From assembly GCA_951812955.1 (NCBI GenBank), contig OX638340.1, positions 3,616,001 to 3,680,000 on the forward strand: 64,000 nt of DNA. Reading direction: 5' to 3'. A model generated the notes under the pieces. It worked only from the letters and a program-made list of their open reading frames with translations. It had not been told where the DNA came from and did no database searches. Made by a program: the position numbers and the translations under genes. Shown piece by piece: positions 1-64,000 of the stretch. The DNA comes from an uncultured Gemmatimonadota bacterium (lineage in GTDB: Bacteria; JAAXHH01). Within the stretch, counting starts at the first letter, position 1. Each line of letters opens with the position of its first letter.

Positions 1-1
1 G

Positions 2-1069
2 GTCCGTTTCCCCTCGGATGATACCGCCCTCGACCGGATCGAACGCTTCATGCAGCGGCTGGGGATACCCGTGGTGGCCTCCGTGGGCGGAGAGGTCGCC
101 GTGTACAGCGCCATGGCGCTGAGTTCACTTTCGGGCCTGGGCAACCTGTTCATCCCCATGGTCGTGGCCGCGCTGATCATCCTGAACACCATGATGAACG
201 CCGTCTATGAACGCTTCAGCGAAATCGGCGTATACAGCGCCGTGGGCCTGGCGCCGGCGCACATTGGCGCGTTGTTCATGGCCGAAGCCGCCATGTACGC
301 CGTGATCGGCGGCATGTCCGGCTACCTCATCGGGCAGACCGTTGCCCGCGGCATCACGGAATACGAGATGCTTGCGGGGTTGACGCTGAACTATTCCTCC
401 CTGTCCGCGGTGGCCTCGACGGCCATGGTCATGGTGGTGGTCATGCTCTCGACGATTTATCCAGCGCGCAAGGCCTCCCAGATGGCCGTTCCGGACGTCA
501 ACAGGCAGTGGTCCTTCCCCGATCCCGAAGGCGACGACTGGCGTTTCGAGTTTCCCTTTACCATCAGCCGCACGGAGACGCTCGGCCTGTGTGCTTATCT
601 GACCCGGTTCTTCGAGTCCTACGGCGAGAGTACGCTGGGGAGTTTCATGACGGACGAGGTGGGCCTGACGGGCAGGAATGGCGGCGCGACCGGCGCAGAC
701 GCGGACTCCGCATCGGGCGCGGCTACTGATTCCGCAGCCGGCGGGAACTTCGAATCGGCAGACGCCGCGGCCACGTACGAAATCACCATGAAGACTTGGC
801 TGGCCCCTTACGACACGGGAGTCAGCCAGCAGGTGACCCTTCACGCGTCGCCCGCCGAGGACGAACACGACCTGTACGCCGTGTGGGTGCACATCTATCG
901 CCTGAGCGGCGACGTGGATTCATGGCAACGACTCAACCGCCGCTTCCTGAACGTGCTACGCAAGCAGTTCCTGGTCTGGCGCACCGTGGACCAGGAGGTC
1001 AAAACGGTCTACGCGGGTGAGGGGCGGGAGATGATTGCATCCGTAGCGGGAGACGCGGTCGAAGCTTGA
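2..1069 (+). CDS. ABC transporter permease, FtsX/MacB-like C-terminal 4-TM domain followed by ~200-aa soluble extension (5' partial; continues upstream of window)
   Basis: Frame open from position 2 with no upstream stop. Hydrophobic block ...IGVYSAVGLAPAHIGALFMAEAAMYAVIGGMSGYLIG... is typical of FtsX-family permease helices. Stop at 1067-1069. Confidence 0.7.
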   Translation, partial: VRFPSDDTALDRIERFMQRLGIPVVASVGGEVAVYSAMALSSLSGLGNLFIPMVVAALIILNTMMNAVYERFSEIGVYSAVGLAPAHIGALFMAEAAMYAVIGGMSGYLIGQTVARGITEYEMLAGLTLNYSSLSAVASTAMVMVVVMLSTIYPARKASQMAVPDVNRQWSFPDPEGDDWRFEFPFTISRTETLGLCAYLTRFFESYGESTLGSFMTDEVGLTGRNGGATGADADSASGAATDSAAGGNFESADAAATYEITMKTWLAPYDTGVSQQVTLHASPAEDEHDLYAVWVHIYRLSGDVDSWQRLNRRFLNVLRKQFLVWRTVDQEVKTVYAGEGREMIASVAGDAVEA

Positions 1070-1170
1070 GCGTTCCCCGGTCCCGCCGGGCTCGCAAACG
1101 CGCCAGAGCGCTCCCCGTGGCTGCGGCGGTAGAGATATTGGTTTGAGCGCGGTCCTGATTGTCAGGCTGA

Positions 1171-1176
1171 AGGAGG
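1171..1176 (+). promoter_or_regulatory. Ribosome binding site (AGGAGG) for cupin gene
   Basis: AGGAGG lies 6 nt upstream of ATG 1183. Confidence 0.6.
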
Positions 1177-1182
1177 AATTCC

Positions 1183-1653
1183 ATGGAAGGCGGCGGCAGC
1201 GAAGGCTCCTGGCTCAACACGCTCATGGGACAGAACGTTCGGGTTATGACGCCGGGATCCGCCACGGAGGATCGCGTGACGGTCATCGAGGCCGTCGAGC
1301 CGCCCCACAGCTCGCCGCCCGTCTTCACCCGCCACGCCTTCATCGAGATGTTCCTGGTCGTCAGAGGTGCCCTGACGTTTCAGTTTCTACACGAAAGCGC
1401 CTTTGTGATCGAAGCTGGCCAGATGGTGACCGTACCCGGCTACCGGCCCCATTCCTTCTGGAACGAGGGGGACGACCCGGCGGCGGTCATGCTGATCTGC
1501 ACGCCCGCGGGGTTGGACCGGTTCTTCGAGGCTTCCGATCGGCTGCTTCGGCGCATGCCGCCGGACACGACCGATCCCGATGAGTTGAAAGCGGAGATGG
1601 CACGCCTTCGGAAGGAGTTCGGGCTGGAACACGTGGCGCCGGCGCCGCGGTGA
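1183..1653 (+). CDS. Cupin-domain protein (small single-cupin barrel)
   Basis: 156-aa ORF with strong RBS; sequence resembles the cupin_2 fold (…EMFLVVRGALTFQF…GQMVTVPGYRPHSFWNEGDDPAAVMLICTP…). Confidence 0.75.
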   Translation: MEGGGSEGSWLNTLMGQNVRVMTPGSATEDRVTVIEAVEPPHSSPPVFTRHAFIEMFLVVRGALTFQFLHESAFVIEAGQMVTVPGYRPHSFWNEGDDPAAVMLICTPAGLDRFFEASDRLLRRMPPDTTDPDELKAEMARLRKEFGLEHVAPAPR

Positions 1654-1954
1654 GGCTTGATTGTCTTAAGGAGGTAACGCTGTCGTTCAGATATACGTAA
1701 CTTCCCGAAAAGAACGTTACGGTGTCGACGAAACACCGTGGAATAGCACACGATTGAAGGATTTGATGTATCCTATAAACTGAGTTGACCCCGTTTAGTA
1801 CGTATGAATTTTTGTACAACGAGGAGTGTTCGACACAACTCCAAGAAATGTGAATCTGTCTACAAACTGGTAATCTTGGTTTTATGTGCACCGGGTAAAG
1901 TCAGTCCGCGTGGGTATGACAGCGTTTATCGGAAAGCTCGGTCGTATGAGGATC

Positions 1955-1960
1955 AAGGAG
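1955..1960 (+). promoter_or_regulatory. Ribosome binding site (AAGGAG) for TIR-like gene N-terminal segment
   Basis: AAGGAG lies 8 nt upstream of ATG 1969 (GTG at 1966). Confidence 0.55.
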
Positions 1961-1968
1961 TTGGCGTG

Positions 1969-2768
1969 ATGGCGAGAGTCCGAAAGTCAACTGCAATTGA
2001 ACGATTGCAGAGGTTGGTTGATGAGGCTTCAGAGCTGGATATGGAGGATGATAGCTCTCAGGAAGTTCAAAAATGGATACAGGACGTTTATACCGCTTTT
2101 ATCAACATATTCGGTGAGGATAGTTCTCAGTTTTCACGACTTCCGCAAAGTCACAAAACAACCCCAAGTGGGGTTCGTGAATACCTGAGATCAATGGTTT
2201 CCTGCGTCGCGTCTAGTCTCGATGAGATCAAGTACTTTCGGGAGGATGAAACAGAAACTGTGAAACAACCCTCAGAACAGGGTGACTTAAAAGCACCAGA
2301 TAAGGATTGTTACGACCAGGGATCGGCGACAAAAAAGTCTTTGTCGTTCATGGTCACGACGAGGCCGTCCTGCAGGCGGTTGCGAGATTTCTAGAAAAGC
2401 TGAAACTCGAACCAGTAATCCTGCACGAACAGGCGAATCAAGGCCGCACGATCATAGAGAAATTTGAGGATCATTCGGATGCGAGTTTTGCCGTGGTTCT
2501 GCTGACACCTGACGACATAGGCGCGGCCGTTACGGATAAGGCCGATCTACGGCACCGAGCTCGTCAGAACGTAATTCTCGAACTCGGATTCTTCATTGGG
2601 AAGTTGGGTCGCAACAGGGTCTGTGCTCTGAAATCGCGTTGTGTCGAAAATCCGTCGGACGTCGATGGGATGGTCTATATCAACCTCGACGAGCCAGATG
2701 CATGGAAGACCGGACTCGTGCGGGAGTTAATGGCAGCTGGTTTCGCCATCGACGCTAACTGGGTTTAG
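1969..2768 (+). pseudogene. TIR-like domain protein (COG4271/PF10137-type 'predicted nucleotide-binding protein containing TIR-like domain'), split by a -1 frameshift in an A6 homopolymer (2331-2336)
   Basis: The frame-1 ORF (1969..2394, helical N-terminal part) and the frame-0 ORF (2307..2768) overlap. The frame-0 product KKVFVVHGHDEAVLQAVARFLEKLKLEPVILHEQANQGRTIIEKFE…FAVVLLTPDDIG…RARQNVILELGFFIGKLGRNRVCAL…PSDVDGMVYI matches my recollection of the TIR-like family consensus. Adding one A to the run gacAAAAAAgtc fuses the two frames (…ATKKVFVVHG…). Confidence 0.55.
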
Positions 2769-2773
2769 CAGCC

Positions 2774-3079
2774 ATGAACGCACAGTTGTCGATTTCCAAA
2801 ACCGAATTGTCAGCCTATTGTAAAAATCATGGCATCCGACGATTAGCAATTTTCGGATCGGTGCTCCGGCCAGATTTTGGCCCGGAGAGCGATATCGACG
2901 TACTGGTCGAGTTCGCACCGAGTCACACTCCCGGTCTGCTGGGCATGGCCGGATTGGAGATTGAACTATCCGAATTGTTTGGCGGTCGGAAGGTGGACCT
3001 GCGGACTCCTGAGGAATTGAGTCGTTATTTTCGACAGAAGGTCATTGACACGGCAGAAGTTCTATATGTGCAGGGATGA
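2774..3079 (+). CDS. mnt: Minimal nucleotidyltransferase (MNT), antitoxin partner of the HepT/MNT type II TA family
   Basis: 101 aa; contains the hallmark GS-x9-13-DxD motif (LAIFGSVLRPDFGPESDIDVLVEF). It starts 6 nt after the TIR-like stop codon and its 3' end overlaps the following HepT remnant. Confidence 0.8.
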   Translation: MNAQLSISKTELSAYCKNHGIRRLAIFGSVLRPDFGPESDIDVLVEFAPSHTPGLLGMAGLEIELSELFGGRKVDLRTPEELSRYFRQKVIDTAEVLYVQG

Positions 3080-3188
3080 CGAAATCCCATTACAGCACAT
3101 GTTGGACGCCGAGCGGGAGGCAGTGTGTTTTTCACGAGGACACAGTTGGTTGCAGCCGCTAAGTCAAGCCTACCATATCGCGCGTGAA
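3066..3188 (+). pseudogene. hepT: HepT (HEPN, DUF86) toxin remnant, truncated to ~40 codons
   Basis: An ATG at 3066 overlaps the MNT stop in the usual MNT-HepT arrangement. The translation MCRDDEIPLQHMLDAEREAVCFSRGHSW… resembles a HepT N-terminus, but a stop follows after 40 codons, before where the Rx4-6H HEPN motif would lie. Confidence 0.45.
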
Positions 3189-3550
3189 TAGTAATCCAGG
3201 ATGGTGGTGTCCGAAGTCACGAGCAGGCATTTGTTCAATTTGGCCGTGGCCACGATCGTGCGGTCGACAGGATCCCGGTGATCCCAGTCCAGTTCGAGAT
3301 TCCCAATCCATGTCCGCACGTCCACTGGACGTACTTCAATCCGTTCGGTCCGTTCCAGATTTTATGCGAAGTCCTGAATGGACAGGGGCAACACAAGATC
3401 GGCCTTTTTCACCCTAACGCCGATCTCCCAGATCGAGATCGAACTGATGCACACGCGGTCGGCTTGTGTAATCGTCTGGTCGTCGATTTTGGACAGGCGT
3501 TCGGGATCCAGTGTCCAGAAAACAAGCGCGGACGTATCCAGTACGACCAT
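3172..3550 (-). pseudogene. PIN-domain (VapC-like) toxin gene disrupted by an in-frame TAA and a frameshift
   Basis: The N-terminal 62 codons (MVVLDTSALVFWTLDPE…) end at TAA (3362-3364). Read in the same frame, the next stretch is …IEVRPVDVRTWIGNLELDWDHRDPVDRTIVATA, which carries the conserved PIN motif. The C-terminal …LLVTSDTTILDYYSRA lies in another frame. Confidence 0.55.
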
Positions 3551-3780
3551 TACGTTTCATCCCATTCGTCGATTGTCGGTGTGTCGATGTCTCCATGATA
3601 GACGATCTTTCCCCGCAGTCCATCGAAGATCCTGTCAACCGATTGCTTTGGCTTTATGGGTTTTACACTGAGAACTGGACTCCGGTTATGCGTTACGATC
3701 AGATCCTCGCCCGATTCCTCGATTTCTCGAAATACCCGAAGCATATTGGCCTTCAGCTTGCTCTTCGATTTGAACAGCAT
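3550..3780 (-). CDS. Phd/YefM-family type II antitoxin
   Basis: 76 aa. KLKANMLRVFREIEESGEDLIVTHNRSPVLSVKPI matches the Phd/YefM N-terminal consensus. It overlaps the downstream PIN start by 1 nt (ATGA). Confidence 0.65.
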   Translation of the reverse strand: MLFKSKSKLKANMLRVFREIEESGEDLIVTHNRSPVLSVKPIKPKQSVDRIFDGLRGKIVYHGDIDTPTIDEWDET

Positions 3781-3950
3781 ATGGACTCCAGTCTGTTTAG
3801 TAAAAGACTATGGGCATGACCCTGGTTATATTCGAAGGATTTCCTATGAACCGTCAAGGATTTATCTCATTCTCGGCAACTTAGAAGTCGGATTCCGTGC
3901 GACTATTCCGACTGTATAGGTATGATGTTCAATTCAATGTGTAAGACAGG

Positions 3951-3979
3951 TTGACAATCGACGTCCCGACGTCTAATAT
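3951..3979 (+). promoter_or_regulatory. Sigma70-like promoter TTGACA-N17-TAATAT; start codon 7 nt after the -10 (probably a leaderless transcript); spacer contains two GACGTC palindromes
   Basis: TTGACA at 3951-3956, 17-nt spacer atCGACGTCccGACGTCta, TAATAT at 3974-3979, ATG at 3986. Confidence 0.5.
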
Positions 3980-3985
3980 TAAAAT

Positions 3986-5122
3986 ATGGCCACTAACACC
4001 GAAAGATACGCTCCTGGTCGAGTACGAGATGCGATAATCCGGGTGATGAGACTAACGACAGAAGGTTTGTCTGCTAAACAGATCGCAGCGAGAGTTGCAA
4101 AGATAGAGGGCCACATGCCTGAGTCCTCGATCAGGTCTTATCTTCGTCTGAACACTCCAGAGACATTTGTTCGTGAAAGGAGGGGGGTATACCGCCTTAA
4201 GGTAGATCATGACAGCAGTCTGCAACGAACGATGTTCAGGAGTCCACCTTGGCAGGAACCCTTCAAGTTTGGATCGGCTACATTGTTTCATAGTGAATGT
4301 TTGGATTGGCTGGACGCAAGAGATGACCAATCAATCCACGCGATAGTTACCGATCCACCTTACGGTCTGCAGGAATACACAGCGAAAGAGCAGACGAAAC
4401 TCCGAAATAGGAAGGGGGGGATCTGGAGGATTCCTCCTGCATTTGATGGCCACGTTCGTTCGCCGTTACCAAGATTCACTACTTTAACCGATGAACAAAA
4501 ACTTTATCTTCGGGAGTTTTTCTATATCTGGTCTCGTCTACTGATCCCCAAGTTGGTACCTGGCGCCAACGTGGTCGTTGCCTCCAATCCACTACTCTCC
4601 CACATTGTCGCCGGCGCTATAGCGGATTCGGGGCTTGAAAGACGCGGCGACATCGTCAGGCTTGTTATGACTATGCGTGGCGGTGATCGGCCAAAAGCGG
4701 CACATGATGAATTCAAGGACGTCAGTGTGCTCCCCAGATCAATGTGGGAGCCATGGCTGATATTCCGTAGGCCTGTGGAGGGAAGAGTACAGGACAACCT
4801 CAGAAAATGGAAAACGGGAGGGTTTCGACGGCCGACTGGACTCAAGCCATTCGGAGATGTTATTCAATCTTCCCCGACCAGAAAAAATGAGAAGGCGATA
4901 GCACCTCACCCCAGCCTTAAGCCACAATCCTTCTTACGACGCCTCGTGAGGGGTGTTCTTCCACTAGGTGAGGGTATAGTTGTCGATCCCTTTGCCGGCG
5001 CTGGCTCTACTCTCGCGGCCGCTGAAGCAGTTGGGTACGAGTCAATCGGAATAGAAAAGGATTCTCTGTACTTCAATATGGCCAAGGAAGCACTACAGCC
5101 ACTAGCCGAGCTCGAAGTGTAG
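3986..5122 (+). CDS. DNA methyltransferase (N6-adenine or N4-cytosine; beta-class, motif IV DPPY before motif I) with N-terminal helix-turn-helix-like domain
   Basis: 378 aa. Motif IV is VTDPPYG (aa ~120). Motif I is VVDPFAGAGSTLAAA near the C-terminus. The N-terminal 70 aa (…LSAKQIAARVAKIEG…) look like a winged-helix domain. Confidence 0.8.
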   Translation: MATNTERYAPGRVRDAIIRVMRLTTEGLSAKQIAARVAKIEGHMPESSIRSYLRLNTPETFVRERRGVYRLKVDHDSSLQRTMFRSPPWQEPFKFGSATLFHSECLDWLDARDDQSIHAIVTDPPYGLQEYTAKEQTKLRNRKGGIWRIPPAFDGHVRSPLPRFTTLTDEQKLYLREFFYIWSRLLIPKLVPGANVVVASNPLLSHIVAGAIADSGLERRGDIVRLVMTMRGGDRPKAAHDEFKDVSVLPRSMWEPWLIFRRPVEGRVQDNLRKWKTGGFRRPTGLKPFGDVIQSSPTRKNEKAIAPHPSLKPQSFLRRLVRGVLPLGEGIVVDPFAGAGSTLAAAEAVGYESIGIEKDSLYFNMAKEALQPLAELEV

Positions 5123-5141
5123 GGACTGAAGGAATCCTCAA

Positions 5142-5672
5142 TTACCTGTCTAGGTAAATCCAGTTCTCGCGAAGTTTACTCACGCCAAAGCGGTCAAGTG
5201 TGGCAGTTCGTGTGCCGAGTTCCCCTCTCGGATTGCGTCTAAAGTCTTCGATGGTTACCCTAGATAGGTAGACTTCCCTAAACGTCATTGGAAGTCTTGA
5301 TGAAGAGGGTTCGGTTTTGTTATCGACCTCGTATACAAATACACACATCCACTGGTCGCGCGCGCCATGTGTATCGACCGCACCGCCTTTTTTCTTCGTG
5401 GTTTTGATTTCAAGACCCTGATCTCCCGACTTAACGGAGTTTTCTGCGTAAACTCCCTGAACGAGAAGGTCAGGATGGCCATTGAAGTAGTTGTTTTCAG
5501 TAAGCACCCTTGAATGTTTAGCCAGACTGGCCGTCAGCATGTCCGATAGCACACCAGACATGATAGCGGGTCTCAACATATCGTCAAGCCGTTCCAGTCC
5601 GCGGTCTACCAGATGAGAATTGACATCGTGGAAGAAATCATAAACGTCCTGCATTGCCGACTCGAAATCCAT
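5142..5672 (-). CDS. Putative type II restriction endonuclease (PD-(D/E)XK candidate) partner of the adjacent methyltransferase
   Basis: 176-aa ORF convergent with and 20 nt from the methyltransferase. Candidate catalytic motif …GHPDLLVQ…(20 aa)…GLEIKTTKKK. AT-rich like the rest of the island. Confidence 0.45.
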   Translation of the reverse strand: MDFESAMQDVYDFFHDVNSHLVDRGLERLDDMLRPAIMSGVLSDMLTASLAKHSRVLTENNYFNGHPDLLVQGVYAENSVKSGDQGLEIKTTKKKGGAVDTHGARDQWMCVFVYEVDNKTEPSSSRLPMTFREVYLSRVTIEDFRRNPRGELGTRTATLDRFGVSKLRENWIYLDR

Positions 5673-5864
5673 AATGCGGAGCTGATATGGTAAAGTCGAG
5701 TCAGGATTGAATGATTCTCTTACTACGACATTTCTGGATTGTTTGATCCGTTCGTCTCCTTCATGTTATCTGAATGCATGTTTCAACAAAATGTGATTTA
5801 CTGTGAATTTGTAAACCACTACCTACAATATCATGACCTAGAATCTCATGAAAGTAAAATCAAT

Positions 5865-7019
5865 CTATTCCTCCACGGCCCGCAGATCCAGCGCCAGGTC
5901 GCGGAAGCTCCGCACGCGGTGTAGGGTGACCAGGTTGGTGTCGTGCTGGTTCTTGCCGCCGCGCGCGGTGCGGGCGACGACGAGTAGATCGTCTCCGGAG
6001 ATGACCTGCGAGGCGTAGCTGAAGGACTCCATAATGCTCCTGCTCATGGCCACGCATCCGGCCTGGAACCAGTTGAGGGCGTCCATGCTGTACATAAGCA
6101 TTAGGATACGCCGCTCGTTTCCCGGCGGTCCGCTGAAACCGATTCGCCGAAGGGGTTCCCGGTCCTGCCACGGGTTCGTGGACAGGGTCACCGTGGTCCA
6201 GTAGAGACCGCCTTTATCGTCGTGGACGATCTGAAACTTGCACTGGGCGCCCGGCATGGGGTGGAACTGGAGGAAACGGTAGTCGAGGTTCCGACCGTCG
6301 TCCTCGACCCGTCCGATTGATGCCAGGCTCGACGTCGTGTGGCCATCGACGATCGTGCGCATGACCATCCGGATCTCGCCGTCCACCAGCACGATGTTGC
6401 CCTCCAGGAAGCTGTCGGCCGGCACCTTGTCCTTCAGGCTTTCGGGATATTTCCGCTGCGAGAGCACATCGGGGATACCAGGAAACCGGACGTGATTGGA
6501 CATGCGCCAGGCCGCCGGATCCAGGAGGTCTCGCGCCAGGTCGCCGGCCACCACCAGCGACTTCCAGTCGAAACGGCTGGGCGCGTCGCAGGTCTCGAAG
6601 GCGCGGTAGGCATGCCCGTTGTGGATCAATACCGGCGTCGGTGCGCAGTGGTGCTTCCCTTCGAAGAGCGTGACCGGCCCTTCCCAGGTGAAGCCGCCGT
6701 CCCGGGAGCGGCCGATGACGATGTCCCGGCTTTTGCGCTTGTTTCCGATGAGATAGGCGTCGTCCCCGTAGGCCCAGACGGTCGCCCAGATGAAATCCTG
6801 GCACGACGCGAGGGTCCACGTTGCGCCGTCGTCGTCACTGACCAGTACCTCGGTCTGATCCGGCACGGATTCCTTGAGCGGACTGGGACGGAACCATTCG
6901 TAACTGGCCAGCAGGCGTCCCGAGCGCATCCGCGCGATCGACGGTGAACCGGCGTATACGTTCTCCGGGTCGGGTGACGAGGCCAGTACCTGGTAGTCTT
7001 TGGCGAGCATTCGATTCAT
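5865..7019 (-). CDS. BNR-repeat (sialidase/neuraminidase-like) glycoside hydrolase family protein; no signal peptide
   Basis: 384 aa with Asp-box motifs SDDDGATW and SRDGGFTW. Confidence 0.75.
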   Translation of the reverse strand: MNRMLAKDYQVLASSPDPENVYAGSPSIARMRSGRLLASYEWFRPSPLKESVPDQTEVLVSDDDGATWTLASCQDFIWATVWAYGDDAYLIGNKRKSRDIVIGRSRDGGFTWEGPVTLFEGKHHCAPTPVLIHNGHAYRAFETCDAPSRFDWKSLVVAGDLARDLLDPAAWRMSNHVRFPGIPDVLSQRKYPESLKDKVPADSFLEGNIVLVDGEIRMVMRTIVDGHTTSSLASIGRVEDDGRNLDYRFLQFHPMPGAQCKFQIVHDDKGGLYWTTVTLSTNPWQDREPLRRIGFSGPPGNERRILMLMYSMDALNWFQAGCVAMSRSIMESFSYASQVISGDDLLVVARTARGGKNQHDTNLVTLHRVRSFRDLALDLRAVEE

Positions 7020-7286
7020 GTCTAACGACCTCCTGGTGATTGGGATGTAAAAACGATTCTACCCGGGTGCAACGCGCTTGTCAACGGGAAGGTACCCGCT
7101 GGATCCGCTCGAAATCGCGCTACCCGAATACGAGAGCGCGAGACCTTCCCATAGTTCTTTACACGCGGCGCCATATTGCCCTTGATCTGAATCGCCCCCG
7201 ACCTGTATCATAGAACCGATCACCAGGACAACCATTCCAGATACGAACATAGCGCATCGAACCGGGTCCGCCGGGAGGATACACTT

Positions 7287-8468
7287 ATGGCCGGAAAAAC
7301 CAACCTGTCCCGCAGAGACTTGCTGATCAAGGGAGGGCTCGCGACGGCCGGCATGGCGCTGCTGCCATCCCACGTACTGGCCCAGTTGGCCCAACTGGCG
7401 CGGGACGAGACGCCCGTGGACTGGATCGATGAATTCGGGCCGCCGCAAAGCCCCGATTTCGTCCTGCTGGACTGGAACGGACTCGAATCTTGGATTACGC
7501 CCGTAGACCAGTTCTTCTCGGCGAGCCACTATCCCGAGCCCACCGTGGCCGGAGAGGGCTACAGCCTGGAGGTTTCCGGCGCGGTAAGACAGAAGCTCAA
7601 TCTGAGCCTCGACGAAATCAAGTCCATGCCGAGCAAAGACGTTATCTTCACCCTCGAGTGCTCGGGTAACCGGGGCGTCCCCGTTTTCAGGGGCGGCGTG
7701 TACAACGCCCGGTGGACCGGCACGCCGCTGGCGCCGATCCTGGAACGGGCAGGGATGTGGGGGAACGGTATCGAGGTGGTTTTCTTCGGACACGATGAAG
7801 GGGTCGAGAACATCACGCCAATTCGAAGCGAACCGCTGGCGATGAAACAGAATTTCGCCCGGTCGCTGACCACGAAACAGGCGATGGATCCGGACATCCT
7901 GCTGGCCTATGAGGTTAACGGACAGACGCTGCCGCCGAAGCACGGATATCCCCTGCGGCTCATCGTACCCGGCTGGTACGGCATCACCCAGGTGAAGTGG
8001 CTGAAACGCATCGAGGTGCGCACTACCCGGTACATGGGCAGGTTCATTTCGCGGGATTACGTCACGGTCCGCGAGGAGACCCACAACGGGGAGACCGTAT
8101 GGCGCCAGGAATCTGTTGGAAAAGGCAGGATCAATTCCGTCACGGCACGGGTCACGCGGGTCGGTCCCCTGCACCGGATCTACGGCGCGGTATGGGGCGA
8201 ACCGCTCAGGGAGGTCCAGGTGCGCATCGATGACGGAGCATGGCAGACGGCCGAAATCATCGAGGGGCTGGACGCCGAACACGCCTGGAAGTTCTGGCGG
8301 TTGGACTGGGACAGGCCTTCAGCGGGCGAGCATACGATCACTTCACGGGGCGTAACGACGGGCGGCACGATACAGCCCGCGCCGGACGATCCCTACCTGG
8401 CCGGCAAGAAGACTTACTGGGAAAGTAACGGCCAGGTGACCCGGACTATTCAGATCTTCGAAAGCTAG
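7287..8468 (+). CDS. Sulfite-oxidase-family molybdopterin oxidoreductase with Tat signal peptide
   Basis: N-terminal SRRDLLIKGGLATAGMAL (twin-arginine). Moco-binding region …FTLECSGNRG…, plus a C-terminal dimerisation domain. RBS GGGAGG 8 nt upstream. Confidence 0.8.
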   Translation: MAGKTNLSRRDLLIKGGLATAGMALLPSHVLAQLAQLARDETPVDWIDEFGPPQSPDFVLLDWNGLESWITPVDQFFSASHYPEPTVAGEGYSLEVSGAVRQKLNLSLDEIKSMPSKDVIFTLECSGNRGVPVFRGGVYNARWTGTPLAPILERAGMWGNGIEVVFFGHDEGVENITPIRSEPLAMKQNFARSLTTKQAMDPDILLAYEVNGQTLPPKHGYPLRLIVPGWYGITQVKWLKRIEVRTTRYMGRFISRDYVTVREETHNGETVWRQESVGKGRINSVTARVTRVGPLHRIYGAVWGEPLREVQVRIDDGAWQTAEIIEGLDAEHAWKFWRLDWDRPSAGEHTITSRGVTTGGTIQPAPDDPYLAGKKTYWESNGQVTRTIQIFES

Positions 8469-8485
8469 GGAACGAATCCCGATCC

Positions 8486-9598
8486 ATGGTCATCGATTCC
8501 CACGCTTACTGTTTTCCTCCGGGAGACGCGAAGGCCGGGTACGCGGACGCAGGTGAACACCTCCGTTGGATACAGGCCGAGCACGCGGTCCACCACCAGC
8601 CGGCCTGGCGGGTCCGTGACCGGGCCGCCGCGTCGTCAGATGCGATCGCTCCCGCTTCGCCCGGGGACTGGTCCACGCTTCCCGACGTGGATTTCCGCGT
8701 CGATCGGACCCATGGCCGGGTGGTGTGGACGATCGACGGCGAAGACTGCACCAAGCAGTTCTACCCGCCCCACCTGCGCAACCTGGAATACACCCCCGAC
8801 GGCCTGATCGCCGAGATGGACTATGCGGGCGTGGACGCCGCCCTGCTCCATACCAATCCCATGCTGAACCGGGACAGCGCGTTTCAGGCCGAATGTATCG
8901 CCGCATTTCCCGACCGGCTGTACTCCATGGCGCCCGTGGAAGAGTGGCGCATCGCGGCGGAACCGGACCGGGTGATCAATGAGATTGAACGGGCCGTGCG
9001 CGTTCGCGGGCTGCACGCCGTCAAGTTCAACGCCACGCTGGCATATCGCGAAAGTGACGAACGCTGGTGCGGTGGCGCCTACCGCCCCTTCTGGGATGCC
9101 GTGGCCACGCTGAAGGTCCCGGTTTTCTTTACCCTGGGCGCCGGACCCGTACTCGGCTACCACAGCGATCTGACGCAGGGCTACTTCAACGAACTCCGCG
9201 TGCTCATGGAATGGATGGACCGGTACCCGGATTCGGTCTGCAGTATCACCCACGGTTTCCCCTGGCGCATGTTTCTCGAAGGCGACCGTCTCGTCTTGCC
9301 TGAGGATCTGTGGAAACCCTACGAGAACCGCAATCTCAGCATGGAAGTCTGCTTTCCCGTGCGCATCGGCGACCTCTTCGACTTTCCCTACAGCGAGGCC
9401 CTACCGGCCCTGGAGGAGTTGGTTGGCCGGATCGGTAGCGACAGGCTGCTGTGGGGCACGGACATGCCCTTCCAGAACAGGTTCTGCACGTATCGGCAGT
9501 CCCGGGACTGGATCGAGAAGTACGCGGGTTTTCTCAGCGAAGCGGACCGTGCCGCGATTATGGGCGGCACCGCCGCGCGAATATTGGGTATTGCGTAG
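8486..9598 (+). CDS. Amidohydrolase-2 family (PF04909-type TIM-barrel metal-dependent hydrolase)
   Basis: 370 aa; N-terminal VIDSHAY… and C-terminal …LLWGTDMPF… match the amidohydrolase-2 signatures. Confidence 0.75.
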   Translation: MVIDSHAYCFPPGDAKAGYADAGEHLRWIQAEHAVHHQPAWRVRDRAAASSDAIAPASPGDWSTLPDVDFRVDRTHGRVVWTIDGEDCTKQFYPPHLRNLEYTPDGLIAEMDYAGVDAALLHTNPMLNRDSAFQAECIAAFPDRLYSMAPVEEWRIAAEPDRVINEIERAVRVRGLHAVKFNATLAYRESDERWCGGAYRPFWDAVATLKVPVFFTLGAGPVLGYHSDLTQGYFNELRVLMEWMDRYPDSVCSITHGFPWRMFLEGDRLVLPEDLWKPYENRNLSMEVCFPVRIGDLFDFPYSEALPALEELVGRIGSDRLLWGTDMPFQNRFCTYRQSRDWIEKYAGFLSEADRAAIMGGTAARILGIA

Positions 9599-9675
9599 CG
9601 AGCAGCTGACGCAGTGGGAATGTGACGTTCTCGAAAACTGTTAAAAGAATAGATAACTTTGTGATACTTTAAGTA

Positions 9676-9726
9676 CCCGGACCTGCACCCGCACCCGGCC
9701 CCGCACCCGGCCCCGAGCCCGCAGGT
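9676..9726. repeat. GC-rich degenerate tandem repeat (gcacccggcccc-like, ~3-4 units) upstream of the uxuA-like gene
   Basis: cccggacctgcacccgcacccggccccgcacccggccccgagcccgcagg. Confidence 0.5.
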
Positions 9727-9747
9727 TTACATAACCCGGAGGATTCC

Positions 9748-10734
9748 ATGCACGTCGGTACCCAGCAGTTTAGCACGGCGGACGAAGACCTGGAGTATCT
9801 CGCCCGCCACGGCGTCTTCAACAAGAACGAGAATAACATTACCTTCCACAGGGAATATGGATGGGACGTGGAGGAACTGGCGGCCAAGAAGGAGAAGTGC
9901 GCCCGGTTCGGCATCAACATGGAGATGGTGGCCCTGCCTATCGCCCAGTTCAACGTCGACGGCGGCCAGGTGCCCAATTACATGCTGGGGAAATACGAGG
10001 AAGGCGACAAGGAAATCGAACTGGTGTGCAACATGGTGCGCCAGGCCTCGGAAGCGGGCATCCCCGCGATCAAATACTACCTTTGCGAGATGGAGAACCA
10101 GCGCACCGAGAGCGATCCGCCCGGACGCGGAGGTTCGATCTACAGCACCTGGGACCTGGAGAAGGCGAAGGACCGGCCGCCGCGGTACGACGAACCCGTA
10201 ACGGCCGAGATGAATTGGGCCCGCATAACCTACTTCCTTGAACGGGTGATCCCCGTGGCGACCGAGTGCAAAGTCCGCATGGCCTGCCATCCCTGCGATC
10301 CGTGGCTGCCGCCCGGCTATCGCTGCGTGGACCGCGTGCTCGGCGGCTTCGACGGGTTCAAGCAATTCATTGAGATCTGTCCCAGTCCGTACCACGGCAT
10401 GAATCTATGCCTGGGTTGCATGGCTGAGAGTTCGCTCGACCCGCGCAACGAGGTGCCTGACATTATTCGATACCTGGGATCGCGGAACAAGATCTTCCTC
10501 TGCCATTTCCGAAACATCGTGGGCGGGAGGAACAAGTTCCAGGAAGTCTGGCCCGACGAGGGCGTCATGAACATGCACCGCAACATGCAAGCGCTCAAAG
10601 AAGTCGGCTACGATCACATGTGCGTGCCCGATCACGCGCCTGGGCACAAGGATCCGGACAGCTACCGGCAGGCCTTCGCCTACGAGTTCGGCTATATTCA
10701 GGCGATGATCCAGGCGGTGATGGACGAGGGGTAG
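9748..10734 (+). CDS. uxuA-like: Mannonate dehydratase (UxuA)-family TIM-barrel protein (short form)
   Basis: 328 aa with the segments KVRMACHPCDP, IFLCHFRNI and VPDHAPGH. From memory these correspond to VRMAVHPDDP, IYFTHLRS and RPDHGHQ of E. coli UxuA. RBS GGAGGA 5 nt upstream. Confidence 0.6.
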   Translation: MHVGTQQFSTADEDLEYLARHGVFNKNENNITFHREYGWDVEELAAKKEKCARFGINMEMVALPIAQFNVDGGQVPNYMLGKYEEGDKEIELVCNMVRQASEAGIPAIKYYLCEMENQRTESDPPGRGGSIYSTWDLEKAKDRPPRYDEPVTAEMNWARITYFLERVIPVATECKVRMACHPCDPWLPPGYRCVDRVLGGFDGFKQFIEICPSPYHGMNLCLGCMAESSLDPRNEVPDIIRYLGSRNKIFLCHFRNIVGGRNKFQEVWPDEGVMNMHRNMQALKEVGYDHMCVPDHAPGHKDPDSYRQAFAYEFGYIQAMIQAVMDEG

Positions 10735-10813
10735 GGTGCTGTTTGGCCTGGCGCGGGCAATCGACATGAAGTGAGCCAAATTGCATGGCGGTCCTGTCTT
10801 CGACACGCCACGT

Positions 10814-12592
10814 TCAAATCTGCCACTCGATCAGTTGCTGGTCCTGTTTAAGGCGTGCACGCTGATGCTGGGCGGCAATGAAGATGTCTTCCAACCCGGG
10901 CGTATCGACTTCGAGCCCCGGCAGGGAGTACCGCGCTTCCATGAGAAACCGGTCCTCCTGCGGCGATTGGATCCATGCGTGCCGCCACCACTCCAACATG
11001 CGGCCTCTCGCGTCAGCCATGGCGATGGAGGAGGGCAGCCGGTCGCTCTTTCTGAGGTTGATGTTGCCGCGGGCCGGCAGCAGGTTCCAGAGATCGTTGT
11101 TGCGCCAGCGCGCCCACGGAAAACAGTGGTCGATGTGCGGAGCGGTTCGAATGCGCGACGCAGACCATACGCAGGTAAGCGCGAATCCGTCATCGCGCAA
11201 CTGCTTCGCCCGTTCCAGGGCAACGCTGGTGTCGTAGCGGCTCTCGGTCCATTCGAACGGGTCGTTTGATACCGTTTCAGCCCCGCGATCCCGAACCACA
11301 GCGGCAGATTGATCGGTGGGGGTCGTCCACCGCGCGGTGTTGCGCAGGCTTGCCGAGTCATCCCAATTTGTAGTCAGTTGCCGCCATTCCCTTACGATGA
11401 CCGGCTCCAGCCAGCAGGCGAACTGACCGAGTGACTGCCATAGCAATGCGGGAATCCTGAGGCGACCGAACTGCGTCAGATATTCGCGGGAGAGAACGAT
11501 GGGCCGGGCGGTCGCCTGCGCCCTGGTATATCCTGATTCGAACAACTGCCGGTTGCCGGAAGCTGGATAGGTGATGTAGCGTACAGGCATCCGCTCGATG
11601 TTTACGCAGGCGTCGTTTATAGCATGGGTAAGGATGACGGCCCGGTCCGAATCAAACCTGGCACCCAGCCGAAGGTCGGAAGGCGAGACGTTCCCGAGAC
11701 GGTAGAACGCATCCTTTGCCCAGCCGTATCCGCCCGGTCCCGATGGGCGTTGCGGCAGACGATGATGCAGGACCAGGGGAAGGTATTGCTTCAACCAGTA
11801 CAGACCGACAGCGCCGAAGGGGATTTCTACGTAGTCGTCCGTACGATTGATGACTAACCCCGGCGCCGTTTCAGCGAGTCGTACCAGGATCCGAAGCAGC
11901 CCCAGCTTGTAGGTCGAGGACTTGTTGTCATTCACGATCACGTGGCGCAGCAGCGGCAGGCTGCCGGTGCCATCGTCCGGCATAGAGAAAACCAGCGTTT
12001 CCCAATGTATGCCGGGTCGCGTCAGGTCCGGCTGCGTCGAGTGGTTGCGCAGCGCGATGGCTCGGCGGTTGGCAAAACCGATAAGTTCCTCTGCCGAAGT
12101 GTCATGAAATCCCCGGGCGACATTTTCCGCGGCATCTCCGCCGCGTCGCAGCGTGAATACCAGCAGTCCGGATGGATTGAGCAGCTCGGAAAGGATGCGG
12201 AAGGCCCGTTCCCGGACATTCTGCGCCACGTGCATCCACACAGCGCTCAGTAGAATCAGGTCGAACCGCCGACCGAGCGCACGCAGAACCCTTAGATCCG
12301 GTAGGGCATCATCCATCCAAACCACGCCTGGGTGGGAGCGTTCCGCAGCGAGGTTCCGCAACGCGCTCGGTTCCACTGCCACGACTTCCCATCCTCTGGC
12401 CGCGAGCCAGTTGGCATCGCGTCCCGAACCGGCGCCGATGTCGCAGGCGAATCCAGGTTCTTCACGCAGGTGGGTCGGAGCCCAGTCTTCATGGACGTCT
12501 GCAGCATCGACTCCGTCATACTGGGCGAAGAGAGCATCTGAATTGAGGTCGTAGTATCTGGTGCTGTTCATGCGGATAGGCAAGACTGGCAC
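10814..12592 (-). CDS. Three-part protein: N-terminal class I SAM-dependent methyltransferase, unassigned central domain, C-terminal HNH nuclease motif
   Basis: 592 aa. Rossmann motif CDIGAGSGRDANWLAARGWEVVAVEP…DLILLSAVWMH. Central ~250 aa unassigned (…STYKLGLLRILVRLAE…GLYWLKQYLPLVLHH…). C-terminus APHIDHCFPWARWRNNDLWNLLPARGNINLRKSDRLPS is the HNH pattern H-x-D-H…N…N. Start is GTG 12592 or ATG 12571. Confidence 0.7.
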   Translation of the reverse strand: MPVLPIRMNSTRYYDLNSDALFAQYDGVDAADVHEDWAPTHLREEPGFACDIGAGSGRDANWLAARGWEVVAVEPSALRNLAAERSHPGVVWMDDALPDLRVLRALGRRFDLILLSAVWMHVAQNVRERAFRILSELLNPSGLLVFTLRRGGDAAENVARGFHDTSAEELIGFANRRAIALRNHSTQPDLTRPGIHWETLVFSMPDDGTGSLPLLRHVIVNDNKSSTYKLGLLRILVRLAETAPGLVINRTDDYVEIPFGAVGLYWLKQYLPLVLHHRLPQRPSGPGGYGWAKDAFYRLGNVSPSDLRLGARFDSDRAVILTHAINDACVNIERMPVRYITYPASGNRQLFESGYTRAQATARPIVLSREYLTQFGRLRIPALLWQSLGQFACWLEPVIVREWRQLTTNWDDSASLRNTARWTTPTDQSAAVVRDRGAETVSNDPFEWTESRYDTSVALERAKQLRDDGFALTCVWSASRIRTAPHIDHCFPWARWRNNDLWNLLPARGNINLRKSDRLPSSIAMADARGRMLEWWRHAWIQSPQEDRFLMEARYSLPGLEVDTPGLEDIFIAAQHQRARLKQDQQLIEWQI

Positions 12593-12866
12593 GGGTAGCC
12601 AGAATAGGCGTGCTTAGACAGATAAGCGTTTTCCCGCTTCATGCGGGCGGGCATTGATTCTTGCGGGTATCCTGCGCACGTACATGATAAAGGCGGGAAA
12701 ACGGTTGAATATCCCATGTCGAAGTCATTATCTATGATCATGCCATATTAGTCGGAAAACGGTAGATGTCAAGCAATCCAATGCGTCTGCTAACCGCGAC
12801 TGTCGCTTGTGTTTGCCTGCAGCGATGGCCTGACGTGTTCTGTGTACGCGCCAATCCCGACAGGAG

Positions 12867-13670
12867 ATGACTGTGATCTCAAAACGCATACTGCCCGGCG
12901 AGCGTCTCGACGACGCCTGGATGGAAGAAATACTCACGGACTTTTACAGGGACGGTTTCGCCCTTATACCGGGTGTGTTGACCCGGGATGAAATCGATGC
13001 CCTCCGCGAGGTGACGGACCGCTGCTTCAACGATCCCGTGCTGGCCGGCACTGATTACCTGAGCGGGCAGGGGGACGGATTCGTGCTCCGCAATACATTG
13101 GAACTGGACGCCGTATTCGTGGACATGCTGATTCGGGAGCCGATCCTGAGTCTGGCTGAAGCCGTCGTGGGAGAGGACTGTAAGTTCTGCGGGCAGAACG
13201 TGATCCGGAACGCGCCGGGCCAGGCCATTTCGCTGTGGCACGTGGACGACCGGGTGGAGTTCCCGTTGCCGGAAGACGTGCACCGCCACGACCCCCGCAT
13301 CCGCATGCCGGTGCAGTGGTTCACCATCCAGATGGCCCTGACAGATATCGATTCGGTGGAGGATGGTCCTACGCAGTTCGTGCCGGGCAGCCAGTATTCC
13401 GGCAGAGATCCCAACAGCCAGGAAAATCCGGAGTTCGAAGGCAGAGGACCGGTCTCTGCGTTATGCAAGGCGGGCGACGTCTACCTGCAGAACAACCAGT
13501 GCTGGCACCGGGGAGCGCCCGTCACATCGGATCAGATGCGCTATGTCTTCCAGTCCCAGTACGCCGCCCGTTGGGCCCACAGGCGGTTCAACGAGTATAA
13601 CCACGTACCTGTGCCGCCCACGGTTCTAAGCCGGGCCTCGGACAGGCTGCGTGGGGTGCTGGGTGCGTGA
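12867..13670 (+). CDS. Phytanoyl-CoA dioxygenase (PhyH)-family Fe(II)/2-oxoglutarate oxygenase (paralog 1)
   Basis: 267 aa with HxD motif WHVDD and a distal His; start may be GTG 12873, better spaced from the AGGAG. Confidence 0.8.
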   Translation: MTVISKRILPGERLDDAWMEEILTDFYRDGFALIPGVLTRDEIDALREVTDRCFNDPVLAGTDYLSGQGDGFVLRNTLELDAVFVDMLIREPILSLAEAVVGEDCKFCGQNVIRNAPGQAISLWHVDDRVEFPLPEDVHRHDPRIRMPVQWFTIQMALTDIDSVEDGPTQFVPGSQYSGRDPNSQENPEFEGRGPVSALCKAGDVYLQNNQCWHRGAPVTSDQMRYVFQSQYAARWAHRRFNEYNHVPVPPTVLSRASDRLRGVLGA

Positions 13671-13760
13671 CGACATGTGCTCAGGTCGGCTTGGCTATTT
13701 AACGGGGCATCCGGCCGATTGCGCAGGCCGGTACCTGGCATGGCCTGATGTACGTCTTGA

Positions 13761-14966
13761 TTAGTGCACGATAGTATCGAACCGCGCGGGCAGCGCCACC
13801 TCGAGCAGCTCGAGGTCGTCGGAGCGGTCCGTGAGGGACGTTTTCGTGTGCGGCGGAATCACGTAGGCGTCTCCCGCCTCCAGCCGGTGTGCGCCCTGGT
13901 CATCCCCGTTCAGGGTCACCTCGCCTTCCATGACGAAGGTGAAGAGGATATCGCCAGTGTGGCTCGTGACCTGTTCCGCGCCTGACGGGCTTCCCTGTTC
14001 GCCTCCTCCGCCGGGGCCTGCGTATTCGCCGCTGATCGTGCCTCCTTGCGCGGAGCCATTCGAGCCGCTGTTCGCACGTGCGACCTGCACCGATGCTACG
14101 CCGCCCGTCGCCTCGCCGATCCCTGTTTCCCGGGCTTCGAATCCCGCTAGTCTCCAGGGTTTCCAGACCGCGTCTTTGAGCTGATGGCGGCAGAATGTCT
14201 GACCGCCGAAGACACGATCGGGGTTCAGCACTCCTGTCGGCAACTCGACCTCGTGGTCGATGGTGGTCACGTGGTCCGCGGGCACGCCGATTTCGATCAC
14301 CTGCAGGTTGTCGGAAGATTCGAGCACGCGATGCCGGATTTCCGGGGGTTGGATCACGCAGTCCCCCGCCTTGAGCATGAAAGGTGGCCCCTGGTCCTCG
14401 TAGACGAGCTTCACCTCGCCACGGTAACAGAAGATCAACTGGAATCCCACCGTATGATAGTGTACAACGTCGGGAACGGGACCGGCGTCGGGGATCCGGA
14501 TGTGGGAAGCAATGATGCTCCCACCCAGGCGGCCGGGCACCAGGTCGCGGTAGTGCATGCCGGCACGGCCGATTACCCAGGGCGTGTTGTCCTTCAGCCT
14601 CCGCACGAGGAAGGCGTGCTCCGTCGGCGGGATTTCCAGCGGCGGATCGGCCCGCACGATCTCGACCCGTGTGCCGTTCGGCGCGGTGAGTTCGGTCCGG
14701 CCGCCGGCCAGAACCGCCGGATCTCGACACAGGATTCGTATTGTGCCCGGCGGTTCGGACGCGCCCTGCTCCAGCCGGATGGTGAGCCCGTGGCCGGAAA
14801 GTACGGAAACTGACGGGTAGTCGGCGGGGTAGATCTTGTCCATACGGAAACCCAGGGTCTTCATGAAGAAGGCCAGGTCCGCGGACAAGTCCGAGGTCGG
14901 CAGCCGGATCTCGGCGCCCTGGATATTGTCCTCGCGGTTGGTCTGCTTGTCGTCATGCAATTGCAT
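13761..14966 (-). CDS. Bicupin protein (two cupin barrels)
   Basis: Two cupin-like cores in an ORF of ~400 aa. Start taken at the internal MQLHDDKQ so that it does not overlap the upstream enolase gene. Confidence 0.65.
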   Translation of the reverse strand: MQLHDDKQTNREDNIQGAEIRLPTSDLSADLAFFMKTLGFRMDKIYPADYPSVSVLSGHGLTIRLEQGASEPPGTIRILCRDPAVLAGGRTELTAPNGTRVEIVRADPPLEIPPTEHAFLVRRLKDNTPWVIGRAGMHYRDLVPGRLGGSIIASHIRIPDAGPVPDVVHYHTVGFQLIFCYRGEVKLVYEDQGPPFMLKAGDCVIQPPEIRHRVLESSDNLQVIEIGVPADHVTTIDHEVELPTGVLNPDRVFGGQTFCRHQLKDAVWKPWRLAGFEARETGIGEATGGVASVQVARANSGSNGSAQGGTISGEYAGPGGGGEQGSPSGAEQVTSHTGDILFTFVMEGEVTLNGDDQGAHRLEAGDAYVIPPHTKTSLTDRSDDLELLEVALPARFDTIVH

Positions 14967-14979
14967 ATCGCCAGCTCCC

Positions 14980-16101
14980 TTATCCTTCGAAACGATACTT
15001 CTCAACGACGTCCATGTTCAGCTCCGTACCCAGTCCGGGTTTCACGGGGAGCCGGAAATAGCCGCTTTCCACGACCGGCGGATCGGTCAGCAGGTCGTCG
15101 CGCCAGGGCGCGTCCCATTTTTCGTCCACGAACTCCAGCACCAGTGCGTTTGGGATATTGGCCATGACGTGAAGGCTCGCCGTCGTGGACACGGCGCTGT
15201 TCGGATTATGGGGCGAGACCTGCATGTAGTAGCTTTCCGCCATGGCGGCGATCTTCTTGGTCTCCATGATGCCGCCCGTGCGCACAACGTCGGGCATGAT
15301 CATGTCCACCGCCTGGGCGGCGATCAGGTCCCGGAAGCCGAAGCGCGTATACCGTCGTTCGCCCACGCAAACGGGCACGTTGACGGACGCGGTCACCCGG
15401 GCCAGGGCGTCGATGTTCTCCGGGTGGACCGGCTCCTCGTAGAACAGCAGGCCGATTTCCTCGAGCCGGTTGCCGATGCGGATCGCGGCGCTCGTGGTGT
15501 ACCGGCATCCCACGTCGGTACAGAGGTCCACCCCGTCGCCCACGGCCTCGCGGCACCGGCGCATGTGTTCCAGGGCCATCTTCTCTTCCTTCAGCGTGAC
15601 AGAGCGAGGCGAGTCAATGCGTTCCCCTTTGACCAGCGGATCCGAGGGGAAGTACGCCTTGATGGCGGTAACGCCCTTGGCGGCCAGTTCTGCGCACTCC
15701 TCCGGGTCGGAGGCATGGCTGTAGAACCGAATGCGGTTGCGGCACGGTCCGCCGATGAGATTGTAGATGGGCTGACCGGTGACCTTGCCCACGATGTCCC
15801 AGAGGGCGATCTCGATGCCGCTGATCGCCGCGATGACCGTACCAGTCTGCCCGATCTGCTCCAGGGCGTAGTACATACGGTGGTACAGGTACTCTATGTG
15901 GAACGGATCCTCGCCGATGATGAGCTTGCTCAGTTCGTCCACGGACTGTGCGATGATGGTGCCGCCCGGCCAGTTCGTCGCGTCCCCCAGGCCCACGACC
16001 CCCTCGTCCGTGTAGACCTGCACGAAGACCCACGGCGAGCCGATGTCCGTCGATTTGCGCCAGGACTCCACCAGGTGCACTTTCACATCGGTGATTTTCA
16101 T
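14980..16101 (-). CDS. Enolase-superfamily enzyme, mandelate racemase/muconate lactonizing family (D-mannonate/galactonate dehydratase-like)
   Basis: 373 aa; MKITDVKVHLV…VQVYTDEGVVGLGDATNW… N-terminal capping domain plus TIM barrel typical of the MR/MLE family. Confidence 0.8.
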   Translation of the reverse strand: MKITDVKVHLVESWRKSTDIGSPWVFVQVYTDEGVVGLGDATNWPGGTIIAQSVDELSKLIIGEDPFHIEYLYHRMYYALEQIGQTGTVIAAISGIEIALWDIVGKVTGQPIYNLIGGPCRNRIRFYSHASDPEECAELAAKGVTAIKAYFPSDPLVKGERIDSPRSVTLKEEKMALEHMRRCREAVGDGVDLCTDVGCRYTTSAAIRIGNRLEEIGLLFYEEPVHPENIDALARVTASVNVPVCVGERRYTRFGFRDLIAAQAVDMIMPDVVRTGGIMETKKIAAMAESYYMQVSPHNPNSAVSTTASLHVMANIPNALVLEFVDEKWDAPWRDDLLTDPPVVESGYFRLPVKPGLGTELNMDVVEKYRFEG

Positions 16102-16215
16102 GAGATGCCTTTGGACTCTTTCATACAGATTCCGGCCGATTTCGTCGCTGGGCGCGCCAGATCATCTCTCCTGACAGACCGCATCGTGCCCGAATTCGAT
16201 GTCAGCCTGCTGGCT

Positions 16216-17019
16216 TCAGTCCCGTCGCAGGTTGCTGAACTCCGGTTTCGGACCGCCCTCTTCACGGTCCCACTGCCACAGTTCCGTGTAGGGCGACTGG
16301 GCGTGGAAACCGAAGATGACCGGTCCGTCTTCGCCCGCCCGTTCGAGCACGTCCGGATTGACCACGCGGGGCATCTCGTACTCGCAACGGGTCCAACGCC
16401 TCCGCCAGGGGCTCAACACCGCATAGCGCGGCTGGTCGGTCTGGTTCTTCGTCGTACCATGCCAGGTATTCACGTCGAAGAGCACGAGCGATCCTTCCGG
16501 GGCGACGGCAGTCCGGGCGTTGCCATAGGCCGAATCGGGCACGTCGAGGTACTCGTACCGGTGGCTGCCCGGGACGAACTCCGTCGCGCCGTTGGTCTCG
16601 GTAAAGGGGCTCAGGCAGAAGATCGTGTTCAAGGCGATCGAGTGGCTCGTGATCCGCCGGCCCTCGTCGGCATCGGGCATGGATGCGTCCCGGTTGTGAC
16701 CGGTGATACCGCTGTCGGAATGCAGCCCGTGTCCGCCTTCACCGGGCATCACCACCGATCCGTACACGGCGCTCAAAAGCGCGTCGGGGCCCAGGAAGTG
16801 TCTCGTCAGCCTCAGATGGTCGGGAAGCTGGTAGAACCGTTCGAACACCCGCGCCTTGTTGAAGAGCCATTCGAAACTGCCCCGCTCGCGGTTGGGGTAA
16901 CGTGTTTCGAGTTCCCTTCGCGCTTCCGCGCATTCCTCTGCCGTCAACTGGTCCGTCAGGATGGTGTATCCCTCAACCTTCAGGTCCAGCACGTGGGCTT
17001 GAAAGGATTCGTCTGTCAT
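16216..17019 (-). CDS. PhyH-family dioxygenase (paralog 2)
   Basis: HxD motif GLHSDSG…; start placed at the internal MTDESFQ. Confidence 0.75.
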   Translation of the reverse strand: MTDESFQAHVLDLKVEGYTILTDQLTAEECAEARRELETRYPNRERGSFEWLFNKARVFERFYQLPDHLRLTRHFLGPDALLSAVYGSVVMPGEGGHGLHSDSGITGHNRDASMPDADEGRRITSHSIALNTIFCLSPFTETNGATEFVPGSHRYEYLDVPDSAYGNARTAVAPEGSLVLFDVNTWHGTTKNQTDQPRYAVLSPWRRRWTRCEYEMPRVVNPDVLERAGEDGPVIFGFHAQSPYTELWQWDREEGGPKPEFSNLRRD

Positions 17020-17120
17020 AGGTTGATTCCGGCTCTCATGTGATGCTTGTTCGACCAGCGCAGGGTTTGGCGGATCAACGGCCGGTATGGCCATCGCCCG
17101 GTCCGCGGCGTCCGCTCGAA

Positions 17121-17936
17121 TCAGCGTCCGGCCAGGTCGTCTCCGAGGTCGGTTGCGTCCACTTTGCCTTTCTCCAGGCTCACGCCGACGACGAAGAGCT
17201 CGAGGTCATCGTCCGTATGGTTGTAGATTCCGTGAGCACTGCCCAGGTTATTCAGAATGGCGTCCCCGCGGACGACCTCCTCGGTCTCGCCGTCCACCGT
17301 GATCCGGCCCCGGCCGTTCATGATCATGTAGGCTTCGTCCACGATCTCGTGCCGGTGGTAGCCCACGGAAGTACCCGGCGGCAGTAGGATATGGCAGAGG
17401 TATTCGAAATTTGTCGTGAAATCCCGACTTCCCCATACCTCCCGGAAAAGCACTTCGCCCTTTCCACCGTGATGCCGCCGGGGCTTCAGTAAGGCGCGGT
17501 TGAACCGTCCCACGGGCAATCGATCAGCGGACTCCAGCTTGACCTCTATGCGCGGGTCGTCGAAATCCTCGCACATCGGGGTGCGGGTGGGGTCCACACA
17601 GTGGAAGTTGAAGAACCAGGTATCCTGGTCCGAGTGGTTGTAGATGCCGTGGGATTCACCCGAGCGGAGGGGCACCGCCGCGCCGCCGTCGACTTCGGTC
17701 GTGCGGCCGTTGTGGGTGAACTGCATGGCGTTGTCGATGGTGACGAAGATCTCTTCCGAGTGGATGTGCGTGTGTTGCCCGATGCCGCTGCCGGGCGGGA
17801 AGATGACAGAGTGGATGAACGACCAGGGAGACTTGAACGCCGTCGCATCGAACCCCGGGTTGAAATAGCTCGCCGCGGCGCCGCCGTGGCTGACGCCCAA
17901 TCTCATCTCTTCGCGCCTTGTATGGGTTATCCGCAT
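17121..17936 (-). CDS. Bicupin protein
   Basis: 271 aa with two cupin_2-like halves (…IGQHTHIHSEEIFVTIDN… and …VGYHRHEIVDEAYMIMNGRG…). Confidence 0.7.
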   Translation of the reverse strand: MRITHTRREEMRLGVSHGGAAASYFNPGFDATAFKSPWSFIHSVIFPPGSGIGQHTHIHSEEIFVTIDNAMQFTHNGRTTEVDGGAAVPLRSGESHGIYNHSDQDTWFFNFHCVDPTRTPMCEDFDDPRIEVKLESADRLPVGRFNRALLKPRRHHGGKGEVLFREVWGSRDFTTNFEYLCHILLPPGTSVGYHRHEIVDEAYMIMNGRGRITVDGETEEVVRGDAILNNLGSAHGIYNHTDDDLELFVVGVSLEKGKVDATDLGDDLAGR

Positions 17937-17993
17937 GCGGACCGCTCCGGACTCCCCGACGATGGCATCATCCGGGGTGTATCTGTACCAAAG

Positions 17994-18794
17994 CTAAAGG
18001 GCGACTTCCTCGACAGGCTGCGTGCCGGTCTCGTAGGCGGGCCGCCACCGGTCGTGGGCCATGGACTCCTCCTCGCTGAGCCCGCACAGCCAGTTCCAGG
18101 TGTGGATGCGGCGTCTCAGGTCCCGGTAGGATTCCACTCCACTCGTGTATGGCGCGGCCGGCCGGTCGCGGTACACGGGGATTTCTTCCGAATCGATGAG
18201 CCAGTCGCGCTGCGGCGGTGCATTGCGGAAGTAGGAGAATTTGATCATGCTGCGGGGCTTGTGATTGAGCTTCGGGCCCGCCCGGTGCCAGATGCCGTAC
18301 CGGGTGATGGCCACGGTGCCGGCCTTCACTACGAGCGAAAGCTGGCCCGTGAGATCGCCGTAGTGGGCGAGGGCGTCGCGGTTGACCGCCCGGCAGTGGG
18401 AACCGGGCAGGATCATGGTCGGCCCGTCTTCGATCCCCACGTCCTGCGGATAATAGTAGCACTGGAGTTCGTTGATCTCGTAACCCTGGCCGGAAATGCC
18501 GTCCGAATGCCAGTCCTGACCCGCGACGGGCTCGTTTATGAGGTGGTGATGGCCGCCCGTCGGCATCAGGAAGTTGGCACCGAGCAGCGAACGTATCACG
18601 CCTGCCAGCCGCGGATGGAGCAGGACTTCGCGGACGAAATCCGGTGAACCGACCAGTTCCTTCGCGCGGCCGACCTTGACGTTGCGGCACTGCGCGTTGA
18701 AACCGGGATCCACCATTTCTTCAAGCACCGCGTAACCCTTCGCCACGAAATCCATCACGTCGTCGTCGGTCATTGTCGGTCTGATCTCCGCCAT
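17994..18794 (-). CDS. PhyH-family dioxygenase (paralog 3)
   Basis: 266 aa; …QDWHSDGISG… HxD motif. Confidence 0.8.
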   Translation of the reverse strand: MAEIRPTMTDDDVMDFVAKGYAVLEEMVDPGFNAQCRNVKVGRAKELVGSPDFVREVLLHPRLAGVIRSLLGANFLMPTGGHHHLINEPVAGQDWHSDGISGQGYEINELQCYYYPQDVGIEDGPTMILPGSHCRAVNRDALAHYGDLTGQLSLVVKAGTVAITRYGIWHRAGPKLNHKPRSMIKFSYFRNAPPQRDWLIDSEEIPVYRDRPAAPYTSGVESYRDLRRRIHTWNWLCGLSEEESMAHDRWRPAYETGTQPVEEVAL

Positions 18795-18806
18795 CGCAGC
18801 GCCTCC

Positions 18807-19169
18807 TCAGTTCCACTTCTCGAGTATGAAATCGAAACCCACGTAGTCGTTTTCCAGGTCCTTGTACTCGTACAGCTTGGGGATGGGGTACTGCACCACG
18901 CGCCACCCGTCGGCAACGGCCTCCAGCACGGAGTCGTACGGCGGCTCGTCGCCCGGCAGTCTCAGCACGGGCTTCTCGCCGGGAACGAATACCACCCAGC
19001 CCACGATCCCGGACCGCATATTGGTCGACCGTGCGGTCAGGTACATGATCTTCGGCCGGGGCGGGTTTTCCAAGAACGATTCCAGCTTGTCCAGGTCCCG
19101 TTCTTCCAGTGCGCCGTTTTCGAGTTTCCCGCGGCTTTCAGCGATCCACTGCCTGATTTCCGATTGCAT
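18807..19169 (-). CDS. Hypothetical protein, first gene of the minus-strand PhyH/bicupin/enolase cluster
   Basis: ~120 aa from the internal start MQSEIRQW…; no recognisable domain. Confidence 0.4.
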   Translation of the reverse strand: MQSEIRQWIAESRGKLENGALEERDLDKLESFLENPPRPKIMYLTARSTNMRSGIVGWVVFVPGEKPVLRLPGDEPPYDSVLEAVADGWRVVQYPIPKLYEYKDLENDYVGFDFILEKWN

Positions 19170-19533
19170 TTCGTGATGTCCCTTTGCCGAGTCTGACGTC
19201 GCGGACAATACAGATGCTAAAGGTGTAATGTACAAGGCGTTCTGATTATCGATGTCAGGAGTACGAATGCTCCTGCAATGGTACAGAGGCTACCGGTACC
19301 GTGTCAAGCAGGAATGAACCGTCTTTTTTGAAGGTGGTTTCGGCATGGAAGCCGCTGGTCTTGACAGCGTCCGGCACGCCGCTTAAGTTGCCTTCTGACG
19401 GTCATCGAAATGCGATCATCCAGGTCATTCAGTTCATTCCGACCAGCTGAACAGCGTGCGCAATTCGGGCAGAAACTTCCGGTCCGTCGATTTCCCGTTA
19501 CCAATTTCGATTCTCAGTTTAAAGGTATTCTAT

Positions 19534-20283
19534 ATGTCCCACGCGCAACCCCTGAATGCCCAGCAGATCGCCTACTTCAAGCTAAACGGCTACCTGGTCC
19601 TGAAGAACGTTTTCGACGAGGGAACCCTGGAGGCATGGCGGCGGCAGATCTGGCGGGCGCTCGATGGCTGCCTCGAAGATCCCGCGACCTGGCCCAGGGA
19701 AACGAGCGGTCTAGACGGGTACGATTACGATCCGCCCGAATCGGCCCTTGTGCACCATCCACAGATGATGGCGATCATCGACCAGCTCAGCGGGGGAACT
19801 TTCGTCGCTGGCGACGGCATTCCGATCATTCGGTGGCCCGATCCAGGAAAGTCCTGGGAAATGCCCCAAACGGGACATATCGATGCCTACGGGGGACGCT
19901 GGCTGCCCTTCATGATCGGCGCGACGACCTACCTGTACGACGTGGAACCCGGCGGCGGAGCCTTGATCTACTGGCCGGGAAGCCACCACGCCGCTCACCG
20001 GTACTTTCTCGAGCATCCCTCGCATGTCGACGGCAGCTTCCTGGAGATCGAGGGGTTTTCGTGGGACGTGTTCTGCGACAACCCGGCCACCGGCGGCCAG
20101 GAGTTTACCGCGAAGGCCGGCGACGTGGTGCTCTGGCATGCCTACCTGACCCACAACGGATCGGAAAATACCAGTCATTCGCCGCGCTTCGCCCTCTTCG
20201 CACGCTGGAACCATGAGAAACACCTGGAGCAGTCCTTCAGATACGAGATCCCCGAGGATCTGTGGAAGTATTGGGCGGTGTGA
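19534..20283 (+). CDS. PhyH-family dioxygenase (paralog 4)
   Basis: Start at MSHAQPLNAQQIAYFKLNGYLVLKNVF… (typical PhyH N-terminus); TGHIDAY HxD motif. Confidence 0.8.
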   Translation: MSHAQPLNAQQIAYFKLNGYLVLKNVFDEGTLEAWRRQIWRALDGCLEDPATWPRETSGLDGYDYDPPESALVHHPQMMAIIDQLSGGTFVAGDGIPIIRWPDPGKSWEMPQTGHIDAYGGRWLPFMIGATTYLYDVEPGGGALIYWPGSHHAAHRYFLEHPSHVDGSFLEIEGFSWDVFCDNPATGGQEFTAKAGDVVLWHAYLTHNGSENTSHSPRFALFARWNHEKHLEQSFRYEIPEDLWKYWAV

Positions 20284-20452
20284 GAGAGAACGCCTAAACT
20301 GCGGTTGTTTGATAGAAAACCGTCGTCTCGTGTAATGAGGCATACCTTAGAGCTGAAGATCCGTACAGAGATTCCCGGTTCAAGCCGGTTCGCTGTCTCG
20401 CCGTCGACAATATGATTTCGAGAACAGTCGCTGTTCCCCGACTATACTGTCA

Positions 20453-20863
20453 ATGAGCTCAGTACCGGAACCGGATCAAGAGGAAGATCTTATGGGGAAA
20501 ATCATGAATGATTCCGCGAGCGTATCCGTTTTCGAGGTCGTTGGCAACGCTCTTTGCGTTGCTTCCGACGACGGCCAGAGAGTACACGACCGACTTTCGA
20601 CTGCATTGAAGGATAGCCGCCATGTGAATCTTTCTTTTCGCAACGTGACATCGCTTACTTCGGCTTTTCTGAACACCGCGGTCGGCCAATTGTATGGAAC
20701 CTTCAGCGAAGATCATATACGTACGCAGTTGAACATCGAAGAAATGTCCCTGGATGATCTGGTGTTACTCGAGCGTGTGGTCGACACAGCGAAGCAATAC
20801 TTCAAAGACCCTCAAAGATTCGAACAAGCGCTTCGTGAGGAAATGGATGACTATGACGACTGA
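20453..20863 (+). CDS. STAS-like small protein (DUF4325-like), in a low-GC patch
   Basis: 136 aa. …HVNLSFRNVTSLTSAFLNTAVGQLYGTF… resembles the DUF4325/STAS-like consensus. Lower GC than flanks. The 3' end overlaps the next gene's start. Confidence 0.5.
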   Translation: MSSVPEPDQEEDLMGKIMNDSASVSVFEVVGNALCVASDDGQRVHDRLSTALKDSRHVNLSFRNVTSLTSAFLNTAVGQLYGTFSEDHIRTQLNIEEMSLDDLVLLERVVDTAKQYFKDPQRFEQALREEMDDYDD

Positions 20864-21395
20864 TTCCAAGGCGCTCGCGGTGAATGAACACGAATTCAGT
20901 CGTAGAGATAGGTTGTTTCTTGATACTAATATCTGGTTGTATCTATTCGGTCCGCATAAACCCAAGGCAAGAGCGATCGACACGTATTCAAGTGTGCTTA
21001 AGCGGATTCTGGATGCGGGTAGCAGAATCTATATCGACGTTCTGATCGTTTCAGAGTTCATCAACGCATGCGCCAGGTTGAATTGGCATCTTGCAACAAA
21101 CAGGAAAATTGGTTTCAAAGCATTTCGAAATTCGTCATCTTTCAAATCAGTCGCCAGGTCGGTGTCAAGCGACGCCGCGCGGGTTATGTCCCACTGCTTG
21201 CGTGTGGAAAGTGGATTCTCGGACATGGCCGCGACCGAATTGCTCAATGAATTTGTCACCGGAAAATGCGACTTCAACGATCAAGTTATCATAAGACTCT
21301 GTAAAAAAGAAGAACTAACCCTGATTACACACGACGCCGATTTCAAAGGCGCGGGGATTCCGATTTTGACAGCGAACCATCGTCTTCTGAACTAA
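20847..21395 (+). CDS. PIN-domain protein (VapC-like ribonuclease fold)
   Basis: LFLDTNIWLYLF (Asp-1 motif), YIDVLIVSEFINACAR (Glu motif), LTLITHDADFKG (C-terminal Asp motif). Start MTMTTDSK overlaps the preceding stop. Confidence 0.65.
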   Translation: MTMTTDSKALAVNEHEFSRRDRLFLDTNIWLYLFGPHKPKARAIDTYSSVLKRILDAGSRIYIDVLIVSEFINACARLNWHLATNRKIGFKAFRNSSSFKSVARSVSSDAARVMSHCLRVESGFSDMAATELLNEFVTGKCDFNDQVIIRLCKKEELTLITHDADFKGAGIPILTANHRLLN

Positions 21396-21399
21396 TCCC

Positions 21400-22227
21400 A
21401 TGCCCGCCTACCCCCGCTACCTCACCAAAGCTCAATTGGAGCAGTTCTGGTCCGACGGCTACCTGGTTTTGAAAGGCACGCTGGATCAAGAAGTGGTAGA
21501 AAAAGCCCGCGAATTCCTGCTGGACCTGATCCCGCGGGACCTGGTCATCCCGGACCACTACCACGCGAACCACGGCCGGTTCAAGCCCCACCACCCCGAC
21601 GGGAATGGCAGCTTTTTTGAACCTGCGATGCTGCCCCTGATGCAGAACGAAGCACTTTACGGCGCTGCCGTGGATATACTGGAGACAGAATACATCCGGG
21701 TGTGGGACGGTTCGGCGGGGATAACGCTAAGAAACCGCGCCATGGAAGGACGGCTCCAGAACCTCCACCTCGACGCTGTACCGGGAGGGCCCGAAGACCT
21801 GAATGAGGGGTTCCTTCGCACGGGAATAGGTATCGGCGGATGTTATTACCTGAACAAGGTTGAAGGTGAGGGCGGCGGCATCCACGTGGTTCCCGGCGGG
21901 CCGAACCGGGTGAGGGATATCATGCTTAACGAACCGGACGGTCTGACGCGCAACAACGGCTGGGGTCATATCACCGATTTTTCGTCGTCCATGGAGGTAA
22001 CCGGTGATGCCGGCGATTTCGTGCTGATGCATCACCTGATGCCCCACTCGGCCAGCGCCAATCACAACGCCGCGCCACGGATCGCCCAGTTCACCCGTCT
22101 GCAGGCCCTGACGGACGATGACGCCCGCCTCGCTCCGGGTCCCGACCGACCCCTGGACCCCGCAGCGCTTGGCGCCCTGACACCCCTGGGACGCAAACTG
22201 TTCCGCCTGGCCCCGTGGATCGGGTAA
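21400..22227 (+). CDS. PhyH-family dioxygenase (paralog 5)
   Basis: 275 aa; YLTKAQLEQFWSDGYLVLKG… N-terminus; LHLDAV motif. Confidence 0.8.
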   Translation: MPAYPRYLTKAQLEQFWSDGYLVLKGTLDQEVVEKAREFLLDLIPRDLVIPDHYHANHGRFKPHHPDGNGSFFEPAMLPLMQNEALYGAAVDILETEYIRVWDGSAGITLRNRAMEGRLQNLHLDAVPGGPEDLNEGFLRTGIGIGGCYYLNKVEGEGGGIHVVPGGPNRVRDIMLNEPDGLTRNNGWGHITDFSSSMEVTGDAGDFVLMHHLMPHSASANHNAAPRIAQFTRLQALTDDDARLAPGPDRPLDPAALGALTPLGRKLFRLAPWIG

Positions 22228-22242
22228 TTTGTAGTTCCGCAA

Positions 22243-24216
22243 TTGGAACGGACGTACTCCATGTCCTCTGAACCTCCCCGGTCCCGTGGCCCTTCGGCCA
22301 TATCCCTGCGGGCCGGGATCATCGGGCTCGCGCTCTCCGCCGTGGTGGCTTTCTGGGGCCAGTTCGCCGCCGATCACGCCGGTTACAACTATACCACCTA
22401 CGCCCATATCCCCTCGGCGCTGCTGATCCCCTTCCTGATCCTGATCCTGGGTCCCCACGTCCTGCTCAAGAGGCTGGCGCCCGGGTACGCCCTGACGACT
22501 TCCGAGCTGATCGTGATTTTCGTCATGGGCCTGATCGGTTCGATGGTGCCCGACTGGGGCATGACGAGATACCTGGTCTCCCTCATCACGGGGCCCTTCT
22601 ACCATGCGAGTCCCGAGAACCGCTGGGCGGAGACTTTTTTCGAGACCTTGCCCGGGTGGCTCGTGATCAGCGGCAAGACGGACGCGGTACGGGTTTTCTA
22701 CGAAGGCGCCGCGCCGGGTTACCGGATCCCGTGGATGGCCTGGATCTCGCCCCTGCTGTGGTGGATGTCGTGTTTCGCCGCCCTGATGTGGACGGGCGCA
22801 TGCATCGTGGTCATCCTGCGAAAGCAATGGGTCAGCCACGAAAGGCTGCGCTTTCCCCTGGGGGAGGTATCGCTCAACCTGATGGGCGTGGCGAAGGACC
22901 CGAACGAGCCGCCCATGGTCCGCACGACTGCCTTTCGTATCGGCGCCGGCCTGTCGCTGGCCGTCGTGTGCTGGAACATCGCCTCCTACTGGGACATCGT
23001 TACCCCTATCCCCATCATGGGGCCGGACCTGCTGTATCTGAAGGTCCATCCGTCGATACCGGATCTTCCCATCCGGCTGAATGTCTTCGTACTGTGTTTC
23101 GCTTTCTTCATAAACGCCGAGATCCTGTTCAGCCTGTGTTTCTTCCTGCTCTTCACCACGCTGCAGCGGGGGCTGATGAACATGCTCGGGATCACGGCGG
23201 CCACGACCATGTCTCCTACCGGGCTCGTGGGCACCCAGTCCATCGGTGCCCTGATCGCCCTGGTGGTGTGGGGATTGTGGATGGCCCGTCGTCACCTGGC
23301 CGGTGTGGCCCGGCGGGCGTTTCGAAAGGATCCGTCGATCGATGACAGCAGTGAGTTCTTCTCGTACCGGGTGGCGGTTTTCGGATTGATCTTCGGCATG
23401 CTCTACCTGCTGGCATGGCTTTACAGCATCGGCATGTCGCTGCCCGTCAGCCTTGTCCTCCTGGCCGTACTCTTCATCGTCTACATCGGAATGGCCCGGA
23501 TCGTTGCGGAGGCGGGTCTGGTCGCCATGGACCTGCCGGTAACAGCCAACAACTTCACCGGGGGCATTATCGGCGCCGACAACCTGGACCCGTCCTCGAT
23601 CACCGCTATGGGCATGACGAACGCCTTCGCCCGGAACTGGCGGACCTTTACGATGATCGGGCTGTCTCACGCCGCCTACCTGCAGCGCTGGATGGGGCCG
23701 TCCACCCGGCACCTCTTCCTCTGGATCTGCCTGGCCTTCGCCGTCAGTGTCGTAACTTCCCTCTACTACTACATCAGCGCGGGTTATGCAGTCGGCGCCG
23801 ATAATCTGCTGTCCAAGCCCGGCGACCTCGTACCCTTCTTCTACAACACGATCATGACGTGGAACAGCAGCGCAAGCAGTGTCTCGGAACTGGAACTGAT
23901 CTTCTTCGGGAACGGTATCGTCCTGTACATGCTGATGATCCTCGGACGCTTCATGTTTCTCTGGTGGCCGCTGCATCCCATCGGCCTGGTCGCCGTGGCC
24001 GCGGACACCGTGCGGTTCATGTTCCTACCCTTCCTGCTGGCCTGGCTCGTCCAGGTAATCCTGCTGCGCCTGGGTGGAGGAGCCCTTTACCGCAGAGCGC
24101 AGCCCCTGTTTCTCGGCATCCTGGTTGGATATGTCCTTGGGATGGCCCTCTCATTCCTGGTGGACAGCCTGTGGTTTCCGGCCGCACCGCACCAGTTCGA
24201 ATCCTTTATCAACTGA
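22243..24216 (+). CDS. Large polytopic membrane protein of unknown function (paralog A of 28259..30250)
   Basis: 657 aa with >12 hydrophobic segments. Shares ITGPFYHASPENRWAETFF… and RKQWVSHERLRFPL blocks with the 28259 gene. Confidence 0.7.
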   Translation: MERTYSMSSEPPRSRGPSAISLRAGIIGLALSAVVAFWGQFAADHAGYNYTTYAHIPSALLIPFLILILGPHVLLKRLAPGYALTTSELIVIFVMGLIGSMVPDWGMTRYLVSLITGPFYHASPENRWAETFFETLPGWLVISGKTDAVRVFYEGAAPGYRIPWMAWISPLLWWMSCFAALMWTGACIVVILRKQWVSHERLRFPLGEVSLNLMGVAKDPNEPPMVRTTAFRIGAGLSLAVVCWNIASYWDIVTPIPIMGPDLLYLKVHPSIPDLPIRLNVFVLCFAFFINAEILFSLCFFLLFTTLQRGLMNMLGITAATTMSPTGLVGTQSIGALIALVVWGLWMARRHLAGVARRAFRKDPSIDDSSEFFSYRVAVFGLIFGMLYLLAWLYSIGMSLPVSLVLLAVLFIVYIGMARIVAEAGLVAMDLPVTANNFTGGIIGADNLDPSSITAMGMTNAFARNWRTFTMIGLSHAAYLQRWMGPSTRHLFLWICLAFAVSVVTSLYYYISAGYAVGADNLLSKPGDLVPFFYNTIMTWNSSASSVSELELIFFGNGIVLYMLMILGRFMFLWWPLHPIGLVAVAADTVRFMFLPFLLAWLVQVILLRLGGGALYRRAQPLFLGILVGYVLGMALSFLVDSLWFPAAPHQFESFIN

Positions 24217-24368
24217 GTACTACCCTCATAAACTCACCAGAACACAGGATCGCGGAACCGTAAATGAAGCCCTGATATCGAAACCGTAAAAGAACGTCTG
24301 ACGAAAGTTCGCAATCATCCGAAACGGAAGCGAGACGCAATCATCCGAAACGGAAGCGAGACGCAACC

Positions 24369-25733
24369 ATGGCCACGAAATCCGGACGCCCCAATCTCCT
24401 GTTTATCATGGACGACCAGCACCGGCACGACTACCTGTCCGCGGCGGGAGCGACCTTCGTGCGCACGCCGAACCTGGACTGTTTGGCGGAACGCGGGGTC
24501 CGATTCAGCCAGTGCATAACCAACGCCCCGGTCTGCGCGCCCGCGCGCATCGGCCTGGCCAGCGGCTACCAGCCCGCGCGGCTGGGGTGCCTGGACAACA
24601 ACTGCTACCTGCCCCGCCATATCACGCCCTATTACGTCCGGCTTCGGGACGCGGGATACCGGGTCGGGTGCGTGGGGAAACTCGACCTGGCCAAGCCGGA
24701 TCCCTACAACGGCCGCCACGGCGACCGAGCCCGGGTGTTCGGTTGGGGTTTCACCCATCCCGTGGAATGCGAAGGCAAGATGCACGCGGGCATGGCGGAC
24801 CAGCCGCGGGGACCTTATGGATTCTGGCTTCAGGAGCAGGGACTCTTCGAACGCTTCCGGACGGATTACGCGGCCCGGGGAGCGCGGGGCTGGATCGAGG
24901 GTGCTTCCCATGATTCTATATTGCCTGAGGACGCTTTCGAGGATGCCTACATTGGCCGCCGCGCCGTGGAATGGATGGACACCGTCCCCGACGATTACCC
25001 GTGGCATCTCTTCGTCAGCTTCGTGGGGCCGCACGATCCCTTCGATCCGCCTACGTCATACGCGGAACGATACCGGGGCGCTGCCGTGCCGCCGGCAATA
25101 CGAAGCAACGAAGAGGGGAAGCCGTCCTGGGTCAACGCCCGTCGGCGCGACCTGTCCGAAGATGAAGTGGCAGTTACGCGCCGGCAGTATTGCGCGGTCA
25201 TCGAACTGATCGACGACCAGGTAGGCCGGATCATCGAAGCCGTAGAACGGCGGGGCATGGCGGAGGATACCATCGTCGTGTTCGCCAGCGACCACGGCGA
25301 AATGCTGGGCGACCATGGCCTGTACACCAAATCCGTTCCCTACGAGGTGGCCCTGCGCGTGCCGCTCATTGCCGCTGGACCAGGCATAGCGGGAGGGCGT
25401 ACTTCCGACGCCCTCGTGGAACTGATCGACGTCAATCCGACCCTGTGCGGTCTGGCGGGTCTGCCCGCCCAGGAAGGGCTCGACGCCAGCGACTTCAGCG
25501 CCGTGCTCACCGGGGATCGTTCGACCCACCGCGAGGAAGCGGCCAGCGCGCTTCGCGAATTCCGGCTCGTACGCACGGCGGATCACAAGCTTGTGGTGCA
25601 CCACACGGGTGAAACGGAGCTATACGACCTGAAAAACGATCCTGAAGAGCTTGAAAACGTGGCGGCCGATCGGCCCGATGCGGTCAACGCGCTGCGAAGG
25701 CGTCTGCAGCGGCGATTTCACTTCCCGCCCTAA
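24369..25733 (+). CDS. Sulfatase (formylglycine-dependent, Cys-type), no signal peptide
   Basis: 454 aa; NLLFIMDDQHR…NAPVCAPARIGLASG (C-x-P-x-R motif), followed by a typical sulfatase core. Confidence 0.85.
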   Translation: MATKSGRPNLLFIMDDQHRHDYLSAAGATFVRTPNLDCLAERGVRFSQCITNAPVCAPARIGLASGYQPARLGCLDNNCYLPRHITPYYVRLRDAGYRVGCVGKLDLAKPDPYNGRHGDRARVFGWGFTHPVECEGKMHAGMADQPRGPYGFWLQEQGLFERFRTDYAARGARGWIEGASHDSILPEDAFEDAYIGRRAVEWMDTVPDDYPWHLFVSFVGPHDPFDPPTSYAERYRGAAVPPAIRSNEEGKPSWVNARRRDLSEDEVAVTRRQYCAVIELIDDQVGRIIEAVERRGMAEDTIVVFASDHGEMLGDHGLYTKSVPYEVALRVPLIAAGPGIAGGRTSDALVELIDVNPTLCGLAGLPAQEGLDASDFSAVLTGDRSTHREEAASALREFRLVRTADHKLVVHHTGETELYDLKNDPEELENVAADRPDAVNALRRRLQRRFHFPP

Positions 25734-25787
25734 CGCCGGCGATTTCACTTCCCGCCGTGACCCTCCGTGACCATGCCGGACATGCCG

Positions 25788-26624
25788 TCAAGACCGGCCG
25801 TAAGGCGCGCCATCGGGCGAGGCATGTTGCGGTGAGACGATCTGGCGTCGTTCGGGCGTAAGACGGTCCAGCAGTTCGGGCGAGGGCTGGTACCCGTGGC
25901 GGAAATTGCCCCAGGAAGGTCCGTACCGGTAGACCACGATACGGCGCGTTCCCGCGTTTCGCCGGGTGGCCGAACCGTGGGAGATGCCATCCACGAACAA
26001 CAGGGCGTCGCCGGCCTCCATAAACAGTTCCGCGGAACCGGTAATGCCCTCCACGGAAGCGCCCTTGGGCTTCATGGCGTGCCGGGCGAATTCTGGGTGG
26101 ATGAAGTTGGATTTGTGACTGCCCGGGATGACCATGGTGGCGCCGTCCCCGGGACCGATGTCGGTCAGGGCCATGAGCACATTGACCTGCCCGCACATGA
26201 ACCGGCCGCCGTGGTAGCGGAAGCCGTTGCGCATGATGGGCGGGTATCCCCCGGAATGCAGCCCGATCGCCTCTCCCGGCTCCCGGAAATTTGCGAAGTT
26301 CTCGTCGATGAACAGCGGGCCGTGTGCGTAGTCGAAGGTACCCTCCCCGCCCACGAAATGCTTGACCCGGTCGAACCACGAAGGATGGTCGATCAGGGCT
26401 TCGAACGGGGCGCCCGCTTCGTAAATCTGCTGGAGGTTCAGGCCGTCCACGGTGCCGTAGGTATGGGCGTTGACGAATCCGTGCCATTCGCCCGGCGACA
26501 GGGCCGGGAATTCGTCCAGGGAGGCGTTCAGTTCCGCCACTTCCGCCCTCGACAGGGCCTGCTTCAGATGGAGGAATCCGTTCAGGTCGAAGAGATAGAC
26601 ATCCAGGTCGTCAAGATTGCTCAT
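25788..26624 (-). CDS. PhyH-family dioxygenase (paralog 6)
   Basis: Start at MSNLDDLDVYLFDLNGFLHLKQ (26624); sits between the two sulfatase/membrane-protein pairs. Confidence 0.8.
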   Translation of the reverse strand: MSNLDDLDVYLFDLNGFLHLKQALSRAEVAELNASLDEFPALSPGEWHGFVNAHTYGTVDGLNLQQIYEAGAPFEALIDHPSWFDRVKHFVGGEGTFDYAHGPLFIDENFANFREPGEAIGLHSGGYPPIMRNGFRYHGGRFMCGQVNVLMALTDIGPGDGATMVIPGSHKSNFIHPEFARHAMKPKGASVEGITGSAELFMEAGDALLFVDGISHGSATRRNAGTRRIVVYRYGPSWGNFRHGYQPSPELLDRLTPERRQIVSPQHASPDGAPYGRS

Positions 26625-26808
26625 GGGATTGTACCGTTTCTCCAGGGAAATCCTGTTGATTTGTCCCGCCCGATTCGTTACTCTCTTGATCGGCAATATA
26701 TCTCGCCAACCAGCGATACACAACCCAATTGCACTGGGAACCGCGCGAGACGCCGGCCGGATCCATTCCATCCCGAAATATCCGCGTAGACAGGACGAGG
26801 TAACCTGA

Positions 26809-28182
26809 ATGAAGGCCGTTTCACAGCCCAACGTGCTGATTGTGCTGAGTGATCAACTGCGGCGGCAGGCCCTGTCCACCTACGGCGATCCGAACATCGT
26901 CACGCCTCACGTCGACGACCTGGCCGGCCGGGGTGTTCGATTCGAGAACGCCAGTTCTACCTGTCCCATCTGCGTCCCTTTCCGTTTCACTTTCATGACG
27001 GGGCTGTACGCCCATGACCGGAAGGTACCTGGTATCGAGTACAGGATGTCTCCCGCGGAACGCACCCTGGCCGACGAGTTCAACGAGGCGGGGTACGAAA
27101 CGATCTATACGGGCAAATGGCATCTCGACGGAGGTCACGGCCGCATGGGGTCCGCCCGGCAGTGCGGGCGGATGCCCGTGAAGAAGGCCTACCGGGGCCG
27201 CTGGCAGAAGTGGATGGGTTTCGAACTCAGAAACGGCCCCTTCGATACCTTTTATTTCGAAGACGACGACCCGACGCCAAAACCGGTAGAAGGATACCAG
27301 ACCGACGGGCTTTTCGAGCTCGCCATGGACTACCTCGAGACCCGGGATCCGTCCCGTCCCTTCTGCATGGTGGTTTCCGTCGAGCCGCCCCACGATCCTT
27401 TCGAGGCCCCGGAGGCGATGCAGCGCACCTGGGAGGCGATGGACATCGTGCTTCCGCCCAACGTCGACGCGGCCGACGCCGAGGCCATGGAACGGATCAT
27501 GCTCAACCGGAAGCGGTATTACGCCATGGTGGAAAACCTGGACTGGAACATGGGGCGCCTCGGCGCATTTCTGCTGCGAACCGGCCTCCACGGCGAGACC
27601 GTGGTCGTGTTTCTTTCGGATCACGGAGAACTCGGCGGCGCCCATGGACTCCGGGGAAAGCAGTGGCCTTACGAGGAGTCGACGGGAATCCCCCTGATCG
27701 TGGCGGATCCACGGCACCCGGACCGGGCCGGTGCCTTGATCGAAGATCCGGTCTCCACCGAGGACCTGTTCCCCACCATACTCGGTCTGGCCGGGCTGCG
27801 ACCACGGGACGCCCTTCCCGGCGAAAACCTTGCACCGTTGATACACGGCAACACCGGACGGCTGGAGCGGGAAGGCGTGATGCTCGAGTTCGTGGCTGAA
27901 CTGCGTCAGGGCATGGCCTTCTACGACCAGGTCTGGCGTGGGTACCGATCCGCTCGGTACAAGTATACCGTGTGCGGGGACAACCTCGGCGGCGCCGGGC
28001 CGTGGCAGTTCTTCGATCTGGCGGAGGATCCCTGGGAACAGCGAAATCTCATTGACGATCCCGCTTTCCGGCCGGAGATCACGCGTCACCATGGCCTTCT
28101 CCTGGACAGGATGAAGGAGACCGACGACCACTTCGTACTCCTACCCGCCTTCGGAATGGAAGGATTGAATACCTGGGATTGA
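26809..28182 (+). CDS. Sulfatase (Cys-type), no signal peptide
   Basis: 457 aa; NVLIVLSDQLR…STCPICVPFRFTFMTG (C-x-P-x-R). Confidence 0.85.
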   Translation: MKAVSQPNVLIVLSDQLRRQALSTYGDPNIVTPHVDDLAGRGVRFENASSTCPICVPFRFTFMTGLYAHDRKVPGIEYRMSPAERTLADEFNEAGYETIYTGKWHLDGGHGRMGSARQCGRMPVKKAYRGRWQKWMGFELRNGPFDTFYFEDDDPTPKPVEGYQTDGLFELAMDYLETRDPSRPFCMVVSVEPPHDPFEAPEAMQRTWEAMDIVLPPNVDAADAEAMERIMLNRKRYYAMVENLDWNMGRLGAFLLRTGLHGETVVVFLSDHGELGGAHGLRGKQWPYEESTGIPLIVADPRHPDRAGALIEDPVSTEDLFPTILGLAGLRPRDALPGENLAPLIHGNTGRLEREGVMLEFVAELRQGMAFYDQVWRGYRSARYKYTVCGDNLGGAGPWQFFDLAEDPWEQRNLIDDPAFRPEITRHHGLLLDRMKETDDHFVLLPAFGMEGLNTWD

Positions 28183-28258
28183 ACCCCGCGATCCTCGCTA
28201 AGCACCGCACAGGATCCGTCGGCGGCTGTGTCTGAATCCAGAGGAAATCGAAGCATAC

Positions 28259-30250
28259 ATGTCCCAAACCAGCGAGACGACGCCACAGACCGGCGAAACC
28301 GGAAGCGGTGGCGCGGCTAAAACACTGACGACCGGTCTCACCCGCAGGGCCCTGCTGATCGGCATCTTTCTGTCTGTCCTGCTGAACATCTGGACGATTC
28401 ACGCGGGCTACATCAGCCAGTCGTCGTTCATCAGCCTGACCCACCTGCCCGTTTCCGCCCTGTTCCCCTTCCTGCTGGTGCTGCTGGGGCTCAATCCGCT
28501 GTTGAAAGTCTTCTGGCCGTCCAGGGTACTGCACCGCAATGAACTGATAATCGTGTTCTTCCTGGTCTTTACCGCGTCGACCATTCCCGCGTGGCCCTTC
28601 AGTTCCTACTGGATCAGCGGTATCACGGGGCCGTACTATAACGCCACCACGGAGAACCAGTGGGCGGAGCTCTTCTTCCAGTATCTGCCCTCCTGGCTGA
28701 TCGTCCAGGACGAGCAGCGCGCCCTCTCGTGGTTTTTCGAAGGCATCCCTGACAGCCGCCCCCCGGTCTTCGGCATCATTCGCAATGCCTGGACCGTACC
28801 GATGTTCTGGTGGGTCACCTTCTTCCTCGCCATCTTCGTGGTCGGCGCGTCGGCCATGGTCATGCTTCGCAAACAGTGGGTGGAACACGAGCGGCTGTCC
28901 TTCCCGCTCGCCCAGATTCCGCTGATCCTGGTCGAAGAGGAGAAGGGCCGCGCGTTGCCCGCCGTGATGCAATCGAAGCTGTTCTGGTACGCTTTCGGCA
29001 TCACGTTGTTTATTTTCCTCTGGAACATCGTCGGTTTCTTCAACTGGGTCAGCGCCATCCCCATTGGGCCGCTGCACAACTTCCCCGTTGTGATCGCCCG
29101 GGCGTTTCCCGCTATTCCCGTCAAGTTCAATTTCCTGGTTGCGGGCGTTGGATACTTCACGAACCTGAACGTCCTTTTCAGCATATGGGTGTTCTTCGTC
29201 ATCATGACCATTCAGCAGGGCATCATGACCCGCCTCGGCGTGCCCAATGCCTTCGCGGTCGTCAAGTCGCAGCATTCCGGCGGGTTTCTCGTGTTTGCTC
29301 TGTACGCTTTGTGGGCGGCGCGGCGGCACCTGAAGGACGTCGTGATGAAAGCACTGGGCAAGGCGCCCCACGTGGATGATTCGAAGGAGTTCTTTTCCTA
29401 CCGGATGGCCGCGCTGGGCGTCCTGGGTGGCGTTACCTACATCGTGTGCTGGCTTTATGCCACGGGCATGTCCCTCGGAATCATCGCCTTCATGATGGGG
29501 TCGTTGCTGATCATGTTCGTGGGCGTGACGCGCATCGTGGCGGAAACGGGCATCGTGTTCCTTGACCTGCCCTTCGAGACCCACGACTTCACGGTGGCCG
29601 TCATCGGTTCGGGGAGTATCAGTACGCGGGATCTGACAAACCTCGCCATAGCCAATTCCTACGCCCGCAACTGGCGGACGCTCGGCATGTGTTCCATGGG
29701 GCATATCGCCAAGGTCGACGACGAGATGGGCGGTACGGGTAAAGGATCCTTCAAGACGATCACGGCCGTTCTCGCCCTGAGTATAGTCGTGTCGTTGATA
29801 TTCACGATTTACCTGGGATATAACCACGGAGGGGCTTCGCAGTTCTTCGAGCCTGCGTTCACCAACGGGACCAAGCTACCTTACGACAACCTGGTCAAAT
29901 GGATCAATAACAGGGAGGCGATCACCGGGACCGAGTTCTGGTTCATGGTCTTCGGAGGTGTGATTACCACACTGCTGATCCAGGCTCACCACCGGTTCAC
30001 CTGGTGGTCGCTGCACCCCATCGGATTCACCGTTGTGCTGACGCCGGGCATGGCCAGTTCGGCTTTCTCGCTGTTTGTGGTCTGGTGCGTGAAGGCCCTG
30101 CTCCTGAAGATCGGGGGCATCCAGCTGTACAGAAAGGCCGTACCCGCTGTCATGGGCATGCTCGTTGCGTTCGTACTTGGCGTGTTTCTTTCGTACGTGG
30201 CCGACGTCGCCTGGTTTCCCAGGGCAGGCCATCCCGTTCAGAACTGGTAA
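28259..30250 (+). CDS. Large polytopic membrane protein of unknown function (paralog B of 22243..24216)
   Basis: 663 aa; ISGITGPYYNATTENQWAELFF… and RKQWVEHERLSFPLAQI align with paralog A. Confidence 0.7.
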   Translation: MSQTSETTPQTGETGSGGAAKTLTTGLTRRALLIGIFLSVLLNIWTIHAGYISQSSFISLTHLPVSALFPFLLVLLGLNPLLKVFWPSRVLHRNELIIVFFLVFTASTIPAWPFSSYWISGITGPYYNATTENQWAELFFQYLPSWLIVQDEQRALSWFFEGIPDSRPPVFGIIRNAWTVPMFWWVTFFLAIFVVGASAMVMLRKQWVEHERLSFPLAQIPLILVEEEKGRALPAVMQSKLFWYAFGITLFIFLWNIVGFFNWVSAIPIGPLHNFPVVIARAFPAIPVKFNFLVAGVGYFTNLNVLFSIWVFFVIMTIQQGIMTRLGVPNAFAVVKSQHSGGFLVFALYALWAARRHLKDVVMKALGKAPHVDDSKEFFSYRMAALGVLGGVTYIVCWLYATGMSLGIIAFMMGSLLIMFVGVTRIVAETGIVFLDLPFETHDFTVAVIGSGSISTRDLTNLAIANSYARNWRTLGMCSMGHIAKVDDEMGGTGKGSFKTITAVLALSIVVSLIFTIYLGYNHGGASQFFEPAFTNGTKLPYDNLVKWINNREAITGTEFWFMVFGGVITTLLIQAHHRFTWWSLHPIGFTVVLTPGMASSAFSLFVVWCVKALLLKIGGIQLYRKAVPAVMGMLVAFVLGVFLSYVADVAWFPRAGHPVQNW

Positions 30251-30298
30251 TCTTGCTGCGTCCTGCTGATCTCCAGCAGGCGCGTGGGAGCGTTGAAA

Positions 30299-30688
30299 AT
30301 GTCGGAAGAACAGGATCCCCAGGAAATACTCGACCGCATCCTGGAAAACGACGGCCGATATCCCAGGAGGGCCTACCTCTTCGTCCTTGAGGCGGTTTCG
30401 TATACGGTGGAGAAACTGTCAGAACGCAGGCACATATCGGGGAAGGAACTTTCCATGGGCATCAGGGATCTCGCCCTCGAAAGGTTCGGCATCGCGGCGA
30501 AACTGGTGTTCGAAGAGTGGAACCTCACCAGAACCCGTCACTTCGGCGACATCGTCTTCAATCTGGTCAACGAGGGGTTACTGCGGAAAACCGAAGAGGA
30601 CGACATCGAGGATTTCGACGAGGTGTTCGACTTCACCACCGCGTTCGAAACCGAGTTCCGGATCACCGTGGAATCGAAGGACGGCTGA
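30299..30688 (+). CDS. Conserved hypothetical small acidic protein
   Basis: ~130 aa (MSEEQDPQEILDRILENDGRYPRRAYLFVLEAV…); no catalytic motifs. Confidence 0.45.
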   Translation: MSEEQDPQEILDRILENDGRYPRRAYLFVLEAVSYTVEKLSERRHISGKELSMGIRDLALERFGIAAKLVFEEWNLTRTRHFGDIVFNLVNEGLLRKTEEDDIEDFDEVFDFTTAFETEFRITVESKDG

Positions 30689-30797
30689 TCACCGTTCCCC
30701 ATGGTGTTGTTTCGGTCTGCTTCGGCATCATCCCCCGGGCCTGAATTAGATGGGGCCTTCAGGCCTCAGCGGAATCCCTGACGCCAGATCTTTGGCC

Positions 30798-32717
30798 TTA
30801 TGCCCTCCGGACCGTGCGCTGCCGTCTCCCGAAAGTAGGTTTCGGCGCCTGAGTTTGCGATTCGGACCCGCTTTGGGTATTCGAACCTTCGTCCCGGGAA
30901 TCCGAGCTTGTCTCCGATTGAATGGATGGTTCGTTCACGGCTTCGGGCTTGTCTCCGGCAGCCTTCGCGGTCCTGGATCCGGGCTTGTCTCCGGCAGCCT
31001 TCCTGGTCCTGGATCCGGGCTTGTTTCCGGCAGCCTTCCTGGTCCTGGATCTGGGCTTGTTTACGGTCGCCTTCACGTCCTTGGTCTCGGGTTCATCTCC
31101 GGCAGCCTTTGCGTCCTTAGCCTCGGGCTCGTTTTCGGCAATCTTCACGGCCTTGGTCTCGGGTTCATCTCCGGCAGCCTTTGCGTCCTTGGCCTCGGGC
31201 TCATTTCCGGCAGCCTTCGCGGTCTTGGTTTCGGACTCATTTCCGGCAGTCTTAGCGGTCTTGGTTTCAGACTCATTGGCCACCGCGGTCTCACCGCCGG
31301 ATTCCTCGGCGGTTTCAGCAATGACTGGTTGCGTTTCCACAGTTTCCGGCGAATCGTCCTTTTTCGGTGCAGCATCCTTGCCTCTTCGGGTTCTGCCGGT
31401 CCTGCTCCCTTGACCGTTACCTCTGGAGGCGCGGCTTTTCTTACCGTCGCCTTTTTCCCCGGCCGCGGATGTGTCGCGGTCGCTTCCATCATCGGGCGTG
31501 AGGGCTTTCTCTTCCTGCTGTACGGTTTCATCCTGCGTGTTCGTTTCGTCGGCCGCGGAGGAAGGTGCACCGTTCGTCTGCTGTCGCGTGCCGCGCCGGC
31601 CTCCTGACTGTCGGGGCTTGCCCGATGAGCGCTTTGAACGGCTCGTGCCGGATCTCGCGGATGAACGGGAAGCGGACGGTTTCGCTTCGGCCGCCACCGT
31701 CTCGTCGCCGGTGTCTCCGTTGGCCGCGGGGGGCAGGGAACGGAAGTTGAGCCGGCCGGAAGCGGTCGGCACGGATTTAAGCTTGTTGATCAGTCGCTTC
31801 GGAAAGACCATGCGGGCCGTGATCAGCGGATTCCCCCACTGGCTGACGCGGAGTCCGCCCCCCAGGCTGACCAGGGCGTAGGCCGTATCGTAATCCAGTC
31901 CCTTGTCCTGCGAGATCCATTTCACCATCTCGGTGATCGCCAGTCTGGCAGCCTGGTCGACCGAGGACGCGGAAGTAATGGTGACCCATTCGCCCTTCGA
32001 TTCGACCCGGGGCCAGGAAAACCGGCCGCCGGGTTGCGTGTCCACCCGGAGCGTGACCTCGGCCGCGACTTCCACGCCCGATCCGGAAATCTGTCCGTCG
32101 CCCATGCAGGCCTTTACATCGCCCAGCGACAGCAGGGCGCCGTTGACCTGGACGGGAAGGTAGACCCTGGACCCGGTCGTGATCTCCAATGTGTCCATGT
32201 TGCCGCCGTGTCTGCCGGGGTAGACGGTTTCGATCTCCCCGTGCTTCGTGGCCACGCCAAGGACGCCGATCACCGGGCGCACCGGAAGGGCAAGCCGGTC
32301 GTCCAGCTTGACTTGATTGTCGTCTACTTCCAGGACACGTACATTGTGATTCTGGATGTCCTGCCCGGGGACGCCCGCTTCCGAACGGACGGCGAACACG
32401 CCGGTATCCGACGTTTTGATCTCCTTCACCTGAATGGAAAGCACGTCGCCGATATGGGCTTCTTCTATGCATATGGGACCGGATACGGGAATACCGTCGG
32501 ACTTGTCAACGTCACCATGGGTTCGGGGTTCTTCCGTAAGGAGACCCCGGAAACAGTCCTGTGTTTCCACGACGACGGTCTCACCGCGGTTCACAGTAAT
32601 GGCGGGTGAGACGTTCGGGCCGAATACCTGGTGTAACTGGTCTCTGGTTACCCGTCTGGTCAGGACTGCTTGCTCGTTCTTGGACGTCCGCGACGTCCTG
32701 GATGATCTGCGAAACAA
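30798..32717 (-). CDS. Acetamidase/formamidase (FmdA/AmdA) family enzyme fused to a ~330-aa low-complexity Lys/Ala/Glu/Thr-rich repetitive C-terminal tail
   Basis: N-terminal 300 aa: …VVETQDCFRG…GPICIEEAHIGDVLSI…GGNMDTLEITTGSRVYLPV…SLGDVKACMGDGQISGSGVE. C-terminal tail carries tandem repeats (…PETKAVKIAENEPEAKDAKAAGDEPETK…; …KPGSRTRKAAGDKPGSRTAKAAGDKPEA…). Confidence 0.7.
   Translation of the reverse strand: MFRRSSRTSRTSKNEQAVLTRRVTRDQLHQVFGPNVSPAITVNRGETVVVETQDCFRGLLTEEPRTHGDVDKSDGIPVSGPICIEEAHIGDVLSIQVKEIKTSDTGVFAVRSEAGVPGQDIQNHNVRVLEVDDNQVKLDDRLALPVRPVIGVLGVATKHGEIETVYPGRHGGNMDTLEITTGSRVYLPVQVNGALLSLGDVKACMGDGQISGSGVEVAAEVTLRVDTQPGGRFSWPRVESKGEWVTITSASSVDQAARLAITEMVKWISQDKGLDYDTAYALVSLGGGLRVSQWGNPLITARMVFPKRLINKLKSVPTASGRLNFRSLPPAANGDTGDETVAAEAKPSASRSSARSGTSRSKRSSGKPRQSGGRRGTRQQTNGAPSSAADETNTQDETVQQEEKALTPDDGSDRDTSAAGEKGDGKKSRASRGNGQGSRTGRTRRGKDAAPKKDDSPETVETQPVIAETAEESGGETAVANESETKTAKTAGNESETKTAKAAGNEPEAKDAKAAGDEPETKAVKIAENEPEAKDAKAAGDEPETKDVKATVNKPRSRTRKAAGNKPGSRTRKAAGDKPGSRTAKAAGDKPEAVNEPSIQSETSSDSRDEGSNTQSGSESQTQAPKPTFGRRQRTVRRA
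30944..31270. repeat. Imperfect 33-36 bp in-frame tandem repeats (~9 units) encoding the repetitive tail of the acetamidase gene
   Basis: Repeats of gggcttgtctccggcagccttcctggtcctggatcc and related gggttcatctccggcagcctttgcgtccttggcctc units. Confidence 0.7.
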
Positions 32718-32765
32718 AATAGTATTACCTCTCTTGGATGGGTTGGTGAATCCAACTGGAGCGGC

Positions 32766-33785
32766 TCAACCGAAGAGCTCATCTCCATATGCGAATATGG
32801 CGGGCGTACCTCCCGTGTGCAGGAAGACGATGGTGTCGTCTGGCTGGAAGCGCCCTTCCCTGATGTGTATGGCCAGGCCGTCCATGGCCTTGGCCGTGTA
32901 TACCGGGTCGAGTACGATGCCCTCGGTCCGCGCCACCAGGCGCATGGTCTCGAGGCTGGTGCGCGACGGTTCGCCGAAATCCGGTTTGGCGTATTCGCAC
33001 GTGACATCGAAATCTTCCGGCGTGAACGTTTGTTTCAGTCCGATGACCGAGGCGCATTCGTTGGCCACGGGTGCGAGACGTTCCTGCATTTCCCGGTCGT
33101 CCCCCACCCAGTAGTTGAGCCCGACGGCCTTGAAGCAGGCGGATACGGCGCGCAGTCCGACCACCAGGCCGACGATGGTATAGGTCATGGAACTCGTGTA
33201 GATTGCCTTGGGCGCAATGCCCCGCTGTGCCAGTTGCTCGCACAGTTCCAGGGTGGCGTCCACATAGGCCACGGCGCGCAGGATCGCACCGTCGCTGCTC
33301 GTGTCGTAGGGTTTCGATCCCTTTGTTTCCAGCTCCTTCATCTGCTTTTTCAACTCGTCCTTCACGGTCAGGGGAAAGACGTACTTGATCTGGTCCGCCA
33401 TGAGGTGGTTGAGCAGCAGGTTGCCGGAAACGGGGTAGGATCTATGGTCCCGCGGGATGACCACGATGGACTTCATGCCGAGCCGTGCGGCGGCGGCAGC
33501 GGTCTGCGCGGACTGGTTGGACTGGGAATCGGACCCGTGGAGCAGGCAGTCGCAACCCCTGTCGAGGGCTGGACCCAGCGAGTAGGTGAACTGGCGGGCC
33601 TTGTTTCCGCCCATGGCCAGTCCGGTCATGTCATCGCGTTTGACGAGAATTCGGGGGCCCCCAAGGGCTTTCCCGAGGCGAGGACAGTCCTGTAGCGGAG
33701 TGGGCAGGTGGGCCACCGGCGCTCGGGTGAACCTGCCCAGCAGGTGACGCAGTTTCTGCGCGGCGTCACGGTCGTACAACTTCAA
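32766..33785 (-). CDS. PLP-dependent ACC deaminase / D-cysteine desulfhydrase family enzyme
   Basis: 339 aa; …KRDDMTGLAMGGNKARQF… (PLP-Lys region) and C-terminal FLHTGGTPA (TGGT motif). Confidence 0.75.
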   Translation of the reverse strand: MKLYDRDAAQKLRHLLGRFTRAPVAHLPTPLQDCPRLGKALGGPRILVKRDDMTGLAMGGNKARQFTYSLGPALDRGCDCLLHGSDSQSNQSAQTAAAAARLGMKSIVVIPRDHRSYPVSGNLLLNHLMADQIKYVFPLTVKDELKKQMKELETKGSKPYDTSSDGAILRAVAYVDATLELCEQLAQRGIAPKAIYTSSMTYTIVGLVVGLRAVSACFKAVGLNYWVGDDREMQERLAPVANECASVIGLKQTFTPEDFDVTCEYAKPDFGEPSRTSLETMRLVARTEGIVLDPVYTAKAMDGLAIHIREGRFQPDDTIVFLHTGGTPAIFAYGDELFG

Positions 33786-33845
33786 TATGACTGCTCCAAC
33801 AGGCGGTACGCGGGACCTCCGCTTGGAAAGGTCCGTCGCGTTCGC

Positions 33846-35618
33846 CTAATGACCGAATGCAGCGCCCTCGATCCGGGGGTCCGGCGCACCCAGGCGATAG
33901 CCTGTGTCGGGGTCCACCATGATACTGTGGCCGTCACCCTGGCGGTAGGATCCACCGCCGAATCCGCGGCTGCTGAGCTCATGGCCCTTGGCCTGCAGTG
34001 CGTCCGCTGTCTCGCGCCCCACTCCGCCTTCCAACCGAAGGAAGTCCGGAAACCACTGGTGGTGTACACGCGGCGCGTCGACCGCTTCCTGGATGTTCAT
34101 GCCGTGATCGACGACATTCAGGATCAGCTGCATAGTCGTATTTATGATAGTGCGTCCTCCGGGGCTGCCCACGACCAGGTACAGATCGCCGTTACGCGTA
34201 ACGATGGTCGGCGACATCGAACTCAGCATACGCTTGTTCGGTTCGATGATATTCGGCGGCGTGCCGATCTGTCCGGTGGTTCTCGTGATCCCCGGCTGAG
34301 GATTGAAATCGCCCATCTCATTATTCGTGATCATGCCCGTTCCCGCGATGACGATGTGGGAGCCGTACCCGCCTTCGAGCGTGTAGGTGTTCGATACGCC
34401 GTTACCCCACTGGTCGACAACGGAGTAGTGCGTGGTCTGGTCGCTCTCGCTCGGCATCGTCAAATCGGGTCCCAGTTCTTCGCTGGGCGTGGCGAAGAAG
34501 GGATCGATCGTGGACCGGAGCTCTGCCGCGTACTCCTTCGTCGTTAAGTGTTCCGGTATCTCGACGAAGTCCGCGTCTCCAAGGTGCCGGGCACGGTCGG
34601 CGTAAGCCCGGCGCATCGCTTCGGCCATGATATGTAGTGTATTGGAGGAGTTATGGCCCATCCGGCCCAGGTCGTAACCTTCAAGCATGTTGAGCATAAG
34701 CGACATGGTGATGCCGCCGGAGCTCGGAGGGGGCATGGAAATGATCTCGTATTCCCCCCGATACTTGTTTCTAACGGGTTCCCGAATGATCGCCTGGTAG
34801 TTCGCCAGGTCGGTCCGGTCGATCATCCCTCCCCCGGCTTTCATATCCTTTTCAATCAATTCGGCGGTCACACCCTTGTAGAATCCGTCGTGGCCGTCCC
34901 GGGCGATGTGCTTCAGGGTTTCCGCCAGGTCTTTCTGAACCCACCGGTCGCCTGCCTGCCAGGCCTCGCCGTCGCTCCGGAGCATGGCCGCCTTGCTAGC
35001 CGGGATCTGATTGAATATGACCGTTCGGCTGTTCAATCCCCGGGCGATGCGCTCTGTCAGAATGAACCCGTTTTCGGCGAGATCGATGGCGGGCTGGATG
35101 ACTTCCGCCATGGACATGGTGCCGTATTTCTCCAGGGCCAGGGCGAATCCGGCCACTGTACCCGGCACGCCGATGGCCAGGTGGTGTATGCGGTTGGTCG
35201 GAGGATGGTAGGTTGAACCGTCGCGGCGGGTGAGGGTGATGTTCGGGTTCACCGCGCGGTTGCCGTCTTCATCCAGGTACATCCGGGCATGGGCCTTGCC
35301 CGGCGCTTTCTCGCGGTAGTCGACCGCCACGGCCGTTCCGTCGGCCATGCGTATGATCATGAACCCGCCGCCGCCGATGTTGCCGGCGGATGGGTGGGTC
35401 ACCGCCAGGGCCAGTCCGAGCCCCACGGCGGCGTCTACGGCGTTACCGCCCTTCTTCAGGATGTCCGCGGCGATCTGTGTGGCCAGAGGTTCCACCGCGA
35501 CCGCCATGCCTTTCTTGCCGACGACCGGCTTGCGGGACGCCGCATTGGCATCATAGATCGATAAGGCCGAGATAAACAGGCCGCATATTGCGACCAGGAT
35601 TGTCAGGCGATGCTTCAT
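33846..35618 (-). CDS. ggt: Gamma-glutamyltranspeptidase with signal peptide
   Basis: Start MKHRLTILVAICGLFISALS (signal). …GMAVAVEPLATQIAADILKKGGNAVDAAV…GGGGFM… and the catalytic Thr region …TTHYSVVD… are characteristic of GGT. Confidence 0.85.
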   Translation of the reverse strand: MKHRLTILVAICGLFISALSIYDANAASRKPVVGKKGMAVAVEPLATQIAADILKKGGNAVDAAVGLGLALAVTHPSAGNIGGGGFMIIRMADGTAVAVDYREKAPGKAHARMYLDEDGNRAVNPNITLTRRDGSTYHPPTNRIHHLAIGVPGTVAGFALALEKYGTMSMAEVIQPAIDLAENGFILTERIARGLNSRTVIFNQIPASKAAMLRSDGEAWQAGDRWVQKDLAETLKHIARDGHDGFYKGVTAELIEKDMKAGGGMIDRTDLANYQAIIREPVRNKYRGEYEIISMPPPSSGGITMSLMLNMLEGYDLGRMGHNSSNTLHIMAEAMRRAYADRARHLGDADFVEIPEHLTTKEYAAELRSTIDPFFATPSEELGPDLTMPSESDQTTHYSVVDQWGNGVSNTYTLEGGYGSHIVIAGTGMITNNEMGDFNPQPGITRTTGQIGTPPNIIEPNKRMLSSMSPTIVTRNGDLYLVVGSPGGRTIINTTMQLILNVVDHGMNIQEAVDAPRVHHQWFPDFLRLEGGVGRETADALQAKGHELSSRGFGGGSYRQGDGHSIMVDPDTGYRLGAPDPRIEGAAFGH

Positions 35619-35958
35619 TGATCTTATCCTCTGTTCCGCTGTTAGGTACTTAGGGAAGCTTCGAGTTTGATGCGAACTTCGGAGTTTACTACACTTCACC
35701 ACTGGATTTCATGCCTGCCCTTCACACTCGCCTGGAAAGCAGGCACAGGCAATTAAGGCGGGGTTCCCGGTCAAGTCAAGGTCTATATGTTCTAATTTGC
35801 CGAAGAACGATCACTATAAATGTACGCCGTACTGCCTTTTTGCCTTCAGTTTTTCTCTGTTGATCGGCCCGGCTCACCATCGTATATTCGAACGATGTTT
35901 CAAACACAGAAAAACGACGGCTGAACTCATCCGCGAGACCCATCCACAGGTGCCCTTC

Positions 35959-37104
35959 ATGCGTAAACACTACCGTTTGATGATCCCAGGTCCCATCGAA
36001 ATAAGCCCCGACGTGGCGGCCCACATGGGCGATCCGATCACCGCCCACTACGGAGATCGCTGGGTGGAGATCTGGCGCAAGACCATTTCCAATCTTCAGC
36101 GCGTCATCGGGACGGAAGGCGATGTTTTCGTACTCGTGGGATCGGGTCACACGGCCAACGACGTGGTCGTGAACAGCCTGTTCAATCCCGGCGACCGGAT
36201 TCTGACCCTCGACAATGGCCTGTTCGGCCGGCGTCTGGATGATCTCGCCAGGGCGTTCGGCCTTGATTCCGTGGTGTTGGAGAAGCCCTGGGGCGTTCCC
36301 TTCGAAGCTTCCGACATCCACGAAGCGGCCGCGGCCAATCCCGGCCTGAAGGCGGTATTCATGGTGCACGGGGAAACTTCAACTGGCGTGGCCAACCCGG
36401 TACGCGAGCTGGCCGCCGCCGCGAAGGAACACGGCATGCTCGTCCTGGCGGACACGATCGCGTCCCTGGGCGGAGAGCAGTACCTGATGGACGCCTGGGA
36501 CATCGACGTCACGGTCTGCGCCTCTCAGAAGGCACTTGGCGCGCCGCCGGGCCTGGCCCTCGTGGCCGTGAGCGACCGGGCATGGGACGTCATGAAAGAC
36601 CGGCGCGAGCCCCGCGGATTCATGGGCGATCTTCAGAACCTGCGCCATTTCGCCGTTACTCAGGCCGACGTCCATCCCCATCCAGGCACCATGCCCGTCA
36701 ACAACTTCGTCGCCCTGGAGAAGAGCACCGCTTCGATCCTGGAGGAAGGTCTCGAGGCGACCTGGACCCGCCACAGAAAGATCGCCCGCGTGGTGCGGGA
36801 AGGGGTCCGCGCCATGGGACTGAAGATCATGGCCGAGGAACGGGCCGCCTGCGTCAACATGACGGTTATCCTTTCGGAAGACCGGTTCAAACCCGTCGCT
36901 TTTTCCGATTTCATGAAGGCCGAGTACGGCATGCACGTCGGCCTGGGCCTGGGTGACTACGTGAATCGGTCGATCCGAGTGGGCCACATGGCGCACAACG
37001 CCAACCTGGAGGCCGTAACGCCGTTCCTGGTCGGCCTGGAACAATACCTGCGCCGGCAGGGCTTCGACGTGGCGCGCGGAGCGTGTCTGGCCGGCCTTGA
37101 CTGA
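35959..37104 (+). CDS. Class V aminotransferase (serine-glyoxylate/alanine-glyoxylate aminotransferase-like)
   Basis: Start MRKHYRLMIPGPIEISPDV (typical AGT N-terminus); PLP-lysine region …VTVCASQKALGAPPGLAL…. Confidence 0.8.
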   Translation: MRKHYRLMIPGPIEISPDVAAHMGDPITAHYGDRWVEIWRKTISNLQRVIGTEGDVFVLVGSGHTANDVVVNSLFNPGDRILTLDNGLFGRRLDDLARAFGLDSVVLEKPWGVPFEASDIHEAAAANPGLKAVFMVHGETSTGVANPVRELAAAAKEHGMLVLADTIASLGGEQYLMDAWDIDVTVCASQKALGAPPGLALVAVSDRAWDVMKDRREPRGFMGDLQNLRHFAVTQADVHPHPGTMPVNNFVALEKSTASILEEGLEATWTRHRKIARVVREGVRAMGLKIMAEERAACVNMTVILSEDRFKPVAFSDFMKAEYGMHVGLGLGDYVNRSIRVGHMAHNANLEAVTPFLVGLEQYLRRQGFDVARGACLAGLD

Positions 37105-37150
37105 GCTGCCGGCCTTGACTGAACTGCCGGTCTGGACTGCCGGCCTGGAC
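37087..37150. repeat. Short degenerate tandem repeat (ctgccggccttgactga x2 plus 2 partial units) at the 3' end of the aminotransferase gene
   Basis: ctggccggccttgactgagctgccggccttgactgaactgccggtctggactgccggcctggac. Confidence 0.5.
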
Positions 37151-37237
37151 CGACCTCTGGGGCCTGGAAAGAATGCCTCTGGTCGGCTTGTACTGATTCT
37201 ACTTCAATCTCCACCGACGATTCGGGAGAAACCGATC

Positions 37238-37564
37238 ATGATCTACGAAGAACGCATCTATAAAATCATGCCTGGCCGCGTGCCGGACATCCTGGACCGG
37301 TTCACCAACCACGCCCTGCCCCTCTTCGAGAAGCACGGCATGAAGCTGGTGGGCTTCTGGCAGACCGTGATCGGACCCAGCAACCACGAACTCACCTACC
37401 TGCTGGCCTTTGAGGACGCGAACCACCGCGACCGCACCTGGGCGGCGTTCATGGCCGATCCCGCCTGGATCAAGGCCAAGGCCGAAAGCGAAACGAACGG
37501 TCCGCTGGTGGCGGACGTGGCCAACCGGCTCCTCGCGCCGGTTCCTTTCTCTCCCCTGAAATAG
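37238..37564 (+). CDS. NIPSNAP-family protein
   Basis: 108 aa; MIYEERIYKIMPGRVPDILDRFTNHALPLFEKHGMKLVGFW… matches the NIPSNAP/dimeric alpha-beta-barrel consensus. Confidence 0.7.
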   Translation: MIYEERIYKIMPGRVPDILDRFTNHALPLFEKHGMKLVGFWQTVIGPSNHELTYLLAFEDANHRDRTWAAFMADPAWIKAKAESETNGPLVADVANRLLAPVPFSPLK

Positions 37565-37582
37565 ACTGTCCCTTTCGGATTC

Positions 37583-39658
37583 ATGGTAAAATCCCCAAGA
37601 CTCAAAAAAGAACTCGGTTTCTTCGAAGTGTACGCCGTGGCGACGGGCACGACGCTGAGCGCAGGCTTCTTCCTGTTGCCCGGCCTGGCCGCGATGGAAG
37701 CCGGTCCGTCCCTCGTGCTGGCCTATCTCCTGGCGACCCTCCCCCTCATTCCGGCCATGCTGTGCATCGTGGAACTGGCCACAGCCATGCCCCGTGCCGG
37801 CGGCGTGTATTACTTCATCGACCGCTCTCTGGGTCCTTACGTCGGACTGATTACCGGTGTCGGAACCTGGCTTGCGCTCATCCTCAAGGTCACCTTCGCC
37901 CTTGTGGGAATGGGCGCCTATATTGCCCTGTTCTTCCCCGGCCTGCCGCAGAAACCCCTAGCCATTGTCCTGGCCGCTGGCCTCGGCGCGGTGAACTATT
38001 TCGGTGCCCGGAAGAGCGGCCGTCTACAGATCTACCTGGTGTTGGGCCTGTTGCTCCTCCTGGCCGGCTTTATTGGTGGTGGAGTACCGGCATTGGAATC
38101 TGCTGCTTTCGAGGGACTCTTCGACGTCGAGGTTACTACGCTCATGGGGACGGCCGGTATGGTCTACATCAGCTACGTGGGCGTAACCAAGGTCGCAAGC
38201 CTTTCGGAAGAAATCGAAAAACCGGAGAAGACCCTTCCCCTGGGCGTGTTCCTTGCCCTGGCCACCTCCGTCCTGGTATATGGTCTCGGCACGGCTATTA
38301 TGGTGGGTGTGATTCCCATCGAACGCCTTTCGGGCGACCTTACGCCGGCGGCAACTGCGGCCGAAATACTGTATGGCTGGTGGGGAAGCCTGTTCATCTC
38401 GGTCGCGGCCCTGCTCGCTTTCGTCTCCGTGGCGAACGCAGGCATCCTGAGCGCTTCGCGCTATCCGCTGGCGATGAGCAGGGACCAGTTGCTGCCCGGC
38501 AGAATCAGCCACGTAACTTCCCAGGGCGTGCCGGTCATCTCGCTGCTGCTTACCGTAGCAAGCATCCTCGTCATCCTGGTGGCCCTGGACCCCGTGGGCA
38601 TCGCCAAGCTGGCTAGCGCCTTTCAACTGGTCGTCTTCGCGTTCGTGTGCCTCGCGGTCGTCGTGATGCGGGAGAGCAGAATCGTCGAGTACGACCCGGG
38701 ATACCGATCGCCCTGGTACCCCTGGATGCACATCGCGGGCATGGTCCTGCCCTTCTTCGTGGTCTGGCAGATGGGTTGGCCCGCCATACTGTTCATCGCC
38801 GGGTTCATTGTCGCCGGGACCCTGTGGTATTTCTACTACGCACGGTTCCGGGCCGACCGCAATGGCGCCATCTACCACATCTTCGAACGGTTGGGTCGCC
38901 TGCGACATAAGGGCCTGGATTCGGAGATGCGGGATATCCTGAAGGAAAAGGGTCTCCGGGACGAAGACCCTTTCGAAGACATGATCACGCGATGCCAGGC
39001 CGTCGATCTGGAGCATGAAATCGAATTCGGGCGGGTTGCCAATGAGGCGGCAGAGAGGTTGTCGGCCCGTATCGGGCTTTCAGTCAATGATATCAGCGAT
39101 CGATTCATGCAAGGGACCCGTGCAGGCGGAACGCCCGTGGCAAAAGGCGTGATGCTGCGCCATTTTCGAATACCGGATCTCGCCCTGCCTGAGCTGGTGC
39201 TCGTCCGTTCGTTCGAGGGCGCACGTGTGAACTACCAGAACCCCGTGACCGGCTTGCAGGATTCAGACGAGATTCATGCGTTTTTCTTTCTGGTCAGCCC
39301 CTTGGAAAACCCCGCGTTGCACCTGCGCATGCTGGCCAGGATTGCGAATCGGGCCGATGACGAGAACTTCGGCCAGGTGTGGATCGCCGCGGTCGATGAG
39401 CACTCCCTTCGCGACATATTTCTGCGTCATGATCGGTACCTTACCGTCCCGGTCCTCCCCCAATCGCCCGCAAGCGTCCTGATTGGAAAGCGAATCTCGG
39501 AGATAGATATCCCCGAAGGATGTCGAATCGTGTGGATACGCCACTTCGATGAGGTTATCATCCCCAGGGGCGATACCGTGATCCAATCCGGCACGCTGCT
39601 GACCGTTATCGGAGAGCCCAACGACGTGAACGTTTTCCGACGAAAGTACCACGCCTAG
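37583..39658 (+). CDS. APC-superfamily amino acid permease with two C-terminal TrkA-C-like regulatory domains
   Basis: 691 aa with 12 TM segments (…FFEVYAVATGTTLSAGFFLLPG…); the cytoplasmic C-terminal ~250 aa look like RCK_C/TrkA_C repeats. Confidence 0.8.
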   Translation: MVKSPRLKKELGFFEVYAVATGTTLSAGFFLLPGLAAMEAGPSLVLAYLLATLPLIPAMLCIVELATAMPRAGGVYYFIDRSLGPYVGLITGVGTWLALILKVTFALVGMGAYIALFFPGLPQKPLAIVLAAGLGAVNYFGARKSGRLQIYLVLGLLLLLAGFIGGGVPALESAAFEGLFDVEVTTLMGTAGMVYISYVGVTKVASLSEEIEKPEKTLPLGVFLALATSVLVYGLGTAIMVGVIPIERLSGDLTPAATAAEILYGWWGSLFISVAALLAFVSVANAGILSASRYPLAMSRDQLLPGRISHVTSQGVPVISLLLTVASILVILVALDPVGIAKLASAFQLVVFAFVCLAVVVMRESRIVEYDPGYRSPWYPWMHIAGMVLPFFVVWQMGWPAILFIAGFIVAGTLWYFYYARFRADRNGAIYHIFERLGRLRHKGLDSEMRDILKEKGLRDEDPFEDMITRCQAVDLEHEIEFGRVANEAAERLSARIGLSVNDISDRFMQGTRAGGTPVAKGVMLRHFRIPDLALPELVLVRSFEGARVNYQNPVTGLQDSDEIHAFFFLVSPLENPALHLRMLARIANRADDENFGQVWIAAVDEHSLRDIFLRHDRYLTVPVLPQSPASVLIGKRISEIDIPEGCRIVWIRHFDEVIIPRGDTVIQSGTLLTVIGEPNDVNVFRRKYHA

Positions 39659-39729
39659 GGCTCGTAGCTGGCAGCCACATCGCGCATGTCGGCGTCGGCG
39701 ATGCCCGCTTCCCGGCGCATGTGCCACGC

Positions 39730-40680
39730 CTAGGGCACGTAGGGCGTCCCTGTCCGGTGCAGTTCCTTGGTTACCGCCATCTGACACGTCACGTAGGCGT
39801 GCACATCCGCGTTGCCGCGGCGGTTCAGCAGGCCGGCGGAGTAGCCCGGGCGGGCATCCGCGATGGTGCCCACGATGAGGTTTGCGTATTCCACGGTAGT
39901 CTCGTACCGGTCCGCGATGAGGGCGTTCATCTCGCTCCAGGCGATCTTGACGGCTTCCTCCCAGTTGTAGCCCTGTCCGCTGGTCAGGTATTCCTCCCGC
40001 GACTCCACGATCCGGGTTTTCTCCACGACCGGCGCACTGCACGGAAACCCCTGCGATTTATCCACCTTCATCGTGATCGTCGAATCGATTTCCACGCCCG
40101 TGCCGGTCAACTCGCCGTCCCCCATCCGCGCATGCACGTCGCCCAGGGTGAGCAGTCCCCCCGGTTTCTGGGCGCGGATGTGCACCGTGCTCCCCGGTTG
40201 GATCGCATTGAAATCCATGTTGCCGCCCGTATCGATCTGGTGGGGAGCTACCGATTCCAGCTGTACGACGCCGATCATGGGCCGGACCGGCACTACGAAG
40301 TCGGGTGGGAAATGAACGAGTCCGTCTCGCACCGGCGCGATCAGTCGCAGGCTGCCCCAGTGCGGTCCGCCGTTGCGGTAGAAGCCGTAGGGACCGACTT
40401 CCATGTCGATGATCTCCACGGACACCCAGTCCCCGGCCTCGATACCCTCGATGAAAAAGGGGCCACACGGACGCGAATGCCGATAGGGGTCCACGTCCAT
40501 GACCGCCCCGGCCCGCAGGTCCTTCTTGGCGAGGTAGTCCTGGTCGTGTCCCCCGTAGGTCTCCACCTGGACCGTCTCTCCAGGCTGGAGCACGCCCCGG
40601 TTTACACGGTATGCCGGGTCTTCGGGGCCGGACAGGTAAGGGGTGCGGGTGAATCGGCGCATGAGATACTCCTTCCTCAC
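39730..40680 (-). CDS. Acetamidase/formamidase (FmdA/AmdA) family enzyme (second copy, no tail)
   Basis: 316 aa; …VQVETYGG…GPFFIEGIEAGDWVSVEI…GGNMDFNAIQPGSTVHI…LGDVHARMGDGELTGTGVE. Confidence 0.8.
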   Translation of the reverse strand: MRKEYLMRRFTRTPYLSGPEDPAYRVNRGVLQPGETVQVETYGGHDQDYLAKKDLRAGAVMDVDPYRHSRPCGPFFIEGIEAGDWVSVEIIDMEVGPYGFYRNGGPHWGSLRLIAPVRDGLVHFPPDFVVPVRPMIGVVQLESVAPHQIDTGGNMDFNAIQPGSTVHIRAQKPGGLLTLGDVHARMGDGELTGTGVEIDSTITMKVDKSQGFPCSAPVVEKTRIVESREEYLTSGQGYNWEEAVKIAWSEMNALIADRYETTVEYANLIVGTIADARPGYSAGLLNRRGNADVHAYVTCQMAVTKELHRTGTPYVP

Positions 40681-40859
40681 TGGGCTGACAGATTATGGAG
40701 TAATAGAAATCATTCTGTATTGCCTTGATGTGTTTTTTGTCACCTTCGGGCGATTGTGCGTTATATTCCGGATTGTATTCGTTCCTTCGACCCCTTACAA
40801 GCCCAAAAACAGCGCCAATGCGCGACCAAATACGCGCTGCGCGCTGCGGAGAACTGCCC

Positions 40860-41711
40860 ATGCGACTGACGGAACAGCAACATGCGTTTGTGGATACCTT
40901 CGGCTACCTCGGTTTTCCTGGGTTATTGAAAGACCGGATCGACGAGATCATCGACGCCTTCGAGTCCGTGTGGACCGAGCGCGGCGGCGGGCACGACGGA
41001 AGGCCCCACGACGGTACGGCGCGGTCCTGCATCGTGCCCTTCATCGATCAGCATCCGGTGCTGTCCTCGCTCATAGACGATCCTCGGGTCAACGGCATCT
41101 TCAGCAGCCTCCTGGGCGATGATTTCGTCTACCTGGGCAGCGACGGCAATTTCTACGTCAGCGATACCAACTGGCATTCCGACACGGACTGGTCGGGCAA
41201 GATGCGTGGCAAGCCGCCCCGCATCTACTTCAAGATGGCCTTCTATCTCGATCCCCTGACGCGGGATTCGGGTGCGCTTCGGGTGATTCCGGGCAGCCAC
41301 CGGTACGGCGACGCCTATGCCGAAGCGCTGGAAACCCGGATCAGGAAGTCGGGGGAAAACTGGGGCGTCGAGGGCTGGGAGGTGCCCGCGGTGGCGCTCG
41401 AGACGCAACCGGGCGACGTCGTCGTATTCAACCAGAACACCAAGCACAGCGCCTGGGGAGGAAGCGACCGGCGCAGGATGTTCACGATCAATTGTACGGC
41501 GCGTTTCGCCGAGAAGGATATGCAACTACTGAAGAACGAGATCGCCGCGGGCGCCCGGTTCTGGCTCGACAGCGTCTACGGCGAAGCCATGCTGGAGACG
41601 GCCGGTCCGGCGCGCATGAAGCACCTGGAGCAGCCCCTGGCCCACCAGGACCACCTGGCGGAGGAAGTGCGGAAGGCTAAACTGCGGATGGCGGAGCCGT
41701 CGAGGGGTTAA
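40860..41711 (+). CDS. PhyH-family dioxygenase (paralog 7; close paralog of 53932..54720)
   Basis: Start MRLTEQQHAFVDTFGYLGFPGLLKDRIDEI…; …NWHSDTDW… HxD motif. Confidence 0.8.
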   Translation: MRLTEQQHAFVDTFGYLGFPGLLKDRIDEIIDAFESVWTERGGGHDGRPHDGTARSCIVPFIDQHPVLSSLIDDPRVNGIFSSLLGDDFVYLGSDGNFYVSDTNWHSDTDWSGKMRGKPPRIYFKMAFYLDPLTRDSGALRVIPGSHRYGDAYAEALETRIRKSGENWGVEGWEVPAVALETQPGDVVVFNQNTKHSAWGGSDRRRMFTINCTARFAEKDMQLLKNEIAAGARFWLDSVYGEAMLETAGPARMKHLEQPLAHQDHLAEEVRKAKLRMAEPSRG

Positions 41712-42712
41712 CGCCAGGTCTGACGGGCGCGGACTTCGGAGAGGAACCGCTTCGCGTTGCCTGAGAAATGGTCCTCGATCTCCCGCGCGGTCAGACCCAG
41801 CATGTCCGCCACCTGTTTTTCCTGCCTGAGCTGCTCGTAGATGACCAGCGTCGCCCTGGAATCGCAGTGGGGCGTCGTTTCCGTCGTGCCCTCGTAGTAG
41901 GTCCACGCACGCCCGTAGGTCACGTACTTGCCGCGTGCGCATCCCGCCACAACGTTGTCCGAGCCAAACATGACGCGCGAGCGGTCCTCGTGTTTCATCA
42001 GCAGGTATTGGGTGTACAGGTCGTTCACGGCCGAGGTGTCGTACCAGATATTGGGCAGGCCGGTCAGGAACTGGATCGCCCGCTCCATCATGAAGCAGTT
42101 GAAGGCCCTTGCGCAGTGGGCAAGGATCCACTGGGCGCGGGGATACCGCTTCGTGTAATCTGCGAGGTCCCGCTGGTTGTCGGGGTCCGCCGGTCCTTCG
42201 GGCTTGGACATGTGCATCGTGATGGCAAGCCCCATGTCGTGGGCCACCTCGATGAAGGATTCGGGCAGAAAATCGCGGATGCGGCAGTAGGTGGGATCCG
42301 GGGCGAAGGTCCGGTACGGCTTCAGGCCCAGGAAGCCGTGTCTTTTTACCTGCGCGGCCACGTATTCCGGCGTCATGTCGGGCGTGACCATCATGTTGAT
42401 CCCCGATACGGGATCCTGCTTCATCTCCTCGGCCATCCAGTCGTTATGCCCTTCCGTGTCGATCCCCCCCGGGATCGGTGTACCGAGGACCAGGTAGTGC
42501 ATCTCGCGGCCGGGATACATTTTATTCGCCCAGTCCAGGTGGTCCTGGTAGTCGATTTCAAGGCGGAGCCCGGAGGGGTCCGGGTCCAGTCTTCCCCTGT
42601 GCCGCTCAGACCACATGTGGACGTGCATGTCGTAGACGGTGTCCGGTACGTAATCGGCCAGTTCTTCGTCCCATATGCCCCGATCGAATTCCTGGTAGTC
42701 CGGCGCTCGCAT
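41708..42712 (-). CDS. Amidohydrolase-2 family protein
   Basis: Start MRAPDYQEFDRGIWDEE… with GGAG RBS; …VYDMHVHMW… N-terminal metal-ligand His pair and …VMFGSDNV… C-terminal motif. Confidence 0.75.
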   Translation of the reverse strand: MRAPDYQEFDRGIWDEELADYVPDTVYDMHVHMWSERHRGRLDPDPSGLRLEIDYQDHLDWANKMYPGREMHYLVLGTPIPGGIDTEGHNDWMAEEMKQDPVSGINMMVTPDMTPEYVAAQVKRHGFLGLKPYRTFAPDPTYCRIRDFLPESFIEVAHDMGLAITMHMSKPEGPADPDNQRDLADYTKRYPRAQWILAHCARAFNCFMMERAIQFLTGLPNIWYDTSAVNDLYTQYLLMKHEDRSRVMFGSDNVVAGCARGKYVTYGRAWTYYEGTTETTPHCDSRATLVIYEQLRQEKQVADMLGLTAREIEDHFSGNAKRFLSEVRARQTWR

Positions 42713-42924
42713 GTTGTCTCCTCGAGTTTTGGTCGGATCGCGCGGATTTACGCTTCTCGGGCACAACGTCCGGTATGCTTTGTGTGAACCCGAGCCATAC
42801 ATTAGTGGAACACCCATTTTAGTAGAAGTGGGCCGGAGTTTCAAGGCAAAAGAGTCTTTGACAACACCTCGTCCCGTCCACTTATTGCCCACGAGATCAA
42901 CTCCCTTAAATACCGCCATCTACG

Positions 42925-44097
42925 TTGGAGGCTATCATGGCTGAAACACACGAAATGGACCGGCGGAATTTCCTGCGTAACACCGTCCTGGGCGGCGCGG
43001 GTGTTTCGCTGATCGGCACGCCGGTATGGGAAGCCGCGGCCCAAATGGTCAACGAACCCCAGATGCCGGCAGTAAACGGTGTCGGACTCGATGATCCCCT
43101 GCTGGTCCAGCTCAGCATCAATGAGAATCCCCTCGGCGCTTCGCACCGCGCCATCGAGGCGGTCGCGAGCAAGATGTTCGGCATGAACCGGTATACCATG
43201 CACAACGAGCTCGAGGAAGCCCTCGCCGACTTTCACGGCGTCGATCCCGAGTCGGTCTTCATGGGCGTCGGTTCATCGGAAATCCTGTTGACGGCGACGC
43301 TGGCGGCCTTCTGGGATCAGCCAGGCAATACGGTGACGGCCTTTCCATCCTATCGTTCCATACCGAGGACGACCGAGGAACTCGGACAGGCGGTCAAGAA
43401 AGTGCCCCTGACCGGAGACTGGCAGATGGACCTGTCCGCCATGGCTGCGGCGGTCGATGACCAGACCCGGATCGTCAGTATCTGCAATCCCAACAACCCA
43501 ACGGGCCAGATACTCGATGCCTCGGCGCTGGAGCAGACGATCAGGGCGATGCCGAAGGACGTAATCGTCTGCGTCGACGAAGCCTATATTCAGTTCGTGG
43601 ACGATCCGGACTACCCGTCGATGATTCCGTTGACGAAGGACGTCGAGAACCTGCTGATCTCCCGCACGTTCTCTAAGGCGTATGGACTGGGTGGCATGCG
43701 TGTCGGTTATGGCGTCGCGCACCCGTCGCTGTTGGAGAAAATGCAGCGGTTCAGCATCGGAATGCTCAACAAGAACACCCTATCGACCGTTGCGGCCCTC
43801 GCCGCGCTGGGAGACCAGGAGCACGTGAGGCGTTCGGCAGCGCTTGCACGGGAAGGCAAAGCGTATCTCTACGAAGAGCTCGAAGGCATGGGATACAGCC
43901 CCTTGCGCACGCAGACCATCTTCGTCACCGTCGAGGTCGGCCCCAACGTGCAGACTCTCATAGATCGCCTCTGGGAGAAGAAGGTCCAGGTCCGTCAGGC
44001 TTTCGACATGGAAGGCTTCATGCGGATTTCAGTCGGCCTGCCCCGGGAGAACGAAGCCTTTATCTCCGCCTTCAAGCGGGAACGCAGCGCGTTGTAG
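42925..44097 (+). CDS. Histidinol-phosphate aminotransferase (HisC)-like class I/II PLP aminotransferase with an N-terminal twin-arginine (Tat) signal
   Basis: N-terminus …HEMDRRNFLRNTVLGGAGVSLIGTPVWEAAAQ, then …LSINENPLGASHRAIEAV…NPNNPTGQ…SRTFSKAYGLGGMRVGY (PLP-Lys). Confidence 0.75.
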   Translation: MEAIMAETHEMDRRNFLRNTVLGGAGVSLIGTPVWEAAAQMVNEPQMPAVNGVGLDDPLLVQLSINENPLGASHRAIEAVASKMFGMNRYTMHNELEEALADFHGVDPESVFMGVGSSEILLTATLAAFWDQPGNTVTAFPSYRSIPRTTEELGQAVKKVPLTGDWQMDLSAMAAAVDDQTRIVSICNPNNPTGQILDASALEQTIRAMPKDVIVCVDEAYIQFVDDPDYPSMIPLTKDVENLLISRTFSKAYGLGGMRVGYGVAHPSLLEKMQRFSIGMLNKNTLSTVAALAALGDQEHVRRSAALAREGKAYLYEELEGMGYSPLRTQTIFVTVEVGPNVQTLIDRLWEKKVQVRQAFDMEGFMRISVGLPRENEAFISAFKRERSAL

Positions 44098-44165
44098 ACA
44101 ACAGTCATTCAGGCAACAGGACCGGAGCGCGTCTTAGGCGCGTTACAGAAAGGTATTTCAATCCG

Positions 44166-44930
44166 ATGAATTACCCGAACACGCTCAAGCGGCGCATCCG
44201 CGACGGCGAACTGCTGCTGGGTACGGTCCTGACCGCCCATAATTCGTTTGACGCCTCGGTGGTCTGCGGTTCGGATATCGACTTCCTCTGGATCGATACC
44301 GAGCACTCCGCGAGTGCCGTAGAAGACCTGGGCATGGTGCCGGTGATCGCCCGCCAGCGGGACGTGGCGCCCATGATCCGGATCGCGTGGAATGATCCCG
44401 CCTTGATCAAGAAGGCCTACGATATCGGTGCCGTGGCGGTCATGATCCCCCAGGTCAACACGGCCGAGGAGGCGGAGCACGCGGTTCGGCACGCCCGGTA
44501 CGCTCCCGAAGGACAGCGCGGGATTTCCCCCTACTGGGCGATGATGGCGGGACTGGACTTCAAGCACGTAGTTAAAACGGCCAACGCGGAGACCGTCACC
44601 GTGCTGCAGATCGAAAGCGTCGAAGCCCTGGATAACCTGGACGAAATCAAGCAGGTGGAAGGAATCGACGTCCTCTTTCTCGGTCCCACGGACCTGTCCG
44701 CGACGATGGGCGTGATCGCTGAGACCGAATCACCCGAGGTACAGGGCGCTATGCGCGAGTTTCCCGGCCGGCTGGAAGGTTCCGGGATCATGGCGGGGAC
44801 GACGCTGGCCGATTTGCAGGATATCCAGCAGAAAATTGAATGGGGTTACCGATTCATCAACGTGGGCAGCCCCATGGGTTACGGTATGCAGGTGCTGAAG
44901 GACAACCTGGATGCGCTGCGGAGTGGATGA
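44166..44930 (+). CDS. HpcH/HpaI-family aldolase (2-keto-3-deoxy acid aldolase-like)
   Basis: 254 aa; …LLGTVLTAHNSFDASVVCGSDIDFLWIDTEHSA… matches the HpcH/HpaI aldolase signature. Confidence 0.75.
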   Translation: MNYPNTLKRRIRDGELLLGTVLTAHNSFDASVVCGSDIDFLWIDTEHSASAVEDLGMVPVIARQRDVAPMIRIAWNDPALIKKAYDIGAVAVMIPQVNTAEEAEHAVRHARYAPEGQRGISPYWAMMAGLDFKHVVKTANAETVTVLQIESVEALDNLDEIKQVEGIDVLFLGPTDLSATMGVIAETESPEVQGAMREFPGRLEGSGIMAGTTLADLQDIQQKIEWGYRFINVGSPMGYGMQVLKDNLDALRSG

Positions 44931-44934
44931 GCGG

Positions 44935-45741
44935 ATGATCAACGAAGAACAGGTCCGGAAATTCCAGGAAATGGGATGGCTGGTGGTGGAGGGCGTCTAC
45001 ACCCACGAGGAAGCCGACGAGGTGGCGCGACTGGCACTGCAGACGGCGGATTCCATGGATGTAGAGGAATCCATGGCCGGCTATCTGCTGGACCGTTCCG
45101 AATCGGGAGAATCCGCGCCCCGGAAGATCGACAGTCCCTACCTGCGGAATCCGCTATTTCGCGATTTTGCCCTGGATGGCAGGCTTCGGGAGATACTCCG
45201 GCGAATCACCGGCGAAGAACCCCTGCTCAAGAGCGACCAGCTTTTCATGAAACCGCCGCGGTTCGGATCGGAGAAACCTTACCACCACGACAATTTCTAC
45301 TTCCGTTGCACGCCGGGCGGCCACGTGATCACGGCCTGGATCGCCCTCGACGACGTGGACGAGGAGAACGGCTGCCTTCGATACATCTCCGGTTCGCACA
45401 AGAAGGGGATCATCGAGCACGTGGAGGTCCCCGGCCAGCCCTACAACCTGGCTCCTCCGGACGACTTGATCGATTGGGAGAACGAGGCCTCAGCGCCGGT
45501 GCGCAAGGGCGGCGTGGTCTTCCACCACTCGGAGACCCTCCACTCGTCGCGTCGCAATACGTCAGATCGATGGCGGCGCGGCTACGCGACGCATTGGGTT
45601 ACCGCTGCGGTGACCAGCGAGACCGACAACCTGGACGGCGCATATTTTCAAAGCGACGAGTACGCGGAGTACGTGCGGGCCGTGGACCGGACGAAGGATG
45701 ACGCGGCGCAAGTTGGTACCGCCGATTCGGGAGGGGCCTGA
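44935..45741 (+). CDS. PhyH-family dioxygenase (paralog 8)
   Basis: MINEEQVRKFQEMGWLVVEGVYT…; YHHDNFYF HxD motif; start 5 nt after the aldolase stop. Confidence 0.8.
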   Translation: MINEEQVRKFQEMGWLVVEGVYTHEEADEVARLALQTADSMDVEESMAGYLLDRSESGESAPRKIDSPYLRNPLFRDFALDGRLREILRRITGEEPLLKSDQLFMKPPRFGSEKPYHHDNFYFRCTPGGHVITAWIALDDVDEENGCLRYISGSHKKGIIEHVEVPGQPYNLAPPDDLIDWENEASAPVRKGGVVFHHSETLHSSRRNTSDRWRRGYATHWVTAAVTSETDNLDGAYFQSDEYAEYVRAVDRTKDDAAQVGTADSGGA

Positions 45742-45743
45742 CT

Positions 45744-46427
45744 TTGACGACGGCAACGGTGGCCGGAACTATCACCGATCTCATGTGGTCGGAGACGGCT
45801 TCGATCTACGACGCGATCCTCGCGCACCCTTTTATCAAGGGACTAACCTCCGGGGATCTCGACCGGTCTGCTTTCGAGTTCTACACCGTGCAGGACGCGC
45901 TCTACCTGAAGGACTACGCCCGGGCCCTGAGCCTTGCCGCCGTGAAAGCGCCGGATGAGGAGACCATCATCCTCTTCAACGAGCATTCGAAGGGCTGTCT
46001 CGTGGAAGAGCGGGCCATGCAGAAGAACTTCTTCGACGTCTTCGGCCTTTCGGCGGAACAGGTGTGGGCGACGCCCAAGGCACCCGCTTGCCAGGCCTAT
46101 ACGAGCTACCTGCTATCGGTAGCCTACGCCCGGCCCTTCCACGAGGTCGTGGCCGTGGTGCTTCCCTGTTACTGGATCTACTGGGAGGTGGGCAAGGCGC
46201 TGGCCGAGAAGGGATCGCCCGATCCCATGTACCAGCAGTGGATCGACACCTACGCAGGCGAGGAGTTCGCCGAGGCCGTCGTGGCCGTCCTCGAAATCAC
46301 GAACCGGGTCGCACGGGGACTTCCGGATGTGGATCGAGCAGCCATGCTACATCATTACGTCACGACCAGCCGGTACGAGTGGATGTTCTGGGACATGGGG
46401 TATCGGAAGGAAGCCTGGCCGGTGTGA
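45744..46427 (+). CDS. tenA-like: TenA/THI-4/PQQC-family protein (thiaminase II / aminopyrimidine aminohydrolase-like)
   Basis: …ILAHPFIKGLTSGDLDRSAFEFYTVQDALYLKDYARAL… and a conserved Cys (…VVLPCYWIYWEVG…). Start is TTG 45744 or ATG 45783. Confidence 0.65.
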   Translation: MTTATVAGTITDLMWSETASIYDAILAHPFIKGLTSGDLDRSAFEFYTVQDALYLKDYARALSLAAVKAPDEETIILFNEHSKGCLVEERAMQKNFFDVFGLSAEQVWATPKAPACQAYTSYLLSVAYARPFHEVVAVVLPCYWIYWEVGKALAEKGSPDPMYQQWIDTYAGEEFAEAVVAVLEITNRVARGLPDVDRAAMLHHYVTTSRYEWMFWDMGYRKEAWPV

Positions 46428-46462
46428 GGAGGGCACCACGCCGGTGTCTATGGACCCAGTTA

Positions 46463-47245
46463 CTACGCTCGATCGTCGTCGCTAATCAGGTTACGCAGGA
46501 TGTCCACCAGCGCCCGTCCGGGTGCCTTCTCAGCGTATCCAGCAGATTCAAATCCCCGTTGTCCATTTCTCCGCACCTCAATCTCGCCCCACGGGACAAA
46601 GAACCCCTCTTTCAACCGGACTTCCACCAGGTCGCCGATGTCGTACAGCGTCGAGGTGTTGTTGTTAACTAGCCGGTTCGACCGGGTAATGGCCATGCCT
46701 TCTTCTCCTGAACCATCGATATCGTAGAACACCAGCAGGTCGGCCACCGTGGCGGCCACCCCGCGAAACAGGGCGTTGTTCTGAAGCGATACGATGAAGT
46801 TGGCCCCCCTGTCGGCGTCGATATCCGGGTGGATGTATAGACCGGCTCTGGTATTGGTCCAGATCCCGCGGGCGGCCCGTCGTACACGCTGGACAGCCGG
46901 GTCAGTGGATGATCCGTTTCCCGTTCGACTGGAGGCGCCGGTCCGGGCATGCTCTCTCCGTTCATGGGCAGTCTGCGAGGAAGTACGGTAACGAGGCGGC
47001 TGTTGCCGTTGGGAGGACGCCCTGGAAGACGAAGGCATCCGCAGCTTTTCCGGATTTCGGACGAGCCACTGGTAGGCCTCATTGATCTCCGTGAACTTGG
47101 CCGTGGCGCGGTCTTTCACACGGTCGGGCACCTTGTCCGGGTGCCAGATCAGCGCCAGCTCCCGGTACGACTTCTTCACGTCGTCAATAGACGCGCCTGG
47201 AGCGAGGTCGAGCGAATGAAGCGCCCTGTTCGTGGTATCGTCCAT
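46463..47245 (-). CDS. J-domain (DnaJ-like) protein with uncharacterised C-terminal domain
   Basis: N-terminal …IDDVKKSYRELALIWHPDKVP…FTEINEAYQWL is a J domain with HPD motif; the remaining ~150 aa are unassigned. Confidence 0.65.
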   Translation of the reverse strand: MDDTTNRALHSLDLAPGASIDDVKKSYRELALIWHPDKVPDRVKDRATAKFTEINEAYQWLVRNPEKLRMPSSSRASSQRQQPPRYRTSSQTAHERREHARTGASSRTGNGSSTDPAVQRVRRAARGIWTNTRAGLYIHPDIDADRGANFIVSLQNNALFRGVAATVADLLVFYDIDGSGEEGMAITRSNRLVNNNTSTLYDIGDLVEVRLKEGFFVPWGEIEVRRNGQRGFESAGYAEKAPGRALVDILRNLISDDDRA

Positions 47246-47375
47246 ACAGGGTTATTTAACCGATACAAAGGGTTGTCTCAAGGTTTTTGTGCCGGTATAT
47301 TCACCTCGTAGATTTTTCTGACCAGTGTGACCACTCTTTCGATTCAATATTCGTTCTTATGAACAAGGTCTAGAC

Positions 47376-48209
47376 ATGCCCATTACCGACGCCCTGCCCG
47401 ATATGAAGCGGGAACTTCGTTTTTTTCCGGCAAGATCCGAAAATCCGAAAGCGCTTTCCCGTGAACAGATCGACTTCTTCAACACGAACGGGTATCTGTG
47501 CCCCCTCGATGTATTTACGCCGCGGGAAGCCGAAGCGAACCGCCTGTATTTCGAGGACCTGATGGCCCGTGCAGAGAAGGAAGGGTACAACAGCTACTCC
47601 ATCAACGGCTGGCATCGGCATTGCGAGGGCATCTACAACCTGGCCATGAACGAGAGGATTCTGGACTACGCGGAGGACCTGGTCGGCGAGACGTTGATCT
47701 GCGAGATGACCCACTATTTCTGCAAGATGCCGGGCGACGTGCAGCGGGTGAGCTGGCACCAGGACGCCTCCTACTGGCCTCTGACCCCGAGCAAAGTGGT
47801 GACGATCTGGCTGGCCATAGACGACGTGGACGGGGAAAACGGACCCATGACGGTCATCCCCGGTTCACACCTTCACGGACAAATCCCCTTCGAGAACAGC
47901 ACGAAAGCCGAACGCAACGTGCTGGGACAGTCCGTCCACGACCCGCTCAGGTGGGGTGGCGATCCCGTGCCCTTTACCATGAAGGCGGGCCAGATCTCCA
48001 TGCACACCGACCTGCTGCTGCACGGTTCCGAGCCGAATGTTTCCGACCGCCGCCGCTGCGGACTGACGATACGGTATCTGCCGCCGGACGTCCGGGGCCG
48101 CTACCCGGAATACCACAGGGCCATCATCTGCCGAGGCAGCGATCCCTCGGGTTATTGGAGACCCATACCCCGCCCGACGGGCGACCAGATTCCTCCACGC
48201 AATCGCTAG
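47376..48209 (+). CDS. PhyH-family dioxygenase (paralog 9)
   Basis: 277 aa; …VSWHQDASYWPL… HxD and …GSHLHG…. Confidence 0.8.
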   Translation: MPITDALPDMKRELRFFPARSENPKALSREQIDFFNTNGYLCPLDVFTPREAEANRLYFEDLMARAEKEGYNSYSINGWHRHCEGIYNLAMNERILDYAEDLVGETLICEMTHYFCKMPGDVQRVSWHQDASYWPLTPSKVVTIWLAIDDVDGENGPMTVIPGSHLHGQIPFENSTKAERNVLGQSVHDPLRWGGDPVPFTMKAGQISMHTDLLLHGSEPNVSDRRRCGLTIRYLPPDVRGRYPEYHRAIICRGSDPSGYWRPIPRPTGDQIPPRNR

Positions 48210-48297
48210 TATCTACATTGTATCGACGGCGCATTGTCGGTATCTACGGCAAGAGTGGTATCAACGCCGCAATTGTGGTATCTACGGCGCAATAGTA
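48209..48297. repeat. Array of 4 degenerate ~20-bp direct repeats (GTATCTACGGCGCAATTGTG-like) in the convergent intergenic region
   Basis: gtatctacattgtatcgacggcgcattgtcg / gtatctacggcaagagtg / gtatcaacgccgcaattgtg / gtatctacggcgcaatagta, contiguous with no spacers. Confidence 0.55.
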
Positions 48298-48335
48298 CTC
48301 AAATTCAGCTATCCGCGCCGACTTAGAGACCAAAT

Positions 48336-49229
48336 CTATGCCGAAAGCGGCCTGCAGTTTTTACACGGCCGGCATCCGCCGTTCGTTGCGTCCTCCGTAC
48401 TGCTGAATTCAAGGCGGTGCTCCCGCTTGATGCGCCGCGCATCACGGCAGGTGGGGTAACAGTAAATTCCTGTAGTTCGGCTTCCGATGTAGCGTACACC
48501 CCGCTGCTTCCAATTAGCGAGATCTTCCCTCGGTATTCCTTCCCGTTCCAGCAGCGTCCATTTCATTTCCGGACCGTAGTAGTAGTTTCCCACGCCCCCG
48601 GTCGAGGGTACAAGCCGGTGGCAGGGCACCAGGAAGGGAACGGGATTCCGGGCCATGACCGTTCCAACGGCACGGACCGCCTTCGGTCTGCCCACCTCCC
48701 GGGCCAGCCAGGCATAGGGACGGACCTCTCCAGACGGTATCCTGGCCAGGTGTACCAGCACGGTCTGTTCGAATTCGGTAAGTCCCTCAAGGGTAACCGG
48801 TGGCTGAGCGATCTTTTCTCCTCTTATGGCCCGTCTGACTGCCAGGGCGTAGGTTTCCGGCAAGGAACCACGTACTACGGAACGCCCGAGCCTGTCTTTG
48901 TAAAATGACTCGAAGGCGCCGTCCTCCGCCACGTCGAGTTTAACCGCGGATATGCCCTTTGGCGTGAAACCTACGTGCGCCGGCCCGAAATCCGTGTCGA
49001 TGACATCGTACCGATCTGCAATCCTGATCATAACTTCCTCCATGAGCCCCGCGGGGGCGGTCAGTATCAGTTTGGGAGATGCCGCTGCGAGATGCCCCAT
49101 GAATGCGGCCTCTTCGCGGCATGCGGCACACACTTCCAGGTGTTCCACCACGGCCCGGCTCGCCTTATCGTACGCCTCGCCGGTTCTGATTTGATCCAGT
49201 TGCTGTCTTGCTTCGTTACAGTCCACTGG
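48336..49229 (-). CDS. Anti-sigma factor fusion: N-terminal zinc-binding (ZAS / zf-HC2) anti-sigma domain, complete O6-alkylguanine-DNA alkyltransferase (MGMT; N- and C-domains, PCHRL active site), and C-terminal Ada-type Cys4 zinc domain
   Basis: ZAS motif …VDCNEARQQLD…HLEVCAACREE (C…H-x3-C-x2-C). MGMT C-domain LTEFEQTVLVHLARIPSGEVRPYAWLAREVGRPKAVRAVGTVMARNPVPFLVPCHRLV…GNYYYG. C-terminus IYCYPTCRDARRIKREHRLEFSSTEDATNGGCRPCKNCRP matches my recollection of the Ada N-terminal metal-binding consensus. Start is probably GTG ~49229, overlapping the sigma-factor stop (ORF track opens at 49328). Confidence 0.7.
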   Translation of the reverse strand, partial: PVDCNEARQQLDQIRTGEAYDKASRAVVEHLEVCAACREEAAFMGHLAAASPKLILTAPAGLMEEVMIRIADRYDVIDTDFGPAHVGFTPKGISAVKLDVAEDGAFESFYKDRLGRSVVRGSLPETYALAVRRAIRGEKIAQPPVTLEGLTEFEQTVLVHLARIPSGEVRPYAWLAREVGRPKAVRAVGTVMARNPVPFLVPCHRLVPSTGGVGNYYYGPEMKWTLLEREGIPREDLANWKQRGVRYIGSRTTGIYCYPTCRDARRIKREHRLEFSSTEDATNGGCRPCKNCRPLSA

Positions 49230-49770
49230 GGTCGTCCTCCATGATTTTGCGAAGTCTGCGTAGCGCCCGGTACACCTTGCCCCGCAGCGCCGATTCCGAC
49301 GAACCGGTGACTGCCGCGATATCCGCATAGGTGTATTGCTCGATGAATCGCAGAATGATCAATTCCCGGCTTTCTCTGCCCAGTCTTTCGAGAGCCTTCC
49401 GGATCGCCCTGGCCTGGTCGTTTTGGGGGACGAAGGCCTGCTCTTGAAGGTCGTCCTTCATCCGCTCTACCGCGCCTGTCATGCGTTTGCGCGACCTCAG
49501 CCTGTTCAACGCCAGGTTCCGCACGATGCGGTACAGCCAGGGACGGATTTCGAGCGTCCGGCACCGCTCCGAGTCGTACTTACCGGAGAGTGTTTCGTAG
49601 GCCTTGACAAAGGCTTCCTGCGTAACGTCGAGGGCATCGTCCGAACCACCGAGCATGTGGAAGGCGTAGGTGAAGAGTCTGTCCTTGTATGCCGCCACCA
49701 GGTTTGCCACCGCGCCTCTGTTGCCGCGATGGATTTCCAGCGCGATGCATCGTCCCTCTTCCTGCGTCAT
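49216..49770 (-). CDS. ECF-subfamily RNA polymerase sigma-70 factor
   Basis: 184 aa. Region 2 …DALDVTQEAFVKAY… and region 4 …YTYADIAAVTGSSESALRGKVYRALRRLR… are present. It overlaps the downstream anti-sigma gene. Confidence 0.85.
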   Translation of the reverse strand: MTQEEGRCIALEIHRGNRGAVANLVAAYKDRLFTYAFHMLGGSDDALDVTQEAFVKAYETLSGKYDSERCRTLEIRPWLYRIVRNLALNRLRSRKRMTGAVERMKDDLQEQAFVPQNDQARAIRKALERLGRESRELIILRFIEQYTYADIAAVTGSSESALRGKVYRALRRLRKIMEDDPSGL

Positions 49771-49972
49771 GCAAAGTCCTTTGTTGTCCTGACTACCGTC
49801 CCAGTCACAGATAAAACACCGTCGAGGCGGATTACGTTCGGATCAAAACGAATTCGAGTATCCTTCTTGACAGCTTCTTTGCTGTTTCTTTCCTTACCAA
49901 TAAGATCCTTGTTTTCTTATCTTACTGCACATCAGTCGCAATTCGGCGAAATTCATTGTCCCATCTACGCCA

Positions 49973-50170
49973 ATGCCTCGAAAAGTCAGAGAGCTGATTA
50001 AGGATTTGGTAGATGCGGGATTTGTTGAAACAGGTGGGAAAGGCAGCCATAGGAAATTCACACATGTACGAGTATCGAAAATCGTGGTCCTATCTGGCCA
50101 CCTTGGAGACGATTCGAAAAGCTATCAGGAACAGGCCATTAACGTAGCAATCAAGGAGTCACAGAAATGA
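49973..50170 (+). CDS. hicA: HicA-family toxin (type II TA; mRNA interferase)
   Basis: 65 aa; MPRKVRELIKDLVDAGFVETGGKGSHRKFTH…VVLSGHLGDD matches HicA/YcfA-like. In a low-GC patch. Confidence 0.75.
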   Translation: MPRKVRELIKDLVDAGFVETGGKGSHRKFTHVRVSKIVVLSGHLGDDSKSYQEQAINVAIKESQK

Positions 50171-50406
50171 AGACGAGTGCTCAATATGTGAAGATAGTGG
50201 AATGGTCAGAAGAGGATCAGTGTTTCGTCGGCAGCTGTCCCGGCCTGCTCTACGGTGGGTGTCATGGTGATAACGAACAGGAAGTGTTCTCCGAGTTATG
50301 CCGGATCGTAGAGGAAACCATAAATTTGTATAGACGAGACGGCCGGTCCCTTCCTTCACCGACATCGGGAAAAGACTACGCCAATAAAATGCTGGATATC
50401 GTCTGA
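50167..50406 (+). CDS. hicB: HicB-family antitoxin
   Basis: 79 aa; MKTSAQYVKIVEWSEEDQCFVGSCPGLLYGGCHGDNEQEVFSELCRIVEE matches the HicB RNase H-like N-domain. Overlaps the hicA stop by 4 nt. Confidence 0.75.
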   Translation: MKTSAQYVKIVEWSEEDQCFVGSCPGLLYGGCHGDNEQEVFSELCRIVEETINLYRRDGRSLPSPTSGKDYANKMLDIV

Positions 50407-50424
50407 TTTGCCTGCAGCTTCTGC

Positions 50425-52215
50425 CTACCCGCCTCCCCCTAGCACCCTCTCCCAGAATCCGGACGATCCAGAGTTCCGATTCCCATCCTCGGCGATGTAG
50501 ATCGTGAAGGCCGTGTTCCCGATCTGCTCGCCCCGCCAGGACCGGAATCCCCTGCGGTTCGGTTCGAGGGCGTCTCCCCGGATGTCCGATTTCCATATCT
50601 GGTTCATCGTTGGGTACCACACGAACAGACCGCCGACCTCCTCCACCAGGATCCGCTCGGCCTGCCGGTAGACGTCCATGCGCTTTCCGTGGTCACCGAC
50701 CACGCCGCCCGCCTGGACCACGAGCCGGTCGAAGAGATCGTGTTTCCAGGCGTGTCGGCCGGAGGATAGCCACAGGTTCATCAGGCTGCTGGGATCGATG
50801 AAGTCGGCCCCGAAACGGACAAGGCCCAGGGGAAGCTGGTGGCTGTTGATCGCGTCCATGAAGATCTTGACCTCCATGTTCCGCACCACCAGTTCGATCC
50901 CCAGGTTCTGCTTGATCATGGCTTGGATCGCCTCGCCCGCCTCGTGTACCGGACGCACGTCGCGCCGGACCCACATTTCCACCCGCGGGAATCCCTTACC
51001 GTCCGGATAACCCGCTTCGGCCAGCAGCTTGCGGCCCAGTGCGGGGTCGTATCGCTGGATGGGCTTCAGCGCTTCCGTCGCATCTGCCGGGAAACCGGGC
51101 GGCAGCATGGAGTAGGCCGGTGTCGCGAAGCCCTGCAGTGCGGAATTGCAGACGGCGTTCCGGTCGATGGAGTGGCTGAAGGCCTGGCGGACCTTGAGGT
51201 TGTTGAAGGGCGGGTTGTACGTGTCCATCGTGAGGTAGTAGGTGGCGAAGTCGGTGTATGAGTGCAGTTCGCCGTTCAGCTTCGGATCGGTCTTAATCCG
51301 GGCGAGCTCCGCGTTGTTTGTGATGAGGGCGAAGTCGATCTCGTCCGCCTCGTAGGAGGCGAGCAGGGGCGGCGGTGTCGACGCGTTGTACAACTTGGCT
51401 ATAATCGTTTCCAGGTAGGGGCGCGCGGCGCCGTGGTACCTCGGATTGGCCTTGAGCACGACGCGGTCGGCCTTGGTCCATTCCTCCAGGTAGAACGGTC
51501 CGCTGGCGATGGAAGTCTCTGAGCTGGTGGACCAGGTGTCGCCGTGCTTCTCGACCGCCTGGCGGGGAGAGACCCAGCTGTCGACCATCAGGTCAGGCAT
51601 GTAGGCGCAGGGTTCGTCGGTCTCGATCAGCAGGGTGTAATCGTCGATCGCGTGCACACCGAGCGAGTCGAGGGGAAGCTCCCGGCCGACTACCCTGCTC
51701 CAGTTTTTGATCGGCCGGTAGTACCACTCCACGTCGTAGGCGTTTTCCGGGTCGGCCCCGCGACGCAGGGTGAAGACCCAGTCGTGGGCGGTCAGCGGTT
51801 TGCCGTCGGAAAACTCCAGGTCGTCGCGGAGATAGAAGTACCAGCCCAGTCCGTCGGCAGTGGGCTCCCAGCTGTTCGCCGCCGCCGGGATCAGGTTGAA
51901 ATCCTTGTCAAATCGAATAAGCGGTTCCGCGATGATCCGGTGGCCGTAGGTGCCCTTGTAGATCGTGCGGAACCATTCCATGTAGGTGTTGTCGAGCTGG
52001 AACAGGCGGACGTACTGCTCCGAAGGAGGCGCCGCGTCGGGGGGCAGCGTAACGCCCGCGGAATTAACGTAGCGCGCGGACTGCCCGGACTGCCCGGACT
52101 GCCCGAACTGCCCGGATGTCCCTGACTGCCGGTCGACTGCCAGGACATGCAGGATCCCTGCCGCGGTGGCGCAGCAAACCAGGATGATAGCAATAGCGCG
52201 GGCAGTTGAGATCAT
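50425..52215 (-). CDS. ABC transporter substrate-binding protein, family 5 (peptide/nickel/oligosaccharide-type)
   Basis: 596 aa with signal peptide MISTARAIAIILVCCATAAG…, then a (GQS)n linker, then an SBP_bac_5-like core (…NSWEPTADGLGWYFYLRDDLEFSDGKPLTAHDWVFTLRRG…). Confidence 0.8.
   Translation of the reverse strand: MISTARAIAIILVCCATAAGILHVLAVDRQSGTSGQFGQSGQSGQSARYVNSAGVTLPPDAAPPSEQYVRLFQLDNTYMEWFRTIYKGTYGHRIIAEPLIRFDKDFNLIPAAANSWEPTADGLGWYFYLRDDLEFSDGKPLTAHDWVFTLRRGADPENAYDVEWYYRPIKNWSRVVGRELPLDSLGVHAIDDYTLLIETDEPCAYMPDLMVDSWVSPRQAVEKHGDTWSTSSETSIASGPFYLEEWTKADRVVLKANPRYHGAARPYLETIIAKLYNASTPPPLLASYEADEIDFALITNNAELARIKTDPKLNGELHSYTDFATYYLTMDTYNPPFNNLKVRQAFSHSIDRNAVCNSALQGFATPAYSMLPPGFPADATEALKPIQRYDPALGRKLLAEAGYPDGKGFPRVEMWVRRDVRPVHEAGEAIQAMIKQNLGIELVVRNMEVKIFMDAINSHQLPLGLVRFGADFIDPSSLMNLWLSSGRHAWKHDLFDRLVVQAGGVVGDHGKRMDVYRQAERILVEEVGGLFVWYPTMNQIWKSDIRGDALEPNRRGFRSWRGEQIGNTAFTIYIAEDGNRNSGSSGFWERVLGGGG
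52072..52125. repeat. 9-bp tandem repeat (ctgcccgga x4-5) encoding the (GQS)n linker of the SBP
   Basis: gcgcgcggactgcccggactgcccggactgcccgaactgcccgga. Confidence 0.7.
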
Positions 52216-52385
52216 GGAGGGACCATCCGTTGGTCACAATGGCCACAATCGTCACTATAGAAGGATTGCAACGTACCTTATCCCCTTTCCTACCCCGCGT
52301 CAAGTATATGACGGTGATTCGGCTTGACCCCCATCGGGCGGTCTTTATTTTGCACGTGGACCTCAACAGGCCGGTGAATCACCCC

Positions 52386-52886
52386 ATGGATTCCTTCCTC
52401 ATATCTCAGGCGCTCGCCGCCGTCGCATTCACCTGCGGCGTGATCTCCTTCCAATACAAGAAGCGACGCAACGTGTTGCTCTGGTTGAGCGCCTCGGCGC
52501 TGACCAATGCGTGCCACTTCTTCGTGCTTGGCAGAAACGGCGCGGGAACCCTGTACGTCGTGATGGGCGTGCGTGTCTTCACGGCGGCTTTCACGACCGA
52601 CCAGCGCCTGATGTACGTTTTCATGGCGCTGATCGTGGCCGGATTCTTCGTGTCCTATGAACGGCCACTGGACATACTGGCGCTTTTCGGATCGCTACTG
52701 CCGACCTACGGGAACTTTCAGAAATCCGACCGCAAGATACGGCTGATCTACATGGCCTGCGCGCTGATCTGGATGATCCACAACTACATCGCCGGCAGTC
52801 CGGTCGCCGTCCTCATGGAAACCACGTTCCTGGTCAGCAACCTGGTCGGATACTACCGGATTTACCGGTTCGCGCTAAAGGCCTGA
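52386..52886 (+). CDS. YgjV-like inner membrane protein
   Basis: ~166 aa with 5-6 TM helices (MDSFLISQALAAVAFTCGVISFQYKKRRNVLLWLSASALTNACHFFVLG…), resembling the Imp-YgjV family. Confidence 0.55.
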   Translation: MDSFLISQALAAVAFTCGVISFQYKKRRNVLLWLSASALTNACHFFVLGRNGAGTLYVVMGVRVFTAAFTTDQRLMYVFMALIVAGFFVSYERPLDILALFGSLLPTYGNFQKSDRKIRLIYMACALIWMIHNYIAGSPVAVLMETTFLVSNLVGYYRIYRFALKA

Positions 52887-52946
52887 TCAGGCACACCCGA
52901 TTCACACTGAAGCCTGATAGTAGTTGCCCAGTTGGTCTTTGCGGGA

Positions 52947-53900
52947 TTACCCGTACATCCGGATCGGGGTGGGCTCGGTGGGACGGTTCTTTCGGGGCGG
53001 ACGCTGCGTAGTGACCTTCAGCGCCTCCTCCCAGCCCCGGCTCCACGTGTTGTAGTCCGCTAGCACGAATTCGGGATGGCGCTGGCTGCGGACGATGAAG
53101 TTGGGGTAGAAGGATCGTCCCGTGGGCAGGCCGGTCTGCTGATACCGCAGGTCGAGACTCCACCGGATCGATCCCGATCGGTTGGGGATGGACCGGTGCG
53201 GGATCAGCTTGTGCATGAGCAGCACGTCGCCCTTCTTCATCGGCAAAGACAGGACCTTGCCTTCGGGCAACCCGCTTTCTTCGATGCCGAATCCTTCGCT
53301 CCAGTATACGGTGCCGCGGTGGTGTACGCGGGGGATGATCTGCAGGCATCCGTTCTCTTCGTCGGTATCGCACAGGGGCAGCCAGACGGTGAGAATAAAG
53401 ACCGGATCGGCGTCTTCTTGGTGCACCTGCGCGTCCTGGTGCCAGGGCGCCACATTTTCTTTGACACGCGCAGCCAGGGCGTTCTCGTCGCCGCTGCCGT
53501 TGCCGCCACTATCGCCACTGGCCACGGCCTCCGGCAACTTCGCCCGCAGATGCTGTATGGGGCTGCACGTGATTTCGGGTCCGACGAGAGACCCCACCAG
53601 GTTCAGCATCCGGTCGTTACCGAGAAATCGGAATACCGCTTCGGCACGCATGTGCATGATGTCGATATCGTCATAGATCGAGGGGTTTTCCCGGGTGATC
53701 AGGGCCAGCCGTCGCTCGAAGGGTTCTCCCTCGTGAAGTTCGGTAATTCGTCCTTCTTCATGGAGACTGCGCGCCCGTCCGTCCACGAACGCTTCGATCC
53801 CGGCGATGACGGGATCCAGATCATCACCGGTGAGCGCTCCCTTTACGATGACGTATCCTTCATCTACAAAATGCTGAAACTGATCCTGTGTGAGTGCCAT
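52947..53900 (-). CDS. PhyH-family dioxygenase (paralog 10)
   Basis: 317 aa; MALTQDQFQHFVDEGYVIVKG…; …APWHQDAQV… HxD. Confidence 0.8.
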   Translation of the reverse strand: MALTQDQFQHFVDEGYVIVKGALTGDDLDPVIAGIEAFVDGRARSLHEEGRITELHEGEPFERRLALITRENPSIYDDIDIMHMRAEAVFRFLGNDRMLNLVGSLVGPEITCSPIQHLRAKLPEAVASGDSGGNGSGDENALAARVKENVAPWHQDAQVHQEDADPVFILTVWLPLCDTDEENGCLQIIPRVHHRGTVYWSEGFGIEESGLPEGKVLSLPMKKGDVLLMHKLIPHRSIPNRSGSIRWSLDLRYQQTGLPTGRSFYPNFIVRSQRHPEFVLADYNTWSRGWEEALKVTTQRPPRKNRPTEPTPIRMYG

Positions 53901-53931
53901 GTTATTGTATTCCCCGGTCCGTGTAGTTTGT

Positions 53932-54720
53932 TCAAGCCGCTTTCGGGATGTGAGAGATCAAGTTCTGCAGGTGCCGTAGTCGTTCGGGCGTGGCCGTGGA
54001 AACCAGGGGGCCGTTCTCCCTGCCAAAAACTTCCCGCGTCGTATAGCCGTGTTGACGGATGATCTTCTTGTACGCCTCGAGCGCAGGGCCTTCCGTATGA
54101 TGACCTGTAAATACGATCGTGAACATGCGCCGCCTTGTCCCCCCGCCCCACGCGCTGTGCTTGGTGGAATGATTGAACACGGCCAGGTCGCCGGGTTGGG
54201 TCTCGACGGCGACTGCGGGAACCTCGCTGCCGTGGAGCCCACCCCACCCTCCCTTCCTGCCCGTAAGGTGTTCGTGGACCGATTCCGCGTAGCCTTCGCC
54301 GAACCGGTGGCTACCCGGGATGACCCGGAGCGCTCCCGTGTCCCTCGTCATGGGATCCAGGTAGATCGCCATCTTGAAGAACCGGATCGGTTCGGGCCAC
54401 TGGGTGTCGGAGTGCCATCGCGTGTCGCCCACATACAGATTGCCGTCGCTGTTCCAGTACTGGTATTGATCGCCCAGCAGGCCGGCTGCGATGCCGTGTA
54501 TGCGGGGATCGTCCAGCAGCGTGCACAGGTAGGGATCATGGTTGATAAACGGCACGATGGCCAGCCGCTCCACGCCTGCGTGGTCGTCGCTCCCGTTTTT
54601 TTTCAGCAGCCCATCGAAAGCCGCTGCTATTTCATCGATCCTGTCGTTGAGCAGACCGGGAAAGTGTAGATACCCGAAGGTATCCATGAATTCCTTCTGG
54701 TGTGATTCAAGTTGAAACAT
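53932..54720 (-). CDS. PhyH-family dioxygenase (paralog 11; close paralog of 40860..41711)
   Basis: 262 aa; MFQLESHQKEFMDTFGYLHFPGLLNDRIDEI…; …RWHSDTQW…. Confidence 0.8.
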   Translation of the reverse strand: MFQLESHQKEFMDTFGYLHFPGLLNDRIDEIAAAFDGLLKKNGSDDHAGVERLAIVPFINHDPYLCTLLDDPRIHGIAAGLLGDQYQYWNSDGNLYVGDTRWHSDTQWPEPIRFFKMAIYLDPMTRDTGALRVIPGSHRFGEGYAESVHEHLTGRKGGWGGLHGSEVPAVAVETQPGDLAVFNHSTKHSAWGGGTRRRMFTIVFTGHHTEGPALEAYKKIIRQHGYTTREVFGRENGPLVSTATPERLRHLQNLISHIPKAA

Positions 54721-54787
54721 CGTAGTTCCTCATATTCGCCAGATGTCCATTGGCGCCAGCCGACAGGCTTCTTTACCTCGGGATCCG

Positions 54788-55867
54788 TCAGTATTCTTCG
54801 AGCACGGATCCCTCGATGCCCCGTGTTCCATCTTCATAAACATAATAGTAAACGACCAGCACCCGTCCATCATTCAATTCGAGCGACCAGGGATACCCGC
54901 AGTCCGGTTCCAGGGAATCGGCGCGCACGACGATTTCCGGCGCGGTATCCAGGTCGCCGGCTTCGGGATCGAGGACACGCGCCAGGCATCCCATCTGTCC
55001 TTCCCACCGGGTTCCCACCGTGGCCAGGATGCGGCCGTCCCGCAGCCCGAGCAGGTGTCCGGGACATCCCCGCATCGTCGTCGACCGCCATGGGGACCAG
55101 GTCTCGCCTCCGTCATCCGAATGGACTTCCACCAGGTGCACGTCCTGTCCTGGTGGTTGGTTCGGATGACAACGGAAGAGTACCAGGATACGGCCGGACG
55201 GCGTCATGTGGATCGCCGGTTCGCTGAAATGAGCGACGTCGTCCACGGCAATGCGCCCGGCATAAGTCCAGGTATGTCCGCCATCGGTCGACGATTGCAT
55301 CATGCCGAAAAAGGGTGGCCTGCCTTCTGGATGATCCGTCGCCTTGCCAGGTAGCAGAAGACGCCCGTCCGGCATCTCCAGCAAACCGCTCCGGCAGACC
55401 CCGGAGTGCGACGCGGGATGGCCGTTCACGGCGTCCGGCATTGGTGGAAAGCTTTCGGGATGTGTCCAGGTCGTCCCATCGTCCAGCGATCGTACGTTGA
55501 AACCCACTCCCGGGCGGGACACCCAGGTATGCTTGGAGACCTCCGGCGGATCGGCGGGTAACAAATCCACCGTGCTGGCGTGCAGGAAGATTTCACCGGA
55601 TGAAAGGGGATGGGTGCCGAAATCGACCACGCCGCCGAAGGGGTAGGCCGTTACCAGTTCAACCGGCCCCCAGGACTGCCCTTCATCTTCGGACCGGCAG
55701 GCCCGCACGTCGAAGAGGGGATGGCTGTGGTGACTGAATCCCGTGGCGGGTGACCGGTGAAATAACGTCAGCAGGTCACCGCCGGGTGTCCGGATAATGT
55801 TCGGATGGGCGCCGTACCAGCCCTCATCGCGGTAGATCGTAATATGATCCGCTACGCGCCAGCTCAT
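54788..55867 (-). CDS. BNR-repeat (sialidase-like) beta-propeller protein, no signal peptide
   Basis: Four Asp-box motifs: SEDEGQSW, SLDDGTTW, STDGGHTW, SDDGGETW. Confidence 0.8.
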   Translation of the reverse strand: MSWRVADHITIYRDEGWYGAHPNIIRTPGGDLLTLFHRSPATGFSHHSHPLFDVRACRSEDEGQSWGPVELVTAYPFGGVVDFGTHPLSSGEIFLHASTVDLLPADPPEVSKHTWVSRPGVGFNVRSLDDGTTWTHPESFPPMPDAVNGHPASHSGVCRSGLLEMPDGRLLLPGKATDHPEGRPPFFGMMQSSTDGGHTWTYAGRIAVDDVAHFSEPAIHMTPSGRILVLFRCHPNQPPGQDVHLVEVHSDDGGETWSPWRSTTMRGCPGHLLGLRDGRILATVGTRWEGQMGCLARVLDPEAGDLDTAPEIVVRADSLEPDCGYPWSLELNDGRVLVVYYYVYEDGTRGIEGSVLEEY

Positions 55868-56018
55868 GTGGACTCAGTCCTTCCGGTGTTCGATCCAATT
55901 TGTTCACGTTGGATTGAATTTCAACGAAATCGACGATGGATTCAAGCACAAACCTGTGGCAGCCTTGCGGAAAACGAAAATATGGTCAGATTTCTCGACA
56001 AATCCGGACTGGCGGTTC

Positions 56019-56088
56019 CGTCTCAGGTGGACATCGCGGCAAGCCGCCTGCATGCGTCTGTCTCAGGTGGACATCGCGGCAAGCCGCC
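56019..56088. repeat. Two copies of a 28-30 bp direct repeat (tctcaggtggacatcgcggcaagccgcc) separated by 12 bp
   Basis: Copy 2 (56061-56088) contains the last 8 codons and the stop of the minus-strand kinase-like gene; copy 1 (56021-56048) lies just downstream and duplicates them. Confidence 0.7.
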
Positions 56089-56725
56089 GGAGCGCGTCGG
56101 GCGCTCGTCCAGTTTCAATATGCCTCAGGATCATGCCGCCACCAGTTTCGGCGCTCATTTCGGATGTATCGATCTCGAGGTCATAGATGCCGGGTTTATG
56201 TACTTCCCGGTCCCAGATCCGTACGAGATCCGGGACAGGCGCGTCGGCCGGTATATCCTCTCCCCTGTGCCAGGTTTCCCTGCGGCGTCGCCACACTTCG
56301 TCAACCGGGCACCGCACGCCTACGAAATACACCCGCAGTCCGTTCAGCCGCTTCGCGCAGTCGTAGAGGATACCGCTCACGGTAGCGTAATCATCATGAT
56401 GCGCGACGTCAGAAACCACGTTCAGGCCCTTGCGAAGCTGGACTGCGATGGAATCGTAGAGCGCTTCGTACATGTTGGGTATCAACGGTTCGAGGTCGGG
56501 CCGTTCGCCGCCTGGCCGGTTCACGATAGCGGCGGGCCGCAGCCCGATCCCTGGGCGAAACCGCGGCGGCGTGATATCTATGAATCGATCGGCGCCGAGG
56601 TTCATCCATGGCTCCCGCGACATCTGCTGGATGGCGGACGCGATACTGGATTTCCCGGATCTGGGCGCTCCGTTGAGTATCACGGCTGTGCCTTGTACGG
56701 TCGTGGAATCAGGCAAGGCGCTCAT
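56063..56725 (-). CDS. P-loop kinase-like protein, chloramphenicol phosphotransferase (Cpt)-like / zeta-toxin-like fold
   Basis: Walker A VILNGAPRSGKSSIA close to the N-terminus, as in Cpt-family proteins. Start chosen at MSALPDSTTVQG; upstream in-frame M codons extend to 56902. Confidence 0.55.
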   Translation of the reverse strand: MSALPDSTTVQGTAVILNGAPRSGKSSIASAIQQMSREPWMNLGADRFIDITPPRFRPGIGLRPAAIVNRPGGERPDLEPLIPNMYEALYDSIAVQLRKGLNVVSDVAHHDDYATVSGILYDCAKRLNGLRVYFVGVRCPVDEVWRRRRETWHRGEDIPADAPVPDLVRIWDREVHKPGIYDLEIDTSEMSAETGGGMILRHIETGRAPDALRRLAAMST

Positions 56726-56912
56726 CTCCTTAATGACGTGCCGCAACACTCCCGAAAGCAACCCCTGTCGCCCTGCTGGAAACAGGTCCATCGGCGTCCC
56801 TGTTTCGTTGTGGATTCTCCGGAATATAGGACTTATCTTCGATGAGAGGAATTGGTATTTATCTTCTACGGCCGCGCTGTACAGGTATCCTTGTAACGGC
56901 AATTATCAGCCA

Positions 56913-58283
56913 ATGACGACTCGACTAATAACGGGCAACTACGAACTCAACGCGAGAATCACCGGCGCAGGTTCGGCGCCGGCTGCGACCATCCGTTTTT
57001 CCGGAGGCGAACAGGCAAACGCTGTCCTGGAAATCGACGGCCGTGGCTTTCGCGTAGTCCGGCGGGCCGGGAGAGCTTGCACCGTGCTGAAGGACTATAC
57101 CGGCGGGGGACCGCCCCCCTGGGAGGTACGCGTGCTGAAGAAGGGCAACTTCTTCCGTTTCCGCGTAAACGGAAACACGGGCTGGATCCGGGGCCCAACG
57201 GGCGAATGGGTCGGATTGTACGATCCATGGGAGAACACGCTGGTTCTGGAGGGGTCCGGGGGATGCGGATACGAATCCTGCACGGTCACGACGCTGCCCT
57301 GGCTGAGCCAGATGACGGAACCGGTCATTTCCCTGGGCCCGGCGGGCAGTCACTACGAAAAGCAGATCATTCCAGGCGCGAACATTGAAATAGACGGGCG
57401 CTACTACATGTACTGCATGGCGGGCATGGAAGGCGACCAGGAAGGGTCCTCGCGGCGTACCATCGCCGTGGCGGAAAGCACAAATCTTATAACGTGGAAA
57501 GTGCACCCTTCGCCCGTCCTTTCCCATGCGGACGCGCCGGGAGACAATATCTACGTGAACGGCGCGGTCGTCACGCCCGAGGGGCAGGTTGCCATCATGT
57601 ACGCCGTGCAGCAGTATCCGTCCTGGATCGGATTCATGATCGCCTTGGCCGATGATCCACTGGGCCCATTCACGCCCTTCGCGGGAGATCCCGTCTACCG
57701 GCATTTCAACGACGCCGCACACGAATTCGACCTGCGGCGGGTGGACCATCCGGATTACCGTTACATCATGTTCTACGCGGGTTACACGCCGCGGCAATCG
57801 GGGGGCTGGCCGGGCGGAGACCGGGGCTACCTGCTTTACAGCGACGACCTCGTGGACTGGCGCGAGGACGCGACCAATCCCGTATTCGGTCCGGAGACGA
57901 GGGACGACTGGGACGCCGTGCACGTCCGGCCACGGTCGCTCGATCGTATCGGCGACACGTGGTATCTCTGGTACGAAGGGTGCAACGCATGGACGCCGCC
58001 GGGCACGGCAGGGCGGGAACAGTGGTGCGATTCGGTCGGACTCGCCCGTTCGGCGGACCTTGAAAACTGGTCATACTATCCCCGAAATCCAGCGCTGCCG
58101 GCACTGGGAATCGGAGCTGAGCGTTTCGACAATACCTGGACCGGCTGGCCTCGCATGGTCGTAAAAGACGAGGTAGGATACGTGTTCTACACAGGAAACG
58201 CCCAGGTTGGCCTCAGAACGATTCCGATCCGTCGCCTGGTGGACTGGGAGTCCGAAGGCGGGGAGACGCTTCGGATGTTTTAG
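56913..58283 (+). CDS. Putative glycoside hydrolase with 5-bladed beta-propeller (GH43/GH32/GH130-like) and N-terminal beta-sandwich domain
   Basis: ~457 aa from ATG 56913; …GRYYMYCMAGMEGDQ…TIAVAESTNLITWKVHP…MFYAGYT…GDTWYLWYEGCNAW… resembles a furanosidase-type propeller. Confidence 0.5.
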   Translation: MTTRLITGNYELNARITGAGSAPAATIRFSGGEQANAVLEIDGRGFRVVRRAGRACTVLKDYTGGGPPPWEVRVLKKGNFFRFRVNGNTGWIRGPTGEWVGLYDPWENTLVLEGSGGCGYESCTVTTLPWLSQMTEPVISLGPAGSHYEKQIIPGANIEIDGRYYMYCMAGMEGDQEGSSRRTIAVAESTNLITWKVHPSPVLSHADAPGDNIYVNGAVVTPEGQVAIMYAVQQYPSWIGFMIALADDPLGPFTPFAGDPVYRHFNDAAHEFDLRRVDHPDYRYIMFYAGYTPRQSGGWPGGDRGYLLYSDDLVDWREDATNPVFGPETRDDWDAVHVRPRSLDRIGDTWYLWYEGCNAWTPPGTAGREQWCDSVGLARSADLENWSYYPRNPALPALGIGAERFDNTWTGWPRMVVKDEVGYVFYTGNAQVGLRTIPIRRLVDWESEGGETLRMF

Positions 58284-59092
58284 GCGGGTTTTCCTGGGTC
58301 GTTCGGGGAAGATGGCTCGCGCGGGGCGGACGGGGCGCGCGGGGCGGACGGGGCGCGCGGGGCGGACGGGGCGGCCGCCCGCATCTTCCGCGCCTGGTAC
58401 CGGCGCGCCAGGTAAACCGGCAGGTACACCGCGAAGAACATGACAAGCGCCACGGCGTCGAGGATGGGGATGTACCACGGCCACGGCGCGAAGAAGAAAG
58501 GCGACACCGTACCCCAGGGCGGCTTCGAGAGGTACATGTAGTTCGACCCCAGGAGCAGATTGACGATACCCACGGCCATGGCGAATACATTCAGGGCTAT
58601 AAAGGCGCGAAAGAGTCCGGCCAGCGTGGGCCGCATGCCCAGGCCCCAGGTGGCGTAAAGGACGCCCACCACGATACCGGAGTGGACGATGAAGTACTGG
58701 AAGAAACGCCACGAAGGGAAACCGGCATCCATGGCACCCGGCGTGATCACGGCGTTGGCGGAACCGACCAGGCCCCAGAAGTAGGCGATCTCGTAGGTCC
58801 GCCGGCTGCGGAACAACAGGGTAGCGGCCGTGACCAGATTCGCGACACCGCAGATATGCAGCGGCAGGTGATTCCGTATGAAGTAGTCCAGGCCGAACTG
58901 CAGGAGGCGCTGTCCCCCGGCCGAGACTTCATTGATCAACAGCATGGCGGCGAGCAGGTAGCCGATGGCGGCGGCCACACGGCCGTCCGGGTTTCTTCGC
59001 GCCAACTTAGATAGCACGACGGCGAAGATCAGGGTCAGGCCCATCACCACGAGGTGCGGGGTCCCGAATGTCTGGAATTGGGATGGGTTCAT
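58280..59092 (-). CDS. Polytopic membrane protein (YwaF-like / TMEM164-like intramembrane family) with (APSAPR)n C-terminal tail
   Basis: Start MNPSQFQTFGTPHLVVMGLTLIFAVVL…, ~7 TM segments. C-terminal …AAAPSAPRAPSAPRAPSAPREPSSP is encoded by 18-bp repeats. Confidence 0.6.
   Translation of the reverse strand: MNPSQFQTFGTPHLVVMGLTLIFAVVLSKLARRNPDGRVAAAIGYLLAAMLLINEVSAGGQRLLQFGLDYFIRNHLPLHICGVANLVTAATLLFRSRRTYEIAYFWGLVGSANAVITPGAMDAGFPSWRFFQYFIVHSGIVVGVLYATWGLGMRPTLAGLFRAFIALNVFAMAVGIVNLLLGSNYMYLSKPPWGTVSPFFFAPWPWYIPILDAVALVMFFAVYLPVYLARRYQARKMRAAAPSAPRAPSAPRAPSAPREPSSPNDPGKPA
58318..58371. repeat. Perfect 18-bp tandem repeat x3 (cgcgcggggcggacgggg)
   Basis: Encodes the APRAPS repeats at the 3' end of the minus-strand membrane protein gene. 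Confidence 0.8.
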
Positions 59093-59248
59093 GATGTAGA
59101 ATGGGTGAGGTGGCATTGCCCGATCTACCGAAGATACATCGCGAAGCATTCCGGTCAAGGCGGCGGGCTGATCAGGCCGGTGCCGCCCCCGGCGATGGAT
59201 CCGGCTTTTCCGGCAGGCATCCATAACCTGAAGAGATGACCATACTCC

Positions 59249-62053
59249 ATGATTACGTTGTTTAAAAACGGACTACCACAGTCACAGATCGTGCTGTCCC
59301 CTTCGTCCGGACCGGCAGAACGGCGTGCCGCTCTCGAGTTCCAGCGCATCGCGAAATGCATGTGCGGTGTTGAACTGCCCATACATAAGGTGTCGGACGG
59401 ACAATCTCCAGCCGGCGCCGATGGATCTCCAGCCGGCGCCGATGGATCAGATCCCGTCCCCGGAGACGCCTCAGGTCGGGTATACATCGGGTGGGCGCCT
59501 CAGGATCTCGCCATCAATCTCTCCGAAACCGCCCTGGGCTACGACGGTTATGTCATCCTGTGCGCCGGCAACATACTGGTGCTGACAGGACGAAAGCCCT
59601 ACTCGGCGCTTTATGCCGCGTACCGCCTGTTCGAAGAACATCTTGGCTGCGGTTTCTTCGAAGAAGGCGAGCAGATTCCCCGGACGGATACCGTCTCGAT
59701 TGGCGAACTGACGGACTACCGCAAGCCCCGGTTCAAGTGGCGGATGTATTTTGCGAACATGCAGGATGCCTACAGCGGCATGCGCTGGTGGACCTGGGAG
59801 GAGTTCAAACCCTGGATCGACTACCTGGTCAAGAAACGGTTCAACATCCTCGAGAGCGGCAACATCGCGGACTGTTGCGGCATCGGCGCGCTGGCGGCCA
59901 ACCGGCTGGGCGTACCGGTGGAACTGACCGACTGGCAGAAAGCGCGCATCGCGTTGCTGCGGCGCGTCTTCGACTATGCCCGGGAGGCCGGAATCCGGAT
60001 CCGGTACCGCATGCAGCTTCACGTGGGCACGCCCGCGGTCAATCCCGGTTTTTCTCCCTACGCTGACGGCCGACAACTCCAGGAATTCGTGGACGGGTAC
60101 GAGGCCATGACCGGCGCGAAGATCCGCGTGGCGCCCCTGGAGTGGTGCGGCGAGTCCGAGATCGTCCTCGACCCGCGGGACCCGGTGACCCGGCGGTTCA
60201 CAACCGCCGTGGTGGAGTCTTACGGACAAGCGCTGGGTACGGACCATCTCTACAGCCTGTGGCTGCCCACGGAGGAGACCTGGGTGGAGGATGACCCGGA
60301 CCGGGCCGCGGAACTGACCCGCGCGTCCGTCGACGGCATGATCCAGGCCATCCGGGAAGGCGACCCGGACGCGGTGCTGTTCAGCCCACGGGTGTGCACG
60401 GACAATCCCACGGCGGCCGCACAGGCGCAGGCGGTCCGGGACGCAGGCCTGCCCGTGATCGGCAACATGTTCCTCAACCACGGCGGCCGCATGTACGACT
60501 TCCTGCGGTGCGACTACTACTGGGGCCTGCCGTGGTCCACGGGCATGTGCGGCCAGTGCGGCCGGGAGACCAACCCCAACGGCGATATCGAAACGGCGAT
60601 CAACAATGCCCGGTCGCTGGCGGATCACCCAAAGGCGCGGAACCTCCAGGGCTTCATGGTGTCGACCGAAACCAACCATCGGAACGTCATGACCATGGAT
60701 CTCTACGCGGAGCTGTCGTGGAATCCAGCGGACCTGGATCCCGACGACTACATCGAACGGTGGAACCGCAGGAGATACGGACCGGCGGCCGAAGGCACCC
60801 GTCCAGCCGTCCGGATATTCGCCGAAACGATCATGGCCTACTTCGACCCGTGCACCCACAACGGTCCGCTTTACCGAAACTGGGACGGCACCCTGCTGCC
60901 CGGTCTCACTTCCGGGTCCGTCAAACGGCTCATCGGATTCCTGCCGTCCCTACACGAGATGCTCGAGATCCTGCTTTCCCCGTACGATAAACTCGGAGAT
61001 TCCCCCATGTACCGCTTCGACCTGGTGGATATCGGACGCACCTACCTGGCGGGCATCTTCAACCATCGCCTGGCTGACGCGCGCAAGGCCTTTCGCGCCG
61101 GGGACAGGGAAAGGTTCGAGCGAATGGCCGGGGAGACGGAGCAGGTAATGCTCGCCATGGCCCGGTACTGCAGTGCCCATGAGCAGTTCAGGCTGAAGAC
61201 CCACGACGAATGGGCGGCGCGGTGGCCCGAGATCGTGCCCGGCCACGCCAACGGCGAAAGCAACTGGATCACCTTCACCGCGCTGATTTCCCTGGAAAAC
61301 TGGCAGGTGCTGCTGGACTACCTGCCGGAAGATTTCGCCGAGATGATCGTCCACTATTTCCTCCCCCGCGTGCGGCAGTACATCGACCGGATGCGGACGA
61401 TGATGGACCGGGGCGAGGATATTTCGGAACGGCTGGTGGACCGGGATTCAGACGTGGATCTGCCGTCCCGCGTGGCGAATTGGTCGACGCCCCAGGGCAA
61501 CACGCCCTGGTCGCCCTACGGGGACACCTGCGAGCCCGAGTTGACCGAAGAGGACGAAGCACTCGCCCTTAGGCTCATCAAGGCCGGATCCGTAAGCGGC
61601 AGCTACGACTATTATGAGGGTCCACTCGATACGCTCGTCCGCGAGATGCTGGACGAGTTCCCGTCCCCCGGGGACATCGAGGAGATCCTCGCGGAGGAAG
61701 ACTACGCGCCGCCGAGTAACCGGCTGGTATTGCACGGCGTCCCCGGTGAGACGATCGAGGGCTTCAACGTGCCCGGTTTCGTGGAAAGGGTCGAGGTCCC
61801 GCGAGAACTCCAGAATCTCATCGCGGTGCGCGAGGTACGCAGGGAGTACAATATCGCCCGGGGTGAGATCGCCCTGTACCAGGTGACCGTACCGCCGGAG
61901 GTCGAACTGACCCGCCTCGAAGACGTATCCGCTTCCTCGGACGGCCACGATGTTGCGGTATTCACCTTCCAGGAGGGAGCAACTGATTACAAGGTATGGT
62001 TCGACAGCGGGACGGACCTGGACGTGGCCTCTTTGGTAGTGAAACGGATTTAG
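59249..62053 (+). CDS. Large (934 aa) putative glycoside hydrolase, TIM-barrel type (GH20/GH89-like or DUF4838-like)
   Basis: Long uninterrupted ORF with aromatic-rich blocks (…MRWWTWEEFKPWIDYLVKKRFNILE…). Family assignment is tentative. Confidence 0.45.
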   Translation: MITLFKNGLPQSQIVLSPSSGPAERRAALEFQRIAKCMCGVELPIHKVSDGQSPAGADGSPAGADGSDPVPGDASGRVYIGWAPQDLAINLSETALGYDGYVILCAGNILVLTGRKPYSALYAAYRLFEEHLGCGFFEEGEQIPRTDTVSIGELTDYRKPRFKWRMYFANMQDAYSGMRWWTWEEFKPWIDYLVKKRFNILESGNIADCCGIGALAANRLGVPVELTDWQKARIALLRRVFDYAREAGIRIRYRMQLHVGTPAVNPGFSPYADGRQLQEFVDGYEAMTGAKIRVAPLEWCGESEIVLDPRDPVTRRFTTAVVESYGQALGTDHLYSLWLPTEETWVEDDPDRAAELTRASVDGMIQAIREGDPDAVLFSPRVCTDNPTAAAQAQAVRDAGLPVIGNMFLNHGGRMYDFLRCDYYWGLPWSTGMCGQCGRETNPNGDIETAINNARSLADHPKARNLQGFMVSTETNHRNVMTMDLYAELSWNPADLDPDDYIERWNRRRYGPAAEGTRPAVRIFAETIMAYFDPCTHNGPLYRNWDGTLLPGLTSGSVKRLIGFLPSLHEMLEILLSPYDKLGDSPMYRFDLVDIGRTYLAGIFNHRLADARKAFRAGDRERFERMAGETEQVMLAMARYCSAHEQFRLKTHDEWAARWPEIVPGHANGESNWITFTALISLENWQVLLDYLPEDFAEMIVHYFLPRVRQYIDRMRTMMDRGEDISERLVDRDSDVDLPSRVANWSTPQGNTPWSPYGDTCEPELTEEDEALALRLIKAGSVSGSYDYYEGPLDTLVREMLDEFPSPGDIEEILAEEDYAPPSNRLVLHGVPGETIEGFNVPGFVERVEVPRELQNLIAVREVRREYNIARGEIALYQVTVPPEVELTRLEDVSASSDGHDVAVFTFQEGATDYKVWFDSGTDLDVASLVVKRI
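59405..59446. repeat. 21-bp tandem duplication (tctccagccggcgccgatgga x2) encoding SPAGADG x2
   Basis: Direct perfect duplication inside the large ORF, near its N-terminus. Confidence 0.7.
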
Positions 62054-62195
62054 CGCGGGCCGCATATAACGCCAGCGGTTTGTATGACGCGTAACGGCGG
62101 AGTTTCCTTTTGACAGCCGCTGACCTCGCCGCTTAACATTGCATAGGGTTTAGCATACCGTCTGCACCGCGGAACATTGTCCGGAGCATCGACCT

Positions 62196-63002
62196 ATGAT
62201 GCCTGCACCGGAAGACTACGACCTCGACCTCAAAGTAGCGGAACTCAAGATCAATGGGTTTACGGCCTTTGAAGATCTCATTCCGCCAGAGAAGATCGAC
62301 CGGATTCGTGAGGCGTTCCTGCCCAGACTGAACCGGCTCAGGGATCGCGAGAAAGGCGGGATTCATCCGGAAGAGCGGGGTGAGGTGAGCACGGGAAAGG
62401 GGCGCCAGCAGTTCATCAACCGCTTTACGATGCACGTGCCCTGGGAGACTCCTTTCTCCGATCCGGATATCTACGAGAACCCGGTCGTGCTGGCCTTTCT
62501 CGAGAGATACTGGGGCGCGGACGATTTTCAAATCACCTGCTATCATTCCAACAACCCCTACCCAGGCAGTGAATTTCAACCGTGGCACCGGGACATCCAC
62601 CTGATCACGCCCCACGTGGGCCTGCCGGTCTGTCCCCACTTCGGCATCAAGTTTCCCCTCGTGGACACGAACGAGGAAAACGGCAGCTTCGAGGTCATGC
62701 CCGGCACCCAGTACCTGGCGGACCCGGAAATGGAGAAGGCGTACGACGAGATCCTGTGCAACGGCCATTTCCCGGGCGCGCACCGGATGAACCTGAAGAA
62801 AGGGACCATGTGGGTGCAGGACCCAAGAACCCTGCACCGGGGTACGCCGAACCGGTCCGATCACGCCCGCATGGAACTGGTCATCTGCTATTCCCGGCCG
62901 TGGTTCCGTCCGTCGACCGTAGAGATATCGCAGGCGGAATATGACAAACTATCTGAACGCGGCCGGGCAATGCTGACACGCAGCATCATCACGGCGTCCT
63001 GA
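62196..63002 (+). CDS. PhyH-family dioxygenase (paralog 12)
   Basis: 268 aa; …FQPWHRDIHL… HxD and …HRG… distal His. Confidence 0.8.
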   Translation: MMPAPEDYDLDLKVAELKINGFTAFEDLIPPEKIDRIREAFLPRLNRLRDREKGGIHPEERGEVSTGKGRQQFINRFTMHVPWETPFSDPDIYENPVVLAFLERYWGADDFQITCYHSNNPYPGSEFQPWHRDIHLITPHVGLPVCPHFGIKFPLVDTNEENGSFEVMPGTQYLADPEMEKAYDEILCNGHFPGAHRMNLKKGTMWVQDPRTLHRGTPNRSDHARMELVICYSRPWFRPSTVEISQAEYDKLSERGRAMLTRSIITAS

Positions 63003-63044
63003 CCCCTTTCATCTGCCTACCGCGATCTGTATGAGGAGCAGCCC

Positions 63045-63839
63045 ATGTTGACCGAGGCCCAGATCGCCCATTTCCAGACCTTCGGATTCCTGGTCATACG
63101 ACAGGCCTTCACGCGTTCGGAGGTGGAGGCACTGATCCGGGAGGCCGATGCGGCTTACGCGGCGAAATCGGACCGCGAAAAAGACGGCTCGTCTTCGATG
63201 TGGACATCTGAGTTAGTAGAGGAACGCCCGGCCTTGATGAAGCTGATGGAGGACGACCGGATCTACCTGTCCATAGGCGGACTCCTGGGCCGGGATTTCA
63301 TCTGGAACGGGTCCGAAATCATGTGGGGGATCGACCCGACGCTGGCCGATCACACCTGGCATTTCGATGGCCATAAGACCTCGCGGAATCTCGACTATCC
63401 GCGGACCAAGGTCATGCTGTACCTCGATCCCCAGCGGAGGGACACCGGCGCGCTGCGCGTCATCCCCGGTTCCCATCGGGATCCTCTTCACAAAGCGCTG
63501 TTCCCCCTTCAGGACGCCCACCTGGGCGGAGACCCCAACCCTTACGGCGTCGAGGGACCGCAGATTCCCGCCTGCGCCATCGAAACGGATCCGGGCGACA
63601 TCGTCTTCTTCAACCAGTGGCTGTATCACGCGGTGTACGGCAAGGAGGGAAAACGGAGGGTCATCGTCCTCAAGTTCGGACCCCGGCCACGGACGCACGC
63701 CCATCTGGCCATGCTGCGGGACGGCGCACCTGCCGGGTTTGCGCCACATCCGGCTTTAAGCAACAGCAAGCGTCTCCGTATCAGGCGACTGGCCGAGGCG
63801 TGCTCCGAACTCGAAGCGCAGGTTGAAAAACTGGATTGA
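63045..63839 (+). CDS. PhyH-family dioxygenase (paralog 13)
   Basis: 264 aa; MLTEAQIAHFQTFGFLVIRQAF…; …HTWHFDGHK… HxD. Confidence 0.8.
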   Translation: MLTEAQIAHFQTFGFLVIRQAFTRSEVEALIREADAAYAAKSDREKDGSSSMWTSELVEERPALMKLMEDDRIYLSIGGLLGRDFIWNGSEIMWGIDPTLADHTWHFDGHKTSRNLDYPRTKVMLYLDPQRRDTGALRVIPGSHRDPLHKALFPLQDAHLGGDPNPYGVEGPQIPACAIETDPGDIVFFNQWLYHAVYGKEGKRRVIVLKFGPRPRTHAHLAMLRDGAPAGFAPHPALSNSKRLRIRRLAEACSELEAQVEKLD

Positions 63840-63858
63840 AGCGCGGACCGGCCGGCGG

Positions 63859-64000
63859 TCACACCGGCTGCCGGATCCTGGCCACTACGCCCCGCCACCA
63901 GTTCCGGAGGTCTTCGAAGGCGCTGTAGACCAGGGGCAGCGCGACCATGGCGCCAATAGTGGAGAAGATCAGGCCGCCCATAACGGATCGCCCCATGGGA
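63859..64000 (-). CDS. RND-type efflux permease (AcrB/CzcA-like), C-terminal end only (3' partial; gene body lies beyond window end)
   Basis: Minus-strand translation …MGGLIFSTIGAMVALPLVYSAFEDLRNWWRGVVARIRQPV* resembles the last TM helix and C-terminus of RND permeases. Confidence 0.45.
   Translation of the reverse strand, partial: PMGRSVMGGLIFSTIGAMVALPLVYSAFEDLRNWWRGVVARIRQPV

Follow-up and report, generated by a model that had tools for sequence, protein, structure and literature searches.

Two overlapping genes on the minus strand of the 64-kb stretch of DNA analyzed here (hereafter, the window) encode an ECF sigma factor and a fusion protein in which a predicted anti-sigma domain, an alkyltransferase (MGMT), and an Ada-type zinc domain follow one another in a single polypeptide. 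The two genes, the domains of the fusion protein, and a putative promoter upstream of the sigma gene are located as follows:

49216..49770, minus strand: ECF (group IV) sigma factor gene, 184 aa
48336..49226, minus strand: anti-sigma/alkyltransferase/Ada-Zn fusion gene, 296 aa, with a GTG start at 49226
49020..49226, minus strand: predicted class-I anti-sigma domain, residues 1–69, four helices (structural model, Foldseek, family profile)
48792..49019, minus strand: MGMT N-terminal (ribonuclease-like) domain, about residues 70–145 (1sfe profile match, Foldseek)
48534..48779, minus strand: MGMT C-terminal DNA-binding/active-site domain, residues 150–231 (Pfam DNA_binding_1)
48348..48500, minus strand: N-Ada-type Cys4 zinc domain, residues 243–293 (Pfam Ada_Zn_binding)
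49815..49840, minus strand: putative autoregulatory ECF promoter, CGAACGTAATCCGCCTCGACGGTGTT, a conserved motif upstream of the sigma gene

The sigma factor and the three modules of its partner

The stop codon of the sigma gene (TAA, 49216–49218) lies within the fusion gene, the two overlapping by 11 nt, and a GGAGGA motif is found 8 nt upstream of the fusion-gene GTG. The first in-frame start given by the ORF tool, an ATG at 49328, was rejected, as the homologs all begin with M-x-C at the GTG position. This start/stop overlap is conserved across homologous loci, in line with the translational coupling that an earlier note on this DNA had proposed.

The same note had called the upstream gene an ECF sigma factor, and its product indeed matches Pfam Sigma70_r2 (7e-14), Sigma70_r4_2 (1e-11), and Sigma70_ECF, along with the TIGR02937 sigma70-ECF model (83.8 bits vs a 42.9-bit cut-off). 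Consistent with group IV, it includes sigma-2 and sigma-4 domains only, within 184 aa (class range ~180–200 aa), and is accompanied by a putative co-transcribed cognate regulator and a bipartite promoter, predicted to be autoregulated, whose −35 element contains AAC. The nearest solved structure is SigW (5wuq_A, E 4.8e-16).

For the N-terminal domain of the fusion protein, the AlphaFold2 model displayed four helices (residues 3–15, 20–32, 34–53, and 61–69), and Foldseek aligned this domain with RsiW as solved in complex with SigW (5wuq_D; TM 0.75, rmsd 2.0 Å, 65 columns). At the sequence level, the window protein alone yielded a weak single-sequence match to RsiW (E 0.15), while a family profile matched RsiW over residues 4–69 (E 1.4e-4). 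A zinc motif, C3...H29-x3-C33-x2-C36 (C3 codon at 49218–49220, H29 to C36 at 49119–49142), aligns with the C...H-x3-C-x2-C residues of RsiW, and across 80 homologs C33 is invariant while C3, H29, and C36 are each at least 90% conserved; the ZAS-type module read from the sequence earlier was thus recovered in both ligands and fold. The zf-HC2 profile put forward as a check of that module was less uniform, since Pfam zf-HC2 (PF13490) gave no match to the window protein at E up to 1 but matched 60 of the 80 family members at E up to 0.01 (best 2.9e-9). The RsrA model TIGR03988 scored below its cut-off on the window protein (E 0.007). SigW and RsiW, the best solved relatives of the sigma factor and the anti-sigma domain, respectively, were solved bound to each other (5wuq), and the N-terminal domain is likely an inhibitor of the sigma factor encoded by the adjoining gene.

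The remainder of the polypeptide comprises a complete O6-alkylguanine alkyltransferase followed by an Ada-type Cys4 domain, as judged from profile and fold matches. Pfam DNA_binding_1 covers residues 151–231 (1.1e-25, full length, positions 1–81 of 81), and TIGR00589 scores 85.8 bits against a cut-off of 46.4 bits. The PCHR motif lies at 48615–48626, with Cys202 as the predicted acceptor, and P201, C202, H203, R204, Y171, R185, N194, and E229 are invariant among the 80 homologs; we take the PCHR, Asn, Tyr, Arg, and Glu positions to hold the catalytic roles generally assigned to them in AGT. Both MGMT domains had been claimed for this protein. Whereas the C-terminal one was found by Pfam, the N-terminal one went undetected by Pfam (Methyltransf_1N) in the window protein and was instead recovered by structure-based comparisons: the family profile aligned residues 69–230 with chain residues 13–175 of E. 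coli Ada-C (1sfe, E 5.6e-28), and Foldseek against 1sfe (TM 0.79, 166 columns) indicated a two-domain alkyltransferase fold.

The C-terminal Cys4 segment was likewise confirmed as Ada-like, with a Pfam Ada_Zn_binding match at residues 243–293 (8.3e-10, 39 bits vs a 23-bit cut-off), family-profile matches to the N-Ada structures 1adn, 1wpk, 1zgw, and 1u8b (E 5e-10 to 1.3e-9), and a Foldseek alignment to 1wpk over 51 columns at 43% identity. Its four cysteines (C256, C260, C288, and C291, in the pattern C-x3-C...C-x2-C within the TTGIxC and RPC motifs) are invariant in the 80 homologs, and the strings first singled out by eye, PCHRL and CYPTC...CRPCKNCRP, are both correct in the window protein. 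The fusion protein terminates three residues past this zinc domain, and no Pfam match to an AraC-type output (HTH_AraC, HTH_18) or other DNA-binding output domain was obtained within it. The NCBIfam Ada equivalog model scored 99 bits against a 345-bit cut-off, i.e., the protein is not an Ada ortholog.

Conservation, gene pairing, and the predicted promoter

Next, we evaluated how widely this architecture is conserved. More than 100 protein clusters of 285–303 aa, drawn from numerous separate assemblies and from several phyla, displayed the same collinear architecture, the closest relatives of the window protein being encoded by Gemmatimonadetes MAGs. Across the 80 homologs, which range down to 45% identity, each of the nine residues predicted to bind zinc or accept an alkyl group is either invariant or conserved in at least 90%, and the AlphaFold2 model of the fusion protein is continuous (mean pLDDT 92.1). 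We found nothing in favor of an annotation or assembly artifact in which separate anti-sigma and ogt/ada genes had been joined by a frameshift; both the recurrence of the architecture in more than 100 clusters and the continuous, confidently predicted model (pLDDT 92) speak against it, leaving it a negligible chance. The fusion, and the conservation of its cysteines in orthologs, can thus be regarded as genuine.

Gene pairing was equally consistent. Among loci encoding MGMT followed by Ada-Zn, all of those with enough upstream sequence have an ECF sigma gene directly upstream (73 of 73, L161 included), while an adjacent ECF sigma gene was found at none of 60 classical Ada/Ogt loci. The C-terminal Ada-Zn arrangement was found only adjoining sigma genes.

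Upstream of the sigma gene, the putative promoter combines a −35 element CGAACG (49835–49840) and a −10 element GTGTT (49815–49819), with a 16-nt spacer after GAAC. Of 27 unique regions upstream of subfamily-A sigma genes, 26 contain the motif GAAC-N16-G(T/G)GTT with invariant spacing (mean for shuffled sequences, 0.03), and its consensus CGAACG-N15-G(T/G)GTT recurs in Gemmatimonadota, Acidobacteriota, and Chloroflexota. A PWM scan of the 64-kb window gave 28.9 bits for the operon promoter, the sole match of at least 11 bits (next best, 8.5 bits). One exact pattern match, at 1216–1241 on the minus strand, was rejected as a second site: it lies antisense inside an ORF at 1183–1653 (plus strand), scores 7.9 bits, and is attributed to chance (0.10 such matches expected per window). 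In ~1 Mb of related loci the PWM matched only upstream of sigma genes, bar one weak 14.0-bit site (L004/L005), and a variant motif occurs just once on the entire 150-kb plasmid of Rubrobacter radiotolerans. Taken together, this suggests that the sigma/fusion operon is probably autoregulated. No promoter targets besides the operon itself were found in the window, the ~1 Mb of related loci, or the plasmid, which fits a self-replenishing loop, although the sigma factor may have many targets besides its operon.

A short sister subfamily (B), exemplified by the pair WP_051590067.1 and WP_084264190.1, is carried by Acidimicrobiia, Actinomadura, Spirillospora, and Rubrobacter. Its members lack the ZAS ligands and helices 1–2 but keep helix IV, MGMT, Ada-Zn, strict sigma pairing, the gene overlap, and a predicted autoregulatory promoter, with the analogous motif TGCAAC-N16-G(G/T)GTT found in 35 of 45 cases. 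Since sigma pairing is retained without the zinc ligands, this pattern points to a sensor located in the alkyl-acceptor domains and makes it improbable that sensing depends on the ZAS zinc site. The N-terminus of subfamily B is also too short for a full anti-sigma domain, so that pairing alone is no proof of sequestration.

The surroundings of the operon are less constant. An iteron-like array had been described next to the fusion gene, at 48209–48297, and a tandem repeat is indeed present (48220–48293, period ~20, 3.8 copies). A 91% identical relative (L167) has ~5 copies, whereas relatives at 84% (L168) and 76% (L169) identity have no repeat and an intergenic gap of 15 nt, and no rep gene is nearby. 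The iteron interpretation was therefore abandoned: because the repeat is absent from the 84% and 76% identical relatives, we consider it a copy-number-variable tandem repeat that is, on this comparison, unrelated to the sigma/fusion system. The convergent PhyH dioxygenase gene was rejected as an AlkB-like partner, its paralogs being abundant (4–5 in 17 kb), its orientation convergent, and the gene absent in other lineages. Downstream genes are heterogeneous among loci, and alkA, alkB, or aidB showed no consistent linkage to the operon in the loci examined. In one Acidobacteriota clade, a SpoIIE/PP2C phosphatase gene is located directly downstream of the operon.

A proposed alkylation switch and its alternatives

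On balance, we lean toward an alkylation-damage switch as the best supported of the readings considered. In this ECF sigma/anti-sigma pair, the anti-sigma factor would double as a suicide DNA-repair protein, and the operon is probably turned on when methylated DNA is repaired. The computed basis of this model is the domain anatomy, the residue conservation, the strict pairing, and the conserved promoter, from which we infer that the fusion protein binds the sigma factor, takes up methyl groups, and lets go of the sigma factor once alkylated, as well as which cysteine acts as the trigger. In an unstressed cell, the N-terminal four-helix domain would keep the sigma factor inactive. Upon exposure to methylated DNA, a methyl group would be irreversibly transferred from methylphosphotriesters to Cys256 of the Ada-type zinc domain and, alternatively or in addition, from O6-methylguanine or O4-methylthymine to Cys202 of MGMT. 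The alkylated fusion protein would then lose the sigma factor, through altered conformation or charge, by staying bound to DNA, or through destabilization and proteolysis, the last of these being known for alkylated AGT. Once freed, the sigma factor would transcribe its own operon from CGAACG-N15-GTGTT, yielding more sigma factor and unalkylated repair protein, until undamaged anti-sigma factor again exceeded the lesion load and shut the system off. The most economical reading is that of a functional equivalent of the Ada adaptive response in which the AraC helix-turn-helix output has been swapped for a sigma/anti-sigma module. This logic, which links Ada chemistry to a sigma factor and had been raised from the sequence before, is strengthened by the conserved autoregulatory promoter and by the absence of an AraC domain.

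A more specific form of this switch, which we advance only tentatively, would make the fusion protein a single-use lesion counter: each methyl group removed would inactivate one anti-sigma factor and free one sigma factor, the operon itself would be the main or only target, and the loop would act as a homeostat of unspent repair protein.

The inducing signal could, however, be something other than alkylation. RsrA and similar ZAS anti-sigma factors are established redox sensors, and the C...H-x3-C-x2-C motif, whose positions are either invariant or at least 90% conserved within subfamily A and align with the zinc ligands of RsiW, might likewise be the site at which oxidants or soft electrophiles directly attack the protein, with MGMT and Ada-Zn carried as repair cargo only. 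Yet many ZAS-motif anti-sigma factors, RsiW included, are not redox sensors, and subfamily B (including Rubrobacter radiotolerans) keeps the pairing, overlap, and promoter without the ZAS ligands. A thiol sensor would also leave unexplained why the C-terminal Ada-Zn arrangement occurs only beside sigma genes, and we consider this explanation quite improbable.

Alkylation may also not be sensed at all, the sigma factor being released in response to a different input (regulated proteolysis or partner switching, for example), and the fusion serving for stoichiometric co-production of repair protein or for its tethering to the transcription machinery. The phosphatase downstream of the operon in the Acidobacteriota clade is of a type typical of partner-switching circuits, subfamily B lacks a full anti-sigma domain, and the ECF re-classification reports no recognizable anti-sigma factor for ECF122 and ECF203, all of which would fit this scenario. 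The phosphatase gene is nevertheless clade-specific, with heterogeneous genes downstream elsewhere, and both the invariant acceptor cysteines in the two repair modules and an Ada sensor domain devoid of its usual output are hard to explain without signaling. Tethering to RNA polymerase would further conflict with the way class-I anti-sigma domains block the surfaces that bind the core enzyme, as in the RseA, ChrR, and RsiW complexes. Overall, we consider release without alkylation sensing unlikely, if somewhat less so than a redox sensor.

Significance and relation to known systems

If the alkylation switch proposed here is correct, an ECF sigma system would sense DNA damage via a suicide repair reaction, in an experimentally undescribed combination of the Ada methyl switch with anti-sigma sequestration. 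It would provide a concrete testable mechanism for ECF122 and ECF203, correct a database annotation that currently reads only "methylated-DNA--[protein]-cysteine S-methyltransferase", and offer synthetic biology a compact orthogonal alkylation-inducible set of sigma factor, anti-sigma factor, and promoter. If, in addition, each lesion repaired does free one sigma factor, this would represent a new ECF input class, covalent self-modification by a DNA lesion, as well as an Ada-like adaptive response arrived at independently and without AraC, and would explain the "orphan" groups ECF122 and ECF203. Rubrobacter radiotolerans, Actinomadura, and Spirillospora are cultured carriers of the short form and usable for experiments.

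The pairing of an ECF gene with an alkyltransferase gene has a prior record. In ECF203 and ECF122, the gene that follows the ECF gene (position +1) encodes an O6-methylguanine methyltransferase (Casas-Pastor et al. 2021, NAR; bioRxiv 10.1101/2019.12.11.873521, supplementary files 4 and 6; review PMC8999054), and the ECF203 context also includes Ada_Zn_binding (bioRxiv 10.1101/2019.12.11.873521). Both groups are 100% Actinobacteria and are listed with an unknown mechanism and no anti-sigma factor, and ECF122, with ~1200 members, has the predicted promoter CTCAC-Xn-CGTCTAC (bioRxiv 10.1101/2019.12.11.873521; PMC8999054). Literature searches for an anti-sigma factor together with an alkyltransferase or methylphosphotriester, or for zf-HC2 with Ada_Zn_binding, found nothing beyond this listing. 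With the ECF–MGMT pairing already catalogued, the idea has more precedent than the earlier note implies.

The window family shares with ECF203 and ECF122 the MGMT gene at +1 of the ECF gene and, with ECF203, also Ada_Zn_binding; subfamily B probably corresponds to ECF203. Unlike these groups, the window family is found in Gemmatimonadota, Acidobacteriota, and Chloroflexota and has a recognizable ZAS domain fused to MGMT, and its promoter, CGAACG-N15-GTGTT here, differs from that of ECF122.

Like E. coli Ada (and B. subtilis AdaA/AdaB), the system includes an N-Ada Cys4 domain with four ligands and a complete MGMT with PCHR, and it resembles Ada in the irreversible self-methylation of a stoichiometric sensor, proposed here, and in positive autoregulation, predicted here from the promoter. 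It differs from Ada in that MGMT precedes Ada-Zn, in the lack of an AraC-type helix-turn-helix, and in its proposed output, the release of an ECF sigma factor by de-repression, as opposed to a methylated protein that gains promoter affinity.

With RsiW–SigW and RsrA–SigR, it has in common a four-helix ZAS domain, overlapping co-transcribed genes, and an autoregulated promoter (here predicted) with an AAC −35 element. However, RsiW continues into a transmembrane and an extracytoplasmic part and RsrA is a free-standing domain, whereas the anti-sigma domain described here is cytoplasmic and directly joins a DNA-repair enzyme, with no linker between them. Its input is presumed to be alkyl transfer from DNA rather than the proteolysis that acts on RsiW or the disulfide formation that acts on RsrA.

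Gene layout and domain anatomy

The two genes of the operon lie on the minus strand, between a dioxygenase gene and a toxin gene:

47376–48209, +, PhyH-family dioxygenase gene, convergent with the operon
48336–49226, −, anti-sigma/MGMT/Ada-Zn gene (296 aa; GTG start at 49226)
49216–49770, −, ECF sigma gene (184-aa ORF)
49815–49840, −, putative ECF promoter, window copy (match to CGAACG-N15-G(T/G)GTT)
49973–50170, +, HicA-toxin gene (PF07927, 6e-10), upstream neighbor, divergent from the sigma promoter

The most plausible start of the 296-aa ORF is GTG 49226, with GGAGGA 8 nt upstream, and the sigma stop codon TAA (49216–49218) falls inside the resulting 11-nt overlap. Since all homologs display an M-x-C N-terminus at the GTG position, most of them with the same 11-nt overlap, ATG 49328, the first start in the ORF listing, was rejected. 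Both the stop/start overlap and the convergence with a neighboring gene proposed in the earlier note were thus confirmed. On the other side of the operon, the HicA gene overlaps a 79-aa ORF (pair 49973–50406, +), which is kept at the same position in the related loci L167 and L169, has no Pfam match, and presumably encodes a HicB-like antitoxin. PhyH-family (phytanoyl-CoA dioxygenase-like) paralogs are unusually dense around the operon in these Gemmatimonadota genomes, with 4–5 genes in 17 kb (L167, L169; 47376–48209 in the window).

The 184-aa protein is an ECF sigma factor, with matches to Pfam Sigma70_r2, Sigma70_r4_2, and Sigma70_ECF, a score of 83.8 bits against TIGR02937 (cut-off 42.9), and B. 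subtilis SigW as the nearest solved relative (5wuq_A, E 4.8e-16). For the 296-aa protein, a ZAS-type (zinc-binding class-I anti-sigma) finger, both MGMT domains, and an Ada-type Cys4 segment had been proposed within one ORF, and this composition was recovered by combining Pfam, a profile of 80 family members, an AlphaFold2 model built from the same alignment, and Foldseek. Pfam profiles placed DNA_binding_1 at residues 151–231 (1.1e-25) and Ada_Zn_binding at residues 243–293 (8.3e-10, over the gathering score), but the Pfam N-domain model of MGMT gave no match and zf-HC2 no significant match on the window's protein, the latter matching 60 of the 80 family members. With the family profile, residues 69–230 matched E. 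coli Ada-C (1sfe, E 5.6e-28), and both MGMT domains are therefore present despite the Pfam N-domain miss. The same profile matched residues 248–294 to N-Ada structures (1adn, 1wpk, 1zgw, and 1u8b, E about 5e-10) and residues 4–69 to the anti-sigma factor RsiW (5wuq_C, E 1.4e-4).

The AlphaFold2 model is confident (mean pLDDT 92.1, pTM 0.75) and opens with four helices (residues 3–15, 20–32, 34–53, and 61–69), the last of which continues directly into the MGMT N-domain; beyond this come the MGMT C-domain, then a linker helix, and finally the small fold of the zinc domain. Foldseek searches of the PDB matched the model to MGMT and Ada-C structures (TM 0.79), to 1wpk, which is methylated N-Ada (51 aligned columns, 43% identity), and to RsiW of the zinc-bound SigW–RsiW complex (TM 0.75, rmsd 2.0 Å). 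In a pairwise alignment, C3, H29, C33, and C36 pair with the C...H-x3-C-x2-C residues of RsiW, and in helix IV the segment APAGLMEEVMIRI is matched by APADFTANVMAKL in RsiW.

Conservation and pairing with sigma genes

Across 80 aligned homologs (45–92% identical to the window protein, the best, at 92%, being named "Gemmatimonadetes bacterium", which makes a Gemmatimonadota genome the most likely source of the window), C33, P201, C202, H203, R204, Y171, R185, N194, E229, C256, C260, C288, and C291 were invariant, while C3, H29, and C36 were conserved in ≥90%. Because the acceptor and ligand residues are invariant, the protein is very probably a competent alkyltransferase with a competent Ada-type zinc site, and not a degenerate ATL-like relic. 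The fusion is also genuine: a frameshift between two separate genes was excluded by the presence of the same architecture in >100 clusters (90% identity) of 285–303 aa from independent assemblies. Since a phmmer search of residues 1–150 against 1.84 billion 50%-identity representatives yielded only 48 matches at E ≤1e-3, the ZAS-bearing form is a modest family.

Of the 166 related genomic and metagenomic loci collected, 105, including the window's own, displayed the MGMT-then-Ada-Zn order, and an ECF sigma gene was found immediately upstream on the same strand in all of those with ≥650 nt of upstream sequence (73/73). An adjacent ECF sigma gene was found in 0 of 60 classical Ada/Ogt loci, one of which had an unrelated sigma-like ORF ~4 kb off. 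Two subfamilies could be distinguished. Subfamily A (about 285–303 aa; motif C-x26-H-x3-C-x2-C) includes the window and spans Gemmatimonadota, Acidobacteriota, and Chloroflexia. Subfamily B (about 250–280 aa; loci L010–L026 and L115–L166) was detected in Acidimicrobiia, Actinomadura, Spirillospora, Pseudonocardiaceae, Limnocylindrales, and Rubrobacter, and is probably the ECF203 group. Its members are without helices 1–2 and all zinc ligands, so that nothing but helix IV and the last part of helix 3 precedes the MGMT N-domain; the pairing with an overlapping ECF sigma gene is always kept, the overlap in most cases being ATGA. One example from a cultured organism is found on Rubrobacter radiotolerans plasmid 2 (L170 7334–8702; NZ_CP007516.1), where the pair is annotated only as "RNA polymerase sigma factor" and "methylated-DNA--[protein]-cysteine S-methyltransferase".

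The genes that follow the anti-sigma gene were heterogeneous; the exception was a single Acidobacteriota clade with a SpoIIE/PP2C phosphatase gene (PF07228, 1.5e-42; L103 3964–4716) located directly after, or overlapping the end of, the anti-sigma/MGMT gene. The same arrangement was observed in L009, L097, L099, L105, L108, L109, L113, and L134, and may point to a further level of regulation in this clade.

Promoter motif and intergenic repeat

A motif, CGAACG-N15-G(T/G)GTT, alternatively described as GAAC, an invariant 16-nt spacer, and GTGTT, was detected 34–104 nt ahead of the sigma start codon in 26/27 non-identical subfamily-A regions (0.03 in shuffled controls). In subfamily B, TGCAAC-N16-G(G/T)GTT was found in 35/45 regions, mostly about 10 nt ahead of the start, with a Rubrobacter variant GTGAAAC-N16-GTGTTG. 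A motif of this kind typically marks an ECF operon under its own control. On a position weight matrix (PWM), the operon's promoter scored 28.9 bits and the next-best sequence in the window 8.5, leaving no other site there. A single other site ≥14 bits was found in ~1 Mb of flanking DNA (a weak 14.0-bit site inside a gene, L004/L005), and no second site on the 150-kb Rubrobacter plasmid. Given these few other sites and the heterogeneous downstream genes, the conserved unit is the two-gene operon and its promoter, although the sigma regulon may extend more widely. A second exact CGAACG-N15-GKGTT match (1216–1241, −; 7.9 bits on the full PWM), antisense within ORF 1183–1653 (+), is probably fortuitous, although it might serve as an antisense promoter.

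The four-repeat array previously described as iteron-like, located where the anti-sigma and PhyH genes converge, is a genuine tandem repeat (48220–48293; period about 20, 3.8 copies, unit consensus GTATCTACGGCGCAATTGTG) within a 126-nt gap. Its iteron identity was rejected, as no replication gene lies nearby and copy number varies among relatives: L167 (91% identical) carries about five units, whereas L168 and L169 (84% and 76%) have no array and retain just the core GATACAATGTAGATAC, with a gap of 15 nt. This is a local copy-number-variable repeat, and not part of the sigma/anti-sigma system. Further tandem repeats occur in the window at 30943–31277 (36-nt unit × 9.3), 58304–58374, 24310–24370, and 56020–56098.

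Proposed mechanism and known systems

The most economical reading is a refined version of the alkylation-sensing sigma/anti-sigma model of the earlier note, for which we infer sigma binding, methyl transfer, and sigma release. The N-terminal anti-sigma domain would sequester the sigma factor, and the same chain would be irreversibly methylated by transfer from damaged DNA, on Cys256 (from methylphosphotriesters) and/or Cys202 (from O6-methylguanine). Once alkylated, the protein would let go of the sigma factor, which would then transcribe the operon and so replace the spent suicide protein. In Ada, Cys38 accepts the methyl from methylphosphotriesters. The ZAS zinc finger is unlikely to be the universal trigger because subfamily B has lost its ligands and keeps everything else, and the alkyl-acceptor modules are the constant partner of the sigma factor. 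Cys256 is favored as the trigger because the C-terminal Ada-Zn arrangement is exclusively associated with sigma genes; Cys202 is also in play, since ECF122 has MGMT without Ada-Zn and alkylated AGT is known to be destabilized (review PMC10779285).

A genomic association between ECF sigma factors and MGMT has already been recorded for ECF122 and, also with Ada_Zn_binding in context, for ECF203 (Casas-Pastor et al. 2021, bioRxiv 10.1101/2019.12.11.873521). Both groups are exclusively actinobacterial, are described as without an anti-sigma factor, and appear among the groups of "unknown mechanism" in a review from 2022 (PMC8999054). Our literature search found no paper describing or testing an anti-sigma/MGMT/Ada fusion, nor is one mentioned in a 2023 review of alkyltransferase fusions. 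Overall, the architecture is real, conserved, and mechanistically suggestive, its existence is partly catalogued, and its function is putative. The sigma and anti-sigma parts resemble SigW/RsiW. The 296-aa protein differs from Ada in its reversed domain order, the lack of an AraC helix-turn-helix, and a score far under the Ada equivalog cut-off, and is not an Ada ortholog. What the system would share with the Ada adaptive response is a self-methylating sensor and repair protein combined with positive autoregulation.
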